IMG/VR virus record: IMGVR_UViG_3300045988_152398
Direction: 5' to 3' (one strand)
DNA length: 57,578 nucleotides
From: a virus
Each line of letters starts with the position of its first letter. Positions within the stretch are counted from its first letter, which is position 1. The notes under the pieces were generated by a model. It was not told the origin of the DNA, did no database searches, and saw only the letters and a list, made by a program, of their open reading frames with translations. The translations under genes were made by a program, and so were the position numbers. This document shows positions 1-57,578 of this stretch, in pieces.

Positions 1-55
1 AGTAAGCAATTCGTGGTGTCCGAAAATCAATATAGAATTTGAACAACAAAAGGAG
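1..55. repeat. 55-bp terminal direct repeat (left copy); circular-assembly overlap
   Basis: Bases 1-55 are identical to 57524-57578. An ORF reads through the join. Confidence 0.9.
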
Positions 56-65
56 TATTAAAAGT

Positions 66-791
66 ATGAGTAATACAGAAACAAAGGAAAAAGAAACAAA
101 AAAGGAAATTGCAGTAGTTTACGAGGTTGACGGTGCACAAATTAAATTAACACCCACCATTGTACAAAACTACATTGTAGGAAGCGATAACGGCAAAATT
201 ACAATGCCTGAATTTAAATTTTTCACAGAATTATGCAAGGCAAGAAAGCTCAATCCTTTTCTGAAAGAAGCGTATTGTATCAAGTTTGGCAATCAGCCTG
301 CACAAATCGTTGTCGGCAAGGACGCTGTACTTAAAAGAGCAATCCTTAATCCTGCTTATAACGGTATGGAAAGCGGTATTTATGTACAGGTGATTGAAAC
401 AGGGGAAATCATTGAACGCAAAGGCACATTTTATATTAAAGCAGAAGAAAAAGTTGTCGGCGGTTGGGCAAAAGTGTACCGCAAAAATTGGGAACACCCG
501 ACATATTGTAGTGTATCTTTTGATGAAGTTGCACAGCACAAAAAAGACGGTAGCCTTAACGCTAATTGGCAGGGAAAAGGTGCAACAATGGTTGAAAAGG
601 TTGCAAAGGTCAGAGCATTAAGAGAAACCTTTATTGAGGATTTAGGCGGTATGTACGAAGCCGAAGAAATGGGCGTTGATTTATCAAAAGAAAACGCCGT
701 ACAGCCGAAACAGGAAATCATACAACAGGACGAGCCTATAGAAGTTGAAGCAATGCCCGTTGATGATGTTGTAACAATGAATGATATTTAA
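66..791 (+). CDS. recT: RecT/Bet-family single-strand annealing recombinase
   Basis: Motifs KLNPFLKEAYCIKFG and WQGKGATMVEKVAKVRALRE. The ATG at 66 lies 10 nt after AGGAG (51-55), so it is preferred over the track's TTG at 39. Confidence 0.85.
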   Translation: MSNTETKEKETKKEIAVVYEVDGAQIKLTPTIVQNYIVGSDNGKITMPEFKFFTELCKARKLNPFLKEAYCIKFGNQPAQIVVGKDAVLKRAILNPAYNGMESGIYVQVIETGEIIERKGTFYIKAEEKVVGGWAKVYRKNWEHPTYCSVSFDEVAQHKKDGSLNANWQGKGATMVEKVAKVRALRETFIEDLGGMYEAEEMGVDLSKENAVQPKQEIIQQDEPIEVEAMPVDDVVTMNDI

Positions 792-807
792 GAAAGGACT
801 ATTAACT

Positions 808-1053
808 ATGGAAAAAGCAAGTATTGTAATCGAAAAAGGCAGAAAAGGCACACAGGTTGAAATAAACGGTAGCGGTGCAGAAATTATAGAAATGTTATCG
901 TTAGCAATTTATGATATTAGCAAAAATACCAATACTCCGATAAAAGTGTTGATTGATGAATTGTATACGGGAGCATTAGCACATAAAGTTGTGAACGCTG
1001 ATGATGAAGCAACAACATTTAATGATGTTGTCAAGGAATTGTTAGGGGAATGA
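808..1053 (+). CDS. hypothetical protein (81 aa)
   Basis: ORF-track frame. The ATG at 808 follows AAGAAAGGA. The upstream ATG at 781 has no RBS. Confidence 0.5.
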   Translation: MEKASIVIEKGRKGTQVEINGSGAEIIEMLSLAIYDISKNTNTPIKVLIDELYTGALAHKVVNADDEATTFNDVVKELLGE

Positions 1054-1139
1054 ATTACAATATCATATCCACAGGCTCACAGGGTAACGCCGTAGTCTTG
1101 AACGATTGCGGCGTTAGGAAGCATTTGAAAGTGAGGTGA
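1050..1139 (+). pseudogene. 29-codon relic of an MBL-hydrolase 5' end
   Basis: MNYNIISTGSQGNAVVLND parallels MEYEIISTGSQGNAVVVNN of the gene starting at 1147. It then diverges and stops. Confidence 0.6.
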
Positions 1140-1146
1140 TGTAAAA

Positions 1147-1820
1147 ATGGAATATGAAATTATAAGCACAGGTTCGCAAGGTAATGCCGTCGTTGTAAAC
1201 AACAATATTTTAATTGATGTTGGCGTATCATTCAAAGCATTAAAAAATATTTATAAAAAATTGCAACTTGTTTTATTAACTCATATTCATTCCTGACCGA
1301 CCATTTTAACGGTAAAACGATTAAAAGATTAGTGGACGAAAGACCGACTATTAGAATAGGTTGTTGTCAATGGCTTGTTAAACCGCTTATAGAAGCAGGA
1401 ATACCAAGGCAAAACATAGATGTTTATGAAATCGGCAAAATTTACGATTATAAGGCGTTCAAAGTATCACCTATCAAGTTATATCATAATGTGCCAAACA
1501 GCGGTTACAGAGTGTTTGCAAACGGCGAAAAGGCTATATATGCAACGGACACAGGGCATATGCGAGGAATAACAGCAAAGGGCTATGACTTGTATATGCT
1601 CGAAGCAAATTACGACGAGGACGATTTAGAGAAAAGAATAAAAGAAAAGACCGTCGCAGGGCAATATTGCTATGAATTGAATGTTGCAGAAAGGCATTTA
1701 TCCCACACACAAGCGTCGGAATGGTTGCTACAAAATATGGGTCAAAACAGCGAGTATTGCTTTTTACATCAGCACCAAAACAGAGATAAGCCGAAAGAAT
1801 GGGAATATGCAGATACATAA
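1147..1820 (+). pseudogene. MBL-fold metallo-hydrolase interrupted inside the HxHxDH motif
   Basis: The first frame ends ..LLTHIHS at TGA 1294-1296. A second frame resumes with DHFNGKTIKRLVDERPTIR... from 1299 to 1820. Five nt (TGACC, 1294-1298) separate S from DH. Confidence 0.7.
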
Positions 1821-1857
1821 TGCGTCACTTTGTTAGCAAAAGAAAGGATTTTGTTAA

Positions 1858-2130
1858 ATGAATAAAGAAGTAACAATTAAAATACCAAAAGAGGATTTTG
1901 ACAAAGCCGTAGAAAGCGGTGTTGAACAGGCAATGAAAGAGTGTGAACTCACAATAGGAATGACACTTAAAGAAGCGGTTGAAAAGCAGATACCGAAAAA
2001 GCCAATACATTATGACAGCGTTCCGCACGATAGATGTCCGAATTGCCGTAATGCAGTTAAAGCCTTTCGTGACGCACACGAATATCATTATTGCCTTTAT
2101 TGCGGACAGCGTTTGAAATGGGGTGATTGA
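1858..2130 (+). CDS. zinc-ribbon protein
   Basis: CPNC..(17)..CLYCG pairs. RBS AAAGGA upstream. Confidence 0.6.
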   Translation: MNKEVTIKIPKEDFDKAVESGVEQAMKECELTIGMTLKEAVEKQIPKKPIHYDSVPHDRCPNCRNAVKAFRDAHEYHYCLYCGQRLKWGD

Positions 2131-2292
2131 ATGGACTACACAGGAAAAACATTAAAAGGGCTGTATGAAGTTATCAATCTGTTAAAGGATATTAAAAAGC
2201 AGAATGATACTATCATCAAACAGTTAAGAAGCATTAACAACGGTGTTGCAGAAGCAAACGGCTATATTTTGGAGGACGGTGAGGACGATTGA
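2131..2292 (+). CDS. hypothetical small protein (53 aa)
   Basis: Own translation MDYTGKTLKGLYEV...EDGEDD. The start overlaps the upstream stop (TGAATG). Below the ORF-track size cut-off. Confidence 0.45.
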   Translation: MDYTGKTLKGLYEVINLLKDIKKQNDTIIKQLRSINNGVAEANGYILEDGEDD

Positions 2293-2468
2293 AAGCAATA
2301 ATAACATCTATTATTTGCAGAACGATAGCGTACATTTCCGTTTTAGCTTTTGTTTTTGGACTTGTATATTTCAGCGGTGACGCTCGGTTTTTGCTTTTTT
2401 TATTACTTTTGATAACTTGTAAACTTATACCAATCTTTGAAAGTAAAACAGGGGGCGGTAACGATTGA
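2289..2468 (+). CDS. possible small membrane protein (59 aa, TTG start)
   Basis: Own translation is hydrophobic (IAYISVLAFVFGLVYF..FLLFLLLLI). It overlaps the predicted start of the next gene. Confidence 0.3.
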   Translation: MKAIITSIICRTIAYISVLAFVFGLVYFSGDARFLLFLLLLITCKLIPIFESKTGGGND

Positions 2469-3018
2469 ACTAACAGGAAAAATCTACGATATGGCGATTG
2501 ATTTTTCTACGGATAAAGCAATTTTAAGTTTGGTGCTTGAAGATAAAGAAGAAGCGGCAAAATGCTTTGATGAATTGCGAAACGAGGAAAGATTATCAAT
2601 CAAAATATCAAAATACCGAAAAAAGCGGTCGCTTGACGCTAACGCCTATTTTTGGGTGTTATGTGGCAAGTTGGCGGCAAAGTTAAAGCAAAACAAAGAA
2701 GATATTTACAGGCAGTTAATTAAGAATATAGGCAATAATTTTGAGGTTATCCCGCTTAAAAATTGTGCTGTAAATAAATTTATTGAAGCGTGGAACAAAA
2801 ACGGTATCGGTTGGGTGTGTGATGTATTAGGCGAAAGCAAAATAGAGGGATATACAAATGTATGTGCCTACTATGGTTCTTCAACATATGACAGCAAACA
2901 AATGTCAGATTTGATTGACAGCGTTATATTTGAGTGCAAAGAGCAGGGAATACAGACGGCTACACCTGACGAGCTATCTAAAATGTTGAGCTTATGGAAA
3001 GAGGGTGATAATAGATGA
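2437..3018 (+). CDS. ninB: NinB/Orf-family recombination mediator
   Basis: KKRSLDANAYFWVLCGKLA matches the lambda Orf RNRSLDQNRKLWACLGDVS signature. Start is uncertain (TTG at 2437 or ATG at 2491). Confidence 0.65.
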   Translation: MKVKQGAVTIELTGKIYDMAIDFSTDKAILSLVLEDKEEAAKCFDELRNEERLSIKISKYRKKRSLDANAYFWVLCGKLAAKLKQNKEDIYRQLIKNIGNNFEVIPLKNCAVNKFIEAWNKNGIGWVCDVLGESKIEGYTNVCAYYGSSTYDSKQMSDLIDSVIFECKEQGIQTATPDELSKMLSLWKEGDNR

Positions 3019-3302
3019 GTGGTAAAAGTATCTTACAGGGCAATAAAAAAGAGTGCTATATAACGGGCAGGACAGATAACTTGCACCTCCACCATATTTA
3101 TTTTGGTACAGGATTACGCAAAATCTCTGACGACAACGGCTTTGTTGTATGGCTGACAGCGGAATATCACAATATGAGCAACAAAGGCGTGCATTTCAAC
3201 CGTGAACTTGACTTGAAGTTAAAAAGAGATTGTCAAAGGAAATACGAGGAAACACACACAAGAGAAGAATTTAGAAATTTAATAGGGAGGTCATATTTAT
3301 AA
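3015..3302 (+). CDS. small His-rich protein, possible His-Me finger nuclease
   Basis: CYITG..LHLHHI..R..S...G..VWL..EYHN..N.GVH pattern. ATGA overlap with the upstream gene. Confidence 0.35.
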   Translation: MSGKSILQGNKKECYITGRTDNLHLHHIYFGTGLRKISDDNGFVVWLTAEYHNMSNKGVHFNRELDLKLKRDCQRKYEETHTREEFRNLIGRSYL

Positions 3303-3490
3303 TGAGCAAATGGTATGAAAACTGTTTTGCATACAAAAAAGAATGTACAGTTGGGGAAGTAACCGAATGTACAGCTTTAACTGAAATGTTATGCAAGACA
3401 AAAGGTAAGTGCAAATTTTACAAGAGTAAGGAGCAATATTGGAAAGACAGACAAATTTACAATTACATAAATAAGGCGGGTAAAAAATGA
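3302..3490 (+). CDS. Cys-rich small protein
   Basis: 62 aa with 5 Cys. Translationally coupled on both sides. Confidence 0.5.
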   Translation: MSKWYENCFAYKKECTVGEVTECTALTEMLCKTKGKCKFYKSKEQYWKDRQIYNYINKAGKK

Positions 3491-4059
3491 TAAATAAAGC
3501 AATTTTAATGGGCAGATTAACGGCTGACCCTGAATTAAAAACAACAAACACAGGCGTAAGCGTTACAAGTTTCACTATCGCCGTTGACCGTTCATATGTA
3601 AAGCAAGGCGAGGAACGCAAAGCGGATTTTATCAACATTGTATGTTGGAGAAGTACAGCGGAATTTGTGTGCCGATACTTTGGAAAGGGTGCAATGATTG
3701 CCGTTGTGGGTGAAATTCAAACAAGGACATATCAGGCACAAGACGGCTCAAATAGGTATGTAACGGAAGTTGTTGCGGATAGTGTATCTTTCACAGGTGA
3801 AAAGCGAGAGAATAACCAACAGCAAAATTATCAACAAGGATATCAACAGCAAGGTTATAACAATTATCCTGCAAACGGTCAACAGTATCAACAAGCACCA
3901 CAACAACCGCCACAGTATCAACAAGCACCACAGCAAGCACCACAGCCACAGCGACCGCCACAGCCACAGCAAGGCTATACACAACAGGGATATGTTCCTA
4001 ATCCTTCATATCAACAGGGATTTGCGGATATGCCTACAGATGATGATTTACCTTTTTAA
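3487..4059 (+). CDS. ssb: single-stranded DNA-binding protein
   Basis: OB-fold N-terminus (MINKAILMGRLTADPELK..), Q/P-rich linker, acidic tip DDDLPF. Confidence 0.95.
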   Translation: MINKAILMGRLTADPELKTTNTGVSVTSFTIAVDRSYVKQGEERKADFINIVCWRSTAEFVCRYFGKGAMIAVVGEIQTRTYQAQDGSNRYVTEVVADSVSFTGEKRENNQQQNYQQGYQQQGYNNYPANGQQYQQAPQQPPQYQQAPQQAPQPQRPPQPQQGYTQQGYVPNPSYQQGFADMPTDDDLPF

Positions 4060-4080
4060 ACCTAAAAAGGAGGAAATAAT

Positions 4081-4380
4081 ATGCCAAAATTTCAGAGTAT
4101 GGAAAAAATAGTATCGGAAGTGTTGGAAGGTAACTTACAAGCAAGGAAAGACGATTATGTTCTGATGTTATGTGTTTGTGAAAAAATATGCCCTGAAATT
4201 CTCAATTATCCATTTTGGGTAGTAATGAAAAATCACTACACAAATAAGTTGCCTAATTGGGAAACGGTGAGCCGTTGTAGGCGTAAAATCCAAGAAAAAC
4301 GCCCTGATTTAGTATCATCTGAAACGGAAAAAAACCGACGCAAAGAGGAAGAACAATACAGGGAATACGCACATAGTTAG
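4081..4380 (+). CDS. hypothetical protein
   Basis: ORF with AGGAGG RBS. Confidence 0.6.
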   Translation: MPKFQSMEKIVSEVLEGNLQARKDDYVLMLCVCEKICPEILNYPFWVVMKNHYTNKLPNWETVSRCRRKIQEKRPDLVSSETEKNRRKEEEQYREYAHS

Positions 4381-4392
4381 GAGAGATAAACA

Positions 4393-4698
4393 ATGCTTGA
4401 TAGTGAATATAGTGAGCAATTCGACAAAGAACGGAAATATCGTATTGAAATATCATATTACAAATACGGCTCTGCAAGAGATAATTTCGCAAGTGGTAGA
4501 GTGGACGCACTTGCAACGGCTGAAAAGTGTCTTGAAGCGTTTAAAAAAGACCATAATACCGAACACCTTGTTGACGCCGCAAATTACCTGATGTTTAGAT
4601 ATATGTACCCTATGCCGAATGAGCACTTTATGGCAACTGACAGCGACGGAAGCGTTGGAACGGTTGGAACGCCTATCAATATGGAACACGGCGTATAA
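4393..4698 (+). CDS. hypothetical protein, possibly all-alpha NTP-pyrophosphohydrolase related
   Basis: KYGSARDNF...HLVDAANYLMF resembles the KYG...aaNyl pattern of MazG-like phage proteins. The similarity is weak. Confidence 0.3.
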   Translation: MLDSEYSEQFDKERKYRIEISYYKYGSARDNFASGRVDALATAEKCLEAFKKDHNTEHLVDAANYLMFRYMYPMPNEHFMATDSDGSVGTVGTPINMEHGV

Positions 4699-4742
4699 AA
4701 TGTGCCACAATGAAACAAATTCAATTTATTTGTAAAAATATA

Positions 4743-4771
4743 TTGACAATTAGCGGAAATTATTGTAATAT
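4743..4771 (+). promoter_or_regulatory. sigma-A type promoter TTGACA-17-TAATAT
   Basis: TTGACA at 4743-4748, 17-nt spacer, TAATAT at 4766-4771 with TG immediately upstream. Confidence 0.7.
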
Positions 4772-4775
4772 AGTA

Positions 4776-4900
4776 TTAAGGTCATAGTAAGAAGTTACGG
4801 GCTTATTATGGCAGTAAACTTAATACTATGACTTTAAGAAACTTTGGGATATATTCGAGCCGTAACCTCAATATATTTCAAAGTTTTTTTATTTTATTGA
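4776..4900 (+). promoter_or_regulatory. structured 5' leader or small RNA
   Basis: 14-bp stem 4776-4789 / 4824-4837. GTTACGG (4794-4800) can pair locally or with CCGTAAC (4860-4866). U-run at 4884-4890. Confidence 0.45.
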
Positions 4901-4914
4901 AAGGAATAACAAAT

Positions 4915-5286
4915 ATGAAAAAGGTTGAAAGCATTATTGATTTTGGAGGAGGTGAGATAGTTGACCGCATAAATTTTGAAATGGCGAAAGTTATTGAAAA
5001 CATCAACAATCCAAACACGGACGAAAAGCCACGAAAACTAACGATTGAAGTTAAGCTAACGCCAAAAAACAACCGCAAAACTATTGAAATGCAAACAAGT
5101 GTAAAAGCAAAGGTAAGCCCTATTAATTCTGTTAGCACAGCAATGGTTATCCAACAGGACGACACTAAAATGGTTGCTTTTGAAGCTGACGGTTTAGGTG
5201 ACGGACAAGTTGATATTTTTGGTGAGGTACACCAAATCAAATATATCGAACTTGGCAATACAGAAACAATAAAAGTGGAGGAATAA
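4915..5286 (+). CDS. hypothetical protein (123 aa)
   Basis: ATG at 4915 follows GAAAGGA. The track's upstream extension covers the leader. Confidence 0.6.
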   Translation: MKKVESIIDFGGGEIVDRINFEMAKVIENINNPNTDEKPRKLTIEVKLTPKNNRKTIEMQTSVKAKVSPINSVSTAMVIQQDDTKMVAFEADGLGDGQVDIFGEVHQIKYIELGNTETIKVEE

Positions 5287-5289
5287 AAA

Positions 5290-6006
5290 ATGTATGACAG
5301 TATTGTAAAAGATATTCAGAATATCATTGACAACACAGCAAAAACATATGAGATTGACGGGAAAGTATATACAAATAGTCCGCTATCTCTTGTAAGACAC
5401 AAGGACAGAGCAAAAGAAATTGTTTTTAACGATTTAAGTAGCCTTATTCCTATTATGAAGAATGAATGTGAAAAATTCAATTTACCTTTTTATCTTGTTA
5501 TTGAAGATTATAACAAAGTAGAGGTTTATACAGCCCTTGACGGTGACAAGGATAGAGAACACCCATATGGTGTAAAATGCGACATTAACCTATTTCATTT
5601 TGATTTTCCATATAACTATGAAAACTTTGTTATTGCTTTGCGTTCCTTGTTTGTACAGAACGAAAATAGCGAAAATCTATTGAAATTTTTGAAAACAGTT
5701 ACAAGTAACAATTCTGTTGAAGTTGAGGACGACGGCATTACTCAAAAAGTAACATCAAGTAAGGGAATTTTGGGCGGTAAAGCAACCGTTTCACCAATTC
5801 AAAGACTAACACCATTCCGCACATTTACAGAGATTGAACAGCCTACAAGTGAATTTCTATTTAGAATTATGAATAATGGTTCTTTTGCACTTTATGAAGC
5901 AGACGGCGGGGCTTGGAAAAAACAAGCTAAAGCAAATATTAAAGAGTATTACTCAAAAGCATTTGCAACTGAAATTAAAAAGGGAACAATTATTATTGTT
6001 GGCTAA
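5290..6006 (+). CDS. hypothetical protein (238 aa)
   Basis: Tightly coupled to the upstream gene. No family recognised. Confidence 0.6.
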   Translation: MYDSIVKDIQNIIDNTAKTYEIDGKVYTNSPLSLVRHKDRAKEIVFNDLSSLIPIMKNECEKFNLPFYLVIEDYNKVEVYTALDGDKDREHPYGVKCDINLFHFDFPYNYENFVIALRSLFVQNENSENLLKFLKTVTSNNSVEVEDDGITQKVTSSKGILGGKATVSPIQRLTPFRTFTEIEQPTSEFLFRIMNNGSFALYEADGGAWKKQAKANIKEYYSKAFATEIKKGTIIIVG

Positions 6007-6016
6007 TTAATATCAC

Positions 6017-6047
6017 GGGGTACTTGATTCAAAAGATTGAGTACCCC
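6017..6047 (+). other. 12-13 bp hairpin upstream of the replication genes
   Basis: GGGGTACTTGATT..AAAA..GATTGAGTACCCC. No U-tract follows. Confidence 0.4.
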
Positions 6048-6069
6048 ACCGCTAAATGAGGTGTAAACA

Positions 6070-6774
6070 ATGGCAGAAAACGAAAGAGATTTTAAAGGCG
6101 TATGGATACCTAAAGTAGTATGGCTTGATACAAGATTAAACGCTCTTGATAAAGTTATATTAACTGAAATTGATAGTTTAGATTGTGGCGAAAAAGGTTG
6201 TTACGCAAGCAACAAATATATAGCGGATTTTTGCCAATGTAGCGAAACAAAAGTATCAAAATCAATCTCACTATTAATTAAATTAGGATATTTATATGTT
6301 CAAAGTTTTGACGGACGACAACGAGAGTTGAAAAGCAGACTTGCAAATTTAACAAGTCAGCCTTGCAAAAAAGACAAGGCAGAATTGCAGAATATGCAAG
6401 AAAGTAATACATCTAATAATACAACTAATAATAAAAAGAAAGTAAGTAAGAAGAATACCTTTGATGAAATCATTTTGAATTACTCAAAAGATGAAGAAAC
6501 AATAGATTTGTTAAAGGAATGGTTAAAAGTCAGAAAAGCAAAAAGGGCGGCAATGACTGACAGAGCTATTAAGATGAATATTGATAAACTTGATATCCTT
6601 GCAAAGCAAAGTAATATGTCAGTAAATCAGTATTTATCGGAGGTAATTTGCAGAGGTTGGGCGGCTTTTTATGCTATCAATACATACAGCAATACAGGAT
6701 ATAACAAACAGTCAAAAAATGACGGTTGGTGCTTTAACCCTGATATGGAAGATGATTTAGCTTTTATCAAGTAA
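6070..6774 (+). CDS. replication initiator / replisome organizer (wHTH N-terminus, DnaD-like C-terminus)
   Basis: FKGVWIPKVVWLD..LNALDKVILTEIDSLD...CYASNKYIADF is typical of Firmicute phage replication proteins. It precedes the loader gene. Confidence 0.65.
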   Translation: MAENERDFKGVWIPKVVWLDTRLNALDKVILTEIDSLDCGEKGCYASNKYIADFCQCSETKVSKSISLLIKLGYLYVQSFDGRQRELKSRLANLTSQPCKKDKAELQNMQESNTSNNTTNNKKKVSKKNTFDEIILNYSKDEETIDLLKEWLKVRKAKRAAMTDRAIKMNIDKLDILAKQSNMSVNQYLSEVICRGWAAFYAINTYSNTGYNKQSKNDGWCFNPDMEDDLAFIK

Positions 6775-6793
6775 AGTAAGGAATGATGAATAA

Positions 6794-7633
6794 ATGAGTG
6801 TGCAAAACGCTGTTGAAAGTTTGATAGAGAGAAGTAAAACGGCTATCCCTACCAACGATTGCGATTATATAGGCGAGGACGGATTACTATATTGCGGTAA
6901 ATGTCACACCAAAAAGCAAACAGAAGTAATGTTATTTGGCACTATACGCCGTCCTATGTGCCTTTGTAAATGCGAAGCTGAAAAGAGAGATAAAGAGGAA
7001 GCCGAAAGAAAACAGGCTGACTTTGGCAGAAAAATAAAAGATTTAAGGCGTACAGGATTTCCTGAAAGTAATATGCAGGAATGGACTTTTGAAAACGACG
7101 ATATGACGAATAGCCGAGTAACAAACGCTATGAAAAAATATGTTGAAAACTTTGACGAAATGAAAAAGCAGGGCAAAGGCTTATTGCTTTATGGTAGTTG
7201 TGGAACAGGCAAAACATACGCCGCTTGTGAAGTTGCTAATGCTTTGATTGATAAAGGTTATCCCGTATTAGTAACAAACTTTGCAAGGATAATAAACGCT
7301 TTGCAAGCGACTTTTGAAAAGCAAGAATACATAGATAGTTTTAACCGTTTTTCTTTGCTTGTGATTGACGATTTAGGGATTGAAAGAAACACAGAGTTTG
7401 CAAAAGAACAGGTTTTCAATATCATAGACAGCCGCTACCGTGCAGGATTGCCAATGATTATTACTACCAATCTATCAATAGATAAGATTAAAAAACCTGA
7501 TGATATAGAGAACGGGCGAATTTACGACCGTATTCTTGAAAGGTGTTTCCCTATTGAAGTTTCAGGGCAGAGCCGCCGCAGAAAAGCTATAAGGGAAAGC
7601 TATGACGATATGAAAAATTTACTTGAATTGTAA
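6794..7633 (+). CDS. DnaC/IstB-like AAA+ helicase loader
   Basis: Walker A GSCGTGKTY, Walker B LLVIDDLG, Cys-rich N-terminus. Confidence 0.85.
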   Translation: MSVQNAVESLIERSKTAIPTNDCDYIGEDGLLYCGKCHTKKQTEVMLFGTIRRPMCLCKCEAEKRDKEEAERKQADFGRKIKDLRRTGFPESNMQEWTFENDDMTNSRVTNAMKKYVENFDEMKKQGKGLLLYGSCGTGKTYAACEVANALIDKGYPVLVTNFARIINALQATFEKQEYIDSFNRFSLLVIDDLGIERNTEFAKEQVFNIIDSRYRAGLPMIITTNLSIDKIKKPDDIENGRIYDRILERCFPIEVSGQSRRRKAIRESYDDMKNLLEL

Positions 7634-7647
7634 AGGAGGTGCAAATA

Positions 7648-7797
7648 ATGAACGATTTTGAAAAAGATGTTGATTTAATTTTCAGGTCAAAGCTGAATAC
7701 AGGATTATACGACCATTATAACGACGAGCAGTTGAAGCAGTTGTATTTGGATTGCGTTAGACAGGTCAAGGCAATGTATGCGACTTTTGGAGCGTGA
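7648..7797 (+). CDS. hypothetical small protein (49 aa)
   Basis: Own translation MNDFEKDVDLIF.... AGGAGG RBS at 7634-7639. Confidence 0.5.
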   Translation: MNDFEKDVDLIFRSKLNTGLYDHYNDEQLKQLYLDCVRQVKAMYATFGA

Positions 7798-7801
7798 AAA
7801 A

Positions 7802-7993
7802 ATGGAATTAGCAGAGGTAAAGAAAAATCTTAACAACGAAGTATTATACAACAACGCAAAGTACAAATTGTTAGGTTGTATAATCCGCAAAAATGAAAAA
7901 GGATTTTTTTATCAAGCTGAATTGCAAGATTTAAAATGTAGGTCATTGTTAATCTGTAAATTAACCGATATTGAAGCGATAAAGAACAATTAA
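7802..7993 (+). CDS. hypothetical small protein
   Basis: In-frame ATG of track ORF 7778..7993. Confidence 0.45.
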   Translation: MELAEVKKNLNNEVLYNNAKYKLLGCIIRKNEKGFFYQAELQDLKCRSLLICKLTDIEAIKNN

Positions 7994-8006
7994 GGGTGAT
8001 AATGCA

Positions 8007-8408
8007 ATGGAAAATTATTTCGTGATAAATCACAAGCTATGTTCGCTCAATGAATACATAAATGTTTGCCGCAGAAACAAATATCAGGCGGCAAAATTCA
8101 AGCGTGATGTTGAGGAAGCTATTGGTTGGGCTATCAGGCAGGCAAGAGCAAAAGGAACGCTACACCCTACAGACAAGCCGTGTATTATATGGATTGATTT
8201 TGTTGAAAAATCAAGGCGGCGTGATGTAGATAATATTCAGAGTAGCACAAAGTTTATTTTGGATAGTCTTGTGAAGAACGAGGTACTAAAAAACGACAGT
8301 CAAAAATACATAAAACAAATCTTTCATACTGTTACTCACGGTGACAAGGATTGCGTAACAGTCAAGATAAAACCATATAACGAAAAGGAGGTTATTACTT
8401 ATGAGTAA
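8007..8408 (+). CDS. rusA: RusA-family Holliday-junction resolvase
   Basis: [30 protein letters not shown] matches the RusA D-x-D-N...K...D core. Confidence 0.75.
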
Positions 8409-8841
8409 TATTATTAAAATCAAGTATCACGACGAGGATTTAATCAAATTGTGTAATATCGGAGGTGCAAAGTCAGATTGGATTGATTTACGAGCCGCCG
8501 AAGATGTAGAGCTTAAATGTGGCGAATATAAACTAATTTCGCTTGGTGTATCAATGCAGTTGCCAAAGGGATATGAAGCACACATTGCACCCCGTTCAAG
8601 CACCTTTAAGAATTTTGGTATCATTTGTGCAAATTCATTTGGAATTATTGATGAAAGCTATTGCGGTGATAATGATATTTGGCGTTTTCCTGCTATTGCA
8701 TTGAGAGATACGATTATCAAGAAGAATGACCGTATTTGTCAATTCAGGATATTCAAGAAAATGCAAGATGTTGTCTTTGATAATGTTGCAACTCTTGGCA
8801 ACAAAGACAGGGGCGGTATAGGCAGTACAGGCATTAAATGA
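8401..8841 (+). CDS. dut: dUTPase
   Basis: Motifs [26 protein letters not shown]. Confidence 0.9.
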
Positions 8842-8912
8842 GCAAAAATATATACAAAAATTTAACTGAAAGTTTGTACAATTTGCGAATAGATTATCTA
8901 ACATTATTGTAG

Positions 8913-8948
8913 TATAATATAGACACAATAAAGAAAGAGGTAATCAAA
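8913..8948 (+). promoter_or_regulatory. repeated promoter-leader cassette, copy a (short form)
   Basis: TTGTAGTATAATATAGACACAATAAAGAAAGAGGTAA directly before the ATG at 8949. Confidence 0.6.
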
Positions 8949-9149
8949 ATGAAAAAAACATACGACATATATACAAGTGCAGGCAAAGAAGCGTTAAAAA
9001 AGACATTTGAAATGTACTCAAATAATGACACAGATATTATTATGCAGGCAACAAAAATGTTGATGAATGTAAAAAGCAAGTACAATGATGTGAATGTTGA
9101 GATAATCGCAAAACAGGGCGACAGACAGATATTACACCTCACAGCATAA
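8949..9149 (+). CDS. hypothetical small protein
   Basis: ORF-track entry with its own promoter cassette. Confidence 0.6.
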   Translation: MKKTYDIYTSAGKEALKKTFEMYSNNDTDIIMQATKMLMNVKSKYNDVNVEIIAKQGDRQILHLTA

Positions 9150-9152
9150 AAA

Positions 9153-9169
9153 GGGCGGTTAAACCGCCC
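9153..9169. terminator. GC hairpin (terminator-like)
   Basis: GGGCGGTT-A-AACCGCCC with an A-run upstream. Confidence 0.4.
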
Positions 9170-9246
9170 ACCGTATAACACTAACAAGCGTGTTACTGAC
9201 GAGCCGCAGAACGGCGAAACGGTTAAAAAGAAAGAGGTAACAAGAT

Positions 9247-9504
9247 ATGAAACACCTAAATAAGATTGAAAGCAAGGCAAGTGAAACAAAGTTGTACCGT
9301 GTTTTGATAGGTTCGGTACTGTTTGTAGCGTCACACCTGACCGAAACAGCAATGGCGGTTGACATTGCAGTAATGTTCTTCCTCATCAATTCATTTGATA
9401 AGGCGGTAGTGCCGTTTAATATCACAATGATATGCGAAATTATTTGCGGTTTACTGTTGTTTGCGTTGGTAAAAATCAAAATGTTAGAGGGGGGCGAAAA
9501 ATGA
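9247..9504 (+). CDS. small membrane protein
   Basis: Three hydrophobic segments. RBS AAAGAAAGAGGTAA. Confidence 0.6.
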   Translation: MKHLNKIESKASETKLYRVLIGSVLFVASHLTETAMAVDIAVMFFLINSFDKAVVPFNITMICEIICGLLLFALVKIKMLEGGEK

Positions 9505-9701
9505 AGCGTGTAGAAAACGAATGTGTAGGTTGCCCCGCAGAAATTGGTTGTGCGGGGGGAACTTGCCCATATAGCAAGGTCATACACTATTATTGTGACA
9601 ATTGCAGAGAAGAAAAACAGCTTTACGAATACGACGGGGAAGAACTCTGCATTGATTGTATAAAAGAAAGGCTTGATAAGGTGAGTGATTATGATATTTG
9701 A
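9501..9701 (+). CDS. Cys-rich small protein
   Basis: ATG at 9501 (ATGA coupling). CVGC..C..C..CDNC..CIDC. Confidence 0.6.
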   Translation: MKRVENECVGCPAEIGCAGGTCPYSKVIHYYCDNCREEKQLYEYDGEELCIDCIKERLDKVSDYDI

Positions 9702-10032
9702 TTGCATTTGCGAAATTTGTTCAAAGCCGTTTCAAGCGGGTTCATCAAACGCCCTTTATTGTCCGAACTGTAAGCTGAAACAAGATACTATTATTGAAAA
9801 AAAGCGGCAGGAACGACTTGAAAAGAAGAAAGAAAAACAGGAAAAAGCAAGACGCAGACCATTTACTAAAGATACAGGATATTTGATTTGTGTTTATAGC
9901 TATTGTGGTGACAGCGTAAAGCAGATTGCGGAGGATTTAGATAGAGATGAAAAAATTATAAAAGACTATCTGAAATCAGCAAAGGAAAGCGGATATTACG
10001 ACACGGTGGTTGAGTTTTATAAAAAACTATGA
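9691..10032 (+). CDS. zinc-ribbon protein with basic linker
   Basis: CICEIC..(13)..CPNC. KKRQERLEKKKEKQEKARRR. Confidence 0.55.
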   Translation: MIFDCICEICSKPFQAGSSNALYCPNCKLKQDTIIEKKRQERLEKKKEKQEKARRRPFTKDTGYLICVYSYCGDSVKQIAEDLDRDEKIIKDYLKSAKESGYYDTVVEFYKKL

Positions 10033-10043
10033 GAGGTGAAACA

Positions 10044-10358
10044 ATGACAATAACTGAAAATGATGTATTCCGTAAACTTTGCGAAACTGCGGTGAGGGTT
10101 TGTATTTGTAGTCCAATATTGAGCGTACCTGCATTGTCACGAATATTAAATGCAAGTACATATGCCGTCAGAAAGCATATTAAGAGCCTTGTTAGTAAAG
10201 GATTGGTTGCATTGGACTATGACGGTGGAATCGACGAGGACGGTTATCCGTATTGCTACAAAGGATATTGCATTACAGACAAAGCACTTGAAACTGAAAT
10301 ATACAAAAAAGAAAATGAGCGTGAAATGAAATACATTGATGAACTATTGAGGAAGTAA
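10044..10358 (+). CDS. winged-HTH protein
   Basis: LSRILNASTYAVRKHIKSLVSKGLV. ATG at 10044 follows GAGAGGTGA. Confidence 0.5.
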   Translation: MTITENDVFRKLCETAVRVCICSPILSVPALSRILNASTYAVRKHIKSLVSKGLVALDYDGGIDEDGYPYCYKGYCITDKALETEIYKKENEREMKYIDELLRK

Positions 10359-10363
10359 TAAAA

Positions 10364-10720
10364 ATGAGTAAAAGAAAATCAATTTCAAAAGCTACAAGGC
10401 TTAAAGTTTATGAAAAATACAACGGTCATTGTGCTTATTGTGGTTGCACACTCACTTTAAAGGAAATGCAAGTTGACCATATACAGAGCGTGTATTGGTA
10501 TAACGGTGCAAACGATATTGAAAATTATAATCCTGCTTGCAGAATGTGTAATTTTTACAAGTCAACAATGACAATTGAAGATTTTAGGAAGCAGTTAGGC
10601 AAATTGCTTTCAAGGTTAGAAAAGGTTTTTATTTTTCGTTTGGCAAAGAAATACGGGTTAATCAAAGAAACACAAGAACCCATTAAGTTTTATTTTGAAG
10701 GAGTAAGAACAGATGATTAG
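10364..10720 (+). CDS. HNH endonuclease
   Basis: CAYCG..QVDHIQS..N..ACRMCNFYK. Confidence 0.8.
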   Translation: MSKRKSISKATRLKVYEKYNGHCAYCGCTLTLKEMQVDHIQSVYWYNGANDIENYNPACRMCNFYKSTMTIEDFRKQLGKLLSRLEKVFIFRLAKKYGLIKETQEPIKFYFEGVRTDD

Positions 10721-10835
10721 AGTTTTTTGTAACAAGTGTGGTAATTTTATTTTTTTCGACAATAAAGACAACGATTTGTATAACTACTGCCCTTATTGCG
10801 GTGCGAAAATGGAGGGAAAGGGTGATGAAAAATGA
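10713..10835 (+). CDS. 40-aa zinc-ribbon peptide
   Basis: Own translation MIRVFCNKCGNF...YCPYCGAKMEG. Confidence 0.45.
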   Translation: MIRVFCNKCGNFIFFDNKDNDLYNYCPYCGAKMEGKGDEK

Positions 10836-10999
10836 ATGGAACAACCCTCGGTAAATATTACGAATTTTATAACCTTGATGATTATTACCGTGAAGATGAT
10901 GAAGTTTTACCAAGACCCTGCAAAGTTATCGGCAAACCTTGTGGAGCAAAAATTTACAAAAAGCACACATACTTTCATTGCCGAAGTATGTTGAGATAA
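10832..10999 (+). CDS. hypothetical small protein (55 aa)
   Basis: Own translation MNGTTLGKYYEFYNLDDYY.... ATGA coupling. Confidence 0.4.
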   Translation: MNGTTLGKYYEFYNLDDYYREDDEVLPRPCKVIGKPCGAKIYKKHTYFHCRSMLR

Positions 11000-11012
11000 G
11001 GAGTGATATAGA

Positions 11013-11198
11013 ATGAGAGAAGTTACAATAGGAGATTTTGTAGAAACAATTCACGATATTAACGGTATTTTAACAGCCGTAAAAAGGGGTTATTATGGTT
11101 TAACTGTCTTTGGTTTAATTGCCTTTATTGCGACCGCTGATGGACGAATATTTTATTGTCCCGTTGGTGATTTAAAAGATTGTATTTATAAGGAGTGA
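11013..11198 (+). CDS. hypothetical small protein
   Basis: ORF track. AAGGAG RBS. Confidence 0.55.
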   Translation: MREVTIGDFVETIHDINGILTAVKRGYYGLTVFGLIAFIATADGRIFYCPVGDLKDCIYKE

Positions 11199-11242
11199 TA
11201 CAGAATGATAAATAAAATCAGACACAAATTGTTTTGTATTAA

Positions 11243-11704
11243 ATGGCTTTGGAAAAACAGAAAGTGGAAAAATACAAGGCAGAAGTACAAGACTATGGAG
11301 AAAGATTGGGAAAGGAAGTGCAAAAAATGATTGATTGTTCAAAGACTATAAACTATCTTCTTGAAAGAAATAGAATGTGCGATTTTCACGGTGGTTGTGA
11401 AGAATGTCCTTTGTACAATGTAACGGACAAGAAAAATATGTTTGATAACTGCGATATGATTGAAGAAAAATTTCCTGATAAGGCTATCACAATTGTGCAG
11501 GAATGGTCAGACGAACACCAAAAGAAAACCTATTTGAGTGAGTTTTTGAAACATTATCCGAATGCTCTGCTTAGAACAGACGGAATACCTAAATTTATTT
11601 GTCCTCATCATTTAGGATTAAAGAGTGATTGTGAGAATGAAGGTAGCAACAACTGCGTAAAATGTTGGAATCAGCTGTTGCCCGATGAAGAAGGTGAAAA
11701 ATAA
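11243..11704 (+). CDS. Cys-rich hypothetical protein
   Basis: ORF track. Start is uncertain. An alternative ATG at 11327 follows GAAAGGAAG and overlaps the stop of a 41-codon ORF (11205-11330) that has a strong RBS. Confidence 0.5.
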   Translation: MALEKQKVEKYKAEVQDYGERLGKEVQKMIDCSKTINYLLERNRMCDFHGGCEECPLYNVTDKKNMFDNCDMIEEKFPDKAITIVQEWSDEHQKKTYLSEFLKHYPNALLRTDGIPKFICPHHLGLKSDCENEGSNNCVKCWNQLLPDEEGEK

Positions 11705-11883
11705 TGATATACAAAGGTTATGAAATACAGCAATTACCTGACAATATTATCACAATTAAAAAGAATAATGAAACGGTGATTACCTCATTTGTAACAAAAA
11801 AGTTTACTGACGAGGAATTGAAAGAGCATTTGGATTGGTTCATAGCCAACAATAAGTTAGGAGCGATACATAATGACCCTTGA
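11704..11883 (+). CDS. hypothetical small protein (59 aa)
   Basis: Own translation MIYKGYEIQQLPDN.... TAATG coupling. The antisense track ORF 11718..12050 is judged spurious. Confidence 0.45.
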   Translation: MIYKGYEIQQLPDNIITIKKNNETVITSFVTKKFTDEELKEHLDWFIANNKLGAIHNDP

Positions 11884-12028
11884 AGAATTAAAAACTGAAA
11901 TATCCGAACGCATAGAAAGCGAACAGGAAAAGCAAGGAAAATACATAGAGAAAAAAAGCCGAAAAGATAAGCACTATTACATAAGCGAGGGAATGATGAA
12001 GTGCTTGAATAGGAATGTAGGAGTGTAG
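11873..12028 (+). CDS. hypothetical small protein (51 aa)
   Basis: Own translation MTLEELKTEISERIE.... AGGAG RBS. Confidence 0.45.
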   Translation: MTLEELKTEISERIESEQEKQGKYIEKKSRKDKHYYISEGMMKCLNRNVGV

Positions 12029-12032
12029 CTAA

Positions 12033-12437
12033 ATGCGAGAACTTGAACAATGTTTAGAGTTGAGAAGAAAAATCAACGGTATCAATGAGCGGATAGAGGA
12101 ATTAAGGTCAAGCATTGAAACACCAAAATGTCAAATTTTATCCGATATGCCAAAGGGTGGCGGTGAACGCAACACCATTGAAGAATATATTATTAAATTG
12201 GAGCGTTTGGAGCAAAAAAAAGCGGTTATTGAGCAACACCTTGTGTCGAATTGGCGTACTATATCGGCAGACCTTAAACAAAACGGCGTATTTGATGATG
12301 TTATACTAATGCTGAAATACCGTTTTTTCTACGGCTACAGGTGGAAAAAGTGTGCCGTACATATGCAATGGAATGAAAACAAATGCTTCCGTGAATACAG
12401 GGCTTTTCTATCAAAAATGCACAAAAAGGATAACTAA
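12033..12437 (+). CDS. late-gene transcriptional regulator (ArpU/RinA/DUF1492 class)
   Basis: SDMPKGGGERNTIEEYI motif plus a C-terminal HTH-like region. Located immediately upstream of terS, as in Gram-positive phages. Confidence 0.6.
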   Translation: MRELEQCLELRRKINGINERIEELRSSIETPKCQILSDMPKGGGERNTIEEYIIKLERLEQKKAVIEQHLVSNWRTISADLKQNGVFDDVILMLKYRFFYGYRWKKCAVHMQWNENKCFREYRAFLSKMHKKDN

Positions 12438-12456
12438 ATTTTGTGATAATTTCACA

Positions 12457-12485
12457 TTGAAAAAAAGTTAATATTATACTATAAT
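12457..12485 (+). promoter_or_regulatory. near-consensus promoter TTGAAA-17-TATAAT
   Basis: 12457-12462 and 12480-12485. Lies 20 nt after the regulator's stop codon. Confidence 0.7.
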
Positions 12486-12491
12486 AGTATT

Positions 12492-12616
12492 ATGTAATAA
12501 TGCAAAGTTATTACAGGATTTTTCACCTTGTAATGTATCAACATTACTGATTTAATTACTTCTTTCTTTAATTCAAAAAAACCGCCTTTCGGTAATCCGA
12601 TTAGGTGGTTTTTTTG
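12492..12616 (+). ncRNA. ORF-less ~125-nt transcript ending in a strong intrinsic terminator
   Basis: Hairpins 12493-12515 and 12530-12547. Terminator stem 12581-12609 followed by U7. Only a 16-codon ORF lies inside. Confidence 0.45.
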
Positions 12617-12737
12617 TGCATTTTTTTCCTTTGTAAAACACGGTTTATTATGGAATTGACACTTCTTTATGCCAAGTGGGTGGGGGCGATTTGTCACAAA
12701 GGAAATTATCTTCAAATAAGGGGGTGAGCCTGAAACT

Positions 12738-13295
12738 ATGAATAATATTGATTGGGATAAAATCAGAGAAGAATACATAAACACAAACGCTACATACAAA
12801 AGCCTTGCGGAAAAATACGATATTCCGTTTTACCGATTGAAAAGGCAAGCGTCAAGCGAAAAATGGTTTGACGAGAAGAAAAAAGTACAGCCCGCAGGGG
12901 AAAGAGGTCTTAACAATAACCTTGTTCCAATGAGTGAACGAAGCATAGAAGAAGCCCGTGCAATAGGGCGAAAAGGTGGCATAAATTCAGGCAAAGCCCG
13001 CAGGCAAAGAAGAAAAGCCCGTGAATGTATGGAAGAAATCCTATCTTGTGATGTTCAAGAGGGCAAAGTTAAAGAAGCACTTAAAAAAATGGGAATTAAA
13101 GAGGAAAACATACAAAACACAATGCTTTTAATGTTTTCTCTGTTTCAAAGTGGTGTTAAAACAGGTGACGCAGGAACGGTCAAGACTATCCTTGAAATTG
13201 CAGGAGATATGGATATTCAGCAGGAACAGCAAGCACCTACAATTAATATAAATGTGTCAGCGGCGACGCAGGAAGATATAGAAGATGATTATTAG
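12738..13295 (+). CDS. terS: terminase small subunit
   Basis: N-terminal HTH (YKSLAEKYDIPFYRLKRQASSEKW), basic centre, position at the head of the late operon. Confidence 0.7.
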   Translation: MNNIDWDKIREEYINTNATYKSLAEKYDIPFYRLKRQASSEKWFDEKKKVQPAGERGLNNNLVPMSERSIEEARAIGRKGGINSGKARRQRRKARECMEEILSCDVQEGKVKEALKKMGIKEENIQNTMLLMFSLFQSGVKTGDAGTVKTILEIAGDMDIQQEQQAPTININVSAATQEDIEDDY

Positions 13296-13312
13296 CGAAA
13301 GGGGGTGAGAAT

Positions 13313-13483
13313 ATGGCAACAGTTAAGCAGAATATTGCAAGAGCCACAGGTGCAGGAAGTGCGGCTACACAGTACAAAAAGTCAGCCCGTGTTTCAGCCC
13401 GTGCGTTTGGTCTTGCGGGTAAATTCGGTGCAAGAGGTAGAGCGGCGGCTAAAAAAGGCAATGTTGGAAGTATGGGAGGTTAA
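13313..13483 (+). CDS. 56-aa Ala/Gly/Lys/Arg-rich protein
   Basis: Own translation MATVKQNIARATGAGSAATQYKKSARVS.... GGGGGTGA RBS. Preferred over the overlapping track ORF 13305..13496. Confidence 0.45.
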   Translation: MATVKQNIARATGAGSAATQYKKSARVSARAFGLAGKFGARGRAAAKKGNVGSMGG

Positions 13484-13488
13484 TAAGT

Positions 13489-14151
13489 GTGAGTAACTTA
13501 TTATTCGACCCTATTAAAACGCAAGCAAGCGTAACGGATAGTGTTATTGTCGCTTTTTCGGGCGGTAAAGATAGCATTGTTACGCTTGATTTGTGTTTCC
13601 GTTATTTTAAAAGGGTCGTTCCGTTTTTTATGTATCTTGTACCTGACTTAGAATTTCAAGAAAAATTGTTAAGGCAGTACGAAAAGAGATACAACACGGA
13701 AATCATACGCATACCGCATTTTGAATGTTCAAATTTTCTAAAATACGGAAGTTTTACCTTGTATGATGATAATGTTGATATTGTAGGCATTAAAGATACA
13801 TATGAGTATTTAAGAGAAAAGACGGGCATACATTGGATTGCCGCAGGAGAGCGGGCAAAAGACAGTATTGTAAGAAATGCTATGATTAAGAAAAGCGGTA
13901 GCATAGATTACAAAAGAGGACGCTTTTATCCCGTTGCCTATTGGAGCAAACAGGAAATATTACACTACATAAAACTGAAAAAGCTATATTTAAGCCCTGA
14001 ACAGAAAAAGTTAGGGTTTTCTTTTCGTAGTTTAGCAGGTAGTGAATTATCCGCTATTAAGGATATGTACCCTAAAGACTATGAGAAGATATTGAAAGTC
14101 TATCCGTTCGCAGGTGCAGGAGTTGAACGGTTTGAAAAATACGGACTATAA
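13489..14151 (+). CDS. PP-loop ATPase of the PAPS-reductase/DndC/IbrA family
   Basis: VAFSGGKDS PP-loop motif. ~220 aa. GTG start 8 nt after GGGAGG. Confidence 0.75.
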   Translation: MSNLLFDPIKTQASVTDSVIVAFSGGKDSIVTLDLCFRYFKRVVPFFMYLVPDLEFQEKLLRQYEKRYNTEIIRIPHFECSNFLKYGSFTLYDDNVDIVGIKDTYEYLREKTGIHWIAAGERAKDSIVRNAMIKKSGSIDYKRGRFYPVAYWSKQEILHYIKLKKLYLSPEQKKLGFSFRSLAGSELSAIKDMYPKDYEKILKVYPFAGAGVERFEKYGL

Positions 14152-14166
14152 AAAGGGGGGTAAAGA

Positions 14167-14835
14167 ATGGCAAATAGTAAATATCAAAAGTTTACAATTC
14201 AAACCATAAACAGAGCTGATATTAAAAACGCCGAATATAACCCACGCATTATGGATAAGGAAGCAAAGAAAAGATTAAAAGCAGGCTTGAAAAAGCACGG
14301 GCTTGTATCTACTTTGACTTGGAACAAAAGAACAGGCAACCTTGTAGGAGGACACCAAAGGCTTGAACAGCTTGACGCATTAGAGAAGAACAAGGACTAT
14401 TCTCTTGATGTTTGCGTTATTGATGTTGACGAAGCAGAAGAAGCCGTTTTGAATGTTCAGCTTAACAATCCGTCAATGCAGGGTGATTGGGATTTAGATA
14501 AACTTGCTTTGATTACCGAAGATTACGGCGTTGGCTTTGAAGAAATGGGATTTACGCCGTTAGATGTGGATTTAATGTTTGACGGTGACGAAAGATTTAC
14601 ACAAATGTTTGAAACCCCCGAAGCCGAAGAAGTGAAGCAGGGATTAGCGGAAGTTAAGGAAGCGAGGAAGCAAGGCAAAGAACGCCTTGAAGAACGGAAT
14701 AATATAAACTTTTATTCTGTTATCGTTTTTGAGAGCGAAGAAGCGAAAAAAGAGTTTTACAAAAAGATAAATGTTCCGATTTACGAGGAATATTTGACGG
14801 CTGATAAGATTTACAGATTGCAAGACAAAGAATAA
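14167..14835 (+). CDS. ParB/Srx N-terminal-domain protein (IbrB-like)
   Basis: YNPRIM...GLVSTLTWNKRTGNLVGGHQRLEQL. Acidic C-terminal half. Confidence 0.7.
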   Translation: MANSKYQKFTIQTINRADIKNAEYNPRIMDKEAKKRLKAGLKKHGLVSTLTWNKRTGNLVGGHQRLEQLDALEKNKDYSLDVCVIDVDEAEEAVLNVQLNNPSMQGDWDLDKLALITEDYGVGFEEMGFTPLDVDLMFDGDERFTQMFETPEAEEVKQGLAEVKEARKQGKERLEERNNINFYSVIVFESEEAKKEFYKKINVPIYEEYLTADKIYRLQDKE

Positions 14836-14861
14836 AGGCGGTTTTTACACCGCCTTTTTTG
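14834..14861 (+). terminator. intrinsic terminator
   Basis: AAAGGCGG-loop-CCGCCTTTTTT. Confidence 0.8.
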
Positions 14862-14877
14862 CTATTTTGTATTAATT

Positions 14878-14900
14878 AATGGGCGACTTTACGCCGCCCG
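14878..14900 (-). terminator. hairpin after the minus-strand cassette
   Basis: GGGCG..CGCCC lies 9 nt beyond the stop of 14908..15093. Confidence 0.45.
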
Positions 14901-14907
14901 TTTTCAT

Positions 14908-15093
14908 TCAGATTTTGATAGCGTTTGTAAAATTTGGTATGTCAATATATGAGTTTTCAACAATTAAGTCTGTTTCAGCCCAAAAATCAAATACGCTGTC
15001 AAAAATGCCGTGTGTTTTGTAAAAATCGTTGAAAACCTCTTTTGACGGTACTATTTCGCCTGTTTCTTTGTTCATTAAGTAAATATCATTCAT
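14908..15093 (-). CDS. hypothetical small protein (61 aa)
   Basis: Internal ATG (MNDIYLMNKETGE...) follows GGGGG. Confidence 0.55.
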   Translation of the reverse strand: MNDIYLMNKETGEIVPSKEVFNDFYKTHGIFDSVFDFWAETDLIVENSYIDIPNFTNAIKI

Positions 15094-15109
15094 TTTTAAA
15101 CCCCCTATA

Positions 15110-15457
15110 TTAAAAGTGTGTATATAAGCCTGTAACGCTTGTAAAGATGTCTTGAAGCATATCACAATAGCAATCATTGTATGTTTTGATTGTTTCTGTT
15201 TTTTCGTTTCTTGTGGTTACTTTACAAGTCTTATGATTTACGCTGATTTTAAAAGGTGTAAATTTGATAAATTCAATGTCGTAAAGGTCAAGACCGTTTA
15301 CCGTGATTTTTACTGTATTAGCCTTGCTTGCATTTTTACCAATGTTAAACTTGATACCGTTTTCAAGTGCTACAAAGTTTTTAGCACCTGTCATTGCTAC
15401 AAAACGAGTGCCGCCGAGCTGATTTAAGATTGTTTGTGCTGTCATTGTATTTGTCAT
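15110..15457 (-). CDS. hypothetical protein (115 aa), conserved phage/plasmid-type small protein
   Basis: Starts MTNTMTAQTILNQLGGTRFVAMTGAKNF after AGAGGTAA. The longer track ORF covers the promoter. Confidence 0.6.
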   Translation of the reverse strand: MTNTMTAQTILNQLGGTRFVAMTGAKNFVALENGIKFNIGKNASKANTVKITVNGLDLYDIEFIKFTPFKISVNHKTCKVTTRNEKTETIKTYNDCYCDMLQDIFTSVTGLYTHF

Positions 15458-15497
15458 TTTAATTACCTCTCTTTGTTTATCTTGTGTACTTATTATA
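15458..15497 (-). promoter_or_regulatory. promoter-leader cassette, copy d
   Basis: Minus-strand read: TTGAAT-16-TATAAT..AAGATAAACAAAGAGAGGTAATTAAAATG. Confidence 0.55.
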
Positions 15498-15590
15498 ACA
15501 TATTTGTAGTATAATTCAATTAGCAAAATAGCCAAACTTAAAGTAAATTCTTTGTGTATTTTGCCTATTGATATTATAACATTAAAGTGA

Positions 15591-15626
15591 TATAATATAG
15601 ATACAACAAAGAAAGAGGTATTGAAG
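15591..15626 (+). promoter_or_regulatory. promoter-leader cassette, copy b (short form)
   Basis: TTGATA-17-TATAATATAGATACAACAAAGAAAGAGGTA. Confidence 0.6.
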
Positions 15627-15821
15627 ATGAAAGTTGAATTTGCATATTTAGATGTTTGCAGAAAGCAGATAGAAGAACACACAAACACACTTTTAGACTT
15701 GCGTGATAAGTATGAAGTTGTTGTAGATGAAGAAAAGGTTACAAAACTCATAGAAGCACTTGAATATTTCAAAAGTGCATTAGAAACGACACCGATTGCA
15801 CAAGAGGGGGTAACGGTATGA
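15627..15821 (+). CDS. hypothetical small protein
   Basis: ATG at 15627 in track ORF 15621..15821. Confidence 0.55.
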   Translation: MKVEFAYLDVCRKQIEEHTNTLLDLRDKYEVVVDEEKVTKLIEALEYFKSALETTPIAQEGVTV

Positions 15822-15997
15822 CAATAAATACAAAATATGATTTAGGGCAAGAGGTGTATTATGGCGATAAATTCGACCGACAAAAAGGCGAAATCTTAGA
15901 AATAATCATTGACGGCACATTCAACAACATTCCGAAATATGTTGTTGAATATAACGGTAATATATGGGCAGAAGATGAAATCAGCGACAAAGAATAA
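15818..15997 (+). CDS. hypothetical small protein (59 aa)
   Basis: Own translation MTINTKYDLGQEVYYGDKF.... ATGA coupling. Confidence 0.5.
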   Translation: MTINTKYDLGQEVYYGDKFDRQKGEILEIIIDGTFNNIPKYVVEYNGNIWAEDEISDKE

Positions 15998-16017
15998 ATA
16001 AAAAGGCAACAGACAAA

Positions 16018-16046
16018 AGCGGTTGAGTAAATCAACCGTTTTTTTG
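16018..16046 (+). terminator. intrinsic terminator
   Basis: CGGTTGA-GTAAA-TCAACCG followed by T8. Confidence 0.8.
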
Positions 16047-16061
16047 TGTTGTTTTTAAGGG

Positions 16062-17294
16062 GTGACAATTATTGATATTGATGTAAAAGTAAATCCCGCT
16101 TATTTGCCCTATATGAACAAAAAGCAATTCACACAAATATTTTTCGGTGGTTCATCAAGCGGCAAATCTTATTTTTTAGCACAAAAGGTTGTGTTGGATA
16201 ACCTGAACGGTGCAAACTATCTTATTTGCCGTAATGTAGCAAGCACTATTAACAAATCAACCTATAACGAGGTATGCAAAGCTATATCTAATATGGGGCT
16301 TATGGCATACTACAGAATTAACAAATCAAGTATGACTATTACTTGCACCCTGAACGGGCGACAGATTTTATTTGCGGGCTTGGACGACGCAGAGAAAATC
16401 AAGTCAATAACGCCTGCTGATAGTGTTTTGCATAGGGTGTGGATAGAGGAAGCAACAGAGGTAAAGTATTCAGCCTATAAACAGCTAACAAAGCGTTTGA
16501 GAGGTCATAGCGATATTTCAAAAGGCGTTATTTTATCTTTTAACCCTATCTTAAAATCCCATTGGATATATAAAACCTTTTTTGGCGGTTGGCAAGATGA
16601 TAGAAACTACTATGAAGATGATAATTTATCAATACTCAAAACAACATACAAAGATAATTTATTTCTGACCGAAGATGATATAAAGCAGTTGGAAGATGAA
16701 ACAGACCCGTATTATTACAATGTTTATTCGTTGGGTAATTGGGGCATTTTGGGGCATATCATTTTTCAGAATTGGCGTGTTGAGGATTTAAGCGACAGGA
16801 TAAATCAATTCGATAAAATTTATATAGGTATGGACTTTGGTTGGAATGACCCGACAGCAATACTTAAACTTCATTTAGACCGAAACAGAAAAAAGATTTA
16901 TATTATCGACGAAGTATATCAACAATATATGTCGGATAATGAGCTTTTGAGAACAGCAAAAGGTTTTTGCAAAAACCAGTATGTTATATGCGACAGTGCC
17001 GAGCCAAAGATGATTGATTTTTTATCTTCTAATGATGTAAGAGCAATCGGAGCAGTAAAGGGGGCAGATAGCATAATGCGTGGAATAAGGTGGTTACAAG
17101 ACTATGAAATTATAATTGATATACATTGCCAAAACTTTAAGAATGAGATAGAAAGTTATCATTTTACAGAAGATAAATATGGTAATGTATTAGAAAAGCC
17201 CGCAGGAGGTAACGACCACCTTATGGACTGTATGCGTTATGCGTTAAATGACGATATATTAGCGGCAGAGTGTAAAGCAGGAAAACGCTTATAA
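16062..17294 (+). CDS. terL: terminase large subunit (PBSX/XtmB-like)
   Basis: Walker A FFGGSSSGKS about 30 aa from the N-terminus. Nuclease-half acidic motifs. 410 aa. Confidence 0.85.
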   Translation: MTIIDIDVKVNPAYLPYMNKKQFTQIFFGGSSSGKSYFLAQKVVLDNLNGANYLICRNVASTINKSTYNEVCKAISNMGLMAYYRINKSSMTITCTLNGRQILFAGLDDAEKIKSITPADSVLHRVWIEEATEVKYSAYKQLTKRLRGHSDISKGVILSFNPILKSHWIYKTFFGGWQDDRNYYEDDNLSILKTTYKDNLFLTEDDIKQLEDETDPYYYNVYSLGNWGILGHIIFQNWRVEDLSDRINQFDKIYIGMDFGWNDPTAILKLHLDRNRKKIYIIDEVYQQYMSDNELLRTAKGFCKNQYVICDSAEPKMIDFLSSNDVRAIGAVKGADSIMRGIRWLQDYEIIIDIHCQNFKNEIESYHFTEDKYGNVLEKPAGGNDHLMDCMRYALNDDILAAECKAGKRL

Positions 17295-17314
17295 GTGAAT
17301 TTTCTTAAAACTAA

Positions 17315-17343
17315 TTGACAAAATAATGTTATTTCGGTATAAT
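17315..17343 (+). promoter_or_regulatory. consensus promoter TTGACA-17-TATAAT
   Basis: Exact consensus hexamers at 17315-17320 and 17338-17343. Confidence 0.75.
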
Positions 17344-17441
17344 TTTCAATAGTGGATAGTGATTGCAACACGACAAAGCGGTTACTCTTGCCGCTTTCCA
17401 CTAATCTTTATTGCAAGAGCGTTTTATTAAGAGGTAAAACA

Positions 17442-18062
17442 ATGATTATTTACAAAGCAACAAATTTAATCAATGGAAAAGTCTATATAGGACAGACTGT
17501 GCGTTCTCTTGATGAAAGAATGAGAGAGCATTTAAGGCATAGTAAAACAGCTTTTGACAAAGCACTTAAAAAATATGGTATTTCAAATTTCCGTATAGAA
17601 ACAATAGATTGTGCTACATCTATTGATGAATTAAATGCAAAAGAAAAGTATTGGATTGATATATATAATGCGTTTGGCAAAAGCGGCTATAATATGTGTG
17701 AGGGTGGCGGTAATACTATAGGCTATCATCATACAGAAGAGGCTAAAAGAAAAATGAGTGTTGCTAAAAAACAAATGTATAAAGGTAATGAAAATCCGTT
17801 TTTTGGTAAAAAACATACACCTAAAAGCAAAGCAAAAATGAGCCAAACAAGAACAGGTAGAATAATAACTCCTGAATGGAAAGAACATATTTCGCAAGGC
17901 TCACAAAGCAAAAGAAAAGTACATAATATAGAAACAGACGAGATATTTAATTCCATAAGAGAAGCCGCAGACAAATACGGTGTTCCACCAACGCATATTA
18001 CAAGAGTGTGCAAAGGAAAAAGAAAAAGGACAGGTGGGTATCATTGGGAATATGTATCATAA
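17442..18062 (+). CDS. GIY-YIG homing endonuclease (free-standing)
   Basis: IIYKATNLINGKVYIGQT. NUMOD3-like GYHHTEEAKRKMS / GKKHTPKSKAKMS repeats. C-terminal HTH. Confidence 0.85.
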   Translation: MIIYKATNLINGKVYIGQTVRSLDERMREHLRHSKTAFDKALKKYGISNFRIETIDCATSIDELNAKEKYWIDIYNAFGKSGYNMCEGGGNTIGYHHTEEAKRKMSVAKKQMYKGNENPFFGKKHTPKSKAKMSQTRTGRIITPEWKEHISQGSQSKRKVHNIETDEIFNSIREAADKYGVPPTHITRVCKGKRKRTGGYHWEYVS

Positions 18063-18068
18063 AAACTA

Positions 18069-18094
18069 ACACGCCTTAATCGGCGTGTTTTTTA
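18069..18094 (+). terminator. intrinsic terminator
   Basis: ACACGCC-loop-GGCGTGT followed by T6. Confidence 0.8.
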
Positions 18095-18260
18095 GTAAAA
18101 AAGAGGTGTATTTGTATTTGCAATCATCAATGGCAAAAAATAAATGATGTGTGTATATGCGTGCGTTGTGGGCTGACAAAGACCTATGACGGACGCATTT
18201 TATTTGATAGAAAACTACCAAATTACAAAAGAAAAAAGAGAAAGAAAAGGCGGTGACGCA

Positions 18261-19766
18261 ATGAGTGCGAGAACAGAATTAGAATTATTGCCGAAATTTA
18301 CAGCGGAGCTTGAAGCAATCCGAGAAAACGGCATTACAACAGAATTGCTTTACAAAATCATTCAGAAACACCAACCAAACGCCCTATATAACCAAAGTTT
18401 GTATAACCGATATATGGCGATTAACGGAGGTGTGCCGATTTATACCCGAGAACCGAGATTTGAAGAAGAACACCCGATTAACAATAAGCTGAATAATGAC
18501 TTTTTTAGTGAAATTGTTGATTTTAAAACGGGATATTTTGCAGGACAGCCTATTTCTTATGGCTATTCAAAAAATCAAGAAGCAAAAGAAGTAACAGGCG
18601 GTGAAGAAGGTGTTGACCTTGCAACAAAAACCGTTACAGACTTTACCACACGAAACAATATGTACGGTGTGGATATGGAAAACACCAAATTAGCGGCTAT
18701 ATATGGCTATTCGGGCAGACTTTTTTACATTGACACAGACGGCGACGAAAGAGTAATGCCAATTCACGGCTATGAAACTATTATTTTGTCTGATACAAGC
18801 ATATCCGAGCCTGAATATGCGATTAGATACTACAAAACTACAGACATTAACAATGCTGAAATATGGATTGTTGAATTTTATGATAATCACGATATTTACA
18901 CATATAGAGGTACTTTGTTGTCGCTGACTTTAGTAAGCGTAAAGCCCCATATGTTCGACTATTGCCCGTTACAAGGCATTGCAAATAACAAAGAATGTTT
19001 AGGCGACGCAGAAAAGGTGCTGACTTTGATTGATGATTACGACAAGATTGTATCGGATAATTCAAACGAGCTTGAAGCCTTTGTGCACGCCTATATGATT
19101 TTTGAAAACTTGAATATTAATGATGAAACCATTGAAAAAGGTCAAAAATCAGGTTCATTTGTATTCAGGAGTACAGGAACACAGCAAGGCAAGGCTTATT
19201 TTCTTACAAAAAATATAAATGACAGCTTTACACAAGACCATTTAAGCAGGCTTGAAGATAATATTTACAGATTTTCAAAAACACCGAATTTAGGTGATGA
19301 AACTTTTGGCTCTGCAAGTGGAATAAGCCTTAAATTCAAATTACACGGCTTAGAGACTAAATGCGGTATGTATGAAGCTCAAATGATGAACGCCGCACAG
19401 TATATGTGGAAGTTATTAGCAAGTGCTTGGAGCAAGAAGAACATTACAGTTGACCCGCTACAAGTGACTATGGATTTTGTCCGCAATTTCCCGCTTGACA
19501 CAATGACCGAAGCACAAACGGTACAGGCTTTAATTAATGCAGGCGTACCAAAAGAAATTGCCTATACTCAATTATCATTTATTGATGATGTTGATTATGT
19601 AATGGAATTGATAGAAGAAGCCAAAAGTAATATGCCGCTGTATGCAAACTTTGACAAAAACAATGATGAAGAAGAAACAGACGGCGAAGAAAACGACGAC
19701 GAAAAGAAAGAGGGTGAAGAAGATGAAGTAAAAGACAAAGAAAAAGAAAAAGAAGAAGAAAAATAA
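18261..19766 (+). CDS. portal protein (SPP1 gp6-like)
   Basis: ~500 aa, directly after the terL/HEG region. Acidic C-terminal tail. ATG at 18261 follows AAAGGCGGTGA. Confidence 0.75.
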   Translation: MSARTELELLPKFTAELEAIRENGITTELLYKIIQKHQPNALYNQSLYNRYMAINGGVPIYTREPRFEEEHPINNKLNNDFFSEIVDFKTGYFAGQPISYGYSKNQEAKEVTGGEEGVDLATKTVTDFTTRNNMYGVDMENTKLAAIYGYSGRLFYIDTDGDERVMPIHGYETIILSDTSISEPEYAIRYYKTTDINNAEIWIVEFYDNHDIYTYRGTLLSLTLVSVKPHMFDYCPLQGIANNKECLGDAEKVLTLIDDYDKIVSDNSNELEAFVHAYMIFENLNINDETIEKGQKSGSFVFRSTGTQQGKAYFLTKNINDSFTQDHLSRLEDNIYRFSKTPNLGDETFGSASGISLKFKLHGLETKCGMYEAQMMNAAQYMWKLLASAWSKKNITVDPLQVTMDFVRNFPLDTMTEAQTVQALINAGVPKEIAYTQLSFIDDVDYVMELIEEAKSNMPLYANFDKNNDEEETDGEENDDEKKEGEEDEVKDKEKEKEEEK

Positions 19767-19789
19767 TCAATTTAGCAGGAGGTTTAGCT

Positions 19790-20584
19790 ATGGCAAGAAT
19801 TTATTTAAGCCCGTCAAATCAGTATGCAAATTCATACGCATACGGCAATACCACAGAAATGGAACAATGCAATAAAATTGCAGTTGCGGCAGAAACCGCC
19901 TTGAAGCGTTGCGGTTTTACCGTAAAGCGTGCCCCTAAAGGACAGAATATGTACACCTCAATCAATGAAAGTAACAATTTCAAGGCTGATGTACATATCT
20001 GTATTCACACAAATGCAGGCGGCGGCAAGGGTACAAATGTTTTCGTGTACAACAAATCCGCAGAAAATCTCAAATACGCACAGCCCGTTTACAACGAGCT
20101 TGTAAAGCTCACAGGTAACGGCAGAGGAATTTCAAAAAATGACCTTGCAGAAATCAATCAGACAAATGCAAAGTGCGTTTATTGTGAATGTGAGTTCCAC
20201 GACAACGCAACACTTGCAAAGTGGATTATCAAAAACACAACAAAAATCGGTGAAGCTATTGCAAAAGGTATGTGTACAGCTTTTGGAGTTACATATAAAT
20301 CTGCAAGTAGTTCATCTACAACAAAGCCGTCACAGACTACAAAAAAACCGACAACAAGGAAGCCCACCAAATCAACATTTAAGCCCTATCTTGTTACGAT
20401 TACTGCAAGTGACGGATTAAATATCCGTAAGGGTGCAGGCACAAATTACGCCGTGTGCGGTTTAATTCTCAAAGGTGGAGCGTACACCATAGTTGATGAA
20501 AAGTCGGGTACAGGTGCTAAAAAGTGGGGCAAGCTCAAGAGCGGTGCGGGTTGGATTGCTCTTGATTACACAAAGAAGATTTAA
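19790..20584 (+). CDS. N-acetylmuramoyl-L-alanine amidase (Amidase_3) with SH3-like wall-binding domain; endolysin
   Basis: IYLSPSNQ..., DVHICIHTNAGGG, CECEFHD. S/T/K/P linker. C-terminal LNIRKGAGTNY...GWIALDY. Confidence 0.8.
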   Translation: MARIYLSPSNQYANSYAYGNTTEMEQCNKIAVAAETALKRCGFTVKRAPKGQNMYTSINESNNFKADVHICIHTNAGGGKGTNVFVYNKSAENLKYAQPVYNELVKLTGNGRGISKNDLAEINQTNAKCVYCECEFHDNATLAKWIIKNTTKIGEAIAKGMCTAFGVTYKSASSSSTTKPSQTTKKPTTRKPTKSTFKPYLVTITASDGLNIRKGAGTNYAVCGLILKGGAYTIVDEKSGTGAKKWGKLKSGAGWIALDYTKKI

Positions 20585-20609
20585 AACTTATTAAAGGTGG
20601 TGAAATACT

Positions 20610-22196
20610 ATGCCAACAAGCGAAACAAGTTTAGCAGAGTTATTGCACGAAGTAAGGCGTATTGAGGAACACAGAACCATATTAACAGATAAGAAGATTG
20701 AAAAAATCTATCAGCAGTTAATGAAAGAATTAAACGCTTTTTTATCTGATTATTATATAAAATACGCAGATGATGAGGGCAAATTAACAGGGGCTATGCT
20801 TGAAGCACAAGGACAGAAAGCAAAGTTTTTAGAGGAATGTGTAAAGAATGTTGATAGTATTTCACCATTGGTAAAGAAAGAAATAACTAAACTTGTTGAA
20901 GAAACATACGCCGCTTGTTATTCAGGTATGGCAAAAGCCGTTAAAAAGGCGAAAACAACCGAAGAAATAGCCGAATATACAAAGGGAATGTCAGTAAGAC
21001 CCGAAGTAATGAAACGGGCGGTTAATAACAACATAAGCAAATTAACCTTGCCACCTATTTTAGAAAAAAACAGGCAGGAAGTTATATACGATATTCAGCA
21101 AACTTTGAATGTTGGGCTTGTAAACGGCGACAGATACGAAACAATGTCAAAGCGTATATCCGAAAGGCTCAATGTAAGCCGAACCAAAGCTAACAACATA
21201 GTACGAACCGAAAGCCACAGAAATGTTGAAAGCGGCTTTATGGATAGTGCTAAAAACATACAAGAGAGTTTTGACGGTAGCGATTTAGTCTATACGGCGA
21301 CTTGGCGAACAATGAAAGATAAGCGTGTAAGACCGCAACAACGCCGAAAAAGTGGCGGTAAGTGGAAAACAACATTAAGCAAGAACGGTGCAAACCATAT
21401 AAAAATGGAGGGCGTGACCGTTAAGGTAGGCGATAAGTTTAAACTTGAAACAGGTGTTACAACAGAAAGCCCGTCAAACAGCGGTTATGCAAGACACGAT
21501 TGTAATTGTAGGTGTTTTCTTGAATATGATTTAATGACTATTGAGGAATTTGAAAAGGCAACGGGCAAACCCGTTAATGTCGCAAGTCTGCACAAATCAG
21601 TAAGGCAGGCAATGAATGAGAACGGCATAGCGGATTGTGGGCTTGAACGCACTACAGATAGTGAGCGTTTTGCAAGTGCTATTGATAATGCGAAAAAAGC
21701 AAATAAAAACGGCGGTAGCGTTGATACACACCCTACAGAGGAATTAAGAACATTTAAAACCTTTGTTGCTAAAAATGATATGGCAGGCGTGGCGGTCAAG
21801 GCTGACGGCGATATAACAGCCGTATTCAAAAATAGCAATTACAAGCAAAGGGGCGTTGTGAACGACCTGATTATAACAGCAAGGGAAAACGGCGGTACAA
21901 AAATGGATTGTTACGGTCAATTCCTTGCTAATGCTTACGAACAATGCGGCTATATTCCTGTTGCAAGAGTACCGTTTAATGCTGATTATGTGTCAGACCC
22001 GTTATTACTCAAAACAAAGCCTGATGTTTATGTGCTAATGAAAAACACGGATAGCATTGATACCGTCATTAAAAAGAACGGTGCAAAAGCCTATAAGCTA
22101 TCATCACAAGAGCAGTTAGACAAGCTACCAACATTTGAGTATGACGACGCTTTAAATTACCGTGATAAATTATTGCGATTACAAGAGAATAAGTAA
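20610..22196 (+). CDS. MuF/SPP1-gp7 head-morphogenesis protein with extra ~220-aa C-terminal domain
   Basis: MuF core NIVRTESHRNV...HDCNCRCFLEY ends near aa 305. Residues ~310-528 are additional. Confidence 0.8.
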   Translation: MPTSETSLAELLHEVRRIEEHRTILTDKKIEKIYQQLMKELNAFLSDYYIKYADDEGKLTGAMLEAQGQKAKFLEECVKNVDSISPLVKKEITKLVEETYAACYSGMAKAVKKAKTTEEIAEYTKGMSVRPEVMKRAVNNNISKLTLPPILEKNRQEVIYDIQQTLNVGLVNGDRYETMSKRISERLNVSRTKANNIVRTESHRNVESGFMDSAKNIQESFDGSDLVYTATWRTMKDKRVRPQQRRKSGGKWKTTLSKNGANHIKMEGVTVKVGDKFKLETGVTTESPSNSGYARHDCNCRCFLEYDLMTIEEFEKATGKPVNVASLHKSVRQAMNENGIADCGLERTTDSERFASAIDNAKKANKNGGSVDTHPTEELRTFKTFVAKNDMAGVAVKADGDITAVFKNSNYKQRGVVNDLIITARENGGTKMDCYGQFLANAYEQCGYIPVARVPFNADYVSDPLLLKTKPDVYVLMKNTDSIDTVIKKNGAKAYKLSSQEQLDKLPTFEYDDALNYRDKLLRLQENK

Positions 22197-22217
22197 TTAC
22201 AAGAGAATAAATAGCAA

Positions 22218-22251
22218 AGAAAAAGGCGGGCTATATGCCCGCCTTTCTTTT
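22218..22251. terminator. bidirectional intrinsic terminator
   Basis: A-run, AGGCGGGC-TATAT-GCCCGCCT, T-run. Confidence 0.8.
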
Positions 22252-22468
22252 ATTCTAATGCGTCTGCTATTTCTTCAAGATTATCAATCAATGTTCTTAA
22301 TTTGCTGATTTCTTCTGTAATTTCTTCATTGTTTTTTGCGTATTTCTTCAAAGTCAACATTTTTGTACGGTATTTGTTTTCGTAAAATACACAACTTTGA
22401 TAAATGACATCTTTTGCAAGTGCGTCACCTAATTTATCTCTCATTAATTTGATTAAAGCGTTTGTCAT
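22250..22468 (-). CDS. hypothetical helical small protein (72 aa)
   Basis: ORF track. Second gene of the antisense cassette. Confidence 0.6.
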   Translation of the reverse strand: MTNALIKLMRDKLGDALAKDVIYQSCVFYENKYRTKMLTLKKYAKNNEEITEEISKLRTLIDNLEEIADALE

Positions 22469-22470
22469 AG

Positions 22471-22809
22471 TTAATTACCTCTTTCTTTTTTGTGTCTTTG
22501 TTCATTCAATTCTTCAAAATATCGTTTTCTTTCGGGTGATAATTCTTTTTTGAAATGTTGTTTTGTTAATTCTTTAGCTTTTTTAAGTGCCGTTTCGTTT
22601 CGTGCGAAATATTCTAACCGCCGAAAATCTTTTCGATTGCAATAGATTTTCATTGTATCGTCATAAATTTTCACCGTGTACCAATGGTTATTATAGGTGA
22701 TGTTAAGATTTTCTTTAATAAGTCTTAAAGCGGTTTTATTTCTGAAACTGTAATGCCCTTTGTCGTCGGCATAACAATTTTCAATGACTTTTATAATTTT
22801 GTCTTTCAT
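22471..22809 (-). CDS. hypothetical protein (112 aa)
   Basis: ORF track. Preceded by a long-form promoter-leader cassette. Confidence 0.6.
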   Translation of the reverse strand: MKDKIIKVIENCYADDKGHYSFRNKTALRLIKENLNITYNNHWYTVKIYDDTMKIYCNRKDFRRLEYFARNETALKKAKELTKQHFKKELSPERKRYFEELNEQRHKKERGN

Positions 22810-22876
22810 TATTTTTACCTCTTTCTTTCTGCAATCTTTCAGGTGTTGCCTACCTCTTTATTACACCTATATTATA
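22810..22876 (-). promoter_or_regulatory. promoter-leader cassette, copy c (long form)
   Basis: Minus-strand read: ATTGTAGTATAATATAGGTGTAATAAAGAGGTAGGCAACACCTGAAAGATTGCAGAAAGAAAGAGGTAAAAATAATG. Confidence 0.6.
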
Positions 22877-22970
22877 CTACAATAGCGTTATAAAGTATAT
22901 TCGCAATATTACCAAAGTTTGACACTTGTTTTTGTGTATTATGTCAATATACAGAAAAAGTTGAAAATGC

Positions 22971-22994
22971 TATAATAATATAGAGGTGAAGTTT
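22971..22994 (+). promoter_or_regulatory. promoter-leader cassette, copy e (short)
   Basis: GCTATAATAATATAGAGGTGAAGTTTATG. Confidence 0.45.
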
Positions 22995-23195
22995 ATGCAA
23001 AACGCTAATGAAATCATCGCCAAACTAAAAAAGAAGTATAAAGATAAAGGCGACAATGAAGCTATTGATATGATTGAACAAGCCGAGAGGGATATTCGTT
23101 ATATTGAAGCAAAAGAAAAAAAAGGCAATTATTCAGGGCAACCGTCCATTAGTAAAGCTATGGAACTTGAAGCCTATCTGAATGATTGGTATTAA
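22995..23195 (+). CDS. hypothetical small protein (66 aa)
   Basis: ATG at 22995, 6 nt after GAGGTG. Confidence 0.55.
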   Translation: MQNANEIIAKLKKKYKDKGDNEAIDMIEQAERDIRYIEAKEKKGNYSGQPSISKAMELEAYLNDWY

Positions 23196-23236
23196 TTTGA
23201 TTATAAGTTTTTTTACTTTTTACTCCTTTCAGAATG

Positions 23237-23268
23237 GGCGGTATATTTAGCAAAGTGGATATACCGCC
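23237..23268 (+). other. 10-bp perfect hairpin upstream of the tRNA
   Basis: GGCGGTATAT-12 nt-ATATACCGCC. Confidence 0.5.
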
Positions 23269-23274
23269 AAACAC

Positions 23275-23348
23275 AGGCAATTAGCATAAAGGTAATGCGG
23301 CGGGCTTTGAACCCGCACAAAGAGGGTCAGTACCTCTATTGCCTGCCA
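23275..23348 (+). tRNA. tRNA-Gln (anticodon UUG), CCA encoded
   Basis: Hand-folded cloverleaf. Acceptor AGGCAAT/ATTGCCT, U8. D arm GCAT-AAAGGTA-ATGC. Anticodon arm GCGGG-CUUUGAA-CCCGC. 4-nt variable loop. T arm AGAGG-GTCAGTA-CCTCT. G73 followed by CCA. Confidence 0.8.
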
Positions 23349-23420
23349 CAACCCGTAGCAAAGCTCACTTCCGCATTTGGAAACTGACAAAAAACTATGG
23401 GCAAAAAAATTAGAATATAA

Positions 23421-23456
23421 AAAAGAGCATTTCTATATGGAGTGCTCTTTTTTTAT
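23421..23456 (+). terminator. intrinsic terminator after the tRNA
   Basis: AAGAGCA-loop-TGCTCTT followed by T7. Confidence 0.75.
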
Positions 23457-23517
23457 ATACAAAAATAGCTTCTATACGGAGCAAAAACACTATTCTATAC
23501 GGATATGGAGGAAAACA

Positions 23518-24204
23518 ATGACACTTGAAAAGTTAAAGCAGTTATTAGAACAAAAACTGATAACACAAGAAGAATTTGACGAAATGTCAAAGAATGTAAC
23601 AGAGCCACCAAAGCCCGAACCCGACCCGACAGAGCCGCCAAAACCTGACAGCGACCCTGAACCGCCGTTTGATATTGAGAAAATTGACAAGATTGTACAG
23701 TCAAGACTTGATAAGGCAATGGCAGAGGAACGCAAGAAGAATGTTGACTTAAAGCGACAGCTTGACAGATTGCAGAAAGCAAAGCTCACAGACGACGAAC
23801 TCAAACAGATTGAGATTGACGAAAAGGAAAAGGCGATTGCAGAGCGTGAAAAGGCAATTACAGATAAAGAAAACAGACTTTATGCTGTAAAGGCAATTAA
23901 GGAAGCAGGGCTTGACGACGGTAGCGAAGTTTCATTATCACTTATTGATTTTGTTATGGGCGAAGATGAAACAGAAATCAATACAAAAGTAAAGGCTTTT
24001 AAAGAACTGTTTGACAAGGCGGTAACAGCAGAAGTCAATAAGCGTTTTAAAGAGAATGGATATAACCCGAAAGCAGGCACAAACCTTAATAACGGCGTTA
24101 ATCCATATACAAAAGAGCAATTCAATCTCACAGAGCAGATGAAGATTGAAAGCACTAATCCCGAACTTGCGGCACAGTTGAAAGCGGCGGCAGGGGTTAA
24201 GTGA
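23518..24204 (+). CDS. scaffolding protein
   Basis: ATG at 23518 after GGAGGAAAA. Pro/Glu-rich N-terminus, then coiled coil. Directly upstream of the capsid gene. Confidence 0.7.
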   Translation: MTLEKLKQLLEQKLITQEEFDEMSKNVTEPPKPEPDPTEPPKPDSDPEPPFDIEKIDKIVQSRLDKAMAEERKKNVDLKRQLDRLQKAKLTDDELKQIEIDEKEKAIAEREKAITDKENRLYAVKAIKEAGLDDGSEVSLSLIDFVMGEDETEINTKVKAFKELFDKAVTAEVNKRFKENGYNPKAGTNLNNGVNPYTKEQFNLTEQMKIESTNPELAAQLKAAAGVK

Positions 24205-24536
24205 TGAAAGTTAATGTATTAGGAACTGAATACGAAATCGTACAAGCAAATGAGCAAGATTATCCCTATCTTGAACAGGCTGACGGTTTTTGTGATACAT
24301 CAATAAAGAAAATCGTTGTACGGGATTGTAAAGATAAAGAAAATGACCCGTCCTCTCTTGGCGACTTGGAATATTACAAGAAAAAAGTTATAAGGCACGA
24401 ACTTATACACGCTTTTTTATACGAAAGCGGATTGTCTGTAAATTCCGATTGGGCGGCAAGTGAAGAAATGACAGATTTTTTTGCTATTCAGTTTCCAAAA
24501 ATTCAAAAGGCTTATCAAGAGCTAAAAATTATTTAA
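24204..24536 (+). CDS. small HExxH zincin-like protein (110 aa)
   Basis: VIRHELIHAFLYESG. TGATG overlap with the scaffold gene stop. Confidence 0.6.
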   Translation: MKVNVLGTEYEIVQANEQDYPYLEQADGFCDTSIKKIVVRDCKDKENDPSSLGDLEYYKKKVIRHELIHAFLYESGLSVNSDWAASEEMTDFFAIQFPKIQKAYQELKII

Positions 24537-24554
24537 TTAGGAGGAAACATAACT

Positions 24555-25676
24555 ATGGCAGTTACAACAATTGCAAATATGCAGATTGTTCCTGAAAAGT
24601 TTAGTCAATATGTCATTGACAGAACTACAGAACTCAACACATTTGTAAATTCGGGTATTGCTACACCCGACGCAACAGTAGCACAGCTTATTAACGGCAC
24701 ACCCGAAGGTGGCAGATTTATTCAGCTCCCTATGTGGAATCCCCTTGACGGTGAAGAAGATGTGTTCGGTGAAGCTGATGTATCAGTTGGTAACATCACA
24801 ACAAAGGAAGCAAGAGCAACCCTTTTAATGCGTCAAAGAGCTTGGGGCAGTACAGACCTTGCACAAGTGCTTGGCGGTGCAGACCCTATGGGTGCAATTG
24901 CACAGCTTATTGCTGATTGGAGGAACACAAGAGAACAGAAGATTTATCTTTCTATCCTCAAAGCACTTTTTGACAGCACAAACGGTGCACTTAAAGACCA
25001 CCTCAACGATATTTCAGGCGGTTCAGATACAGCCGCTTATATTTCGGACGGTGCAACACTTGATACAAAACAGGTACTCGGCGACCATTACGGCTCTCTC
25101 GGTATGGTGTTTATGCACTCGGCTGTTTACACATACTTACAAAAGAACGGAATGATTACAAGAAACCCGATTTTTGACCCGTCACAGTCAAGCGTTGAAA
25201 TGGAGCGTTATCTTGGTTATACAATCAGAGTTGACGACGGTATGCCGTGGATTGGCTATACAAAGGGTACATCTTCAAGCACGGGTGCGATTGCAATTAC
25301 TGATGATAACATCAAATTCATTCAGGCACATTGTACTTCAACACTTGCAAAGGGTGATTATGTAACAAAGGACGCAAGCCCTGTATATGATACATACTTT
25401 GTTGGTGCAGGTGCATTTATCCGTCAGGACGGCACACCACAGGGCTTTATCGGTACTGAAACAGACCGTGACAAAATCGGTGCAAAGAACTATCTTATTA
25501 ACCGTTGGTGTCAGATTATTCACCCTCGTGGACTTTCTTGGGTAAATGACGGCACATACACAAACACAGCAAATAAATATCCTGCAAATGTTGACCTTGC
25601 AACCGCTACAAACTGGAAGCTCGTAGTTGACCATAAGAAAGTGCCGCTTGCTTGCTTGAAGCACAAGATTGGCTAA
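24555..25676 (+). CDS. major capsid protein
   Basis: 373 aa, follows the scaffold gene. AGGAGG RBS. Confidence 0.8.
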   Translation: MAVTTIANMQIVPEKFSQYVIDRTTELNTFVNSGIATPDATVAQLINGTPEGGRFIQLPMWNPLDGEEDVFGEADVSVGNITTKEARATLLMRQRAWGSTDLAQVLGGADPMGAIAQLIADWRNTREQKIYLSILKALFDSTNGALKDHLNDISGGSDTAAYISDGATLDTKQVLGDHYGSLGMVFMHSAVYTYLQKNGMITRNPIFDPSQSSVEMERYLGYTIRVDDGMPWIGYTKGTSSSTGAIAITDDNIKFIQAHCTSTLAKGDYVTKDASPVYDTYFVGAGAFIRQDGTPQGFIGTETDRDKIGAKNYLINRWCQIIHPRGLSWVNDGTYTNTANKYPANVDLATATNWKLVVDHKKVPLACLKHKIG

Positions 25677-25715
25677 AGATTGTCTAATTATTAGACGGTT
25701 AAAGGAGGGGTGTAA

Positions 25716-25880
25716 ATGTCTTGCAGTTTTTGGAATATGCGTCGTAGATTGCGTAAGCAGTTAAACGAAAAAGCAAAAGATGAAGAAAAGGTAACTACCG
25801 ATATTGCAACAGCACAAAAAGAAGTTAAGCGGGCACGAAAGCCTACAGCAAAAAGGGCGGTGAATAAGAATGACAAGTGA
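25716..25880 (+). CDS. 54-aa basic protein
   Basis: Own translation MSCSFWNMRRRLRKQLNEKAKDEE.... AAAGGAGGGG RBS. Confidence 0.5.
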   Translation: MSCSFWNMRRRLRKQLNEKAKDEEKVTTDIATAQKEVKRARKPTAKRAVNKNDK

Positions 25881-26223
25881 ACAGGTTGAAAATTTGAAAC
25901 TTGGAATTTTGCCTATTAATGATAGGCTCATTCTTATTATTGAAAGTGCCTTTGAATGGATAAACAGTAATACAACACTTAATGTTGACTACAACAATGA
26001 TGATGATTTATCAAAGTTACCGCCTTGTGCGAAACTGTTTATTTGTGGATTTGTGAATATTGCAACATTGAATGTCGGCGTTTCAAGCGAAAGCATAGAG
26101 GGATTATCTCAAAGTTTTAACACGAATGATAAAAGTGCTTTGATTTGGGATATAGCAAACCTCTATTTAGGTGACTATCTCAACAATGTTCGTTTTGTTG
26201 AAGCTAAAAAGCGTTGGTATTAG
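25870..26223 (+). CDS. head-tail connector (gp6-like) protein
   Basis: Size and position after the capsid gene. Confidence 0.5.
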   Translation: MTSEQVENLKLGILPINDRLILIIESAFEWINSNTTLNVDYNNDDDLSKLPPCAKLFICGFVNIATLNVGVSSESIEGLSQSFNTNDKSALIWDIANLYLGDYLNNVRFVEAKKRWY

Positions 26224-26237
26224 AGAGTGGATTGCAA

Positions 26238-26747
26238 ATGAGTAGTGTTAAAGTAAAATTTAAGACGAAATATAACGATTTACCCGAAATATCAGCAACA
26301 CTTGAAACGATAGGCAACAGAAAAGTCAAAGTAGGGGCTTTAAAAGGACAAAATGCGTGGTTAGCAGGAATACACGAATACGGTTGTACAATTAAAGTTA
26401 CCCCGAAAATGCGAAGTTTTCTTCATAGGCAAGGTTTACACCTTAAATCCACAACAACGGTTATAAAAATACCTGAACGAAGTTTTTTACGAAACGGACA
26501 CGACGCAAACGCTGATAACATAATGAAAAAATGCGAACAAGCATTAGGAGCAGTTGTTAGCGGTAAAATGGATATTGATACTTGGCTTGATATGTACGGA
26601 CAGATGTTTGCAACAGCAATAAAAAAATATATGCGTGACTTATCAAGCCCGCCAAATCACCCGTTTACACAAGACCAAAAAGGCAGTAGTAACCCGTTAA
26701 TTGATACAGGCGGATTGCTTGAAAGTATTACTTGGGAGCGTGATTAA
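26238..26747 (+). CDS. virion morphogenesis / head-closure protein
   Basis: C-terminal SSNPLIDTGGLLESITWE pattern. Position in the module. Confidence 0.5.
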   Translation: MSSVKVKFKTKYNDLPEISATLETIGNRKVKVGALKGQNAWLAGIHEYGCTIKVTPKMRSFLHRQGLHLKSTTTVIKIPERSFLRNGHDANADNIMKKCEQALGAVVSGKMDIDTWLDMYGQMFATAIKKYMRDLSSPPNHPFTQDQKGSSNPLIDTGGLLESITWERD

Positions 26748-26750
26748 TTA

Positions 26751-27119
26751 ATGCAGTATTTCAATTTTTCAAGGCTCATTAACAAGTATATGACTGATTT
26801 TACAGCAATCACCTTTTCAGAGGGCTATTACAACGACAGCGGGGATTTTGTAAAGGGTGAAAAAACCGAAACAACCTTACAAGGGGCAATAATCAATTAT
26901 AAAGAAAGCACGGTGCGACGGTCAGAGGGAACATTGACGGCACAAGATAAACGGTTGTTTATGCTGAAACCTTTAGAGCAGGCTCTCAAAGGTGCAAAAG
27001 TTATTCACAACGGTAAAACATACAGCATTGAGGATTGTGGCGAAAACGCTATGTTTTCGGGCGTTTATGCGTACACACTCAAATACTGTAGTGCTTTCAG
27101 GGGGGCTAAATATGATTGA
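26751..27119 (+). CDS. head-tail joining protein (putative)
   Basis: Position only. Confidence 0.4.
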   Translation: MQYFNFSRLINKYMTDFTAITFSEGYYNDSGDFVKGEKTETTLQGAIINYKESTVRRSEGTLTAQDKRLFMLKPLEQALKGAKVIHNGKTYSIEDCGENAMFSGVYAYTLKYCSAFRGAKYD

Positions 27120-27756
27120 TTATGAAAATATGCGAAACATTGTAGTCAAGGGATTGAAGGACTATCTACAATGCCCCGTAATTCGCACAAATCAGAACGA
27201 AGAACCGCCCGCCTATCCATATGTATCTTACACAATTACGACGCTTGCAAGCGAAAATAAGGGTACATATGGCGAGTATAGCGACGGACAAGACCGAAAG
27301 CCCATTACACAAACTTGGAGCATAACGGCTCAATCCGATAAAAGCGGTGAAGATATTGAACTGATTATGAAAGCCCGTGAATGGTTGGAGCGTGTCGGTA
27401 ATTTATACCTGAATGATAACAATATCATTGTTCAATCCGTCGGCAATGTGTCAAATCGTGACAATGTACTGACAATGGAGTACGAATATAAGCACGGTTT
27501 TGATGTAGTATTTTGGCTGTTTGATACGGTTGAAAATCCGATTACAGAAGATGATGTAATTGAAAGTGTTTCGTTTGATGATACAACGATTGATGATACA
27601 ACGATAGAAAAAGTTGATTATCAAAAAATCATTGAGGAATTAAACGCTGAAATCAAAGAGCTAAATGCTGAAATATCAGCGTTAAATCAGCAATTACAAA
27701 ATCAATCAGCGGAAGAAAATCGTATGCTTGAAAACAGATTGCGAGGTGTTAGTTAA
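27112..27756 (+). CDS. tail completion/terminator-like protein with C-terminal coiled coil
   Basis: ATG at 27112. Short tandem DDTTI DDTTI and ELNAEIKELNAEISALN. Confidence 0.4.
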   Translation: MIDYENMRNIVVKGLKDYLQCPVIRTNQNEEPPAYPYVSYTITTLASENKGTYGEYSDGQDRKPITQTWSITAQSDKSGEDIELIMKAREWLERVGNLYLNDNNIIVQSVGNVSNRDNVLTMEYEYKHGFDVVFWLFDTVENPITEDDVIESVSFDDTTIDDTTIEKVDYQKIIEELNAEIKELNAEISALNQQLQNQSAEENRMLENRLRGVS

Positions 27757-28496
27757 TGGCAACATTGAAAGAAAACATCAATCAAGCAATAGCAGACTTC
27801 GACAGTATCAAAGAAGCTATTGAAAACAAAGGTGTTGAAGTGCCAAACGGTACACCTACAAGTCAATACGGAAGCAAGATAAACGAGATTTCCGACTATA
27901 TGAAGCAACGGTGTGAAGGTACTTTAACAACTTATCCTATCCCGTCGGATATATCTAAAATAGTACGAGGTGCGTTTACCTATACAAACTTAACATCAAT
28001 AACAATCCCGACAAATATCAAGATTATAGAAAAAGAAGCGTTTATGTATTGTCCCTTTACATCTATTACATTCGTTGATGATTATGACGGAACGCAAGAT
28101 TTAGTAATAGACACATATGCTTTTGGATATTGCAAAGGGGAAATTAAAGAGCTTACTTTGCCTAAAAGACTTAGTCGTTTGGAAAATATGGCTATTTACA
28201 ATATGCCATATTTGGAAATTCTCACAATACAGACAACTAATGTCAATTTTGGTAACGAACAAATAGGGAGGTGCTATAATTTAAAGGAAGTGCATATACC
28301 TAAAGGGTTTGAAAGAGATTTAAACATTTCACAGTTCACACATATTGAGAAAGAAAGTCTGTTGGAAATCATCAATAACTATGCTGATTGTACAGGAAAA
28401 AATTCCCGCACTCTTAAAATCGGAACAACTAATCTTGCTAAATTAACCGAAGAAGAAAAGGCTATTGCAACGAACAAAAACATTAAACTTCAATAA
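27756..28496 (+). CDS. BspA-type leucine-rich-repeat (LRR_5-like) protein
   Basis: Repeating I..GAF....L.SITIP..I..IE.EAF..C. Confidence 0.6.
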   Translation: MATLKENINQAIADFDSIKEAIENKGVEVPNGTPTSQYGSKINEISDYMKQRCEGTLTTYPIPSDISKIVRGAFTYTNLTSITIPTNIKIIEKEAFMYCPFTSITFVDDYDGTQDLVIDTYAFGYCKGEIKELTLPKRLSRLENMAIYNMPYLEILTIQTTNVNFGNEQIGRCYNLKEVHIPKGFERDLNISQFTHIEKESLLEIINNYADCTGKNSRTLKIGTTNLAKLTEEEKAIATNKNIKLQ

Positions 28497-28659
28497 AGGA
28501 AACTATTATGTGGACTTATACAGATAATCCGAATTTGCTCCCTATGATTGGGCTACTAACCCTGAAAACTACTATGCTGAACTCTATGACGAAAGTATGG
28601 AAGTTTTCAACAAGCCCGATAAAGAAGAAACAATATAAATTTTTTAAGGAGGTCATAAA

Positions 28660-29676
28660 ATGGCTTTAGATGTAAAAGTAAAAATTGATATTAACAAGCC
28701 GATTGGTAAGCTCGGTTATAGCTATCCTCTTATGCTTGTTGTTGAAAGCGGCGAAAGCCCGACAATAAACGATTACAAAGAGTGTAAAACACTTGATGAA
28801 GTTGTTGAAGCAGGATATGCCACAACAACAAACGCTTATAAGACGGCTAACCTTATTTTTTCACAAAATAACGCCCCTACAAAGATTGCAATTAAGAATT
28901 GTAAATCAACAGAGGAAGTTACAACAATTACCGATTGTACAAAATACAATTGGCGACAGCTTATTGTTGTTTGCGAGGGTTCAACAACAGCCCCAACAAC
29001 AACAGTAATGAAATCAATTTCTGATTATATTGAAACAACAGAAAAGATGTATTTTTGTAGCGTTTCTGCAACAACAGGAACAAACACACTTACAAAGACA
29101 AATGCAAGAACAGTTGTGTTTATGTATTCAGGTACAGCAGTATGCCCCGAAGCGGCTCTTGTAGGTGCGTCCGCAGGACTTACAGTAGGTAGCTTTACAT
29201 ATAAGAACCTTATCCTTAACGGCATTACCCCGCTTGAATTAATAGATACACAGATTGAAGCCGCACATACAGCGGGTGCAATCACATTTGTTGCCAAAGC
29301 GGGCGACAATGTAACTACAGAGGGAAAAGCCCTTAATGGTGAGTACATTGATATTATCGACAGCAAGGATTTTGTTATTCAGAACATTGAATACAAGTTA
29401 CAGAAAGTGTTCAACACAACAAACAAAGTACCTTACGATAACAACGGTATTGCAATGCTTGAAAGTGCAGTAATTGAAGTTATGAGGGACGCTTATAACA
29501 ATGGTATTATTGCAACAAACGAGGACGGCACACCTGCATACAGCGTTTCTTTTGCTTTGAGAAGTGCAACAACAGACGCAGACAGAAAAGCAAGAAAATA
29601 TCCGTATGGTCGTTTCAGCTTTGTACTTGCGGGAGCTATTCACGAAGCCGAAATTACAGGCGAAATCACTATTTAA
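28660..29676 (+). CDS. tail sheath-like protein (short form, 338 aa)
   Basis: Immediately upstream of the tube, chaperone and tape-measure genes, with a contractile-type baseplate downstream. Confidence 0.6.
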   Translation: MALDVKVKIDINKPIGKLGYSYPLMLVVESGESPTINDYKECKTLDEVVEAGYATTTNAYKTANLIFSQNNAPTKIAIKNCKSTEEVTTITDCTKYNWRQLIVVCEGSTTAPTTTVMKSISDYIETTEKMYFCSVSATTGTNTLTKTNARTVVFMYSGTAVCPEAALVGASAGLTVGSFTYKNLILNGITPLELIDTQIEAAHTAGAITFVAKAGDNVTTEGKALNGEYIDIIDSKDFVIQNIEYKLQKVFNTTNKVPYDNNGIAMLESAVIEVMRDAYNNGIIATNEDGTPAYSVSFALRSATTDADRKARKYPYGRFSFVLAGAIHEAEITGEITI

Positions 29677-29688
29677 GGAGGATTACAA

Positions 29689-30090
29689 ATGAATGTAGCA
29701 AGATATAACGCCAAAGACTGTACCGTGCTTATTAACGGCACATACATTACAAGTCTTGGTGAAGATATGATTTCTTGGGAAAAGGAAGAAGCATATTTTG
29801 AAAAGGTTGTCGGTGCACAAGGCGACATTATCAAGAGTGAGATTAACAACACAATCCATACTCTTACAGTAACCGTACAGCCGACAAGCCCACAACTTCC
29901 ATTTCTGCTTGACCTTCAAAATCAGAGCGAATCATTCCCTGTTTGGGTTGTTAATAAGGCTCTTGGTATTCGTTTGGGTGGTACAATGGCAAATGTGGAA
30001 GAAGCACCCGAAGTTTCACTTGGTTCAGAAGCGGAAGATATGGAATTTAAATTCTGCGTATTTGACGGCGTGACAGAGAGCACAACATAA
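29689..30090 (+). CDS. tail tube protein
   Basis: 133 aa. Position between the sheath and chaperone genes. Confidence 0.6.
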   Translation: MNVARYNAKDCTVLINGTYITSLGEDMISWEKEEAYFEKVVGAQGDIIKSEINNTIHTLTVTVQPTSPQLPFLLDLQNQSESFPVWVVNKALGIRLGGTMANVEEAPEVSLGSEAEDMEFKFCVFDGVTESTT

Positions 30091-30116
30091 TCAATCATCA
30101 CACACAATTGCAATAA

Positions 30117-30140
30117 AGGGGAGGGAAACCTCCCCTATTT
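30117..30140 (+). terminator. hairpin after the tube gene
   Basis: AGGGGAGG-GAAA-CCTCCCCT followed by a T-rich tract. Confidence 0.55.
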
Positions 30141-30172
30141 AATTTAATTTCATTTTTCAGGAGGACTATATA

Positions 30173-30487
30173 ATGGCTAATAAGAATTTTTATCAGGTAA
30201 AGAAAGTAATCAACGGTACAGAATATACAGCACAGTTTAACGGTATTTCGGCGGCTCTTAAAGCGGTTGACAACAGCTATATTGAGGGAACAAACAACAC
30301 ATCAGTATCAAAATTATCAAAGTACCTTTTTGAAAATGTAATTGTTGAACCGACAAATCTTACAGCAGATGATTTTGATAATATGGACGACTTCAACGAG
30401 GTTGTAACATTTGCCCGTGAAGTTATGCAGGGCAACTTTCGAGAAGAAAAAATCGAAAGCACAACTGACAAGGGAAGTGCGAAGTAA
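30173..30487 (+). CDS. tail assembly chaperone (G-like)
   Basis: Position upstream of the tape measure. An overlapping second frame follows. Confidence 0.7.
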   Translation: MANKNFYQVKKVINGTEYTAQFNGISAALKAVDNSYIEGTNNTSVSKLSKYLFENVIVEPTNLTADDFDNMDDFNEVVTFAREVMQGNFREEKIESTTDKGSAK

Positions 30488-30638
30488 TTGGGCTATGTAT
30501 AGACTTGTTCTATCTGAAAGCGGCTTTGATTACAACACGGTTTTCTATCAAATGACACCACAGGAAATAGAAAAGGCAAATATTGCCCTTGATATGAAAA
30601 TTGAAGCTGAGAAAAAAGCAATCAAGAAAAAACGATAG
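30447..30638 (+). CDS. frameshift extension of the tail chaperone (GT-like)
   Basis: The open +1 frame overlaps ORF1 from the A6 run at 30447-30452 and encodes ..WAMYRLVLSESGFDYNTVFYQMTPQEIEKANIAL... Confidence 0.55.
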   Translation, partial: KKSKAQLTREVRSNWAMYRLVLSESGFDYNTVFYQMTPQEIEKANIALDMKIEAEKKAIKKKR

Positions 30639-30661
30639 AACATTACATAACCTTTTTTTGA

Positions 30662-30688
30662 AGCACCCTTTAAAGGGTGCTTTTTTAC
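30662..30688 (+). terminator. strong hairpin plus U-tract immediately upstream of the tape-measure gene
   Basis: Perfect 20-nt palindrome AGCACCCTTTAAAGGGTGCT followed by T6. Confidence 0.7.
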
Positions 30689-30710
30689 TTCCGAGGAAAG
30701 GAGGTAAACA

Positions 30711-33700
30711 ATGGCAGAAAATGTAATAAGACAAGACATAATACAGCTTGGCTTTGATATAGATTTAAGCGGTCTTAAAAAAGTCAATGATGAAATGGAC
30801 GATTTAAAGAAAAACATTTCAGGCGTTGGCAGTAATGACGGAATTGATAATCTAAAAAAAGAAACCGACAAAGCCAAAAATAGCGTAAATGGTTTGGGCA
30901 AAGAAACCGACAAGGCGACAGATAGCGTTGACGGTTTAGGTAAAAAAACCGACAAAGCCAAAAATTCATTAACGAGTTTAGGTAAAGTTAGCGTTAATCA
31001 ATTAAGCGGCGGTTTGAGCAAATTAGACCAAAAACTTACTTCTGTAGCAAAAAAAGCGGCGGGGGCGACATATACAGGTTTGAAAAAACTTGCGGGAATA
31101 TCCTTTAAGGCTCTTGGCGTTGGTGCGGGTGCAGTTAGTGCAATTATGGGTAATGCCGTTAAGGATTATGCAAACTTTGAACAGCAGATAGGCGGCGTTG
31201 AAACACTTTTCAAAAAAGACGCAAACATTGTACAAAAATATGCAAATGACGCATTTAAAACGGCAGGACTATCCGCAAATGACTATATGGAAACCGTTAC
31301 AGGCTTTGCGGCAAGTTTGTTGCAGAGTGTAGGTGGCGATACCGAAAAAGCGGCAAAATATGCTGATGTAGCTATTACGGATATGGCAGATAACGCCAAC
31401 AAAATGGGTACGGGTATGGAAAGCATACAGTACGCATATCAAGGTTTTGCAAAGCAAAACTATACAATGCTTGATAACCTTAAATTAGGTTATGGCGGTA
31501 CAAAATCCGAAATGCAAAGGCTTGTAAAAGACGCCGCAAAACTTGATAAAAGCATAGACGCAAGCAGTTTGTCTTATGGAAATATAGTAAAAGCAATTCA
31601 CGCAGTACAAAAGAATTTAGGTATTACAGGAACAACAGCAAAAGAAGCAGAAAAAACAATAAGCGGTTCGCTTTATGCAATGAAATCAGCTTGGGGAAAC
31701 TTAATGCCTGCATTGATACAAGGCGGTGACAGTTTCGACCAATGTGTCGATAATCTTGTTTCATCTGTAAAAACTTTTGCGGGAAATATTATGCCTGCAA
31801 TTAAAAAAGGTCTTTCAGGTGTTGGCTCTCTCATTGAAGAACTTTCGCCTATTCTTGCTAAAGAATTGCCCTCAATGTTTAATTCATTGCTTCCGTCATT
31901 AATTAAATCCGCAGTATCGTTAGTAAAAGGTCTTGCAAGTGCAGTACCTAAAATTATTCCGACGCTTGTAACAAGCGTTATACAAGCGATTTATGAAGGA
32001 TTTACGGGCGAAAAAATGAGTGGCGATATGTTCGCAAGTTTAAAGCAGAATGTGCAGAGTGCATTTAACGCAATTAAACAAATCGTTCAGGGAGTAATTC
32101 AGTTTACATCTCAACTAATGACCGCCCTTGCTCCTGTATTATCTTGGGTTGGTAATTTAGCACTAACCGTATTCACTTGGATAGGCAACAACATTAATTG
32201 GTTGCTTCCTATCGTTGGTGCTTTGGTAGGCGTATTTTTAGCCTATAAAGCGGTATTGCTTGTAGTTAATATCATCACGGGAATTGTTACAGCGGCACAA
32301 ACGATAATGGGTGTTGTTTGTGGCACATCATCAGCGGCGGCGGCGGCAGGAACAACAGCAGTTGGAACAGCGGCGGCGACAAGTGCACCTCAAATCTTAG
32401 CGTTTGCGGCGGCTATTCTTGCAGTTGGTGTGGCTATCCTTGCAATTTGTGTAGGTTTTGCATTACTTGTTCAGGCTTCCATTTCTCTCGCTAATGCGGG
32501 TTGGGGAGCTATTGCCGTTATGGGTGCATTAATTGTCATTATAGTGGCTCTTGCAGTAGGTGCGGCGGCTTTAGCCCCCGCTTTAACGGTAGGTGCTGTC
32601 GGGCTTATAGCATTTGGCGTGGCAATTGCTCTTGTAGGTGCAGGAGCATTAATGGCGGCTATGGGTTTAAGTGTAATGGCAGGAGCACTTCCGACAATTG
32701 TACAATTCGGTGCAGTTGGTGCGGTTTCAATTATGGCATTGGGTGCAGGATTGACAATATTTGCAGTAGGAGCAGTAGCGGCAGGCGTGGCGGCTCTTGC
32801 TCTTTCGGTAGGGTTAGTTCCGTTAATGGCAGTAGTGGTAGTAGTAGCGGCTTCAACGGCTTTATTTGCCGCTTCTATGGCATTGGTTGCAGTATCAATG
32901 GCAATTATAACCGCTATGATTTCAGGATTTGTCGCTATGCTTTCAATGTTACCCGCCTTATTTGCGGCACTTGTACCGCAAGTTTTAATATTTTCGGCGA
33001 CAATGACACCGTTAGTAGGAGTAGTAGCGGCGGCTCTTGTACCGCTCACAGCGTTTACGGCTCTTATTGCAGTATTAGCAGTTTCATTTACTGTATTGGC
33101 TGTTGCTTCCGCTCTTATGGTTGTTTCGTTTGGAGCTATTAATGTTCTTTTAGTAGCAATGGTATTATTGCTCACAATTGTTAATATACAATTACGGATA
33201 ATCAGCACGGCATTTACAGCATTTGGCACAAGTGCTATGTCATTTATAGCAGTATTAGCACAGCTTGCAACAGCACTTACGGCGGCGGTTGTTCCGCTCA
33301 CAGCCTTTACAGCTTTAAGCGTAGTATTAGCGGCTTCGTTTTCCGTGTTGGCTATTGCGTCAATGCTCGTTGTCGTAGCGTTTACGGCTATCAATGCACT
33401 ATTAGGAGTAATGATGTTGTTGCTAACTATCATAAATGTAAATCTGTTAATGATTAGTTCTACATTTCCGATAGTAGCGGCAAGTTCCGCACAATTTGCG
33501 GCTTCGTTAATACCGCTTGTAACAGCAATGACAATAGTAATAGCACCATTAACCGCCTTTACAGCTTTAGTTACGGTTTTAGCGGCTTCATTCACAGTTT
33601 TAGCCGTTGCTTCAACGGTTGTATTGATTGCATTTACAGGAATAACAGCAATATTAACAACAATGTTGATGTTGATGATGATAATAAATATTCAATTAAT

Positions 33701-36473
33701 ACTATTGAACGGTTTATTTACTTCAATTGCGGCAAGTGCAATAGTGCTTACAGCGGCACTTCTTCCGTTGTCAGGAATATTTACAGCGTTGACAGTACCT
33801 ACATTACTGTTTACGGCAACTATGACACCTTTAACCGCATTATTTGTAGCACTTTCAGCAAGTGCAATGGTATTCCTTGTTGCGGTTACAGCATTATTAG
33901 TTATATTCACAGGAATAACGGCAATAGTAACGGCTCTCAATGCACAATTTATGATAATGTCAATGATGTTTACAATTCTTACAATAGGAATAAACTCATT
34001 GATTGTTACTTTAACGCCGTTACCTTTACTGTTTATAGCGTTAATGCCCGTTGTTTCAATGTTTACAGCGGTGATTACACCATTAACAGCATTGTTTTTG
34101 GTTCTCGGAGCGTCTGCATTAACCTTTACAGCGTCAATTACAGCATTAACGGTTGTAATGATATTGTTAAACACATTGATGTCCGCTTTCGTGGCAATGA
34201 TGATGATTTTATCCGTATTGTTCACAATGATTATAGCGTTGACAACTCAATTAATAATGGCGTTTACAATGCTCACAGCAACATTAACAATGTTGTCAAT
34301 GATAATCACAACAGTAACGCCTTTAGTGCTTGCGTTTTCAGCGGCATTACTTCCGCTATCCGCTACAATGCTTGCGTTGGTTGCACCAACATTAGTATTT
34401 ACAGGAATAATGGCGGGATTAATGGCAATATTTGTTGTGTTAGCTCCAATGGCAATGCTTTTTACAACCGCAATGTTAATATTAAATCCGTTATTCGCAA
34501 TATTGAGCCAAACAACGCCGATATTTGCGGAAGCATTGAAACCGTTGCCTGAAATATTTACAGCGTTGATAGCTCCCGCTACAGCTATGGTAGCTATATT
34601 AACGCCACTTGCAGGGGCATTTACTAAACTTGCATTAACAGCGGTAGTCTTTTTAGGTGCTGTCACAGGACTAATTACTAAAATAATGATGTTGACATTG
34701 TTATTTAGTATGTTGGTAGCGGTAGTTAATCGGCTTGCTATGGTATTTACTCGTATTGGAAACAATATCGTGAAATTAACAGCGTTGTTTATTCCATTTC
34801 AAATGGCATTAATGAAAATATGCACGCCGTTAGCAGTTGTATCAACAAGATTTATGAAATTTGCAACAGCACTTATATTTGTTGTAGCAGGAACAAAAGC
34901 TATTAACAGTAAATTCTTGGTAACAACAATCCTTTTAAAAACAATCGTGAAGTTATTAGGTGCATTATTATTACTGCTAAACGGTGTATCAAATGCGTTT
35001 AAAGCGATAGCAAAAGCACCTGAAATATTTAATGTTGCACTTAACAATATGGCGAATAAAGGAATATCTACAACACAGAAATTTGTAAATGTTCTTCGTT
35101 CATTATTGATAACAACAAAGTTAATTGTTGCTCAAATTGCAATGAGTATTTCAAACATTGTTGATAACAGTATAAACAATATCGTTAAAAAAATTACTCA
35201 ACTTCCTAAAAAAATGGGCGACGGCATTAGAAGTGCAGGAAAAAGTTTGAGTAGTGCCCTTGTTGAAGTATGGGAAAAAGCCGTAAAAGCGTCGGTTTCT
35301 CCCGTAAACAAGGTGATAGACGGTGCGAATTGGATATTAAAACAATTTGGCTCTGACAAAAAGGTTGTGTCTTGGACGCCTTACGCAAAAGGTACAGACG
35401 GTCACAAAGGCGGTAATGCTCTTGTTAATGACGGCAAGGGTGCGGAATTAGTACAAATGCCTAACGGTCAATCATTTATACCGCAGGGCAGAAATGTATT
35501 TATTCCTAATGCACCTAAAGGAATGAAAGTGTTATCCGCAGAGCGTACAGCACAGCTTTTTGGCAGAAAGTCACCTACATTCCGTTATGCTGACGGTATC
35601 GGTGATATTGATGTATTCAGTTACATTGATAACGCAAAGGGATTGGTTAGCAAAATCAAAGACGGTATCAGTTATGACGGAATAAACGGTTTAGGACGAT
35701 ATATTGGTAAAGGAATGGTTGATACCATTACAAGCCAAATGCCGAGTTGGTTTGACAAACTTGTTGAAGAAATGGGAGCGGTCAATTATGACGCTTCACA
35801 AGGCGTAAAGCAATGGAAAGCAACCGTCATAAGGGCTTTGAAAATGGAAGGTCAATACAGCCCTGCAAATGTTGCAAGAACCCTATACCAAATGCAAACC
35901 GAAAGCGGAGGCAATCCGAGAGCTATTAACCTTTGGGATAGCAACGCTAAAAAGGGCACACCGTCAAAAGGTCTTATGCAAGTTATTGACCCTACTTTTG
36001 CAACTTATGCAAGAGCAGGGTTTGACAAGAACATTTACGACCCGTTAAGCAACATTTTAGCGTCAATCCGATATGCCAAATCACGGTATGGCTCACTTGC
36101 CAATGCCTTTAAAGGACACGGATATGCAAACGGCGGCGTAGCAACAAAGCCGAGTATTTTCGGTGAGGACGGTAGCGAAATGGCTATACCGTTATCGCAA
36201 AGCAAACGCCAAAGAGGTGTAAACCTTTGGGAAAAAACGGGCAGTTTGTTAGGTGTTGATTTTGGTGATTATACGCCTGAAAACAGCGGATATGTAGCTA
36301 ATACTACCACCATTGAAAACAACTCTTATTCGCCACAATTTACATTGAATGTAAATGGTGCAAGTGATGATAGAGCATTGAAACGCAAAATCAAACAATG
36401 GATAAGTGAAGCAATGGAAGAAACATTCGAGGGTATCGGCAGAGTAAACAATGTTAATTTACAGGAGGTGTAA
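30711..36473 (+). CDS. tail tape measure protein (1920 aa) with C-terminal lytic transglycosylase domain
   Basis: N-terminal coiled/repeat region, very large hydrophobic centre, and an SLT motif YQMQTESGGNPRAINLWDSNAKKGTPSKGLMQV. Confidence 0.9.
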   Translation: MAENVIRQDIIQLGFDIDLSGLKKVNDEMDDLKKNISGVGSNDGIDNLKKETDKAKNSVNGLGKETDKATDSVDGLGKKTDKAKNSLTSLGKVSVNQLSGGLSKLDQKLTSVAKKAAGATYTGLKKLAGISFKALGVGAGAVSAIMGNAVKDYANFEQQIGGVETLFKKDANIVQKYANDAFKTAGLSANDYMETVTGFAASLLQSVGGDTEKAAKYADVAITDMADNANKMGTGMESIQYAYQGFAKQNYTMLDNLKLGYGGTKSEMQRLVKDAAKLDKSIDASSLSYGNIVKAIHAVQKNLGITGTTAKEAEKTISGSLYAMKSAWGNLMPALIQGGDSFDQCVDNLVSSVKTFAGNIMPAIKKGLSGVGSLIEELSPILAKELPSMFNSLLPSLIKSAVSLVKGLASAVPKIIPTLVTSVIQAIYEGFTGEKMSGDMFASLKQNVQSAFNAIKQIVQGVIQFTSQLMTALAPVLSWVGNLALTVFTWIGNNINWLLPIVGALVGVFLAYKAVLLVVNIITGIVTAAQTIMGVVCGTSSAAAAAGTTAVGTAAATSAPQILAFAAAILAVGVAILAICVGFALLVQASISLANAGWGAIAVMGALIVIIVALAVGAAALAPALTVGAVGLIAFGVAIALVGAGALMAAMGLSVMAGALPTIVQFGAVGAVSIMALGAGLTIFAVGAVAAGVAALALSVGLVPLMAVVVVVAASTALFAASMALVAVSMAIITAMISGFVAMLSMLPALFAALVPQVLIFSATMTPLVGVVAAALVPLTAFTALIAVLAVSFTVLAVASALMVVSFGAINVLLVAMVLLLTIVNIQLRIISTAFTAFGTSAMSFIAVLAQLATALTAAVVPLTAFTALSVVLAASFSVLAIASMLVVVAFTAINALLGVMMLLLTIINVNLLMISSTFPIVAASSAQFAASLIPLVTAMTIVIAPLTAFTALVTVLAASFTVLAVASTVVLIAFTGITAILTTMLMLMMIINIQLILLNGLFTSIAASAIVLTAALLPLSGIFTALTVPTLLFTATMTPLTALFVALSASAMVFLVAVTALLVIFTGITAIVTALNAQFMIMSMMFTILTIGINSLIVTLTPLPLLFIALMPVVSMFTAVITPLTALFLVLGASALTFTASITALTVVMILLNTLMSAFVAMMMILSVLFTMIIALTTQLIMAFTMLTATLTMLSMIITTVTPLVLAFSAALLPLSATMLALVAPTLVFTGIMAGLMAIFVVLAPMAMLFTTAMLILNPLFAILSQTTPIFAEALKPLPEIFTALIAPATAMVAILTPLAGAFTKLALTAVVFLGAVTGLITKIMMLTLLFSMLVAVVNRLAMVFTRIGNNIVKLTALFIPFQMALMKICTPLAVVSTRFMKFATALIFVVAGTKAINSKFLVTTILLKTIVKLLGALLLLLNGVSNAFKAIAKAPEIFNVALNNMANKGISTTQKFVNVLRSLLITTKLIVAQIAMSISNIVDNSINNIVKKITQLPKKMGDGIRSAGKSLSSALVEVWEKAVKASVSPVNKVIDGANWILKQFGSDKKVVSWTPYAKGTDGHKGGNALVNDGKGAELVQMPNGQSFIPQGRNVFIPNAPKGMKVLSAERTAQLFGRKSPTFRYADGIGDIDVFSYIDNAKGLVSKIKDGISYDGINGLGRYIGKGMVDTITSQMPSWFDKLVEEMGAVNYDASQGVKQWKATVIRALKMEGQYSPANVARTLYQMQTESGGNPRAINLWDSNAKKGTPSKGLMQVIDPTFATYARAGFDKNIYDPLSNILASIRYAKSRYGSLANAFKGHGYANGGVATKPSIFGEDGSEMAIPLSQSKRQRGVNLWEKTGSLLGVDFGDYTPENSGYVANTTTIENNSYSPQFTLNVNGASDDRALKRKIKQWISEAMEETFEGIGRVNNVNLQEV
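33042..35050 (+). repeat. eight degenerate in-frame coding repeats (~74-95 aa) within the tape measure
   Basis: P-L-T/A/V unit starts at 33042, 33294, 33546, 33828, 34080, 34320, 34605 and 34827. The first three units are spaced exactly 252 nt apart. Confidence 0.7.
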
Positions 36474-36476
36474 CGG

Positions 36477-37073
36477 TTGGCACTTATTAATAATCTTTAT
36501 GTATGTGTAACAGATGAAGAAATTGACAGAGGTGTTACCGTTACGGAACACCCCGTAGAAAAGGGCTTGCCTATCACCGATAATGTGAAGCGTGACGCAA
36601 TCAAGCTGTCATTATCGGGATATATTGTTGATGTAAAGAATACCAAAGCGAGTACCATTGTTAATAAATTGAGTAATTACGCAAAAAACGGTCAGTATGT
36701 AAAATTCGTGGGGCGTACTATTATTAGTAACGCCCTAATTACTGATTTTAGTACAAAGTACAGCAATAAAGTTAATGGCGGTTGCTCTTTTTCAATGGAA
36801 ATAAAGGAAGTGCGTATTGCTAAATCTGCTTATGTCAAGCAGAAAAAGAAAGCAAGTACAAAACAGGTCACAAAAAAAAGCACTAAAAGCAAAAGATATT
36901 ACAAGGTAAAAACAGGGGATTGCTTGTGGACTATAGCAAAAAAATATTACGGTAGCGGTTTGCAATATCCGAAAATATACAAAGCTAACAAGTCAATGAT
37001 TGATAAAAGAAACAAAGGCTACAATGTTGATAAATATACAATCTACACAGGGCAAAAGCTGTTAATACCGTAA
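36477..37073 (+). CDS. LysM-domain tail protein (XkdP-like)
   Basis: C-terminal YYKVKTGDCLWTIAKKYYG...YTGQKLLIP. Confidence 0.75.
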   Translation: MALINNLYVCVTDEEIDRGVTVTEHPVEKGLPITDNVKRDAIKLSLSGYIVDVKNTKASTIVNKLSNYAKNGQYVKFVGRTIISNALITDFSTKYSNKVNGGCSFSMEIKEVRIAKSAYVKQKKKASTKQVTKKSTKSKRYYKVKTGDCLWTIAKKYYGSGLQYPKIYKANKSMIDKRNKGYNVDKYTIYTGQKLLIP

Positions 37074-37084
37074 AGGAAGGTTAT

Positions 37085-37414
37085 ATGAGGGATATTATCG
37101 AAATCGAAAAATCTGAAATGCCGTATAACTTTGATATTGTGTTAGGTTTAGATGAATACAATCTTGAATTTAAGTATAACGAAATGTCGGACTTGTTTAC
37201 TTGTACCTTATCAAAAGATGATGAAGTGCTTGTTTATGATGAACCGCTTATATACGGAACAAGATTGTTTTGTGATGTGTATAACGCTGATACATTCCCT
37301 TGCTTGGATATAGTACCTCTTGATGAAAGTAGCAAAGAAAATACGGTAACATTTGATAATATGGGTGTTACCGTATTACTTACTATTGATGATGAAGATG
37401 AAAGCGAGGAATGA
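37085..37414 (+). CDS. acidic tail-module protein
   Basis: Position only. Confidence 0.45.
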   Translation: MRDIIEIEKSEMPYNFDIVLGLDEYNLEFKYNEMSDLFTCTLSKDDEVLVYDEPLIYGTRLFCDVYNADTFPCLDIVPLDESSKENTVTFDNMGVTVLLTIDDEDESEE

Positions 37415-38322
37415 CAATGAGCCAAGTTATAAAGCAAAAGAACAATGATAAAAATGTTTCACGGCTTATTACCTCATTCAAAAAAATCAATGAAAAGCTA
37501 AACACCGAAGTCAAAGGGCAATTTAAACATTCTATCACCATTCAAACGGGAAATGTAAAAATAAAAAATACAGAATTGGATTTTGAATTTACTATCCCGT
37601 TTGATGATGATACAGAAGCAAACGAAGCAGAGATTATTATATATAATCTTACAAACACGACAATCAACAATATTAAGAATAAAGCAAAAATAACGGTAAC
37701 AGCGGGATATGGTAACGATACAGGTATTATATTCAGCGGTTATATTTCTAAAAAGACAACAAAATATGATGATTGCGATAAAATAACAACCATAAAGGCA
37801 CTTGACGATATGAATTTGAAAGAAAAGGATATTACAAGTGTTACTTATGCAAAAGGCACGAAAGCAAGCAGAATTTTAAAAGATTTATGCGTAAAAGTCG
37901 GCTTGCCTATCGCTGTTTTTAGCGTTGCCCGTGACCATACATACAAAGATGAAGAAACGGTATCAGGTCAGCTTATGGATAATGTAAAAAGTTATGCAAA
38001 AGTTTGTGGCGTATCTGCATATATACTCAAAAGCAGAATTTATGTTCGTCCACTTAATAAGGGCGACAGCACAAGATTTATTTTAAGTGCTGACACAGGA
38101 TTGCTTGATTTATCCGAGTTTGAAGAAGAAGAAAAGAACGAGGATTATACAGATATCATAAGGGGCTATGACATAAAAATGTTATTGCAACATCAAATAC
38201 AGACAGCAAGCATTGTGACAATAAAGTCAAGAAATGCAAACGGAAGATTTAGGGTCAAGTCAGGAAAACACACCTACGACGGAACAGACCTTTTAACGGA
38301 AGCAAAGGTGGTGCAAAGTTGA
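37411..38322 (+). CDS. baseplate hub protein (XkdQ / gpD-like)
   Basis: Size, position, and the ..AEIIIYNLTN..ITVTAGYGNDTGIIFSGYI pattern. Confidence 0.6.
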   Translation: MTMSQVIKQKNNDKNVSRLITSFKKINEKLNTEVKGQFKHSITIQTGNVKIKNTELDFEFTIPFDDDTEANEAEIIIYNLTNTTINNIKNKAKITVTAGYGNDTGIIFSGYISKKTTKYDDCDKITTIKALDDMNLKEKDITSVTYAKGTKASRILKDLCVKVGLPIAVFSVARDHTYKDEETVSGQLMDNVKSYAKVCGVSAYILKSRIYVRPLNKGDSTRFILSADTGLLDLSEFEEEEKNEDYTDIIRGYDIKMLLQHQIQTASIVTIKSRNANGRFRVKSGKHTYDGTDLLTEAKVVQS

Positions 38323-38723
38323 GTACATCAAGTAATGTTTTAAATGATTTAATAGAACAAAAATTATTAAACTTACATACCGCATTTTTCGCAAAGGTTA
38401 TAAGCGTTAGTGGAAATAATGCAAAGATACAGCCTTTAAATATGATAAAGGCAAACGGAAAGCAAGCGAAGAAACAAGCAGTAATGACAGTTCCTATTTT
38501 GAAAAATGTTCGCAAATTTGCAACAAAAACCGTTACAATTACGACGGAAATGGACGATAAATTTTCAATAACAATTCCGACTGTTAGCACTATTTCATCA
38601 GGTGATATTGTATATTGTGCGTGTGGCGAGCGAGAAATAACCGACAATAAAAAGGGTAAATTTTCTGTACCAACAACAGGACATCACCGAATGAGTGACG
38701 CTGTTATTATAGGAGTTATTTGA
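38319..38723 (+). CDS. central spike protein (XkdR / Gp138-N-like)
   Basis: AKVISVSGNNAKIQPL......MTVPIL pattern. Position in the module. Confidence 0.55.
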   Translation: MSTSSNVLNDLIEQKLLNLHTAFFAKVISVSGNNAKIQPLNMIKANGKQAKKQAVMTVPILKNVRKFATKTVTITTEMDDKFSITIPTVSTISSGDIVYCACGEREITDNKKGKFSVPTTGHHRMSDAVIIGVI

Positions 38724-38738
38724 TAAGAGGTGATTTAA

Positions 38739-39080
38739 TTGTACGGTTTTGCGATTGATGAAAACGGCGACGCTATCATTGAAAATAATGATATAAAGTT
38801 AGTTAGCGATAGCGAACTAATAAAGCAAACTGTTAAGCAGGTGCTTTCTACCAATTTGGGGGAATGGTGGCTAAATGAAAATGAGGGTATAGCGTTTAAT
38901 GCAATACTGAAAAAAAATCCGCAATACGACCAAATAGAGGACACCGTTAAAAGTGGCTTATTGCAAATTGATAAAACATTTGAATTAACAAGTTTTGTCT
39001 GCACGCCGATAAACCGCACCTTAAAAATTGAATTTACCGCCCGAAATGAAAGCGGCGAGGAAATAGATATTACATTATAA
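38739..39080 (+). CDS. baseplate wedge protein (XkdS / gpW-gp25-like)
   Basis: IKQTVKQVLSTNLGEWWLNENEGI. 113 aa. Confidence 0.6.
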   Translation: MYGFAIDENGDAIIENNDIKLVSDSELIKQTVKQVLSTNLGEWWLNENEGIAFNAILKKNPQYDQIEDTVKSGLLQIDKTFELTSFVCTPINRTLKIEFTARNESGEEIDITL

Positions 39081-39092
39081 AGGAGTGGTTAT

Positions 39093-40256
39093 ATGGCACT
39101 TACAGAATTGGGGTTTCAACGCCCTACCTATGATGAAATTTTAGAGGAACAAGAAGCAAGAGCAAAAACATTGTTCGGTGAAACAATTGATACCTCTGAA
39201 TTAACTGCAATAGGTAAATATATCCGAATAAATGTATCGGACATTGACGCTCTCTATCAAATATTAGAGGGCGTTTATTATGCACGATTTCCAAACACGG
39301 CGAGCGGCACAAGTCTTGATAGGCTTTGTCCGTTTGCAGGAATTACAAGAAATGCGGCTACATTGGCAAGGCACGCAATTGTAATTAAAGGCACAGCAGG
39401 AAAAACAGTAGAAGCGGGATTTGAAGTTGCTAACGAGGAAATGAGTATCATTTTTCACACGGTTGATGATTATAAAATCGGTAGTGAAGGAACGGTTGTG
39501 GCTTATGTGGAATGTAACGAAGCGGGAACGATTGGAAATGTAACAGTAGGCTCAATCAATACAATAGTAAATCCGCACGCTGATGTTATAAGCATTACTC
39601 ATACAGCAATAAAAAATCTTGGTAAAGACAGGGAAAGTGATGTTAATTTAAGAAAACGATTTAACATTGCAATATCAGGCACGGGCAACAATACAACCGA
39701 ATCAATCAAAGGTGCTATAATGCGTATTTCTAATGTAGAGGATTGCTCTATTATTGAAAACGCAACATCAAGTAAGGTTGGAAATTGTAATCCATATAGC
39801 TTTGAGTGTGTCGTGAAGCACGACGGTTCAGGCGCAACCAAACAGCTTATAGCGGAAGCTATTTTAGAAAAAAAGCCTTTGGGCATTTCAACAAGCGGAA
39901 CATCATTACTTATAGTTCAAGACAATGCTCAAAAGAACCACTACATTAGGTTTACCGACGCAGAAACAGTATATATAGATATTCAATATATAATTGTGAC
40001 AAATAGTTTATTTGAAGCAGACGGGGAACAACAAATTGCTGAAAGGCTTATTAATTATATTAATAACCTAAAAATCGGTGAAACCATATATGTACCACAG
40101 CTATATTCTTGCATTTGTATTACAGGCGTGAAAACTGTTATAGGTCTTGGAATCCGTCGTATCGGTGAAACTGCTTATGTACAGACAAACCTTGATATGA
40201 GTAACACACAAATTGCAAGAGTAAAAGCAGAAAATATACAATGTATCAAAAAATAG
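39093..40256 (+). CDS. baseplate J-like protein (XkdT)
   Basis: 387 aa. Position and N-terminal pattern. Confidence 0.7.
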   Translation: MALTELGFQRPTYDEILEEQEARAKTLFGETIDTSELTAIGKYIRINVSDIDALYQILEGVYYARFPNTASGTSLDRLCPFAGITRNAATLARHAIVIKGTAGKTVEAGFEVANEEMSIIFHTVDDYKIGSEGTVVAYVECNEAGTIGNVTVGSINTIVNPHADVISITHTAIKNLGKDRESDVNLRKRFNIAISGTGNNTTESIKGAIMRISNVEDCSIIENATSSKVGNCNPYSFECVVKHDGSGATKQLIAEAILEKKPLGISTSGTSLLIVQDNAQKNHYIRFTDAETVYIDIQYIIVTNSLFEADGEQQIAERLINYINNLKIGETIYVPQLYSCICITGVKTVIGLGIRRIGETAYVQTNLDMSNTQIARVKAENIQCIKK

Positions 40257-40268
40257 AGGTGAAAAAGA

Positions 40269-40940
40269 ATGTTTAGTGATAATGTCAAAAAACTTCCTGA
40301 CGCCTATTACAAAGGAAATGACGGTAATAACTACAAACTTTTGCACCTTAACGAACTTGCGGCTTGTGAATTTCAAGCAGATATGCAAAGTGTATTAGAC
40401 ACATTGGATATTGAGCAAGTGTACGGTAAAACACTTGATTTGTACGGTGATTTTGTCGGTCAAAAAAGAGGAACATTAACCGACGACGAATACAGAATTT
40501 ACATAAAAAACAAAATGGCACAAAATATTTGTCAAGGTGATATCAATAGTATTTTGAATTTGCTTTCACAAATATTTGATTGCTCCATAGATGATATATC
40601 CATTGAAGAAGTCGGTGGAAATAAGGTTGATATAAAAAACTTACCGTTACCTAATTTGATTGGTGGAACATTAACCGAAGCACAAATGATAGAAATGCTT
40701 GAAAGAATTTTGCCTGCAACGGTAAAAATCAGGTTAGCTAATATTTATGGAACATTTGAGTTTGGCAACATCAATAATAATAATTATCAAAATTTAGAAA
40801 GCATTGATTATCAAGGTTTACAGGAATTGTCTTACCAACAATTTGAAGATAATTTTCTTGGTGAATATGACAAGAAAAAAGGATTTGGCAATATTGAGCA
40901 AACTATTGGCGGCTATTTTGGATTGCTGATACAGAAATAA
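40269..40940 (+). CDS. baseplate/tail-fibre adaptor (XkdU / gpI-like)
   Basis: Follows baseplate J. YKLLHL...LD..QVYGKTLDLYG. Confidence 0.55.
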   Translation: MFSDNVKKLPDAYYKGNDGNNYKLLHLNELAACEFQADMQSVLDTLDIEQVYGKTLDLYGDFVGQKRGTLTDDEYRIYIKNKMAQNICQGDINSILNLLSQIFDCSIDDISIEEVGGNKVDIKNLPLPNLIGGTLTEAQMIEMLERILPATVKIRLANIYGTFEFGNINNNNYQNLESIDYQGLQELSYQQFEDNFLGEYDKKKGFGNIEQTIGGYFGLLIQK

Positions 40941-40953
40941 AGGAGGTCAGTTA

Positions 40954-42477
40954 ATGGCAACGCAAACAACAAATATGGGTTTGGTAAAACCTGAATTGCA
41001 GGATAATTTCAATTTAAAGGCACACTTAAACGATAATTGGGATAAAATTGACGCAAATTATGAAGGTGAATATTTCAGAAATGCTGTTGTGTATAAAGTC
41101 AAAAATAATTATGGAGCAACTGCATTGTCACCTTTGTTCAACGATTTGAAAAGCGGTACAACGATATATTTTCCGAGAGGAACTTATTTTATTACGGATT
41201 TTGTTCAAATTGATAGTTTAACAGACATAAAAATTGTTTTCGCCAAAGGTGCACTCATAAGAGCAAAAAGCAACGCAAATAACGGAAATAGTATATTTAG
41301 TTTTACTAACTGCACTAATGTTGAAATCTGCGGTGCTAATTTAAACGGTAACAATGTGTTCTGTCACGGAATTTCTTTTAGCAATTGCACAAATGTTAAA
41401 ATTAATGGTGGCGATATCAAAACATTCGGTTATAAAGCAAGTACATTTTCAAGTGGAATTAGATTTTACGGTGCTAATACCAATGTGAATATTTACGGCG
41501 TACATATTCACAGCGTAGTAACAGGAACTTTAGGTGATGAGGGTTACGGATTTAGTGCAGGAATAGCAATTAATTCTACAGATAGCGGCTATACATCTAA
41601 TGTTACCATTGACAATTGCGAAATAAACAACATTCAAAAAACGGGAACGGTGCTAACTGACGGTGACGGAATTTCTATTATTCAGCGACCAACAACAGCA
41701 GACGATAAAATGTTATGCAACATACATATTTCAAACTGTTATATCCACGATTGCGAATTAAGATGTATTAAAGCAAGTTGCAGGGAAGTAAAAGTTGATA
41801 ATTGCTTGTTTGAAAGCGGTAAAAAATCTACAAGAGGTAATCTTGTGGATTTTCAATTTGCGGAGAATAGTAGTATTAAAAACTGTACATTAAATGCCAA
41901 ATATCGTGGTTGTATCGCTGTAAATGCAGATAACGGAGTTTTTGTTTGTGAAAATAATAGCATTAACGGTAATGCTATAGACACATCATTTAGCGGTCAG
42001 GGAATAGTCTTTAACAGAAGATTAAGTAGTAATACCGCCGTTTACACCGAACCGCAAACACTTATTGTTAAAAACAATAAAATAGATAATGTAAATTGTC
42101 CTATTCTTTTTAATTATGAGGTTGAAGAAGGTTACTCCTATAATGCAATTATCATAAGGGATAACACGATAGGACATTTTAGGGGCGGTACAGTAATAAA
42201 AGTTGACCCGAACCGTGTTACGAATGTAAATTCCTTAATAATTGACGGTATATCATTTATATATGGTTCTACATCAAAGGGAATTTCGCTAGCTAATAAT
42301 ACTTTTTATAACGCTTATAGTCCTACGACTATAGTTTATTTAGGTAGCACTACATCTCATATCAACCCGTCAGCAGTTATTTGCCTTAAAAACATTGTCG
42401 GAGCAGAAACAGATAATTGGAAAGTTAATATGTCAAGCTACAATTTTTCAGCACCGCAAAAAGCGATACTTAACTAA
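40954..42477 (+). CDS. tail spike with right-handed beta-helix (pectate-lyase-like) repeats; putative depolymerase
   Basis: Recurrent F.NCTNV.I.G..I.. units (FTNCTNVEICGANLNG, FSNCTNVKINGGDI, ISNCYIHDC, IKNCTLNA). Confidence 0.65.
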   Translation: MATQTTNMGLVKPELQDNFNLKAHLNDNWDKIDANYEGEYFRNAVVYKVKNNYGATALSPLFNDLKSGTTIYFPRGTYFITDFVQIDSLTDIKIVFAKGALIRAKSNANNGNSIFSFTNCTNVEICGANLNGNNVFCHGISFSNCTNVKINGGDIKTFGYKASTFSSGIRFYGANTNVNIYGVHIHSVVTGTLGDEGYGFSAGIAINSTDSGYTSNVTIDNCEINNIQKTGTVLTDGDGISIIQRPTTADDKMLCNIHISNCYIHDCELRCIKASCREVKVDNCLFESGKKSTRGNLVDFQFAENSSIKNCTLNAKYRGCIAVNADNGVFVCENNSINGNAIDTSFSGQGIVFNRRLSSNTAVYTEPQTLIVKNNKIDNVNCPILFNYEVEEGYSYNAIIIRDNTIGHFRGGTVIKVDPNRVTNVNSLIIDGISFIYGSTSKGISLANNTFYNAYSPTTIVYLGSTTSHINPSAVICLKNIVGAETDNWKVNMSSYNFSAPQKAILN

Positions 42478-42494
42478 TATCAAGGAGGTTTATT

Positions 42495-43478
42495 ATGAAT
42501 TTTACGAATACACCACCCGATTGGACGGCAGAAGGTACAGAACCGTCAAGCAGTTTCAAGTCAGTAGGATTTTTTGCAGGATTTAAGCCCCCTGCGTCTT
42601 ATTTTAATTGGTTTTGGACGAAAGTTTCAAAATGCTTACAAGAATTGCAGAAAGTATCAGCAGGACAGACGCAGTATAGCGGAACAACGGCAAAAGGTGA
42701 AATATTCAACGATTACACAAACAACAATGCAAACGGTGTATATTCCCACGCAAGCGGTTTTCACACTAAAGCAAATGATTATCAATTTGCGACAGGACGC
42801 TATAATTCCGAAGCTACAGCCCCGACAAGTGCAACCGATACAACAGGTAGTTTATTTATTGTAGGTTGCGGAACATCAACGGCAACGGCTAACGCATTGA
42901 GAATTTCAACTGACGGCAAATGTTACGGCTCACAGTCCTTTGGTACAAGCGGTGCAGATTTCGCAGAAATGTTTGAGTGGCTTGACGGCAACACCAAAAA
43001 TGAGGATAGACGAGGTTTGTTTGTTACGCTTGACGGCGATAAAATCAGATTAGCAAATTCAGATGATGATTATATTCTTGGCGTTGTGTCAGCTTTGCCA
43101 ACTGTAATAGGTGACACGGCAAGCGAGGAATGGCACGGAAAATATAAAACTGATGTATTCGGCAACCGATTAACGGAAACGGTAAATGTTGAGGAAACAA
43201 CAGACGAAACAACAGGAGAGGTTATTCCTGCACATACCGAAAAAAGGTTTATACTCAATGATAATTATAATTCTAACGAAGAATATAAAAACAGAGAGGA
43301 ACGCAAGGAATGGGCTTCTATCGGTTTGATTGGTAAATTGGTAGTGACAGACGACGGCACTTGTGAAGTGAACGGCTATTGCAAATCAGGAAACAACGGA
43401 ATTGCAACAAAAGCAACAACAGGGTGCAGAGTGCTTAAAAGAATTGATAAAAACCATATCCGTATTCTTTACAAATAA
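42495..43478 (+). CDS. tail fibre protein with peptidase-G2/intramolecular-chaperone-like C-terminal domain
   Basis: GADFAEMFEWLDGN...YILGVVSA.PTVIGDTASEEWHGKY. Confidence 0.6.
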   Translation: MNFTNTPPDWTAEGTEPSSSFKSVGFFAGFKPPASYFNWFWTKVSKCLQELQKVSAGQTQYSGTTAKGEIFNDYTNNNANGVYSHASGFHTKANDYQFATGRYNSEATAPTSATDTTGSLFIVGCGTSTATANALRISTDGKCYGSQSFGTSGADFAEMFEWLDGNTKNEDRRGLFVTLDGDKIRLANSDDDYILGVVSALPTVIGDTASEEWHGKYKTDVFGNRLTETVNVEETTDETTGEVIPAHTEKRFILNDNYNSNEEYKNREERKEWASIGLIGKLVVTDDGTCEVNGYCKSGNNGIATKATTGCRVLKRIDKNHIRILYK

Positions 43479-43479
43479 G

Positions 43480-43507
43480 GAACGCTCCATATCGGGGCGT
43501 TCTTTTA
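43480..43507 (+). terminator. intrinsic terminator
   Basis: GAACGC-loop-GCGTTC followed by TTTT. Confidence 0.6.
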
Positions 43508-43604
43508 TTTGAATATTTTTTTTAGGAGGTATTCATATGAATACAATCAAGAAATCATTCGTGGAATTACCGAAACCGCCGACGGCAGAAAGTGAGGTGT
43601 GAGT

Positions 43605-46600
43605 ATGTATTATTACGCTTATATTAACAGCGAAAACATTGTTACGGGTGTTTATGAACTTCCTACACCTGTCACAATAGACGGCTACATCTCAATCACA
43701 CAAGACCAATACGAGAATGGCGATTTGGTAGGCAAGGTATATGACCCTGAAACTAACACATTTAATACTTTACCTGTTTGGATTGGTTCATCTGACGAAG
43801 TAAAGTATAAGAACACTAATACTACACTTTCTGATAAGTTGGATAGTATCGAAAACACAGTTGCAAGCAAGGCAAACGCAAGTGATTTACACAATCACGA
43901 AAACAAAGCCGTGCTTGACGGTATCACAGCCGAAAAGGTATCACTTTGGGATAACGGCACAGCGGGTGCAGACGGTGAGGACGGTGCAACCTTTACACCT
44001 AATGTAGCAAGTGACGGCACTTTATCTTGGACTAATAACAAAGAACTTGATAATCCTACACCTGTAAATATCAAGGGTGCAGACGGTGCGAAAGGTGATA
44101 AAGGTGACAAAGGCGACCCATTCACTTATGAGGATTTTACAGCCGCACAACTTGCAGGCTTAAAAGGTGAAAAAGGTGATAAGGGTGATACAGGCGAGCA
44201 AGGTATTCAAGGCGAAAAAGGCGACAAGGGCGATACAGGCGAACAAGGAATACAGGGTATTCAAGGCGTAAAAGGTGATACAGGTGCAAACGGTCAGGAC
44301 GGTAAAAGTGCTTACCAAATAGCTCTTGATAATGGCTTTATAGGAACGCAAGCTGAATGGATTGCAAGCCTTAAAGGTGCTAAAGGCGACAAAGGCGAGC
44401 AGGGAATACAAGGTATTCAAGGTGAGCAAGGTATTCAGGGCGTAAAAGGCGATAAGGGTGCAACAGGTGCTAATGGCGAGGACGGAACAACCGTTGTTGT
44501 TGGCACAACATCAACAGGTAATGCGGGAACAAACGCAAGCGTTACAGGCACATTAAACGCCCAAACAAACACACTTACACTTGATTTTGTTATTCCGAGA
44601 GGTGCAACGGGTGAAAGTGGCTCATCTGCAAGTATCACAGCAGATGAAGTATTAACAAAGCTCAAAACCGTTGACGGCACAAACAGCGGTCTTGACGCAG
44701 ATACTCTTGACGGAGTACACGCAAGCGGTTTTGCTACAGCTACCCATACTCACGCAGAATACGCCACAGAAACCGACTTGAACGGTAAAGCGGATATTAA
44801 CCATACTCACACAGAATATGCAACTACAACCGCTTTAGAGGGCAAAGCAGACATCAATCATACGCATAGCGAGTATGCGACAGTAACAGCCCTTAACGGA
44901 AAAGCTGACGCTTCACATTCACACAGCAATGCCACAGCTTCCGCAAGCGGTTTTATGAGCAATAGCGATAAATCTAAACTTGACGGCGTGGAAACAGGGG
45001 CTAATAAAACGGTTGTTGATACTGCCCTTTCAAGTACAAGTACAAATCCCGTTCAAAACAAAGTGATTAATTCCGCATTAGCAGGAAAAGCGGCTACAAG
45101 TCACACACATACACTTGATAATGTTTCAGAAACAACATCAAAGAAAATTATGACAGCGGCAGAAAGAACAAAGTTAAACGGAATTGCCACAGGTGCAAAT
45201 AACTATGTTCACCCGACTTCACACCCTGCAACAATGATTACAGGGCTTGCAACAGTTGCTACAAGCGGAAGTTATGATGATTTATCAGATAAGCCTACAA
45301 GTATGACACCGACAGCACATACTCACGAACAAAACGATATTACAGGACTTGCAACGGTATTAAGTAATAAGGCTAATGCTTCACATACTCACGCAACAAG
45401 TGATGTCACAGGTCTTGATACGGCTTTGAGCGGTAAGGCTTCCGCAAGTCACACACATTCACTTGATGATATTTCAGAAACAACCGACAAAAAGATTATG
45501 ACGGCTGATGAAAGGACAAAGTTAAGTGGAATTGCGGCAGGAGCAAACAAAACAGTAGTTGACACCGCAATGTCAAGTACAAGCACGAACCCCGTTCAAA
45601 ACAAAACTGTAAATTCGGCTTTGGATAATAAGGTTGATAAGGTCACAGGTAAAGGACTTTCAACAAATGATTATACAACAGACGAAAAGACTAAACTTGC
45701 AGGAATTGCAACAGGTGCAAATAAATATACTCACCCGTCATACACAGCCAAATCAACAGGCTTGTATAAGGTAGCCGTTGACAGTACAGGTCATATCAGC
45801 GGAACAACAGTCGTAGCAAAAGCAGATATTACAGCGTTGGGTATTCCGTCAACGAATACAACCTATGTCAATGCTACAACAAGCACAGCGGGTCTTATGA
45901 GTACAACAGATAAATCAAAATTAGACGGTATCGCAACAGGAGCAAACAAAACAACCGTTGATACTGCATTAAGTTCAACAAGCACTAATCCCGTACAAAA
46001 TAAGGTTATCAATACAGCTCTCGCAGGAAAGGCAAGCACAAGTCACAATCACAATTCCGCTTATATTGCTAAATCATTGCAAATGACAGCGGACGACGGT
46101 GATGTTTATGTGACTTGGAGCAATCAAGATGTTGTTGCAAAAATTAAAGCATTGCCAACAGGTATGTACACCGCTTATGCAAAGGCAGGAACAACAAACA
46201 ATCCAAAAACTACAGAGGGTTGGCGTTTTCTTGTACATAAAACAACTAATGCGGTTGGTTGGGTACAGGCTTTCGGTTCTTCGGGTTCAATGTTTTTAGG
46301 AACTGTTGATAGTGACGGTTGGAAAGGTTGGAAGTGCATTTTTGACGCTGACCCTACACCACTTTGGATAGGAAAATTGTATATGGCGGGTACTGATAGT
46401 ACACCGCAGACAGTTACACCGTCAAAGAAATTGTCAGAATGTCGTAACGGTTGGCTTTTGCTTTGGAGTGATTACGACCCTGATACATCAACAGCGAACG
46501 ACGCAGACTTTGCAACTACAATAATTCCAAAGAGCAACGCAACAGGAGGAAATTGGAACGGTAAATCTTTCTTGTGTGATATTCCGAGATATATCGGTAG

Positions 46601-46736
46601 TAATGTTAATGATGTTGACACAGAACGCCGCATTATGAAAATTCTTTACATTTACGATAATTATATCAAAGGAAGTCCTAACAACAATAAAGACGATAGA
46701 AATGATGTTGTATTGCGTGCTGTTTATGAAATTTAA
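43605..46736 (+). CDS. long tail fibre with collagen-like G-X-Y tracts and repeated HxH motifs
   Basis: [30 protein letters not shown]... At least 8 H-T-H/H-S-H motifs. Three [28 protein letters not shown] repeats. Confidence 0.85.
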
Positions 46737-46753
46737 ACAAGGAGGACGGCAAT

Positions 46754-47062
46754 GTGACAAATGAAGATATCGCAGTTAGATTAGAAAATCACGAACAGGA
46801 AATAAAAAGCCTTAAACACCGTATGGACGAGCAGGAGGGTAAAGACAAAACACTTACCGAATTAACTATATCCATTAAAACTCTTGCTACAAATATGGAA
46901 TATATGGCAAAAGAACAGCAAAAACAAGGAGAACGCCTTGAACGCCTTGAACACGAACCCGTAGATAATTACAAGCACTATAAAAGGCTTGTAATAGGTT
47001 GTGTGCTTACTACTATAATAGGTGCTTTGTTAGGTGTTATCCTTGCAAATATTATTCATTAA
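46754..47062 (+). CDS. xhlA: XhlA-like lysis-associated membrane protein
   Basis: N-terminal coiled coil plus a single C-terminal TM. GTG start 8 nt after AAGGAGG. Confidence 0.6.
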   Translation: MTNEDIAVRLENHEQEIKSLKHRMDEQEGKDKTLTELTISIKTLATNMEYMAKEQQKQGERLERLEHEPVDNYKHYKRLVIGCVLTTIIGALLGVILANIIH

Positions 47063-47078
47063 CAGGAGGAATTTTATT

Positions 47079-47345
47079 ATGGAAAACATTTTGGGTATTG
47101 CAACAATTCCGAGCATTATTGTTATTTGCTATCTGCTCTCACAGGGCGTAAAGGTTACACCTTTGGATAACAAGTATATCCCTATTATTTGTGGTGTTAT
47201 CGGTGGTGCTCTTGGCGTGGTAGCAATGTTTATTGTGCCTGATTTTCCCGCAACAGATTACCTTATGGCTACTGCTATTGGTATTGTTAGTGGATTATCA
47301 GCGACGGGCATTAATCAGATTTACAAGCAACTTTCAAACAAGTAA
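47079..47345 (+). CDS. holin (88 aa, 2-3 TM)
   Basis: ATG at 47079 after AGGAGG. Hydrophobic segments and a polar C-terminus. Confidence 0.65.
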   Translation: MENILGIATIPSIIVICYLLSQGVKVTPLDNKYIPIICGVIGGALGVVAMFIVPDFPATDYLMATAIGIVSGLSATGINQIYKQLSNK

Positions 47346-47351
47346 AACAAC

Positions 47352-47391
47352 AAAAAACAGGAGGGGCGATTTTTCGCCCCTCTTTTTTTTA
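47352..47391. terminator. bidirectional intrinsic terminator
   Basis: A-run, GAGGGGCG-loop-CGCCCCTC, T8. Confidence 0.85.
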
Positions 47392-47394
47392 TGC

Positions 47395-47655
47395 TTAAAA
47401 TTCATCTTGTAACTCGGATAGTTTCCATTTCAACTCACTTTCAACTTCTTTCAATTCTTCAATTTCAGCTTTTTTCGCTTGGATAACTTGATGAATTTCA
47501 AAAGGTGTTTTTGATGTTTTACTTTTGCCGTTTTCTTCAAACTCTTTTAAAAGTTGTTTACCTTTTTTAATGGATTGTTCAAGTTTCTCAATGTCGGCGT
47601 AAACACCTTTGATAGCAAATTCAACAATTTCAAATTGATTTAACATTTTAATCAC
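47395..47655 (-). CDS. coiled-coil small protein (86 aa)
   Basis: ORF track. Has its own promoter cassette. Confidence 0.6.
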   Translation of the reverse strand: MIKMLNQFEIVEFAIKGVYADIEKLEQSIKKGKQLLKEFEENGKSKTSKTPFEIHQVIQAKKAEIEELKEVESELKWKLSELQDEF

Positions 47656-47696
47656 CCTTTATGATTTTTTGTTTATCTCTATCTATTATTATTATA
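47656..47696 (-). promoter_or_regulatory. promoter-leader cassette, copy f
   Basis: Minus-strand read: CTACAATGGTGGTATAATAATAATAGATAGAGATAAAC...GGGTGATTAAAATG. Confidence 0.55.
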
Positions 47697-47775
47697 CCAC
47701 CATTGTAGTAATATTAAACATAAAATTCAATAAAACATTGTGCATTTTGCCAATTGAATTATAACAAAAAAGTAG

Positions 47776-47841
47776 TATAATATAATTGTAAGTTAAAGGT
47801 AGGCGTTACCAAAAACAACGCAGAAAGAAAGAGGTAAAAAT
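47776..47841 (+). promoter_or_regulatory. promoter-leader cassette, copy g (long form)
   Basis: TTGAAT-16-TATAAT, then AAAGGTAGGCGTTACCAAAAACAACGCAGAAAGAAAGAGGTAA. Confidence 0.6.
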
Positions 47842-48330
47842 ATGAAATACTTTAAAAACATAAATTGTGTTGAGCAGTTAAAAAAACAGTATAAAGCATT
47901 GTGCAAGAAATATCACCCTGATTTGAACACAGAAGATACAACAAGCATAATGCAAGAGATTAACGCAGAGTACAGCACATTATTTGAACGCTACAAGAAC
48001 ATTCACGAAAACGCAGAGGGCGAAACCTACACAGCCAAAGAAAGCACGACAGAGCAAAGTACAGACTTTATCAATATAATTAATAGTATCATCAATTATA
48101 ACATTGATATAGAAATCGTAGGTAGTTGGGTATGGTGCTTTAATTCATACGAGTATAGAGAGCAGTTAAAGGCTTTAGGCTTTAAATATGCGGCGAAAAA
48201 AAAGGCGTGGTGTTGGCACAGCGACAATTACAAAAAGAAAAGCAGAAAAGAAATGAATATGAATGAAATTAGAAACCTTTACGGTAGCGAAACAATAAAG
48301 AGCCGTGAAGAAATCAAAAAGATAGCATAA
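47842..48330 (+). CDS. J-domain (DnaJ-like) protein
   Basis: YKALCKKYHPDLN HPD motif in the N-terminal ~55 aa. Confidence 0.75.
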   Translation: MKYFKNINCVEQLKKQYKALCKKYHPDLNTEDTTSIMQEINAEYSTLFERYKNIHENAEGETYTAKESTTEQSTDFINIINSIINYNIDIEIVGSWVWCFNSYEYREQLKALGFKYAAKKKAWCWHSDNYKKKSRKEMNMNEIRNLYGSETIKSREEIKKIA

Positions 48331-48336
48331 ATAAAG

Positions 48337-48370
48337 AAACCGCCTTGAAATACAGGCGGTTTACTTATTT
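48337..48370 (+). terminator. intrinsic terminator
   Basis: AACCGCCT-loop-AGGCGGTT followed by a T-rich tract. Confidence 0.65.
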
Positions 48371-48440
48371 GTTAAAAATATACAATAAAAAAGGTGTAAC
48401 TTTGGTAAGTATGTCAATTGATATTATGCTACAATGGTGG

Positions 48441-48480
48441 TATAATAATTATAGAAAATAAAGAAAAGAGGTTATAAAAA
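48441..48480 (+). promoter_or_regulatory. promoter-leader cassette, copy h (short)
   Basis: CTACAATGGTGGTATAATAATTATAGAAAATAAAGAAAAGAGGTTA. Confidence 0.55.
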
Positions 48481-48693
48481 ATGAAAGTTATTAAAGCAAG
48501 CGAATTAAAAGTCGGTATGCAGTTACCCGAAGCAGACGGTTTTTTATTTGATGTTGTCGAAGTGGTAAAAGAAACGCCGAAAACAATTACAGTAAAACTT
48601 GCAAGCGATTTTTCAAGTTTTCGTAGTCATTGGGCTTGTAATGGTGGCGTTTTAAAAACATTCAGAAAAAAAACAAAAATTTATTGTGCATAG
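48481..48693 (+). CDS. hypothetical small protein
   Basis: ORF track. Confidence 0.55.
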   Translation: MKVIKASELKVGMQLPEADGFLFDVVEVVKETPKTITVKLASDFSSFRSHWACNGGVLKTFRKKTKIYCA

Positions 48694-48700
48694 GTGCAAA

Positions 48701-48716
48701 GGGGCTATAAAGCCCC
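48701..48716 (+). terminator. GC hairpin (start of repeated intergenic module 2)
   Basis: GGGGCT-ATAA-AGCCCC. Confidence 0.45.
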
Positions 48717-48760
48717 CGCAATGTGTCAAAACGAAACATTTTAGAAAGGTATGATAAAAT

Positions 48761-48976
48761 ATGTTAGTAAGAGATAAAGACAGTCAAGAGGTCTATAAAC
48801 ATATTTGTGATGATAGTTACAAATATACAAAAAAGGGGCTTGCAGAGCGGTTGCCGATTTATTTACACGATATATCAGCCTATACGCTTATTGAAGGTAA
48901 AGACGGCTTGCAACTGATAAGCATTAAACATTGTCCTTATTGTGGCAAAGAAATAGAAACAGATGAAAGAGGTTAA
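48761..48976 (+). CDS. hypothetical small protein with C-terminal CPYCG
   Basis: ORF track. Confidence 0.55.
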   Translation: MLVRDKDSQEVYKHICDDSYKYTKKGLAERLPIYLHDISAYTLIEGKDGLQLISIKHCPYCGKEIETDERG

Positions 48977-48980
48977 AAAA

Positions 48981-49874
48981 ATGAAATACTATGAAATCAA
49001 CGAAACAGCAGCAAGACAAGCCCGTGAATGTTGGTCTTTTAGCGATTATCAGCACGGCAGTAAAACAGCAGAATATAAAGCACAAGTTGACGAGTGCTAC
49101 AGCCTTGTTGATAAGTTACCCGACGACTTGAAAGAAAAAGGGGCGGCAATGGCAGACAGATACGCCCGCCGCCTTGCTGAATGGTACAATAAGCAATTCA
49201 GAATTGAAATGATGTGTCCGTCCGTGATGATTAGCGGCGGTAGTAATTTCCCCGTAAGAAAGAAAGAAAAGCAGAACGCCGCACAAGATAGACACTATCA
49301 GCTATACGACGAAATTCAAAAAATACCCGAAAAAATCAAAGGGCTATTAAGAGGTACAAATATTATTAAATCAGGTGAAGCCGACGCTTTAGAGCAGTTA
49401 AGAAAGAAAGCCGAAAAAGCCGAAGCCCTACAAACAGAAATGAAAGCGGTAAATGCTTATTACCGAAAAAACAAAACTTTGAAAGGCTATAAAGATTATA
49501 CAGATGAAAGAGCGGCAGAGCTTGACAAGGCTATCAAAGAAAGTATGTACGGCGTACCATTCCCGCCGTATGCGTTGACAAACAACAACGCCAAAATCAG
49601 AAATACAAGAGCAAGAATAACACAGCTTGAACGGCTTAAAAAAGCGGCAGAACAGCCGAAAGATGAATACAAGACAGATTTATTTGAAGTTGTTGAAAAC
49701 GCTGAAATTATGCGTTTACAGCTTAAATTTGACGGCAAGCCCGACGCAGACACAAGAACGGTTTTAAAGCGTCACGGCTTTAAATGGTCGCCAAAAAACG
49801 GCGTATGGCAAAGACAATTAACCAATAATGCAAAGTATGCACTACAGAACATTATCAAAGAGTTAGAGCAGTAA
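48981..49874 (+). CDS. DUF3560-like protein
   Basis: ATG at 48981 after AAGAGGT. C-terminal ...TRTVLKRHGFKWSPKNGVWQRQ pattern recalled from plasmid/phage DUF3560 proteins. Confidence 0.5.
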   Translation: MKYYEINETAARQARECWSFSDYQHGSKTAEYKAQVDECYSLVDKLPDDLKEKGAAMADRYARRLAEWYNKQFRIEMMCPSVMISGGSNFPVRKKEKQNAAQDRHYQLYDEIQKIPEKIKGLLRGTNIIKSGEADALEQLRKKAEKAEALQTEMKAVNAYYRKNKTLKGYKDYTDERAAELDKAIKESMYGVPFPPYALTNNNAKIRNTRARITQLERLKKAAEQPKDEYKTDLFEVVENAEIMRLQLKFDGKPDADTRTVLKRHGFKWSPKNGVWQRQLTNNAKYALQNIIKELEQ

Positions 49875-49970
49875 TGCTCTAATTCTTTGTACTACAAATG
49901 TAGCATTTTGCACAAAATAATTCTTTTATCTTTGGTGAAAATGCGAATAGACTTTATAACACAGCAATGA

Positions 49971-50038
49971 TATAATAAAGACACGATAAAGAAAGGTAAG
50001 CACACCTACAAAGTGCAGAAAGAAAGAGGTAAATAATT
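49971..50038 (+). promoter_or_regulatory. promoter-leader cassette, copy i (long form)
   Basis: GATATAATAAAGACACGATAAAGAAAGGTAAGCACACCTACAAAGTGCAGAAAGAAAGAGGTAA. Confidence 0.6.
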
Positions 50039-50263
50039 ATGAAATTTGAAATTAAAAACAACAAAATCTACAGAAAAGGCGAAGAAATCAGACCAAACAC
50101 AAACGGCACAGGTGGCAAGGTTGTTCAAGGTACATCAGCCAAAGGCTTATGGTTTGACGCAGAAACCGAAAGCGAGAGCTTTAGAGTGTATAAGAAAGAT
50201 TTGTTAAATTTATCAAAAAACGCACACGAAATATTTTTCAATTATTGCAATAACGCAATATAA
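50039..50263 (+). CDS. hypothetical small protein
   Basis: ORF track. Confidence 0.55.
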   Translation: MKFEIKNNKIYRKGEEIRPNTNGTGGKVVQGTSAKGLWFDAETESESFRVYKKDLLNLSKNAHEIFFNYCNNAI

Positions 50264-50278
50264 AAAATTGCAGAGTGA

Positions 50279-50320
50279 CCGCCCGAAAGGGCGGGTAGCC
50301 GCCTTGTACTGATGATAGGC
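50279..50320 (+). promoter_or_regulatory. repeated leader module 3: GC hairpin plus GTACTGATGATAGGC
   Basis: CCGCCC-GAAA-GGGCGG at 50279-50294. Motif at 50306-50320. A paralogous copy lies at 54975-55028. Confidence 0.45.
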
Positions 50321-50347
50321 AAAAATTTAATATTGAAAGGTGATTGA

Positions 50348-50785
50348 ATGAAAGCAATATCAATACGAAACCCATATGCACATATGATTTTATGCGGTGA
50401 GAAAGAATTTGAGTTTAGGACTTGGCAAACTGACTACAGAGGTGATTTACTGATTTGCAGTAGTGCAAACCCGAAAATCAAAAATACAATTTGCGGTCAC
50501 GCACTTTGCATTGTAAGGCTTAACGATATTACAAAGGTAACGCCGAAAAATTACCGTGATTTTGGGCTTGATAGAAGCGATTTAGACAATAATTTATACG
50601 CTTGGCAGTTGACAGATATAAGAGTGATTAAACCGTTTCCCGTTAAAGGCAAGCTCAATTTTTACAATGTTGATGATGAACTAATTGAAATCATTGACAA
50701 CGGCGACGACAGCTTAACAGATGAAGAAGCCGAAGCACTCTACAAGAAGTATATCGAACCATTATTGTACAAAGGCAAGAAATAA
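50348..50785 (+). CDS. ASCH (PUA-like) domain protein
   Basis: MKAISIRNPYAHMILCGEKEFEFRTW... pattern. Confidence 0.65.
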   Translation: MKAISIRNPYAHMILCGEKEFEFRTWQTDYRGDLLICSSANPKIKNTICGHALCIVRLNDITKVTPKNYRDFGLDRSDLDNNLYAWQLTDIRVIKPFPVKGKLNFYNVDDELIEIIDNGDDSLTDEEAEALYKKYIEPLLYKGKK

Positions 50786-50793
50786 GAAAAGCA

Positions 50794-50813
50794 GGGCGGG
50801 TAAAACCGCCTTT
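50794..50813 (+). terminator. weak terminator hairpin
   Basis: GGCGG-loop-CCGCC followed by TTT. Confidence 0.45.
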
Positions 50814-50838
50814 ATACCTATTGCAATTATACTACAAT

Positions 50839-50877
50839 TATGATACAATAAATATAGATAAAAAAGGGGGCTATAAA
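50839..50877 (+). promoter_or_regulatory. promoter-leader cassette, copy j (divergent)
   Basis: ACTACAATTATGATACAATAAATATAGATAAAAAAGGGGG. Confidence 0.4.
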
Positions 50878-51171
50878 ATGAAAATCATTTTAAAAGAAGT
50901 ATCACAAGAACCGAAAGTAACAGAAGTAGAAAATAATTTACAGGTGTTTCAAACGCTTGTAGGTGGCTACATTGAAGTTGTTAGTATTGATTTAGGCGTT
51001 TGCCTTGTTTGTAACGAGGAAGGTAAGCTACAAGGGCTACCCGTAAACTTTGGGTTAGGTCACGATACTATCAATGGTACGGCTATTTTTGTTGCTGACA
51101 ATGGCAAAGGCGATTTTACAGATTTAACAGATGAACAAATTGATTTTGTAATGAGTGCATTTAATAACTAA
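50878..51171 (+). CDS. DUF3846-like protein
   Basis: LQTLVGGYIEVV...CNEEGKLQGLPVN pattern. Confidence 0.55.
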   Translation: MKIILKEVSQEPKVTEVENNLQVFQTLVGGYIEVVSIDLGVCLVCNEEGKLQGLPVNFGLGHDTINGTAIFVADNGKGDFTDLTDEQIDFVMSAFNN

Positions 51172-51185
51172 AGGGAGTGTATGCA

Positions 51186-51437
51186 ATGCTTGTAAATGGC
51201 GAGAACTATTTCAATCCGTTGTCATTTAATAAGGCGTGTAAAGCGTTAGAACAGGGCAACAAGATTGAAATGTATATTGATGTTATCGGTCACACAAGAA
51301 ATAATATGGTGCAAGAAGAATACAAAGAAGCGTTAATTGAAAAGTACGGTGACAGATTGAGTATTGAAAAGGAAGAAGGCTCATACAGTTACAATTACTC
51401 ATACAAACTTATTGAGGGTAGCGGTCAAAATAAATAG
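51186..51437 (+). CDS. hypothetical small protein
   Basis: ATG at 51186 after GGGAG. Confidence 0.5.
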   Translation: MLVNGENYFNPLSFNKACKALEQGNKIEMYIDVIGHTRNNMVQEEYKEALIEKYGDRLSIEKEEGSYSYNYSYKLIEGSGQNK

Positions 51438-51446
51438 CGTATGGTT

Positions 51447-51492
51447 ATGATGAAACAATGGCGGGCATTTATTGCCGTCATTGTTTCATCAT
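51447..51492. other. 46-bp near-perfect palindrome; attP candidate and/or terminator
   Basis: ATGATGAAACAATGGCGGGCATTTATTGCCGTCATTGTTTCATCAT. Outer 14 bp are perfect. Centre is TT. Confidence 0.4.
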
Positions 51493-51581
51493 TGAATAAT
51501 TACTTAAAAGAAGAAACAAAGCAAGCCTATAGAACGGCTGAAAATAACTGTTATGTATTAATCAATTAAGGAGGTGATTTA

Positions 51582-51872
51582 ATGAAAAAAAGAGGTATGA
51601 CGCCTGAACAAGCAAAGAAAATCAGAGAAGAAAAAGGACTTAAAGAAACTAAATTACAAGTTTTGCGTACTCAAAAAGGATTGTCACAAGCAGAATTAGC
51701 GGCTATATCAGGAGTAGCGAAACGCACCGTACAAGGTTATGAGCAGGACGCAAGAAGTATAGACAATGCAAAATTAGATACATTGTGCAGTTTGTGCCTT
51801 GCCCTTGACTGTAAAATGGAGGACATTATAGAAGATAAAGAGTTGATTATTAGATACAGAAAAATAAAGTAA
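51582..51872 (+). CDS. XRE-family HTH protein
   Basis: LRTQKGLSQAELAAISGVAKRTVQGYE. Confidence 0.7.
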   Translation: MKKRGMTPEQAKKIREEKGLKETKLQVLRTQKGLSQAELAAISGVAKRTVQGYEQDARSIDNAKLDTLCSLCLALDCKMEDIIEDKELIIRYRKIK

Positions 51873-51905
51873 AAAAAGAGGGGAAAATAAACCCCTCTTT
51901 TAATT
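51871..51905. terminator. bidirectional intrinsic terminator
   Basis: A-run, AGAGGGG-loop-CCCCTCT, T-run. Confidence 0.8.
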
Positions 51906-51909
51906 TTGG

Positions 51910-52194
51910 CTATTGTGCTAAAATCAGCTTTTTACCGAGTTTCTTTAAATAAATGTAGTAAAAAAGAAATTCGTCATAATCTTTAAATACCACCCATTTA
52001 TTATAAACAAGCAGGATTTCAATATCATTATTTGCAATGACCTTGTTTATAGCTTCTGTAAATCTATCCCCTCTTATATCAAAAATTCTATGTGCAACGG
52101 AATAGCCGTATCTTTTGGCTTTTTCTGCACAAACATTATGCTGTTCAAAAACGGTTATGTTGTTTGCGTTTTTTGCATATATAATGCAATTCAT
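51910..52194 (-). CDS. resolvase-catalytic-domain-like protein lacking the nucleophile serine
   Basis: MNCIIYAKNANNITVFEQ... aligns to the YARVSxxxQ start of serine recombinases, but the Ser position is not Ser. 94 aa. Confidence 0.5.
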   Translation of the reverse strand: MNCIIYAKNANNITVFEQHNVCAEKAKRYGYSVAHRIFDIRGDRFTEAINKVIANNDIEILLVYNKWVVFKDYDEFLFYYIYLKKLGKKLILAQ

Positions 52195-52206
52195 TATTAC
52201 ACCCGC

Positions 52207-53754
52207 TTATCTTTTTGTTTTTGTGTATAAGCTCCATTCAGGTTGCCCGTGCGGTAGCTTATGCCCAATTTGTTCGGTGGTAGGGGAGGTAAAGAGGAAT
52301 ACCTCTATTACCTCATTATCAATTACGATTTTCTCTACAAAATTATTAAAAATTGTTTGTAGGACTTCATCATCTGTCGTGTCGGATATTGACATCATTT
52401 TATTAAGATAGTCAACAATCATAGCGCGGGAAATTGTCATTTTTGTTTGTTGCTCAATAGACATAATCTGTATATCAATTTCTTTTGCTCTTTCCTCATA
52501 TTTTTTCATATGTTCAGCTACATAAGCATTGTTGACTAATTTCAATGACCTTAATTCTAATAACTCGGATATTTGAGATTTTACAGTAGATAATTCTTTT
52601 TTTAGTTGTTTAAGTTTATTTTTTTGGCTGTCAGGATTTTCACCTAATTTTGCTATAATCTCATTTGCAATTTGATAAATTGCTTTTTCGTTTAATATGT
52701 GTTTCTTGATTTCATTCAATACAGTTTTTTCTAAAAAATCCTTTCTTACCCTCTTACAAGTACACTCGGCGTATGTTTTACTTGTGGAACATACATAGTA
52801 TTTATAGTCGTACTTTTTGCCCCGCTGTACGCTTGCACTTCTTATCCCAAAAAAGTGCTTTCCACATTTACCGCATATTATTTTTCCTGTTAGGGAATAT
52901 AAATCCTTTCTTTTGCGAGGTTTTACATAGTTTTGGCTTTTATGCCGTTGTTGCACTCTATCCCATAACACTTTATCAATGATAGGTGGAATAACATCAT
53001 ATACAACAATCGGTTCGTGACCTTGTGCGTTGTACCTTAATACGCCGATATAAAAATCATTCCGCAACATTCGGGCAATGGAGGTAATACCGAACGGCTT
53101 TCCTTGCCTTGTTGAAGCCCCTATGCTTTTAGTGTAATCTTGCAAATATTTCAAGGAATAGTTATCTGCATACAATTCAAATAGTTTCTTTACAACCTCT
53201 TTTTCAAATTCATCAGGCGTGTACCTTTTCTTTTTCTTCTTTCCGTTATCAAATACTGTTTCTAATTTATACCCATAGGGAACAGTACCACCCGTAAAAT
53301 AACCTTGCTTTGCCATTTCCCGCATACTTGATTTTACAAAGTCTGATATAGTTTCACTTTGGAATTGGTCTATATCTGCAAGAACATTTATCATTAGCCG
53401 TCCTGCACTTGTATCGTCGTCCATAAGTTGAGTAATTGAGATTAACCGTACATTGTGTTTTTTGAACAATTTTCGGTATTTATGACTTTCGTAAGCATTA
53501 CGGAATATGCGACTGAATTTATAGACAACAATTACATCTATTAACTCATTTTTAACATCGTTTAACAATTCGTGGAACGCTTCACGCCCTGCAACCTTTG
53601 TTCCTGTTATTGCTTGGTCTATATATGTTTTCGTCAACGACAATCCTTGCTTGTTTAAATAATCTTGGCACTCGGACATTTGATATTCGATTGAATATCC
53701 GTCGTCTTGTTTTGTATCGGAATACCTTGCATATAACCCTATTCGTTTATACAT
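52207..53754 (-). CDS. int: large serine recombinase (integrase)
   Basis: IGLYARYSDTKQ catalytic motif, recombinase and zinc-ribbon region (CGKCGK...C..C.C), coiled coil. 515 aa. Confidence 0.9.
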   Translation of the reverse strand: MYKRIGLYARYSDTKQDDGYSIEYQMSECQDYLNKQGLSLTKTYIDQAITGTKVAGREAFHELLNDVKNELIDVIVVYKFSRIFRNAYESHKYRKLFKKHNVRLISITQLMDDDTSAGRLMINVLADIDQFQSETISDFVKSSMREMAKQGYFTGGTVPYGYKLETVFDNGKKKKKRYTPDEFEKEVVKKLFELYADNYSLKYLQDYTKSIGASTRQGKPFGITSIARMLRNDFYIGVLRYNAQGHEPIVVYDVIPPIIDKVLWDRVQQRHKSQNYVKPRKRKDLYSLTGKIICGKCGKHFFGIRSASVQRGKKYDYKYYVCSTSKTYAECTCKRVRKDFLEKTVLNEIKKHILNEKAIYQIANEIIAKLGENPDSQKNKLKQLKKELSTVKSQISELLELRSLKLVNNAYVAEHMKKYEERAKEIDIQIMSIEQQTKMTISRAMIVDYLNKMMSISDTTDDEVLQTIFNNFVEKIVIDNEVIEVFLFTSPTTEQIGHKLPHGQPEWSLYTKTKR

Positions 53755-53768
53755 TCTTTTCCCCTTTT

Positions 53769-54086
53769 CTACATTTGCAGATACATTTTCATAATCTCAC
53801 GGTATAGCCGTTCCCGTTCCTCTTTTGGAATATCTGAATTGAGAAAAATATTTTTTGCACGGCTTAACAATTCAAAACTTTCATTTTCTGTTGTTACGCC
53901 GAAATAATCAAGCCCTACACCGTAAAATTCAGCAAAACGGCGTAAATCGGATAAATGCGGTGAACGACGCCCGACCTCATAATTACTTATCGTTGCACGG
54001 CTTAACCCTAATCTTTCGGATAATTCTTGTTGTGTCAATTTTCGCCCCTTTCTTAAAGTTTTCAATTTGTGCCCTATCGTACACAT
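53769..54086 (-). CDS. cI-like XRE-family repressor
   Basis: KLTQQELSERLGLSRATISNYEVG. ATG at 54086 follows AGGAGGTGAT. The track's GTG start lies inside the RBS. Confidence 0.75.
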   Translation of the reverse strand: MCTIGHKLKTLRKGRKLTQQELSERLGLSRATISNYEVGRRSPHLSDLRRFAEFYGVGLDYFGVTTENESFELLSRAKNIFLNSDIPKEERERLYREIMKMYLQM

Positions 54087-54110
54087 TAAATGTATCACCT
54101 CCTATCAACA

Positions 54111-54128
54111 ATGATAACATATTATCAT
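54111..54128. promoter_or_regulatory. operator-like palindrome
   Basis: ATGATAA-CATA-TTATCAT. Confidence 0.4.
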
Positions 54129-54162
54129 ATAATGTTTACAATGTGTATCATCAAGTAACAAA

Positions 54163-54191
54163 ATTCAACAAAATGCAAACATTTGTTGAAT
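54163..54191. promoter_or_regulatory. 10-bp perfect inverted repeat in the switch region
   Basis: ATTCAACAAA-9 nt-TTTGTTGAAT. Confidence 0.45.
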
Positions 54192-54197
54192 TTGCTA

Positions 54198-54226
54198 TTG
54201 ATTAAGAATTGATATATTAGTATAAT
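54198..54226 (+). promoter_or_regulatory. rightward early promoter TTGATT-17-TATAAT
   Basis: Flanked by direct TTGCTATTG boxes at 54192-54200 and 54238-54246. Confidence 0.55.
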
Positions 54227-54285
54227 ATTTTCATTGATTGCTATTGTTTACAAAAATCCGAATAATGTAACGAGGTGTAGCGTTT

Positions 54286-54483
54286 TTGAAAAACAAGAGA
54301 GGAAGCACCATACAAGATAGATTGTCGTTTGATATTAAATTAGCCGAAAGCACAGAAGATAGAGAGCATAAAAAAGCGTTAGCATTACAAGCACTTGGAG
54401 CAGTTGAATTAGCGGTTGATTTTGGATTAATTACATATATAGAATTTGAAAGATATATAAGCAAGATTTTTGAGATATTATAG
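54286..54483 (+). CDS. hypothetical early protein (TTG start)
   Basis: TTG start 8 nt after GAGGTG. First rightward ORF. Confidence 0.45.
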   Translation: MKNKRGSTIQDRLSFDIKLAESTEDREHKKALALQALGAVELAVDFGLITYIEFERYISKIFEIL

Positions 54484-54507
54484 GGCGATTATTGCCCTTA
54501 TCTTTTT
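54482..54507 (+). terminator. intrinsic terminator
   Basis: AGGGC-loop-GCCCT, then TATCTTTTT. Confidence 0.6.
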
Positions 54508-54614
54508 AACGGAAATGTGTCATTTTGTTAGCTTTTGTATCCTTTGTGCAACATATACATAATATTTTTCTATCTTTGGTTATTATGCGAATTGAAATTG
54601 TAATATTATGGCAG

Positions 54615-54684
54615 TATAATAAAGATACAATAAAGAAAGGCAAGCAACACCTACAAAGTTGCAGAAAGAAAGAGGTACACAACA
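54615..54684 (+). promoter_or_regulatory. promoter-leader cassette, copy k (long form)
   Basis: TTGAAA-17-TATAAT, then AAAGATACAATAAAGAAAGGCAAGCAACACCTACAAAGTTGCAGAAAGAAAGAGGTAC. Confidence 0.6.
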
Positions 54685-54705
54685 ATGAAAGAATACTTGA
54701 AATAG
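54685..54705 (+). pseudogene. 6-codon ORF (MKEYLK*), probable relic of a cassette gene
   Basis: Sits where the other cassettes carry a gene. A terminator follows within 25 nt. Confidence 0.4.
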
Positions 54706-54728
54706 AACACAACAACGCAGAGTAACGC

Positions 54729-54751
54729 AAGGGGCGGTTCACGCCCCCCTT
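54729..54751 (+). terminator. GC hairpin (module 2 copy)
   Basis: GGGGCG-loop-CGCCCC. Confidence 0.55.
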
Positions 54752-54792
54752 AATGAGCCGAAACGAAACATTATAAGAAAGGTTGAAAACAA

Positions 54793-54969
54793 ATGAAAAT
54801 AGGTAAAATATACAAAGTAACAAAGCGTATCAAGTTCCATACAAAGCCGTTGCGTGAAGCTGATGTGTCAATTACAGGACGGTTAAAAAAAGAAACTGAA
54901 AACTATTATTTCTTTGATTGGTTCAGAGTGGAAAAAAATCATATCGTTAATATACGAATAGTCGAATAG
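54793..54969 (+). CDS. hypothetical small protein (58 aa)
   Basis: Own translation MKIGKIYKVTKRIKFHTKPLREAD.... RBS AGAAAGG. Confidence 0.5.
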   Translation: MKIGKIYKVTKRIKFHTKPLREADVSITGRLKKETENYYFFDWFRVEKNHIVNIRIVE

Positions 54970-54974
54970 TCGAA

Positions 54975-55028
54975 ACGGCGTAAAGCCGTCTATGCGGTGT
55001 CGCTGACCGTGTACTGATGATGATAGGC
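54975..55028 (+). promoter_or_regulatory. repeated leader module 3, second copy
   Basis: ACGGC-GTAAA-GCCGT hairpin. GTACTGATGATGATAGGC at 55011-55028. Confidence 0.45.
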
Positions 55029-55047
55029 GAGAAAGGCATAGGTAAAT

Positions 55048-55803
55048 ATGAAAGGATTTAAAGCATTTGAGAAAGGTCTGATATGCAGAAAAAAACAGTA
55101 CGCAGAGAATACGGTGTTTGAAGAAGAAAACGCCGAAATCTGCAAAAGCGGTATGCACTTTTGCAAAAATCCGCTTGATGTGCTTGACTACTATCCGCTT
55201 ATTGATGATAACGGCAATATGACGGAGTTTGCAGAGGTTGAAGCTCTTGATGATGTTAAAACCGATGATAACAAGAAATATTGCACAAAGAAATTAAAAA
55301 TCGGTGCAAAATTGACTTTGCCGCAGTTTATCAAAGCAAGCATTGATGTTACATATGAAAATATCAAAACTGAGGTTGAGGAAGAAACAAAGAAGATTAA
55401 AAACAGCGGCGACAATGCGACACTTGCGGGCGGAAATTGGGCGACACTTGCGGGCGGAAATTGGGCGACACTTGCGGGCGGCGACAATGCGAAACTTGCG
55501 GGCGGCTACAATGCGACACTTGCGGGCGGCTACAATGCGACACTTGCGGGCGGAAATTGGGCGACACTTGCGGGCGGCGACAATGCGACACTTGCGGGCG
55601 GCAAAAACTCTTTAATGATAGGCGATAACGGAAGCATAGCAAAAGGTAAAAAAGGAGCGGTTATACTGCTTGTAGAAAGAGATACGGATTATAACATACT
55701 CAATTTCAATGCGGTTCAAGTTGACGGCGAAAAAATCAAAGAAGATACATTCTATCGACTTGAAAACGGCGAATTTGTAGAAGCGAAAAAAGGAGGTGAG
55801 TAA
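55048..55803 (+). CDS. phage-family protein with Cys/His-containing N-domain and eight ATLAGG octapeptide repeats
   Basis: MKGFKAFEKGLICR..Y......C.SGMHFCKNPLDVLDYY, then (D/N/Y)(N/W)ATLAGG x8. Confidence 0.65.
   Translation: MKGFKAFEKGLICRKKQYAENTVFEEENAEICKSGMHFCKNPLDVLDYYPLIDDNGNMTEFAEVEALDDVKTDDNKKYCTKKLKIGAKLTLPQFIKASIDVTYENIKTEVEEETKKIKNSGDNATLAGGNWATLAGGNWATLAGGDNAKLAGGYNATLAGGYNATLAGGNWATLAGGDNATLAGGKNSLMIGDNGSIAKGKKGAVILLVERDTDYNILNFNAVQVDGEKIKEDTFYRLENGEFVEAKKGGE
55408..55599 (+). repeat. 8 x 24-nt near-identical tandem repeat (coding)
   Basis: Units GGCGACAATGCGACACTTGCGGGC / GGAAATTGGGCGACACTTGCGGGC / GGCTACAATGCGACACTTGCGGGC. Confidence 0.9.
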
Positions 55804-56037
55804 ATGCCGAGAACAAATTTAAAAGTATTCCGAACAGCACACAAATTAAGGCAAACAGACATTGCTTGTGATTTGGGCGTTAGCCGTGCAACTTATAGCT
55901 TTATTGAAAGAGGAATAAGAAACGGTAACGCCGAATTTTGGAACAGATTACAACAGACATACAATGTGCCTGACGCTGAAATGTGGGCATTACAAAAACT
56001 TGACGAGGTGAAACAATGCGAAACGAAAGAAAAATGA
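55804..56037 (+). CDS. Cro-like XRE HTH protein
   Basis: KLRQTDIACDLGVSRATYSFIERG. Confidence 0.7.
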   Translation: MPRTNLKVFRTAHKLRQTDIACDLGVSRATYSFIERGIRNGNAEFWNRLQQTYNVPDAEMWALQKLDEVKQCETKEK

Positions 56038-56141
56038 TAGTCCGCTTGATTGAAAGTGACAAAGTACATAATCACAGATTGATAGCGGAGTTTTTCGCAA
56101 AGAAAATTAATGAAAGAGGTGTAAAAAATGAGGAAGTATGA
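56034..56141 (+). CDS. 35-aa ORF
   Basis: Own translation MIVRLIESDKVHNHRLIAEFF.... ATGA coupling at both ends. Confidence 0.35.
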   Translation: MIVRLIESDKVHNHRLIAEFFAKKINERGVKNEEV

Positions 56142-56328
56142 AGCAGTTTATAGTTTTAATGTGCTTGATGAAGTTGCAAACGGTGAAAGAATTTTATTGA
56201 TTGACAGAGAAACAGAAAGTATTAACAGTTTAGACGAAATAAGCACAAAAGATTTAGCAATTGCAATAAAGTATGACAACAAAGATAATAGATACGAATT
56301 TTACAAGGCGGTGGGAGTAGATGAATAA
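56128..56328 (+). CDS. hypothetical small protein
   Basis: ORF track. AGAGGTG RBS. Confidence 0.55.
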   Translation: MRKYEAVYSFNVLDEVANGERILLIDRETESINSLDEISTKDLAIAIKYDNKDNRYEFYKAVGVDE

Positions 56329-57160
56329 CGAAATCATAGTTGTAAAGCAGTTACCCGAAATTGAGGAACATTTACAGGCAATCAAAGAGGAAGTAAACGC
56401 AAAGGTTAAAACAGCTTTAAGCCTTGTTTGCACCGAAGATACTGTAAAGGCAGTAAAGAAAGTCAGAATAAGCCTTAACAAAGATTTGAAAGACTTTGAA
56501 GAACGCCGCAAGGCTGTAAAAAAGGCGATTATGACACCTTATGAAGCCTTTGAAACAGTTTATAAGGATTGTGTATCAGATACATATAAAAAGGCTGATG
56601 TTGAGCTGAAAAAGAAGATTGACGGCGTAGAGAATGAGTTGAAAGAGAGAAAACGCACCGAAGTTAAAGAGTATTTTGACGAATACCTGACAGCGACAGG
56701 GATTGACTTTGTAACCTTTGACAATGCACATATCAATGTAACATTATCCGCAAGTATGAAAAGCCTGAAAGAGCAGGCAAAAACCTTTATTGACCGTATT
56801 TGTGATGATTTGAGCTTGATTAATACGCAGGAACACAAAGACGAAATCCTTTACGAATACAAGCAGTCTTTGAATGTATCAGGTGCTATTACAGCGGTAA
56901 CAAACAGATACAAGGCTATTGAGGAAGCAAAGGCAAGAGAAGAAGAACGCAAGGCAAGAGAACAGGCAAAAGCCGAAGCCGTTGCAAAGGTTGAAGCAGT
57001 TGCACCACCAGTAGCAGTTACACCACCAGCCGTAGAGCCTATTGCACCGCCTGTTGAGGAAGAAAAGACATACACATTGAAATTTACAGTGCGTGGCACA
57101 ATGCCACAGTTGAAAGCACTTAAAGAATTTTTGAATAACGGAGGTTACGATTATGAGTAA
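56321..57160 (+). CDS. DUF1351-like protein (RecT-associated)
   Basis: NNEIIVVKQLPEIEEHL... start, coiled-coil/AP-rich linker, position upstream of recT as in many Firmicute phages. Confidence 0.55.
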   Translation: MNNEIIVVKQLPEIEEHLQAIKEEVNAKVKTALSLVCTEDTVKAVKKVRISLNKDLKDFEERRKAVKKAIMTPYEAFETVYKDCVSDTYKKADVELKKKIDGVENELKERKRTEVKEYFDEYLTATGIDFVTFDNAHINVTLSASMKSLKEQAKTFIDRICDDLSLINTQEHKDEILYEYKQSLNVSGAITAVTNRYKAIEEAKAREEERKAREQAKAEAVAKVEAVAPPVAVTPPAVEPIAPPVEEEKTYTLKFTVRGTMPQLKALKEFLNNGGYDYE

Positions 57161-57578
57161 TATTGTAGGGCTTGATTTGAATGTAGACCAAAACTATTTG
57201 GCAGAAGCTGTTCAGCAATCTGTTCTGTTAGGAATTGCCGAAAGTCTAAACGGCAAGAATGAAATTGTAAGTCAAATTGTTAATGCGGTTTTGAACACAA
57301 AGGTTGATAGAAAAGGCTGTATAAGTAGTTATTCTCGTGATAACGAACAGTCGTTACTTGAATACTATGTCAAGAATTTAATCACTGATGTTGTCAAAGA
57401 AGAAATGCAAGCAATGGTTGAAGAAAAAAGACCCGAAATCACAAAAATGATTAGGCAAGAACTTCAAAAGAAAGTGAACTATGAAAAGTTTGCTGACGCA
57501 TTTATTGATAATGTTTCCGAAGCAGTAAGCAATTCGTGGTGTCCGAAAATCAATATAGAATTTGAACAACAAAAGGAG
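57153..57578 (+). CDS. hypothetical protein, open at the window end; continues across the circular junction to the stop at 59-61
   Basis: Own translation MSNIVGLDLNVDQNYLAEAV...INIEFEQQKE(Y*). Overlaps the upstream stop (ATGAGTAA). Confidence 0.6.
   Translation, partial: MSNIVGLDLNVDQNYLAEAVQQSVLLGIAESLNGKNEIVSQIVNAVLNTKVDRKGCISSYSRDNEQSLLEYYVKNLITDVVKEEMQAMVEEKRPEITKMIRQELQKKVNYEKFADAFIDNVSEAVSNSWCPKINIEFEQQKE
57524..57578. repeat. 55-bp terminal direct repeat (right copy)
   Basis: Identical to bases 1-55. Confidence 0.9.

Follow-up and report, generated by a model that had tools for sequence, protein, structure and literature searches.

According to the literature, IbrA and IbrB of E. coli co-activate or regulate the expression of prophage (eib) genes, and to our knowledge activation of prophage gene expression is the only phenotype assigned to this pair. 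In Pfam, IbrA is built from a PAPS_reduct domain followed by DUF3440. DndB, a member of the ParB family, has been described as an ATP-modulated regulator. Phage DNA-modification cassettes of the ParB-Tls type were proposed by Iyer, Zhang, Burroughs & Aravind (2013), as cited in PMC4738411 and PMC6536676. In a Vibrio crassostreae podovirus, transfer of a fusion between a PAPS-reductase-type domain and Dam, together with one adjacent gene, resulted in escape from Dnd (Piel et al., bioRxiv 10.1101/2021.05.05.442762), and ParB was reported to activate a phage DNA dioxygenase (PMC13229309).

The stretch of viral DNA analysed here (IMG/VR record IMGVR_UViG_3300045988_152398; 57,578 nucleotides, hereafter the window) carries, upstream of the terminase large subunit gene terL, three coupled genes that a preliminary description had singled out. 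All three ORFs were found exactly as listed there, over positions 13313-14835 (Table 1). They are not products of chance, as the pair of genes for a PP-loop protein and a ParB-type protein recurs and the 56-aa frame in front of them is conserved and under purifying selection. With a confidence that stays just short of even, we favour the interpretation that they form a late-expressed DNA-modification or anti-restriction cassette, in which the small tailed protein serves as substrate, donor or cofactor. The carrier may be a temperate phage of gut Oscillospirales and the cassette a self-contained accessory operon of the ParB-Tls class, an assignment that we likewise give slightly less than an even chance. 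A near-identical cultured phage was not found by megablast.

Table 1. Positions of the cassette, its putative signals and related genes in the window.
Feature	Position	Strand	Evidence
Promoter-like site TTGAAA-17-TATAAT	12457..12485	+	11/12 consensus matches; downstream of ArpU-like late-regulator gene
terS-like 185-aa DNA-binding protein, first operon gene	12738..13295	+	phrog_2412, 5.3e-22
Small basic GG-tailed protein, 56 aa	13313..13483	+	ATG; Shine-Dalgarno (SD) sequence, conservation, purifying selection
Cysteine-less PP-loop ATP pyrophosphatase, PAPS-reductase/CysD clan	13489..14151	+	SGGKDS encoded at 13558-13575
ParB-type protein, 222 aa	14167..14835	+	GGHQR encoded at 14347-14361
Bidirectional intrinsic terminator	14834..14857	.	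9-bp stem, 5 GC pairs, T-runs on both strands
Terminase large subunit, terL	16062..17294	+	Terminase_3 1.1e-52, Terminase_3C 7.9e-16
ASCH-domain protein	50348..50785	+	Pfam ASCH 1.2e-8; tblastn; distant from the cassette here

The genes are separated by gaps of 5 and 15 nt, and each of the three starts is preceded by an SD sequence, that of the 56-aa ORF being strong. The promoter-like site is probably the start of the operon; it is a consensus match only, and such sites are not enriched relative to shuffled sequence. At the other end, the terminator closes the operon right behind the ParB-type gene, and the interval from there to terL holds, in addition, two antisense genes and a second terminator. 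The cassette had been placed between terS and terL. The terL assignment is solid, but the terS assignment is weaker: the upstream protein belongs to phrog_2412, a family to which PHROG assigns no function, and it matches terS N-termini marginally. It has an HTH-like N-terminal region and an RKGGxxSGKxRR region, and a homologue lies directly upstream of terL in a related locus (L013). A KGG match on this protein and a Pfam match to DUF6261 were both sub-threshold and were disregarded.

The small ORF lies in a patch in which three frames are open and the local GC content is 0.455-0.485, compared to roughly 0.30-0.38 in most flanking windows. The GC-richness of this patch results from Ala, Gly and Arg codons. 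The two alternative frames, of 63 aa (13305-13496, plus strand) and 72 aa (13243-13461, minus strand), are not conserved across loci. A structured RNA or riboswitch was also rejected, as the RNA fold had a z-score of +1.66 and no Rfam family matched at the gathering threshold; a relaxed E-value returned chance-level hits only. The 56-aa protein (MATVKQNIARATGAGS...KKGNVGSMGG), in contrast to its earlier treatment as a curiosity of a GC-rich patch, proved to be a conserved component of the cassette and its most distinctive one. It is found in about 30 loci, with pN/pS values of 0.00-0.24 between close pairs, and its family comprises 101 database clusters, none of which is named. The new result of this analysis is that we are dealing with a genuine gene, kept by purifying selection, which belongs to an unannotated family.

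Members of this family share the motifs Q.RIN+ATG and RRKSxGGxGG-stop, the latter having diverged to KKGNVGSMGG in the window copy. Each cassette encodes one to three tailed proteins that are otherwise dissimilar and carry the motif strictly at the C-terminus. Of the 341 ORFs within the cassette region, 39 carried the tail motif, compared to 0 of 3589 in the rest of these loci, although the p-value of a Fisher test overstates the significance because related loci are not phylogenetically independent. Nor was the motif found in 20 terL-anchored loci and two ParB-methyltransferase loci, all of which are without a PAPS-like gene. Gly-Gly ends all Firmicutes- and Actinobacteria-type members but none of the Bacteroidota versions. 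In the small ORF, the final two Gly codons overlap the SD sequence of the next gene; both this overlap and the Bacteroidota versions count against a role of the tail in DNA modification. An origin of the terminal Gly-Gly from the SD sequence only is weakened by the use of both GGT and GGC as penultimate Gly codon and by the conservation of the upstream RRKS with synonymous variation. Since the sequences are 42-96 aa long, highly basic and variable in length, a beta-grasp fold is unlikely, and the proteins are probably disordered.

The second gene starts with GTG and encodes, as described before, a 220-aa protein with VAFSGGKDS at residues 21-29. It matches Pfam PAPS_reduct (PF01507) with E = 1.7e-11 and 44.9 bits (cut-off 22.5). 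In an alignment of 12 family sequences, S24, G26, K27, E65, G120, D125, P148, W152, P195, D197 and P206 were invariant, and P76, H77, S126, R129 and Y198 nearly so; not a single cysteine was conserved. The intact PP-loop and the conserved substrate-binding motifs speak for DNA modification. By sequence, the closest PDB match was CysD (1e-4). An AF2 model (pLDDT 73.5) was used for Foldseek searches, in which the top matches were NcsA/TtuA, APS/PAPS reductases (E about 1e-4 to 1e-5), LarE and NAD synthetase. These model-based neighbours, which include nucleic-acid-modifying and carboxylate-adenylating PP-loop enzymes, are again consistent with DNA modification. The subfamily is large: at 90% identity it falls into about 1,000 clusters, and at 50% identity it has 1,280 representatives. 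N-terminal extensions on some of the long representatives were considered as peptide-enzyme fusions and rejected, as they look like low-complexity gene-call artefacts; among the long representatives, the extension of P0299 is an ambiguous case.

Such a gene is usually annotated as an auxiliary metabolic gene for an assimilatory PAPS reductase, with which the phage would boost the sulfur metabolism of its host. The names of the Pfam and PHROG families suggest as much, and in several phage papers genes of this kind are listed under host metabolism. The preliminary description had named an ECGLH-type C-terminal motif as the mark of a sulfate-assimilation enzyme. The C-terminus (...VYPFAGAGVERFEKYGL) lacks this catalytic cysteine motif, and with no cysteine conserved either, the protein is not a sulfate-assimilation enzyme. 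The NCBIfam CysH score (19.7 bits, cut-off 154) and the CysD score are far below their cut-offs, and at the packaging locus the gene comes obligatorily with a ParB-type partner. A metabolic PAPS reductase is almost certainly the wrong reading, and the sequence effectively refutes it. This matters beyond the window, as phage 'PAPS reductases' are routinely annotated as auxiliary genes of sulfur metabolism, and a large subfamily of them cannot be reductases; it forms instead a fixed cassette with a ParB-type protein beside packaging genes.

The lack of conserved cysteines also bears on sulfur chemistry, namely DNA phosphorothioation in the manner of DndC/SspD, or a tRNA/DNA thiolase with a thiocarboxylated Gly-Gly tail as sulfur donor. 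The PAPS_reduct family does include DndC, SspD and BrxP, the tRNA thiolases NcsA and TtuA are the top Foldseek matches, and the tail resembles that of sulfur carriers. However, without conserved cysteines there is neither an Fe-S site nor a persulfide dyad, so that the protein is neither a PAPS reductase nor a sulfur enzyme of the DndC/TtuA type, and the cassette contains no cysteine desulfurase or E1-like gene. A PADLOC match to BrxP was restricted to the PP-loop itself (residues 16-46). Phosphorothioation, which had been raised at first, is unlikely in view of the missing Fe-S and persulfide cysteines, and we regard either form of this sulfur chemistry as very improbable.

A protein- or peptide-directed system is unlikely in our estimate. 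Here, the PP-loop enzyme would act on the tailed proteins and adenylate their C-terminal glycine, as E1, PafA or AsnB-type enzymes do. The tail would then receive an amide or thiocarboxylate group or be joined to an acceptor, either a protein or a small molecule, and the ParB-type protein would only localise or regulate the reaction. A strictly C-terminal motif common to otherwise dissimilar proteins, one to three per cassette, is in line with this idea, as is the translational coupling of their genes to the PP-loop gene. Among the structural neighbours are TtuA bound to TtuB, a GG-tailed carrier, as well as LarE and NAD synthetase, which adenylate carboxylates. Yet we saw no gene for an E2/E3-like protein, a protease or a sulfur donor in the cassette, the tailed proteins are short, basic and probably disordered instead of beta-grasp folds, the Gly-Gly end is missing from the Bacteroidota versions, and the ParB-methyltransferase and PAPS-Dam relationships point to DNA.

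The third gene starts with ATG, and the GGHQR reported for its product is found at residues 61-65. The protein consists of a ParB/Srx NTP-binding domain (about residues 1-110), a conserved acidic linker and a C-terminal domain of about 50 aa (about residues 176-222). It matches PHROG ParB-like families (3.7e-62 and 1.1e-23), and its profile (A6) matches H. pylori ParB (4umk, 1.9e-6), B. subtilis Spo0J (1.1e-5) and Noc (1e-4) in the PDB. GHQR is aligned with GERR of box II (GxxR), which is thus only partly canonical, and Pfam ParB_N was sub-threshold and seen in relatives only (best 1.8e-4, 21.9 bits versus 26.3). The AF2 model is poor (pLDDT 58, pTM 0.38); all of its top 14 Foldseek matches were ParB, Noc or PadC, with E >= 0.013 and TM about 0.2-0.3. 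The poor model and the partly canonical box II weigh against a role in DNA modification. By profile comparison, the canonical features of a partition ParB appear to be missing: no HTH, other sequence-specific DNA-binding or ParB C-terminal (dimerisation) domain family was detected in the protein, and there is no parA nearby. The N-domain and those of phage ParB-methyltransferase fusions form one subfamily, in which they share invariant YNPR, GHQ and E..LN motifs and a conserved G.WD stretch. As these fusions also share the genomic position, the exchange of one enzyme for another behind the same domain would favour DNA modification. The C-terminal domain is the sole part of the partner that is always kept, and it is also found in partners without a ParB domain.

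The three genes could also serve to co-activate the transcription of late or prophage genes, as reported for E. coli IbrAB, with the ParB-like protein binding DNA and the PP-loop protein serving as an ATP-dependent cofactor. The described role of IbrA/IbrB in prophage gene activation argues for this, and against DNA modification; the ATP-modulated regulator DndB and the position of the cassette, which opens the late region right behind the gene for an ArpU-like late regulator, fit as well. Against it, the ParB-type protein has no detected HTH or sequence-specific DNA-binding domain, the conserved catalytic PP-loop and substrate motifs favour an enzyme, and close relatives with the same late genes can do without the cassette or have lost part of it (L011). 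In addition, DUF3440, the hallmark of IbrA, is absent: PF01507 was the only Pfam match of the PP-loop protein at E <= 0.01, and the protein ends at 220 aa, whereas the phrog_424 profile reaches about 160 positions further at the N-terminus and about 100 further at the C-terminus than its match. As a pairing of a PAPS-reductase-type with a ParB/Srx protein, the proposed IbrAB architecture is real and conserved, but strict membership in IbrA fails. A distant blastn search of E. coli genomes with the homologue from phage Pm86 gave no match. Overall, we judge a co-activator to be unlikely.

Apart from the deletion variant L011, the PAPS-like and partner genes are adjacent in all of the 36 informative loci (related loci with enough downstream sequence), and this co-occurrence across phages suggests a functional cassette for DNA modification. 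The loci come from phages of Oscillospirales, Lactobacillus, Raoultibacter, Bacteroides, Riemerella, Pasteurella and actinobacteria. The upstream position relative to terL thus recurs over several phyla, in agreement with the published ParB-Tls locus, and the genes that follow are usually terS and terL of varied terminase families; ParB-like genes with candidate modifying-enzyme genes upstream of terL were found in at least 26 related loci, and the ParB-type gene of the window ends 1.2 kb upstream. A position between the terminase subunits, from which an action at packaging had been proposed, is not conserved, as the cassette precedes adjoining terS and terL genes in L013 and lies before terS in the cultivable Lactobacillus reuteri phage LR1 and in RAP44 and BS-TP2. 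Lineages of Pm86, Gordonia and Cutibacterium phages are without both the ParB domain and the tailed protein, so these are not universally required by the enzyme, which counts against the roles that we assign to them in DNA modification.

Its location suggests a packaging accessory as well, in which the ParB-like protein would be a pac-site binding or nicking factor that aids the terminase and the other genes would be passengers. In many phages, the cassette adjoins terS and terL, here it shares its operon with a terS-like gene, and the literature credits ParB/Srx proteins with the ability to nick DNA. We nevertheless consider this quite improbable, as the cassette accompanies terminases as unrelated as Terminase_3 and Terminase_6N, is missing in the 20 other terL-anchored loci, carries homing endonucleases inserted between its genes with no apparent harm, and exists as a variant with a ParB deletion (L011). 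The strict coupling to the PP-loop enzyme would be left without explanation.

ASCH is a PUA-like domain tied to modified bases. In 15 of 38 related loci, a homologue of the ASCH-domain protein of the window is the immediate neighbour of the cassette; in L041-L043 it is an antisense gene directly after ParB. This adjacency and the specificity of the tail to the cassette argue for DNA modification, and the ASCH protein is possibly a reader or eraser partner of the cassette. A more novel reading is a new kind of conjugation system, in which the cysteine-less PP-loop enzyme would adenylate the C-terminal glycine of the one to three tailed proteins and, guided by the ParB-type protein, would attach these covalently to a protein target or to phage DNA, where a base amine or a DNA end might be acylated; the often adjacent antisense ASCH gene would then encode a reader or an amidohydrolase 'eraser'. 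We think such a system unlikely. If true, it would amount to ubiquitin- or Pup-like tagging or to DNA peptidylation, an anti-defence coat applied before packaging.

For the preferred reading, modification of the DNA by a late-expressed cassette, we propose the following course. From the promoter near 12457, the operon would express the terS-like protein, the GG-tailed protein, the PP-loop enzyme and the ParB-type protein up to the terminator at 14834-14857. The ParB N-domain, in which box II is kept as GHQR, would target or open the phage DNA or activate its partner, a role that it may equally play in the related fusions with a methyltransferase and for the phage thymine dioxygenases that depend on ParB, and the C-terminal domain would dock the PP-loop enzyme. 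This enzyme would spend ATP to adenylate a substrate oxygen, with release of PPi. The basic RRKSxGGxGG-tailed protein would be the obligatory third partner, either as donor or substrate through adenylation of its terminal carboxylate or as a DNA-binding cofactor. Replicated phage DNA modified in this way before packaging would resist host restriction or modification-sensing defences. The analysis shows the structure of the genes, the identity of the domains, the lack of cysteines, the conservation and co-occurrence of the genes, their purifying selection and the limits of the operon; DNA as the target, the functions of the ParB domains and of the tail, and the benefit against defences are inferred. 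The role in DNA modification or conflict near packaging that had been put forward earlier agrees with the idea of the ParB-Tls locus (PMC4738411, PMC6536676) and with the escape from Dnd that a phage PAPS-domain/Dam fusion confers (bioRxiv 10.1101/2021.05.05.442762). This escape and the ParB-activated dioxygenase lend further weight to DNA as the target.

The tailed family is a concrete candidate for the substrate or cofactor of IbrAB-like/ParB-Tls PP-loop chemistry, a question more than a decade old. If the cassette modifies DNA, it would represent a widespread and hitherto uncharacterised anti-restriction strategy of phages in the human gut; should it instead attach peptides to proteins or DNA, it would be a new biochemical system.

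Among known systems, DndC/SspD/BrxP with DndB likewise combine a PAPS_reduct-family PP-loop protein with a ParB-superfamily protein in a DNA-modification context. They differ by a cysteine-ligated 4Fe-4S cluster with a cysteine dyad and by cysteine desulfurase and ABC ATPase partners; genes for a cysteine desulfurase or a DndD/SspC-type ATPase were found neither in the cassette nor in its flanks, in the window and the related loci. TtuA/NcsA are the best structural neighbours in the model-based search and likewise combine a PP-loop enzyme with a small protein, here TtuB, SAMP or Urm1, that inserts its C-terminal Gly-Gly into the active site. Unlike them, the PP-loop protein here has no Fe-S cysteines and no zinc fingers, its partner is short, basic and probably disordered instead of a beta-grasp protein, and E1 or desulfurase genes are missing; no gene for an E1-like adenylating enzyme was found in the cassette. 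A C-terminal Gly-Gly (or GGQ/E) on a flexible tail is also common to the ubiquitin-like and ThiS-MoaD-TtuB carriers and to Pup.

With E. coli IbrA/IbrB, the locus shares a PAPS-reductase-family protein followed by a ParB-family protein on a prophage-type element; it differs in that the first protein has 220 aa and no DUF3440, and in that Pfam ParB_N stays below threshold on the second. The Vibrio anti-Dnd protein is similar in that a phage PAPS-reductase-type domain is physically coupled to DNA-modification machinery, and we know of no other experimental anti-defence phenotype for a phage PAPS-like gene. However, its PAPS domain is from a different subfamily, which counts against DNA modification by the present cassette, and it was not retrieved by tblastn with either the window PP-loop protein or the Pm86 homologue. 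Moreover, it is fused to a methylase and not paired with ParB, lies away from the terminase locus, and has no reported small tailed protein.

The ParB-N6/N4-methyltransferase fusions share the N-domain subfamily (YNPR, GGHQR, E..LN..LN and G.WD) and the predicted coupling of a ParB domain to a DNA-modifying enzyme. In the window, a separate PP-loop adenylating enzyme takes the place of the fused SAM methyltransferase, the ParB-type protein has its own putative C-terminal docking domain, and there are one to three tailed proteins per cassette compared to none in the two ParB-methyltransferase loci examined. The gene order is unlike that of the original ParB-Tls description because the enzyme precedes ParB here, but the cassette occupies the same niche as the ParB-Tls cassettes, after the late regulator and before terS/terL.

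Three same-strand ORFs lie between a terS-like gene and terL, exactly as the preliminary description had it. The gaps are 5 nt (small ORF/PP-loop) and 15 nt (PP-loop/ParB), and a Shine-Dalgarno (SD) sequence precedes each start, with AAGGGGGTGA before 13313 and GGGAGG before 13489. The GC-rich patch and its three overlapping ORFs on two strands were likewise recovered, with a GC content of 0.455-0.485 at 13200-13500 compared to about 0.30-0.38 in most flanking windows. As for the terminase flanks, terL is clear, whereas the upstream gene resembles terS just weakly. Since a promoter-like site lies upstream, a terminator follows the ParB-type gene, and the interval from there to terL holds two antisense genes plus another promoter-like site and another terminator, the terS-like gene and the three cassette genes look like one discrete transcription unit that does not run continuously into terL. 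The antisense genes, with products of 89 aa and about 110 aa, occupy the slot of an antisense ASCH gene in many relatives. A single phage tRNA-Gln was found within the structural gene region.

Coordinates of the cassette and of other features in the window
Feature	Position	Strand	Match or basis
ArpU-type regulator gene, upstream of operon	12033-12437		phrog_36
Promoter-like site	12457-12485		
terS-like gene	12738-13295		phrog_2412 (unknown function), 5.3e-22; terS N-terminal matches marginal
Small ORF, 56 aa	13313-13483	+	ORF listing
PP-loop protein, 220 aa, GTG start	13489-14151	+	ORF listing
ParB-type protein, 222 aa	14167-14835	+	ORF listing
Acidic linker, ParB residues ~101-158	14467-14640		
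Strong bidirectional terminator, directly after ParB gene	14834-14857		
Two antisense genes	14908-15442	-	~110-aa product: phrog_9437 (unknown function)
Strong promoter-like site and two tiny genes	15568-15997	+	TTGATA-17-TG-TATAAT
Second terminator, just before terL	16015-16043		
terL	16062-17294		Terminase_3, 1.1e-52; unambiguous
GIY-YIG/NUMOD3 homing endonuclease gene, between terL and portal gene	17352-18062	+	Pfam
tRNA-Gln (UUG)	23275-23348	+	
ASCH-domain gene, away from cassette	50348-50785		

About 30 loci conserve the 56-aa frame immediately ahead of the PAPS-like gene. Among them are a contig of Raoultibacter (Actinomycetota) and, with more divergent forms, the Bacteroides phage BS-TP2 and the Riemerella phage RAP44. 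Unlike this frame, the two ORFs overlapping it show no conservation and were rejected as conserved genes. In close pairs of related loci, the small ORF is under strong purifying selection (pS 0.39 and pN 0.00 for L006 versus L009; 0.33 and 0.08 for L004 versus L005; 0.13 and 0.01 for L016 versus L018). Family members measure 42 to 96 aa and have a hypervariable middle between two motifs, with Q.RIN(K/R)ATG close to the N-terminus while (F/Y)RRKSxGGxGG stands directly before the stop codon; the tail of the window copy has diverged to KKGNVGSMGG. A database search returned 101 clusters, all unnamed and none with Pfam domains. We regard this apparently undescribed component as the main new finding.

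Further small or mid-sized basic cassette proteins end in the same way (...KKRSSGGAGG, ...KRLKSSGGSGG, ...KGSTGSRGG, ...KRSSFGSKGG); apart from the tail they show hardly any similarity to the first family (hmmsearch E = 0.004-1.7). They are encoded between the PAPS-like and ParB genes in L006, L009, L012, L014 and L036, with two in each Lactobacillus-type locus, and just after ParB in L002, L022 and L023. The strict tail pattern was present in 39 of 341 plus-strand ORFs of the cassette regions and in 0 of 3589 ORFs from the remainder of these loci, which are not independent (Fisher 5e-43). It had zero matches in 20 terL-anchored loci and two loci with ParB-methyltransferase (ParB-MTase) fusions, all without a PAPS-like gene. 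The final Gly codons of the tail overlap the SD sequence of the next gene. Yet the penultimate Gly codon occurs with all four bases at its third position, and synonymous changes leave the upstream RRKS intact, so that selection on the tail probably acts, at least in part, on the protein. The Bacteroidota forms have ...ANGAI or ...ANGSNG at their ends, not GG, and the Pm86 and actinophage lineages carry no tailed protein.

The PP-loop protein matches PAPS_reduct in Pfam (1.7e-11) and 'PAPS reductase' families in PHROG (1.6e-21 and 4.4e-15), and falls far under the cut-offs of the NCBIfam CysH, CysD, LarE and TilS models. Our alignment covered 12 homologues of 25-85% identity from phages of Oscillospirales, Lactobacillus, Bacteroides, Riemerella, Pasteurella, Gordonia and Cutibacterium. 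S24, G26 and K27 of the PP-loop are invariant, as are E65, G120, D125, P148, W152, P195, D197 and P206, while D28, P76, H77, S126, R129, S178 and Y198 are nearly so. No cysteine is conserved among the 12, and the C-terminal ECGLH-type motif, by which the preliminary description would have recognised a sulfate-assimilation enzyme, is absent. A PAPS/APS reductase identity is therefore excluded, as is the Fe-S or persulfide chemistry known from the literature for DndC, SspD, BrxP, TtuA and NcsA. Phage papers mostly label the enzyme as a sulfur-metabolism gene; on these residues, sulfur chemistry is very improbable and a sulfur auxiliary metabolic gene hardly credible.

Among solved structures, the sequence profile matched CysD best (1zun, 1e-4), followed by CysH. 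An AlphaFold model (pLDDT 73.5, pTM 0.74) matched the tRNA thiolases NcsA and TtuA first (about 1e-6) and, at lower rank, APS/PAPS reductases, LarE, NAD synthetase, QueC and MnmA. This makes the protein a generic PP-loop ATP pyrophosphatase; its neighbours act by adenylating carboxylates or the bases of nucleic acids. Its family comprises 1015 clusters at 90% identity (E <= 1e-5) and 1280 representatives at 50% identity, mostly stand-alone proteins of 215-300 aa, and is rare in cultured phages (26-29 of 50,697 records). An uncultured human-gut phage (GenBank MT835636.1) carries two PAPS-like paralogues (4113-4769 and 5628-6305), about 0.9 kb apart.

Pfam did not recognise the ParB-type protein, and its relatives reach ParB_N below threshold only; ParB-like PHROG families matched strongly. 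A profile of the N-terminal 115 residues matched solved ParB (4umk, 1.9e-6), Spo0J (1.1e-5) and Noc (1e-4), with GHQR aligned to the GERR of ParB box II, and the top 14 structural matches of a low-quality AF2 model were only ParB, Noc and PadC. By sequence, this N-domain belongs to the same subfamily as that of the phage ParB-MTase fusions. Both contain invariant A..YNPR, GHQ and E..LN..N and a conserved G.W(D/N), both proteins match phrog_498 and PADLOC MTase_II, and the fusions occupy the same pre-terminase position as the cassette. Beyond a conserved acidic linker follows a C-terminal domain of about 50 aa (F188 invariant, Y209 nearly invariant). Pasteurella phage Pm86, Gordonia phage Morgana and Cutibacterium phage CA1NRNZ have partner proteins without a ParB domain, and since nothing but this C-terminal domain is common to them and the ParB-type protein, it is likely a docking module for the PP-loop enzyme. 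The linker is almost invariant among close homologues (74-94% identity), keeping W108, D109, L113, M127-G128-F129, D133, D135, D139-G140-D141 and F144; its pLDDT is below 50 in the AlphaFold model, and its start, G.WD..KLA, is present in ParB-MTase fusions too. It may be an interaction surface, e.g., for the basic tailed proteins.

Conservation was assessed in 38 related loci, which are phylogenetically clustered, so that counts overstate independence; 36 had enough downstream sequence. With the exception of L011, all 36 have a gene with the ~50-aa domain after the PAPS-like gene, and 33 of these partners also have the ParB N-domain. The truncated ParB gene of L011 (2235-2432) is a natural deletion variant that stops after about 56 codons with terL directly next, the PAPS-like and small genes being intact. 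The PAPS-like/ParB gap is 0-1 kb, and the larger inserts tested are HNH homing endonucleases. HNH-type genes lie there in L005 (7144-7629) and L010 (6905-7456), and L013 has a homologue of the L005 insert (6798-7265), judged by similar N-terminal sequence alone. Insertions seem to have recurred at this junction, with both genes tolerating uncoupling. In 15 of the 38 loci the cassette directly adjoins an ASCH-domain gene, which often comes immediately after ParB in antisense orientation.

In at least 26 loci terL lies within 6 kb downstream of the cassette, and its family differs (Terminase_3 in the window, Terminase_6N in L041-L043). The position between the terminase subunits, to which meaning had been attached, did not hold up: the terS-like gene is upstream of the cassette in the window's clade, adjoins terL in L013, and lies downstream of ParB in phages LR1, RAP44 and BS-TP2. 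That placement is therefore incidental, and the conserved feature is the location at the head of the late/packaging region. An accessory role in packaging is distinctly improbable. The cassette position is that of the 'ParB-Tls locus', for which Iyer et al. 2013 (cited in PMC4738411 and PMC6536676) predicted a role in modifying the DNA of the phage at the time of packaging.

The window represents the genome of a temperate phage of siphovirus type whose hosts are gut Clostridia. No close cultured phage was found; IMG/VR holds near-identical contigs of ~57.6-57.8 kb (L004, L024), and matches in genomes fell in Acutalibacteraceae and Oscillospiraceae MAGs, with one in Raoultibacter. At the terL-portal junction the closest relatives, L004 and L024, have just ~118 bp, and their terL is 84% identical to that of the window, compared to 96-100% for flanking genes; the endonuclease gene after terL is thus consistent with a recent insertion by homing that also co-converted terL.

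Taken together, the cassette combines an enzyme that activates the alpha-phosphate of ATP and has no redox or sulfur-relay residues, an NTP-binding domain of ParB type common to DNA methylase fusions, a dedicated docking domain, late-operon placement, and between one and three basic proteins, co-transcribed and translationally coupled, that share a strictly C-terminal tail. Its target would be DNA, because of the ParB-MTase fusions, a Vibrio phage PAPS-domain/Dam fusion and the ParB/PAPS-like pairing seen here. The Vibrio fusion provides escape from Dnd when it is transferred along with a single neighbouring gene whose function is unknown (10.1101/2021.05.05.442762). The activation of a phage thymine dioxygenase by ParB on dsDNA (PMC13229309) and the association with ASCH, a modified-base binder according to the literature, also argue for DNA. 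We tentatively read the cassette as serving DNA modification and anti-restriction, and give this somewhat less than an even chance.

The tail could feed its terminal carboxylate to the PP-loop site or anchor a DNA-binding cofactor. Precedents for carboxylate activation are NAD synthetase, LarE, AsnB-type amidation and the TtuA-TtuB geometry. Such chemistry might also belong to a protein- or peptide-directed conjugation or maturation system, which is unlikely given the features that point to DNA. One representative of the PAPS-like family (P0299, 284 aa) has an in-frame N-terminal extension (residues 1-50) with ...RKRSSNGAAV..., resembling the tail motif. Either a real fusion of peptide and enzyme or an artefact of gene calling could account for it; a true fusion would count against the need for a free C-terminal carboxylate.

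We found no paper characterising this PP-loop subfamily or naming its tailed proteins (Iyer 2013 was covered via citing papers), and the tailed component makes a long-unsolved chemistry directly testable. The proposed IbrAB architecture stands as regards domain content and order. IbrA consists of a PAPS_reduct domain followed by DUF3440; the window protein lacks DUF3440 and does not belong to IbrA, and IbrAB-style transcriptional co-activation is quite unlikely. The enzyme is also separated from CysH by the missing catalytic cysteine, and from DndC/SspD/BrxP by the missing Fe-S cysteines and the lack of a desulfurase in the cassette. The ParB-type protein, without HTH or dimerisation domain and without ParA, is not a canonical ParB. 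By analogy, the cassette may work like the ParB-Tls DNA-modification cassette.

Follow-up and report, generated by a model that had tools for sequence, protein, structure and literature searches.

MuF toxins are encoded by temperate phages and combine a MuF N-terminus with a C-terminal extension and a small ORF located downstream (Jamet et al. 2017, PMC5576092), the criterion for the latter being a putative immunity ORF of <150 aa. One class of MuF cargo has been characterised in this literature, the (p)ppApp synthetases, making the alarmone-synthetase type an experimentally validated MuF toxin class (PMC12226406). For the carrier, studies of SPP1 gp7 have described portal binding, the packaging of few copies and release at infection; gp7 also binds DNA and supports the initiation of infection without an enzyme domain (PMC6316719).

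A computational study by Iyer, Burroughs, Anand, de Souza and Aravind (2017, PMC5512222) had already described GNAT domains in polyvalent proteins that virions deliver, and the idea of a virion-delivered GNAT is thus not new in general. Two families are given in the portion of that paper drawn on here, one of the Mycobacterium phage Alice gp113 type (gp113 being a solo example), and one of the BAR32501.1 type, from gammaproteobacterial prophages with an ART neighbour. Both MuF-fused cargo and polyvalent proteins are regarded as phage counterparts of injected effectors.

We investigated a 57,578-nt stretch of viral DNA (IMG/VR record IMGVR_UViG_3300045988_152398, the whole of which is termed the window), for which a sequence-only reading had proposed a MuF head protein with a GNAT-like cargo. 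The carrier and cargo layout and the GNAT fold of that reading are upheld by our analysis, while immunity genes at 22250-22809 and a membership of the TacT/AtaT family are not.

The MuF gene and its gp7-like core

The carrier gene is complete, and its N-terminal part forms a head protein core.

20610-22196, plus strand: complete MuF-plus-cargo gene, 528 aa and stop codon (ORF list)
20610-21524, plus strand: gp7/MuF minor head protein core, aa 1-305 (Pfam, tblastn, PHROG head-protein families)

The Pfam domain Phage_Mu_F (PF04233) was identified at aa 161-304 (nt 21090-21521) with 47.6 bits and E 3.2e-12, above its gathering cutoff of 29.6 bits, and aa 26-306 match SPP1 gp7 (gene 7) by tblastn with 28% identity (E 1e-22). 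As the Pfam domain stops at residue 304 and the gp7 alignment at 306, the core ends near residue 305, the point at which it had been placed before. SPP1 gp7 is a short MuF protein that has no C-terminal extension; 223 residues (aa 306-528) lie beyond the core in the 528-aa protein. The extension that had been reported at 21540-22196 is real, and equates to aa 311-528 and the stop codon. All the strings quoted for the protein (HDCNCRCFLEYD, MAGVAVKADGDITAVFKNS, KQRGVVNDLIITARENGG and TKMDCYGQFLANAYEQCGYIPVARVPF) are present in it.

The exact 528-aa protein forms a cluster of 37 members, of which the 15 members listed are all 528 aa in length, and was found on many contigs of ~57-58 kb. Its source names are solely "minor capsid protein" or "gpF-like domain". 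The gene lies in a head module, with the portal gene at 18186-19766 and the start of the MuF gene at 20610. An amidase gene lies between the two in the window; they are directly adjacent in a relative (L009). We additionally identified a large serine recombinase at 52207-53754, by which the phage is judged to be temperate. Related genomes were found neither by megablast against GenBank phages nor in a scan of genome contigs. Packaging and ejection of the 528-aa protein would follow by extrapolation from SPP1 gp7.

Predicted fold of the C-terminal domain

We divide the residues beyond the MuF core into three parts.

21525-21638, plus strand: linker, aa 306-343, two short helices of lower prediction confidence
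21639-22049, plus strand: divergent GNAT-fold core, aa 344-480 (AF2 model, Foldseek, conservation, hhalign)
22050-22193, plus strand: family-specific C-terminal helical extension, aa 481-528 (motif conservation, model)

The AF2 model of the tail has a pLDDT of 89.6 and a pTM of 0.85, falling to pLDDT 55-60 over the first 20 residues of the tail. The linker is also the point at which relatives are split into a separate MuF gene and a solo gene. The order of elements given by AF2 and DSSP, b1-a1-a2-b2-b3-b4-a3-b5-a4-b6-b7, is that of GNAT proteins in this predicted structure, and the strand-helix pattern that had been read from the sequence agrees with it. Beyond the GNAT core, the model contains three additional helices. 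The motif of this extension, L..LP...YD.A..YRD, is shared by no fewer than 80-90% of the 159 diverse members compared.

A Foldseek search of the PDB with the tail model returned GNAT acyltransferases as 46 of the 47 top matches, with probabilities of up to 1.00 and modest TM-scores (TMq 0.3-0.43, TMt up to 0.6). Matches in BFVD extended from giant polyvalent proteins (TMq 0.89-0.79), one of them titled [quoted passage not shown], to phage N-acetyltransferases. We could not find a match of the tail to GNAT or any other family in Pfam, NCBIfam, PADLOC or the PDB sequences; two tail-family profiles found nothing in the PDB, and neither the tail nor ten distant family members gave a GNAT match in Pfam or NCBIfam at E values up to 5; the ten members had no GNAT match among the PDB sequences either. 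Structure prediction and fold search thus support the tail being a separate domain with a very divergent GNAT-type fold, as the earlier proposal had it.

Similarity to RimI and a candidate active site

A weak sequence link to the GNAT superfamily was identified by hhalign between the tail-family profile and RimI (E 0.0044 over 125 columns, HH probability 8%). This alignment scores 23.4, whereas a reversed control reaches 9.8 and the highest of 20 shuffles 16.6. The RimI template profile was shallow, as the homologues gathered for it were all >80% identical, and a single RimI sequence against the tail-family profile matched over 31 columns with E 0.11. The alignment pairs KQRGVV with QRQGLG, D433 with E103, Y443 with Y115 and AYEQCGY with LYESLGF, placing the RimI catalytic residues Glu103 and Tyr115 opposite D433 and Y443.

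21843-21860, plus strand: partial CoA loop, K412-V417 (hhalign to RimI)
21906-21911 and 21936-21938, plus strand: candidate active-site residues D433 and C434, and Y443 (conservation on the AF2 model)

Among 159 diverse family members, Y443 and G447 are invariant, D433 is kept in 158 and C434 in 151, and the D-C-Y...Y polar residues persist across members that are <30% identical. Motif B on a4-b6, L439...Y443-E-x-x-G447-Y, has the spacing of the A..LYESLGF of RimI; in many GNAT members the motif B Tyr is the general acid. Motif A (Q/R-x-x-G-x-G/A, b4-a3 loop) is partial in the window protein (K412-Q-R-G-V-V417). Its Gly occurs in about half of 19 diverse family members, while the final G/A is missing, and on these alignments the family as a whole does not conserve the acetyl-CoA pyrophosphate loop. 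Degeneracy of this loop is tolerated in GNATs, as they bind the CoA pyrophosphate by main-chain amides. The near-invariant C434 is atypical for GNATs and may point to a different chemistry. Distant solo members of the family have been labelled acetyltransferase or GNAT by their depositors.

Family distribution and selection

We identified 3,234 homologous cluster representatives of the tail domain at 50% identity. The first, word-indexed homologue search was incomplete, as it missed the cluster of the window protein itself. The domain is fused to head proteins of the MuF1, MuF2 or VG15 types (PF04233, PF06152 and PF25310), and is also found as a solo gene beside portal and MuF genes in phage head modules. 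In most cases, however, it is part of a giant polyvalent protein, as in proteins of 1,600-3,800 aa with LPD38 (P0025) or MuF_C (P0046). In 107 of the best 150 representatives the domain is internal to a protein of >800 aa, and giant ORFs carrying it were present in 17 IMG/VR contigs. The domain thus behaves as the swappable cassette that had been suggested, and its occurrence on several carriers and alone speaks against a conserved structural extension specific to MuF proteins.

One close relative (P0023) has an extra C-terminal domain, identified as a small-alarmone-synthetase domain by PDB sequence search and not recognised by Pfam. The neighbours of solo domain genes include Tad2-like, ART-PolyVal, 2H phosphoesterase, Apyc1-like and NADAR genes. 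In one locus (L001) the early region of a prophage, distant from any head genes, carries the domain along with its partner. We found no sharing of the domain with T5SS, T6SS or T7SS toxins.

In comparison with L009, the GNAT core has a dN/dS of 0.10 (dS 0.69), and the MuF core, for which dS is similar, a dN/dS of 0.25. The tail domain is a mobile cargo module under purifying selection stronger than that on the MuF core, and is not a chance or decaying appendage.

The downstream partner gene and the variable insert

Downstream of the domain gene we identified a conserved partner, separated from it in the window by a variable insert.

22220-22248, no strand assigned: terminator-like GC-rich hairpin, bidirectional (consensus scan only)
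22250-22809, minus strand: variable insert of two ORFs, 72 aa at 22250-22468 and 112 aa at 22471-22809
22948-22976, plus strand: promoter-like site, TATACA-17-TATAAT with extended -10 TG (consensus scan, 10/12)
22986-23195, plus strand: conserved partner gene, 69-aa three-helix acidic protein (linkage, 13 invariant columns, model)

The hairpin lies between the stop codon of the MuF-cargo gene and the point where the convergent minus-strand ORF ends. The two insert ORFs, whose products had been suggested for co-expression with the domain, gave no significant family match in Pfam, NCBIfam, PHROGs or PADLOC. The 112-aa ORF is missing from two relatives (L007 and L008) that are ~98% identical to the window, and an unrelated 88-aa ORF occupies the insert position in L009. 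We rejected these ORFs as immunity genes because they vary between relatives; the conserved partner is instead the plus-strand gene at 22986-23195. The promoter-like site, a consensus match that is no evidence of function, is located just upstream of the partner ORF.

Each of the 14 IMG/VR loci with 54% identity or more has a partner homologue downstream of the domain gene, as do four further contexts (L001, L011, L013/14 and L015). The homologues are 64-70 aa in size and align with 13 invariant columns, and the model of the partner has three helices (pLDDT 85). Across 17 contexts the gap between domain and partner ranges from -3 to 1,564 nt (790 nt in the window), with seven contexts showing translationally coupled spacing (-3 to 37 nt). 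The partner diverges faster than the domain (39% versus 65% identity) in a correlated manner (rho 0.78). From this strict linkage and the correlated, faster divergence, the 69-aa partner probably inhibits the cargo domain or confers immunity to it.

The partner was absent next to distant solo members (L016, L018, and Streptomyces and Microbacterium phages), none was seen near the giant proteins in the flanking DNA examined, and it is never fused into them. Inhibition is therefore not universally required. The partner has no family match in Pfam, PHROGs or PADLOC, only generic helical matches (E >1) in a fold search, and no tblastn match in GenBank phages.

Interpretation

From the architecture, fold, family distribution, module mobility, purifying selection and partner linkage observed here, we propose, with a rough probability of 0.55, that the gene encodes a gp7/MuF head protein with a divergent GNAT-fold cargo enzyme, which would act as an acyltransferase-like effector delivered by the virion and be paired with its own inhibitor or immunity protein. 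The MuF part would bind the portal and place few copies in the procapsid, as inferred from SPP1 gp7, and the 528-aa protein would exit the capsid with the DNA at infection. The GNAT-like domain would then move an acyl group onto a host target early in infection, through Asp433 and Cys434, where strand b5 ends, and Tyr443 of helix a4, with the outcome that a defence is blunted or the cell arrested. In producing or prophage-carrying cells, the product of 22986-23195 would bind and neutralise the domain.

The locus could alternatively encode a classic MuF polymorphic toxin used in bacterial competition, with a TacT/AtaT-like tail that halts translation in newly infected non-immune cells by acetylating charged tRNAs, and a 69-aa immunity protein expressed from the prophage. 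The temperate phage and the arrangement of MuF, extension and a small ORF after it match the architecture of Jamet et al., the partner evolves as an immunity gene might and has its own promoter-like site, P0023 carries a domain of the alarmone-synthetase toxin type as well, and AtaT is among the fold matches. However, AtaT (6gtr) ranks 44th among these matches with E 0.18 and probability 0.21, and we found no sequence relationship to the TacT/AtaT GNATs. The partner is a downstream three-helix protein with no Pfam family, and not an upstream antitoxin. Most family members, moreover, reside in giant multi-effector proteins at which no partner was seen, and the counter-defence neighbours fit effectors that promote infection better. 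We therefore regard a competition toxin as unlikely.

Somewhat less probable again is a GNAT fold with non-canonical chemistry, whether an Asp-Cys acyl-enzyme, a donor that is not acyl-CoA (such as the aminoacyl-tRNA of Fem and L/F-transferases), or a Cys-dependent hydrolase or deacylase. The retention of D433 and C434 while the CoA pyrophosphate loop is not conserved would agree with this, as would the failure of any GNAT sequence profile to recognise the family. Set against it are the invariant motif B with a Tyr opposite RimI Tyr115, top fold matches that are ordinary acyl-CoA N-acetyltransferases, and the general tolerance of GNATs for CoA-loop degeneracy. The same degenerate motif A and missing profile match could instead mark a non-catalytic relic of the GNAT fold, serving as a structural, DNA-binding or capsid-filling appendage, with the downstream ORF an unrelated head-module gene; SPP1 gp7 itself binds DNA and aids the start of infection with no enzyme domain (PMC6316719). 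A relic is hard to reconcile with polar D-C-Y...Y residues that are invariant across members <30% identical, a dN/dS of 0.10 that indicates tighter constraint than on the structural core, the occurrence of domain and partner in a prophage early region (L001) away from head genes, and the position of the domain among enzymatic effector domains in giant proteins. We consider it the most improbable of these readings.

If the virion-delivered effector reading is extended to the whole family, it would define a new class of phage-injected acyltransferase effectors with an unusual Asp-Cys-Tyr active site, borne on MuF carriers, capsid-targeted solo proteins and giants. The MuF and solo lineage would be checked by a new immunity family of 64-70-aa three-helix proteins, and within seconds after the DNA enters, the effectors would modify some component of host defence or translation. 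This extension is tentative, and we hold it to be rather less than evenly probable. The family comprises >3,000 sequence clusters, is abundant in uncultured phages and lacks domain-database coverage. The 185-220-aa domain and 69-aa partner form a compact, testable two-gene system, in which the D-C-Y...Y motif offers obvious mutants and the partner a built-in control for specificity. The substrate of the domain would reveal the role of an acyl-transfer effector at the very start of infection, and would also show what one of the modules in giant polyvalent proteins does.

Comparison with known systems

The tail shares with RimI-like N-acetyltransferases the order of the fold, the motif B spacing (A-x-x-Y-E-x-x-G-Y/F) and the positions of the Asp/Glu103 and Tyr residues. 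It differs in a similarity below the reach of Pfam, a degenerate CoA loop, a Cys beside the Asp, ~50 extra C-terminal residues (with the YD.A..YRD motif) and an extra N-terminal linker.

With TacT, AtaT, KacT and ItaT, the locus has in common a GNAT fold and a small partner gene of the neutralising type, and acetylation of aminoacyl-tRNA is a possible mode of action for the tail too. In TacT/AtaT-type systems a DUF1778-type antitoxin is encoded upstream. In the window, by contrast, the MuF core lies upstream, and the conserved partner is downstream, three-helical and acidic, and as it has no Pfam match it is not of the DUF1778 type. The tail shows no sequence relationship to these toxins, beyond the weak fold rank of AtaT, and is attached to a virion protein, whereas they are chromosomal or plasmid addiction modules.

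The polyvalent proteins, in the portion of the source considered here (PMC5512222), share with our family giant LPD38 or MuF_C proteins, solo versions among late structural genes, and the same predicted role of an effector that enters along with the DNA. We compared our family with one of the two GNAT families in that portion, that of Alice gp113, and found no detectable relationship (hhalign E 0.39). The same portion makes no mention of a MuF-GNAT fusion or of a dedicated partner protein.

Finally, for the MuF polymorphic toxins, both systems comprise a MuF/gp7 carrier encoded within a temperate phage's head module, a transferable C-terminal domain and a small, conserved, immunity-like gene downstream, and an Apk2-like domain of the alarmone-synthetase type, as in the Apk2/IapK system (PMC12226406), also occurs in the close relative P0023. 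The toxin classes given in the main text of the MuF-toxin papers are nuclease, metallopeptidase, ART and RelA-like, whereas the window cargo has a GNAT fold (PMC5576092, PMC12226406); an acetyltransferase-type cargo is absent from that text, in line with the earlier reading, and ours would belong to the 66% "unknown domain" share (PMC5576092). A further criterion for MuF toxins is a recognised toxin domain common to other polymorphic-toxin families, and the window tail has no such match in Pfam, NCBIfam or PADLOC. Its partner, in contrast to theirs, is a new family located 790 nt away past a variable antisense insert, and the linkage of the domain to this gene at 22986-23195 is a new observation.

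A gp7-type head protein with an additional C-terminal domain

The MuF gene of the window (20610-22196, plus strand) is a single unbroken ORF encoding 528 aa, and each of the peptide strings quoted in the sequence-only reading was found in its product. The protein contains a Phage_Mu_F domain at aa 161-304 (Pfam, E 3.2e-12, over the gathering score), and its first 310 residues, used as query, aligned over aa 26-306 with the product of gene 7 of Bacillus phage SPP1 (28% identity, E 1e-22). SPP1 gp7, a short MuF protein, lacks a C-terminal extension, which indicates that residues 1-305 (the MuF core) form a complete gp7 equivalent and that aa 306-528 (the tail) are additional. The temperate MuF setting proposed earlier was borne out by a serine recombinase and by the presence of the Phage_Mu_F gene in a head module.

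Features of the window
16062-17294, head module, large terminase
18186-19766, head module, SPP1-type portal
22197-22985, variable insertion slot between the MuF and partner genes (also in related loci L021-L033; -3 to 1,564 nt over 17 contexts)
23377-24204, plus strand, head module, scaffold
52207-53754, large serine recombinase, marking the phage as temperate

The exact 528-aa protein belongs to a 37-member cluster that occurs on many contigs of about 57-58 kb, with a length of 528 aa in all 15 members listed, and is named only as "minor capsid protein" or "gpF-like domain". No related genome was found among GenBank phages.

An N-acetylmuramoyl-L-alanine amidase (Amidase_3 and SH3 domains; 19790-20584, plus strand) separates the portal gene from MuF, an unusual site for a lysin; it is absent in the related locus L009, where the portal adjoins MuF, and present in L010, together with an extra 91-aa ORF. 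The scaffold ORF as listed has a TTG start and about 47 N-terminal residues unmatched in L009, whose homologue starts MTLEELK, and the true start is probably an ATG near 23518; aa 48-72 give a weak SHOCT-like match. The 1,920-aa ORF at 30711-36473 (plus strand), probably the tape measure, is odd especially at 32000-35000, with GC raised to 0.46, a reversed AT skew and overlapping long ORFs in other frames (32471-33595, minus strand; 32501-33142, plus strand), which points to sequence that is repetitive or of odd composition. The window and contigs L007 and L008 (IMGVR_UViG_3300045988_153197 and _144248) are 57.6-57.8 kb long and about 98% identical; identity falls to about 77% in one segment upstream of the terminase region. 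The three carry the same gene at differing coordinates and orientations, in keeping with a complete, headful-packaged genome that is circularly permuted.

Fold and candidate active site of the tail

The tail had no match in Pfam, NCBIfam, PADLOC or PDB sequences, and its sole library match was phrog_2563, a PHROG of unknown function (aa 349-455). A confident AlphaFold2 model built on an alignment with 18 homologues (pLDDT 89.6, pTM 0.85) has the elements b1-a1-a2-b2-b3-b4-a3-b5-a4-b6-b7, the GNAT order, followed by three extra helices. GNAT acyltransferases made up 46 of its first 47 Foldseek matches in the PDB, including Enterococcus GNAT 2i00, N-acetylglutamate synthases, AAC(2'), NatB, the tabtoxin-resistance protein, Sulfolobus PAT and GCN5; the sole exception, at rank 26, was an acyl-homoserine lactone synthase. 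The top probability was 1.00, yet TM-scores were modest (TMq 0.30-0.43, TMt up to 0.60). The model and these matches uphold the GNAT fold that had been read from the sequence, and we conclude that the tail is, as modelled, a GNAT-fold domain.

When 265 family sequences were aligned locally, profile against profile, with Escherichia coli RimI and its close homologues, the alignment ran end to end over 125 columns (E 0.0044), with an HH probability of only 8% because the RimI template profile is shallow; its score of 23.4 compares with 9.8 for a reversed control and at most 16.6 in all 20 column-shuffled controls. K412-QRGV-V417 of the tail aligns with RimI QRQGLG, the acetyl-CoA pyrophosphate loop, AYEQCGY with LYESLGF (motif B), D433 with Glu103 and Y443 with Tyr115, the last two RimI residues being its proposed catalytic base and catalytic acid, respectively. 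Across 159 diverse family domains, G428-G429, D433, C434, Y435(F), G436, L439, Y443, G447 and P450-V451-A452, as well as a C-terminal motif Y511-D..A..Y517-R-D519, reach at least 90% conservation; the b4-a3 loop shows none. The domain plausibly retains a catalytic centre, in which the invariant pairing of Asp with Cys is unusual, and acetyl-CoA is a possible acyl donor.

Carriers and distribution of the domain

An exhaustive profile search recovered 3,234 cluster representatives (50% identity) at E < 1e-3, 294 of them at E < 1e-30. Among the best 150 representatives, 107 exceed 800 aa (typically 1,600-3,800 aa) and hold the domain internally; one giant family protein contains LPD38, and in another MuF_C directly follows the domain. 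The BFVD matches (TMq 0.89-0.79) are fragments of giant proteins from uncultured phages, and one bears the name [quoted passage not shown]; 17 IMG/VR contigs of 13-55 kb hold the domain within ORFs of 640 to >2,500 aa. These giant proteins correspond to the polyvalent proteins described by Iyer et al. (2017, PMC5512222), in which those authors had already noted GNAT domains. Loci L038-L043, L046, L050 and L051 are from viral contigs of only 25-55 kb with single ORFs of >2,300-2,500 aa that extend past both ends of the 7.6-kb loci; these polyvalent-type proteins account for much of the genome, and the six that were scanned had hardly any Pfam matches.

We identified the domain at the C-terminus of MuF1 proteins (the window, L009 and family proteins P0022, P0023, P0024 and P0030), a MuF2 (Phage_min_cap2) protein (P0029), a Microbacterium phage minor capsid protein of the VG15 type and a Methanobrevibacter virus protein annotated as a minor capsid protein. 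Solo genes lie directly 3' of a separate MuF gene (L013/L014, L017) or between the genes for terminase and portal (L011, L015); the one in L001 belongs to the early region of a prophage. Distant solo members occur in Streptomyces phages ("acetyltransferase" according to the depositors) and on Rhodococcus plasmids. Among GenBank phages the tail matched 23 records and the MuF core 163, with no shared host genus, and most MuF homologues lack the tail domain. This distribution over MuF1, MuF2 and VG15 fusions, solo genes and giant proteins marks the tail as a transferable module rather than a structural extension specific to MuF, one that moves among virion-protein carriers and giant effector proteins, in agreement with the cargo-module idea of the sequence-only reading.

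The close relative P0023 (MuF core E 1e-132) joins MuF, the GNAT-like domain and a small-alarmone-synthetase-like domain (aa 530-741; PDB 8vx3, E 1.8e-10) that Pfam misses, making it a three-part mini-polyvalent head protein. Solo versions P0003-P0006, P0009-P0012, P0019 and P0043 share an N-terminal motif NP(Y/W)HD..G(R/K)F (aa 8-41), absent from MuF-fused, early-region and giant versions, that could be a capsid-targeting signal standing in for the MuF carrier.

Between the window and L009, identity is 69-73% in the MuF core and 90% in the GNAT core. At similar dS (0.83 and 0.69, respectively), dN is 0.21 in the MuF core and 0.067 in the GNAT core (dN/dS 0.25 and 0.10), indicating stronger purifying selection on the tail than on its carrier, without a recent swap-in. 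The analysis shows a GNAT-fold domain under constraint, fused to a carrier of the gp7 type.

A conserved partner gene and its insertion slot

An ORF of 64-67 aa stands downstream of each solo domain copy first inspected, and these ORFs are homologous to one another and to the 69-aa ORF at 22986-23195 (plus strand) of the window, with 13 invariant columns. When 31 IMG/VR loci were scored with local HMMs, this partner was found downstream on the same strand in each of the 14 loci whose identity to the window tail is 54% or more (13 MuF fusions, and one split MuF gene plus solo gene). Within the surveyed DNA none of the 17 giant-ORF loci had a convincing partner, nor was a partner-like segment found embedded in the giant proteins; the single weak match, in L034 (E 6e-4), inside the giant ORF and upstream of the domain, is probably spurious. 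The partner is likewise missing beside more distant members (L016, L018, and those of Microbacterium and Streptomyces).

Domain gene and partner are -3 to 37 nt apart in seven contexts and 346-1,564 nt apart in ten (790 nt in the window), indicating that a coupled gene pair is the ancestral state and the intergenic space an insertion slot. In the window this holds two AT-rich antisense ORFs (GC 0.31), and in L024 and L030 1.5-kb inserts. The sequence-only reading had proposed the minus-strand ORFs at 22250-22468 and 22471-22809 as immunity genes; this was wrong, as they are variable inserts not conserved alongside the domain, the 112-aa ORF being absent in L007 and L008 (about 98% identical to the window) and replaced in L009 by an unrelated 88-aa ORF.

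The partner is acidic in most copies and has a predicted three-helix structure (pLDDT 85), with neither a known family nor an informative fold match. It diverges faster than the domain (mean identity 39% vs 65%) yet in step with it (Spearman rho 0.78), a pattern that PMC12226406 also describes for MuF-toxin immunity proteins of the IapK type; strict linkage and co-divergence of this small gene are demonstrated here. Consensus matches alone place a terminator-like hairpin after the stop codon of the MuF-cargo gene and a promoter-like site 5' of the partner ORF. A tRNA-Gln (anticodon TTG; 23275-23348, plus strand) stands within the head module between the partner and scaffold genes.

Proposed role

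A few copies of SPP1 gp7 are targeted via the portal to the procapsid interior and have a role in starting infection (PMC6316719). By analogy with gp7, MuF toxins and polyvalent proteins, the 528-aa protein may be packaged and enter the host with the DNA. Fold and conservation suggest that acyl transfer would proceed via D433, C434 and Y443, and the linkage and evolutionary pattern of the partner that it may neutralise the domain in producing or lysogenic cells. Neighbours of solo copies include Tad2-like, ART-PolyVal, 2H phosphoesterase, Gln_amidase, Apyc1-like and NADAR genes, and these neighbourhoods favour an early-infection, conflict-related role; the domain may act in counter-defence or as a toxin. 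The head modules of L013, L014 and L017 are dense in conflict genes from portal to protease (Tad2-like, ART-PolyVal, 2H phosphoesterase, HD_4, and Gln_amidase in fusion with the prohead protease); Apyc1-like and NADAR genes adjoin the solo domain in L016.

Comparison with known systems

As a whole, the observation of the sequence-only reading is confirmed and its interpretation partly supported. Its analogy with TacT/AtaT does not extend to membership: there is no sequence link, AtaT ranks only 44th among PDB fold matches, and the partner differs in type and position. Nor does the tail belong to the Alice gp113 GNAT family (Iyer 2017), though it could coincide with the other GNAT family of that paper; as a domain it belongs with the polyvalent-protein effectors described there. 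The window protein has the same type of architecture as MuF polymorphic toxins (Jamet 2017, PMC5576092), with a cargo outside the classes named in the main text of that paper and a new putative immunity family. A GNAT cargo in general form was already in the literature. New here are the definition of a GNAT-like family that is very large, invisible to databases and marked by a D-C-Y...Y signature, its repeated fusion to head-protein carriers, and its conserved partner gene.
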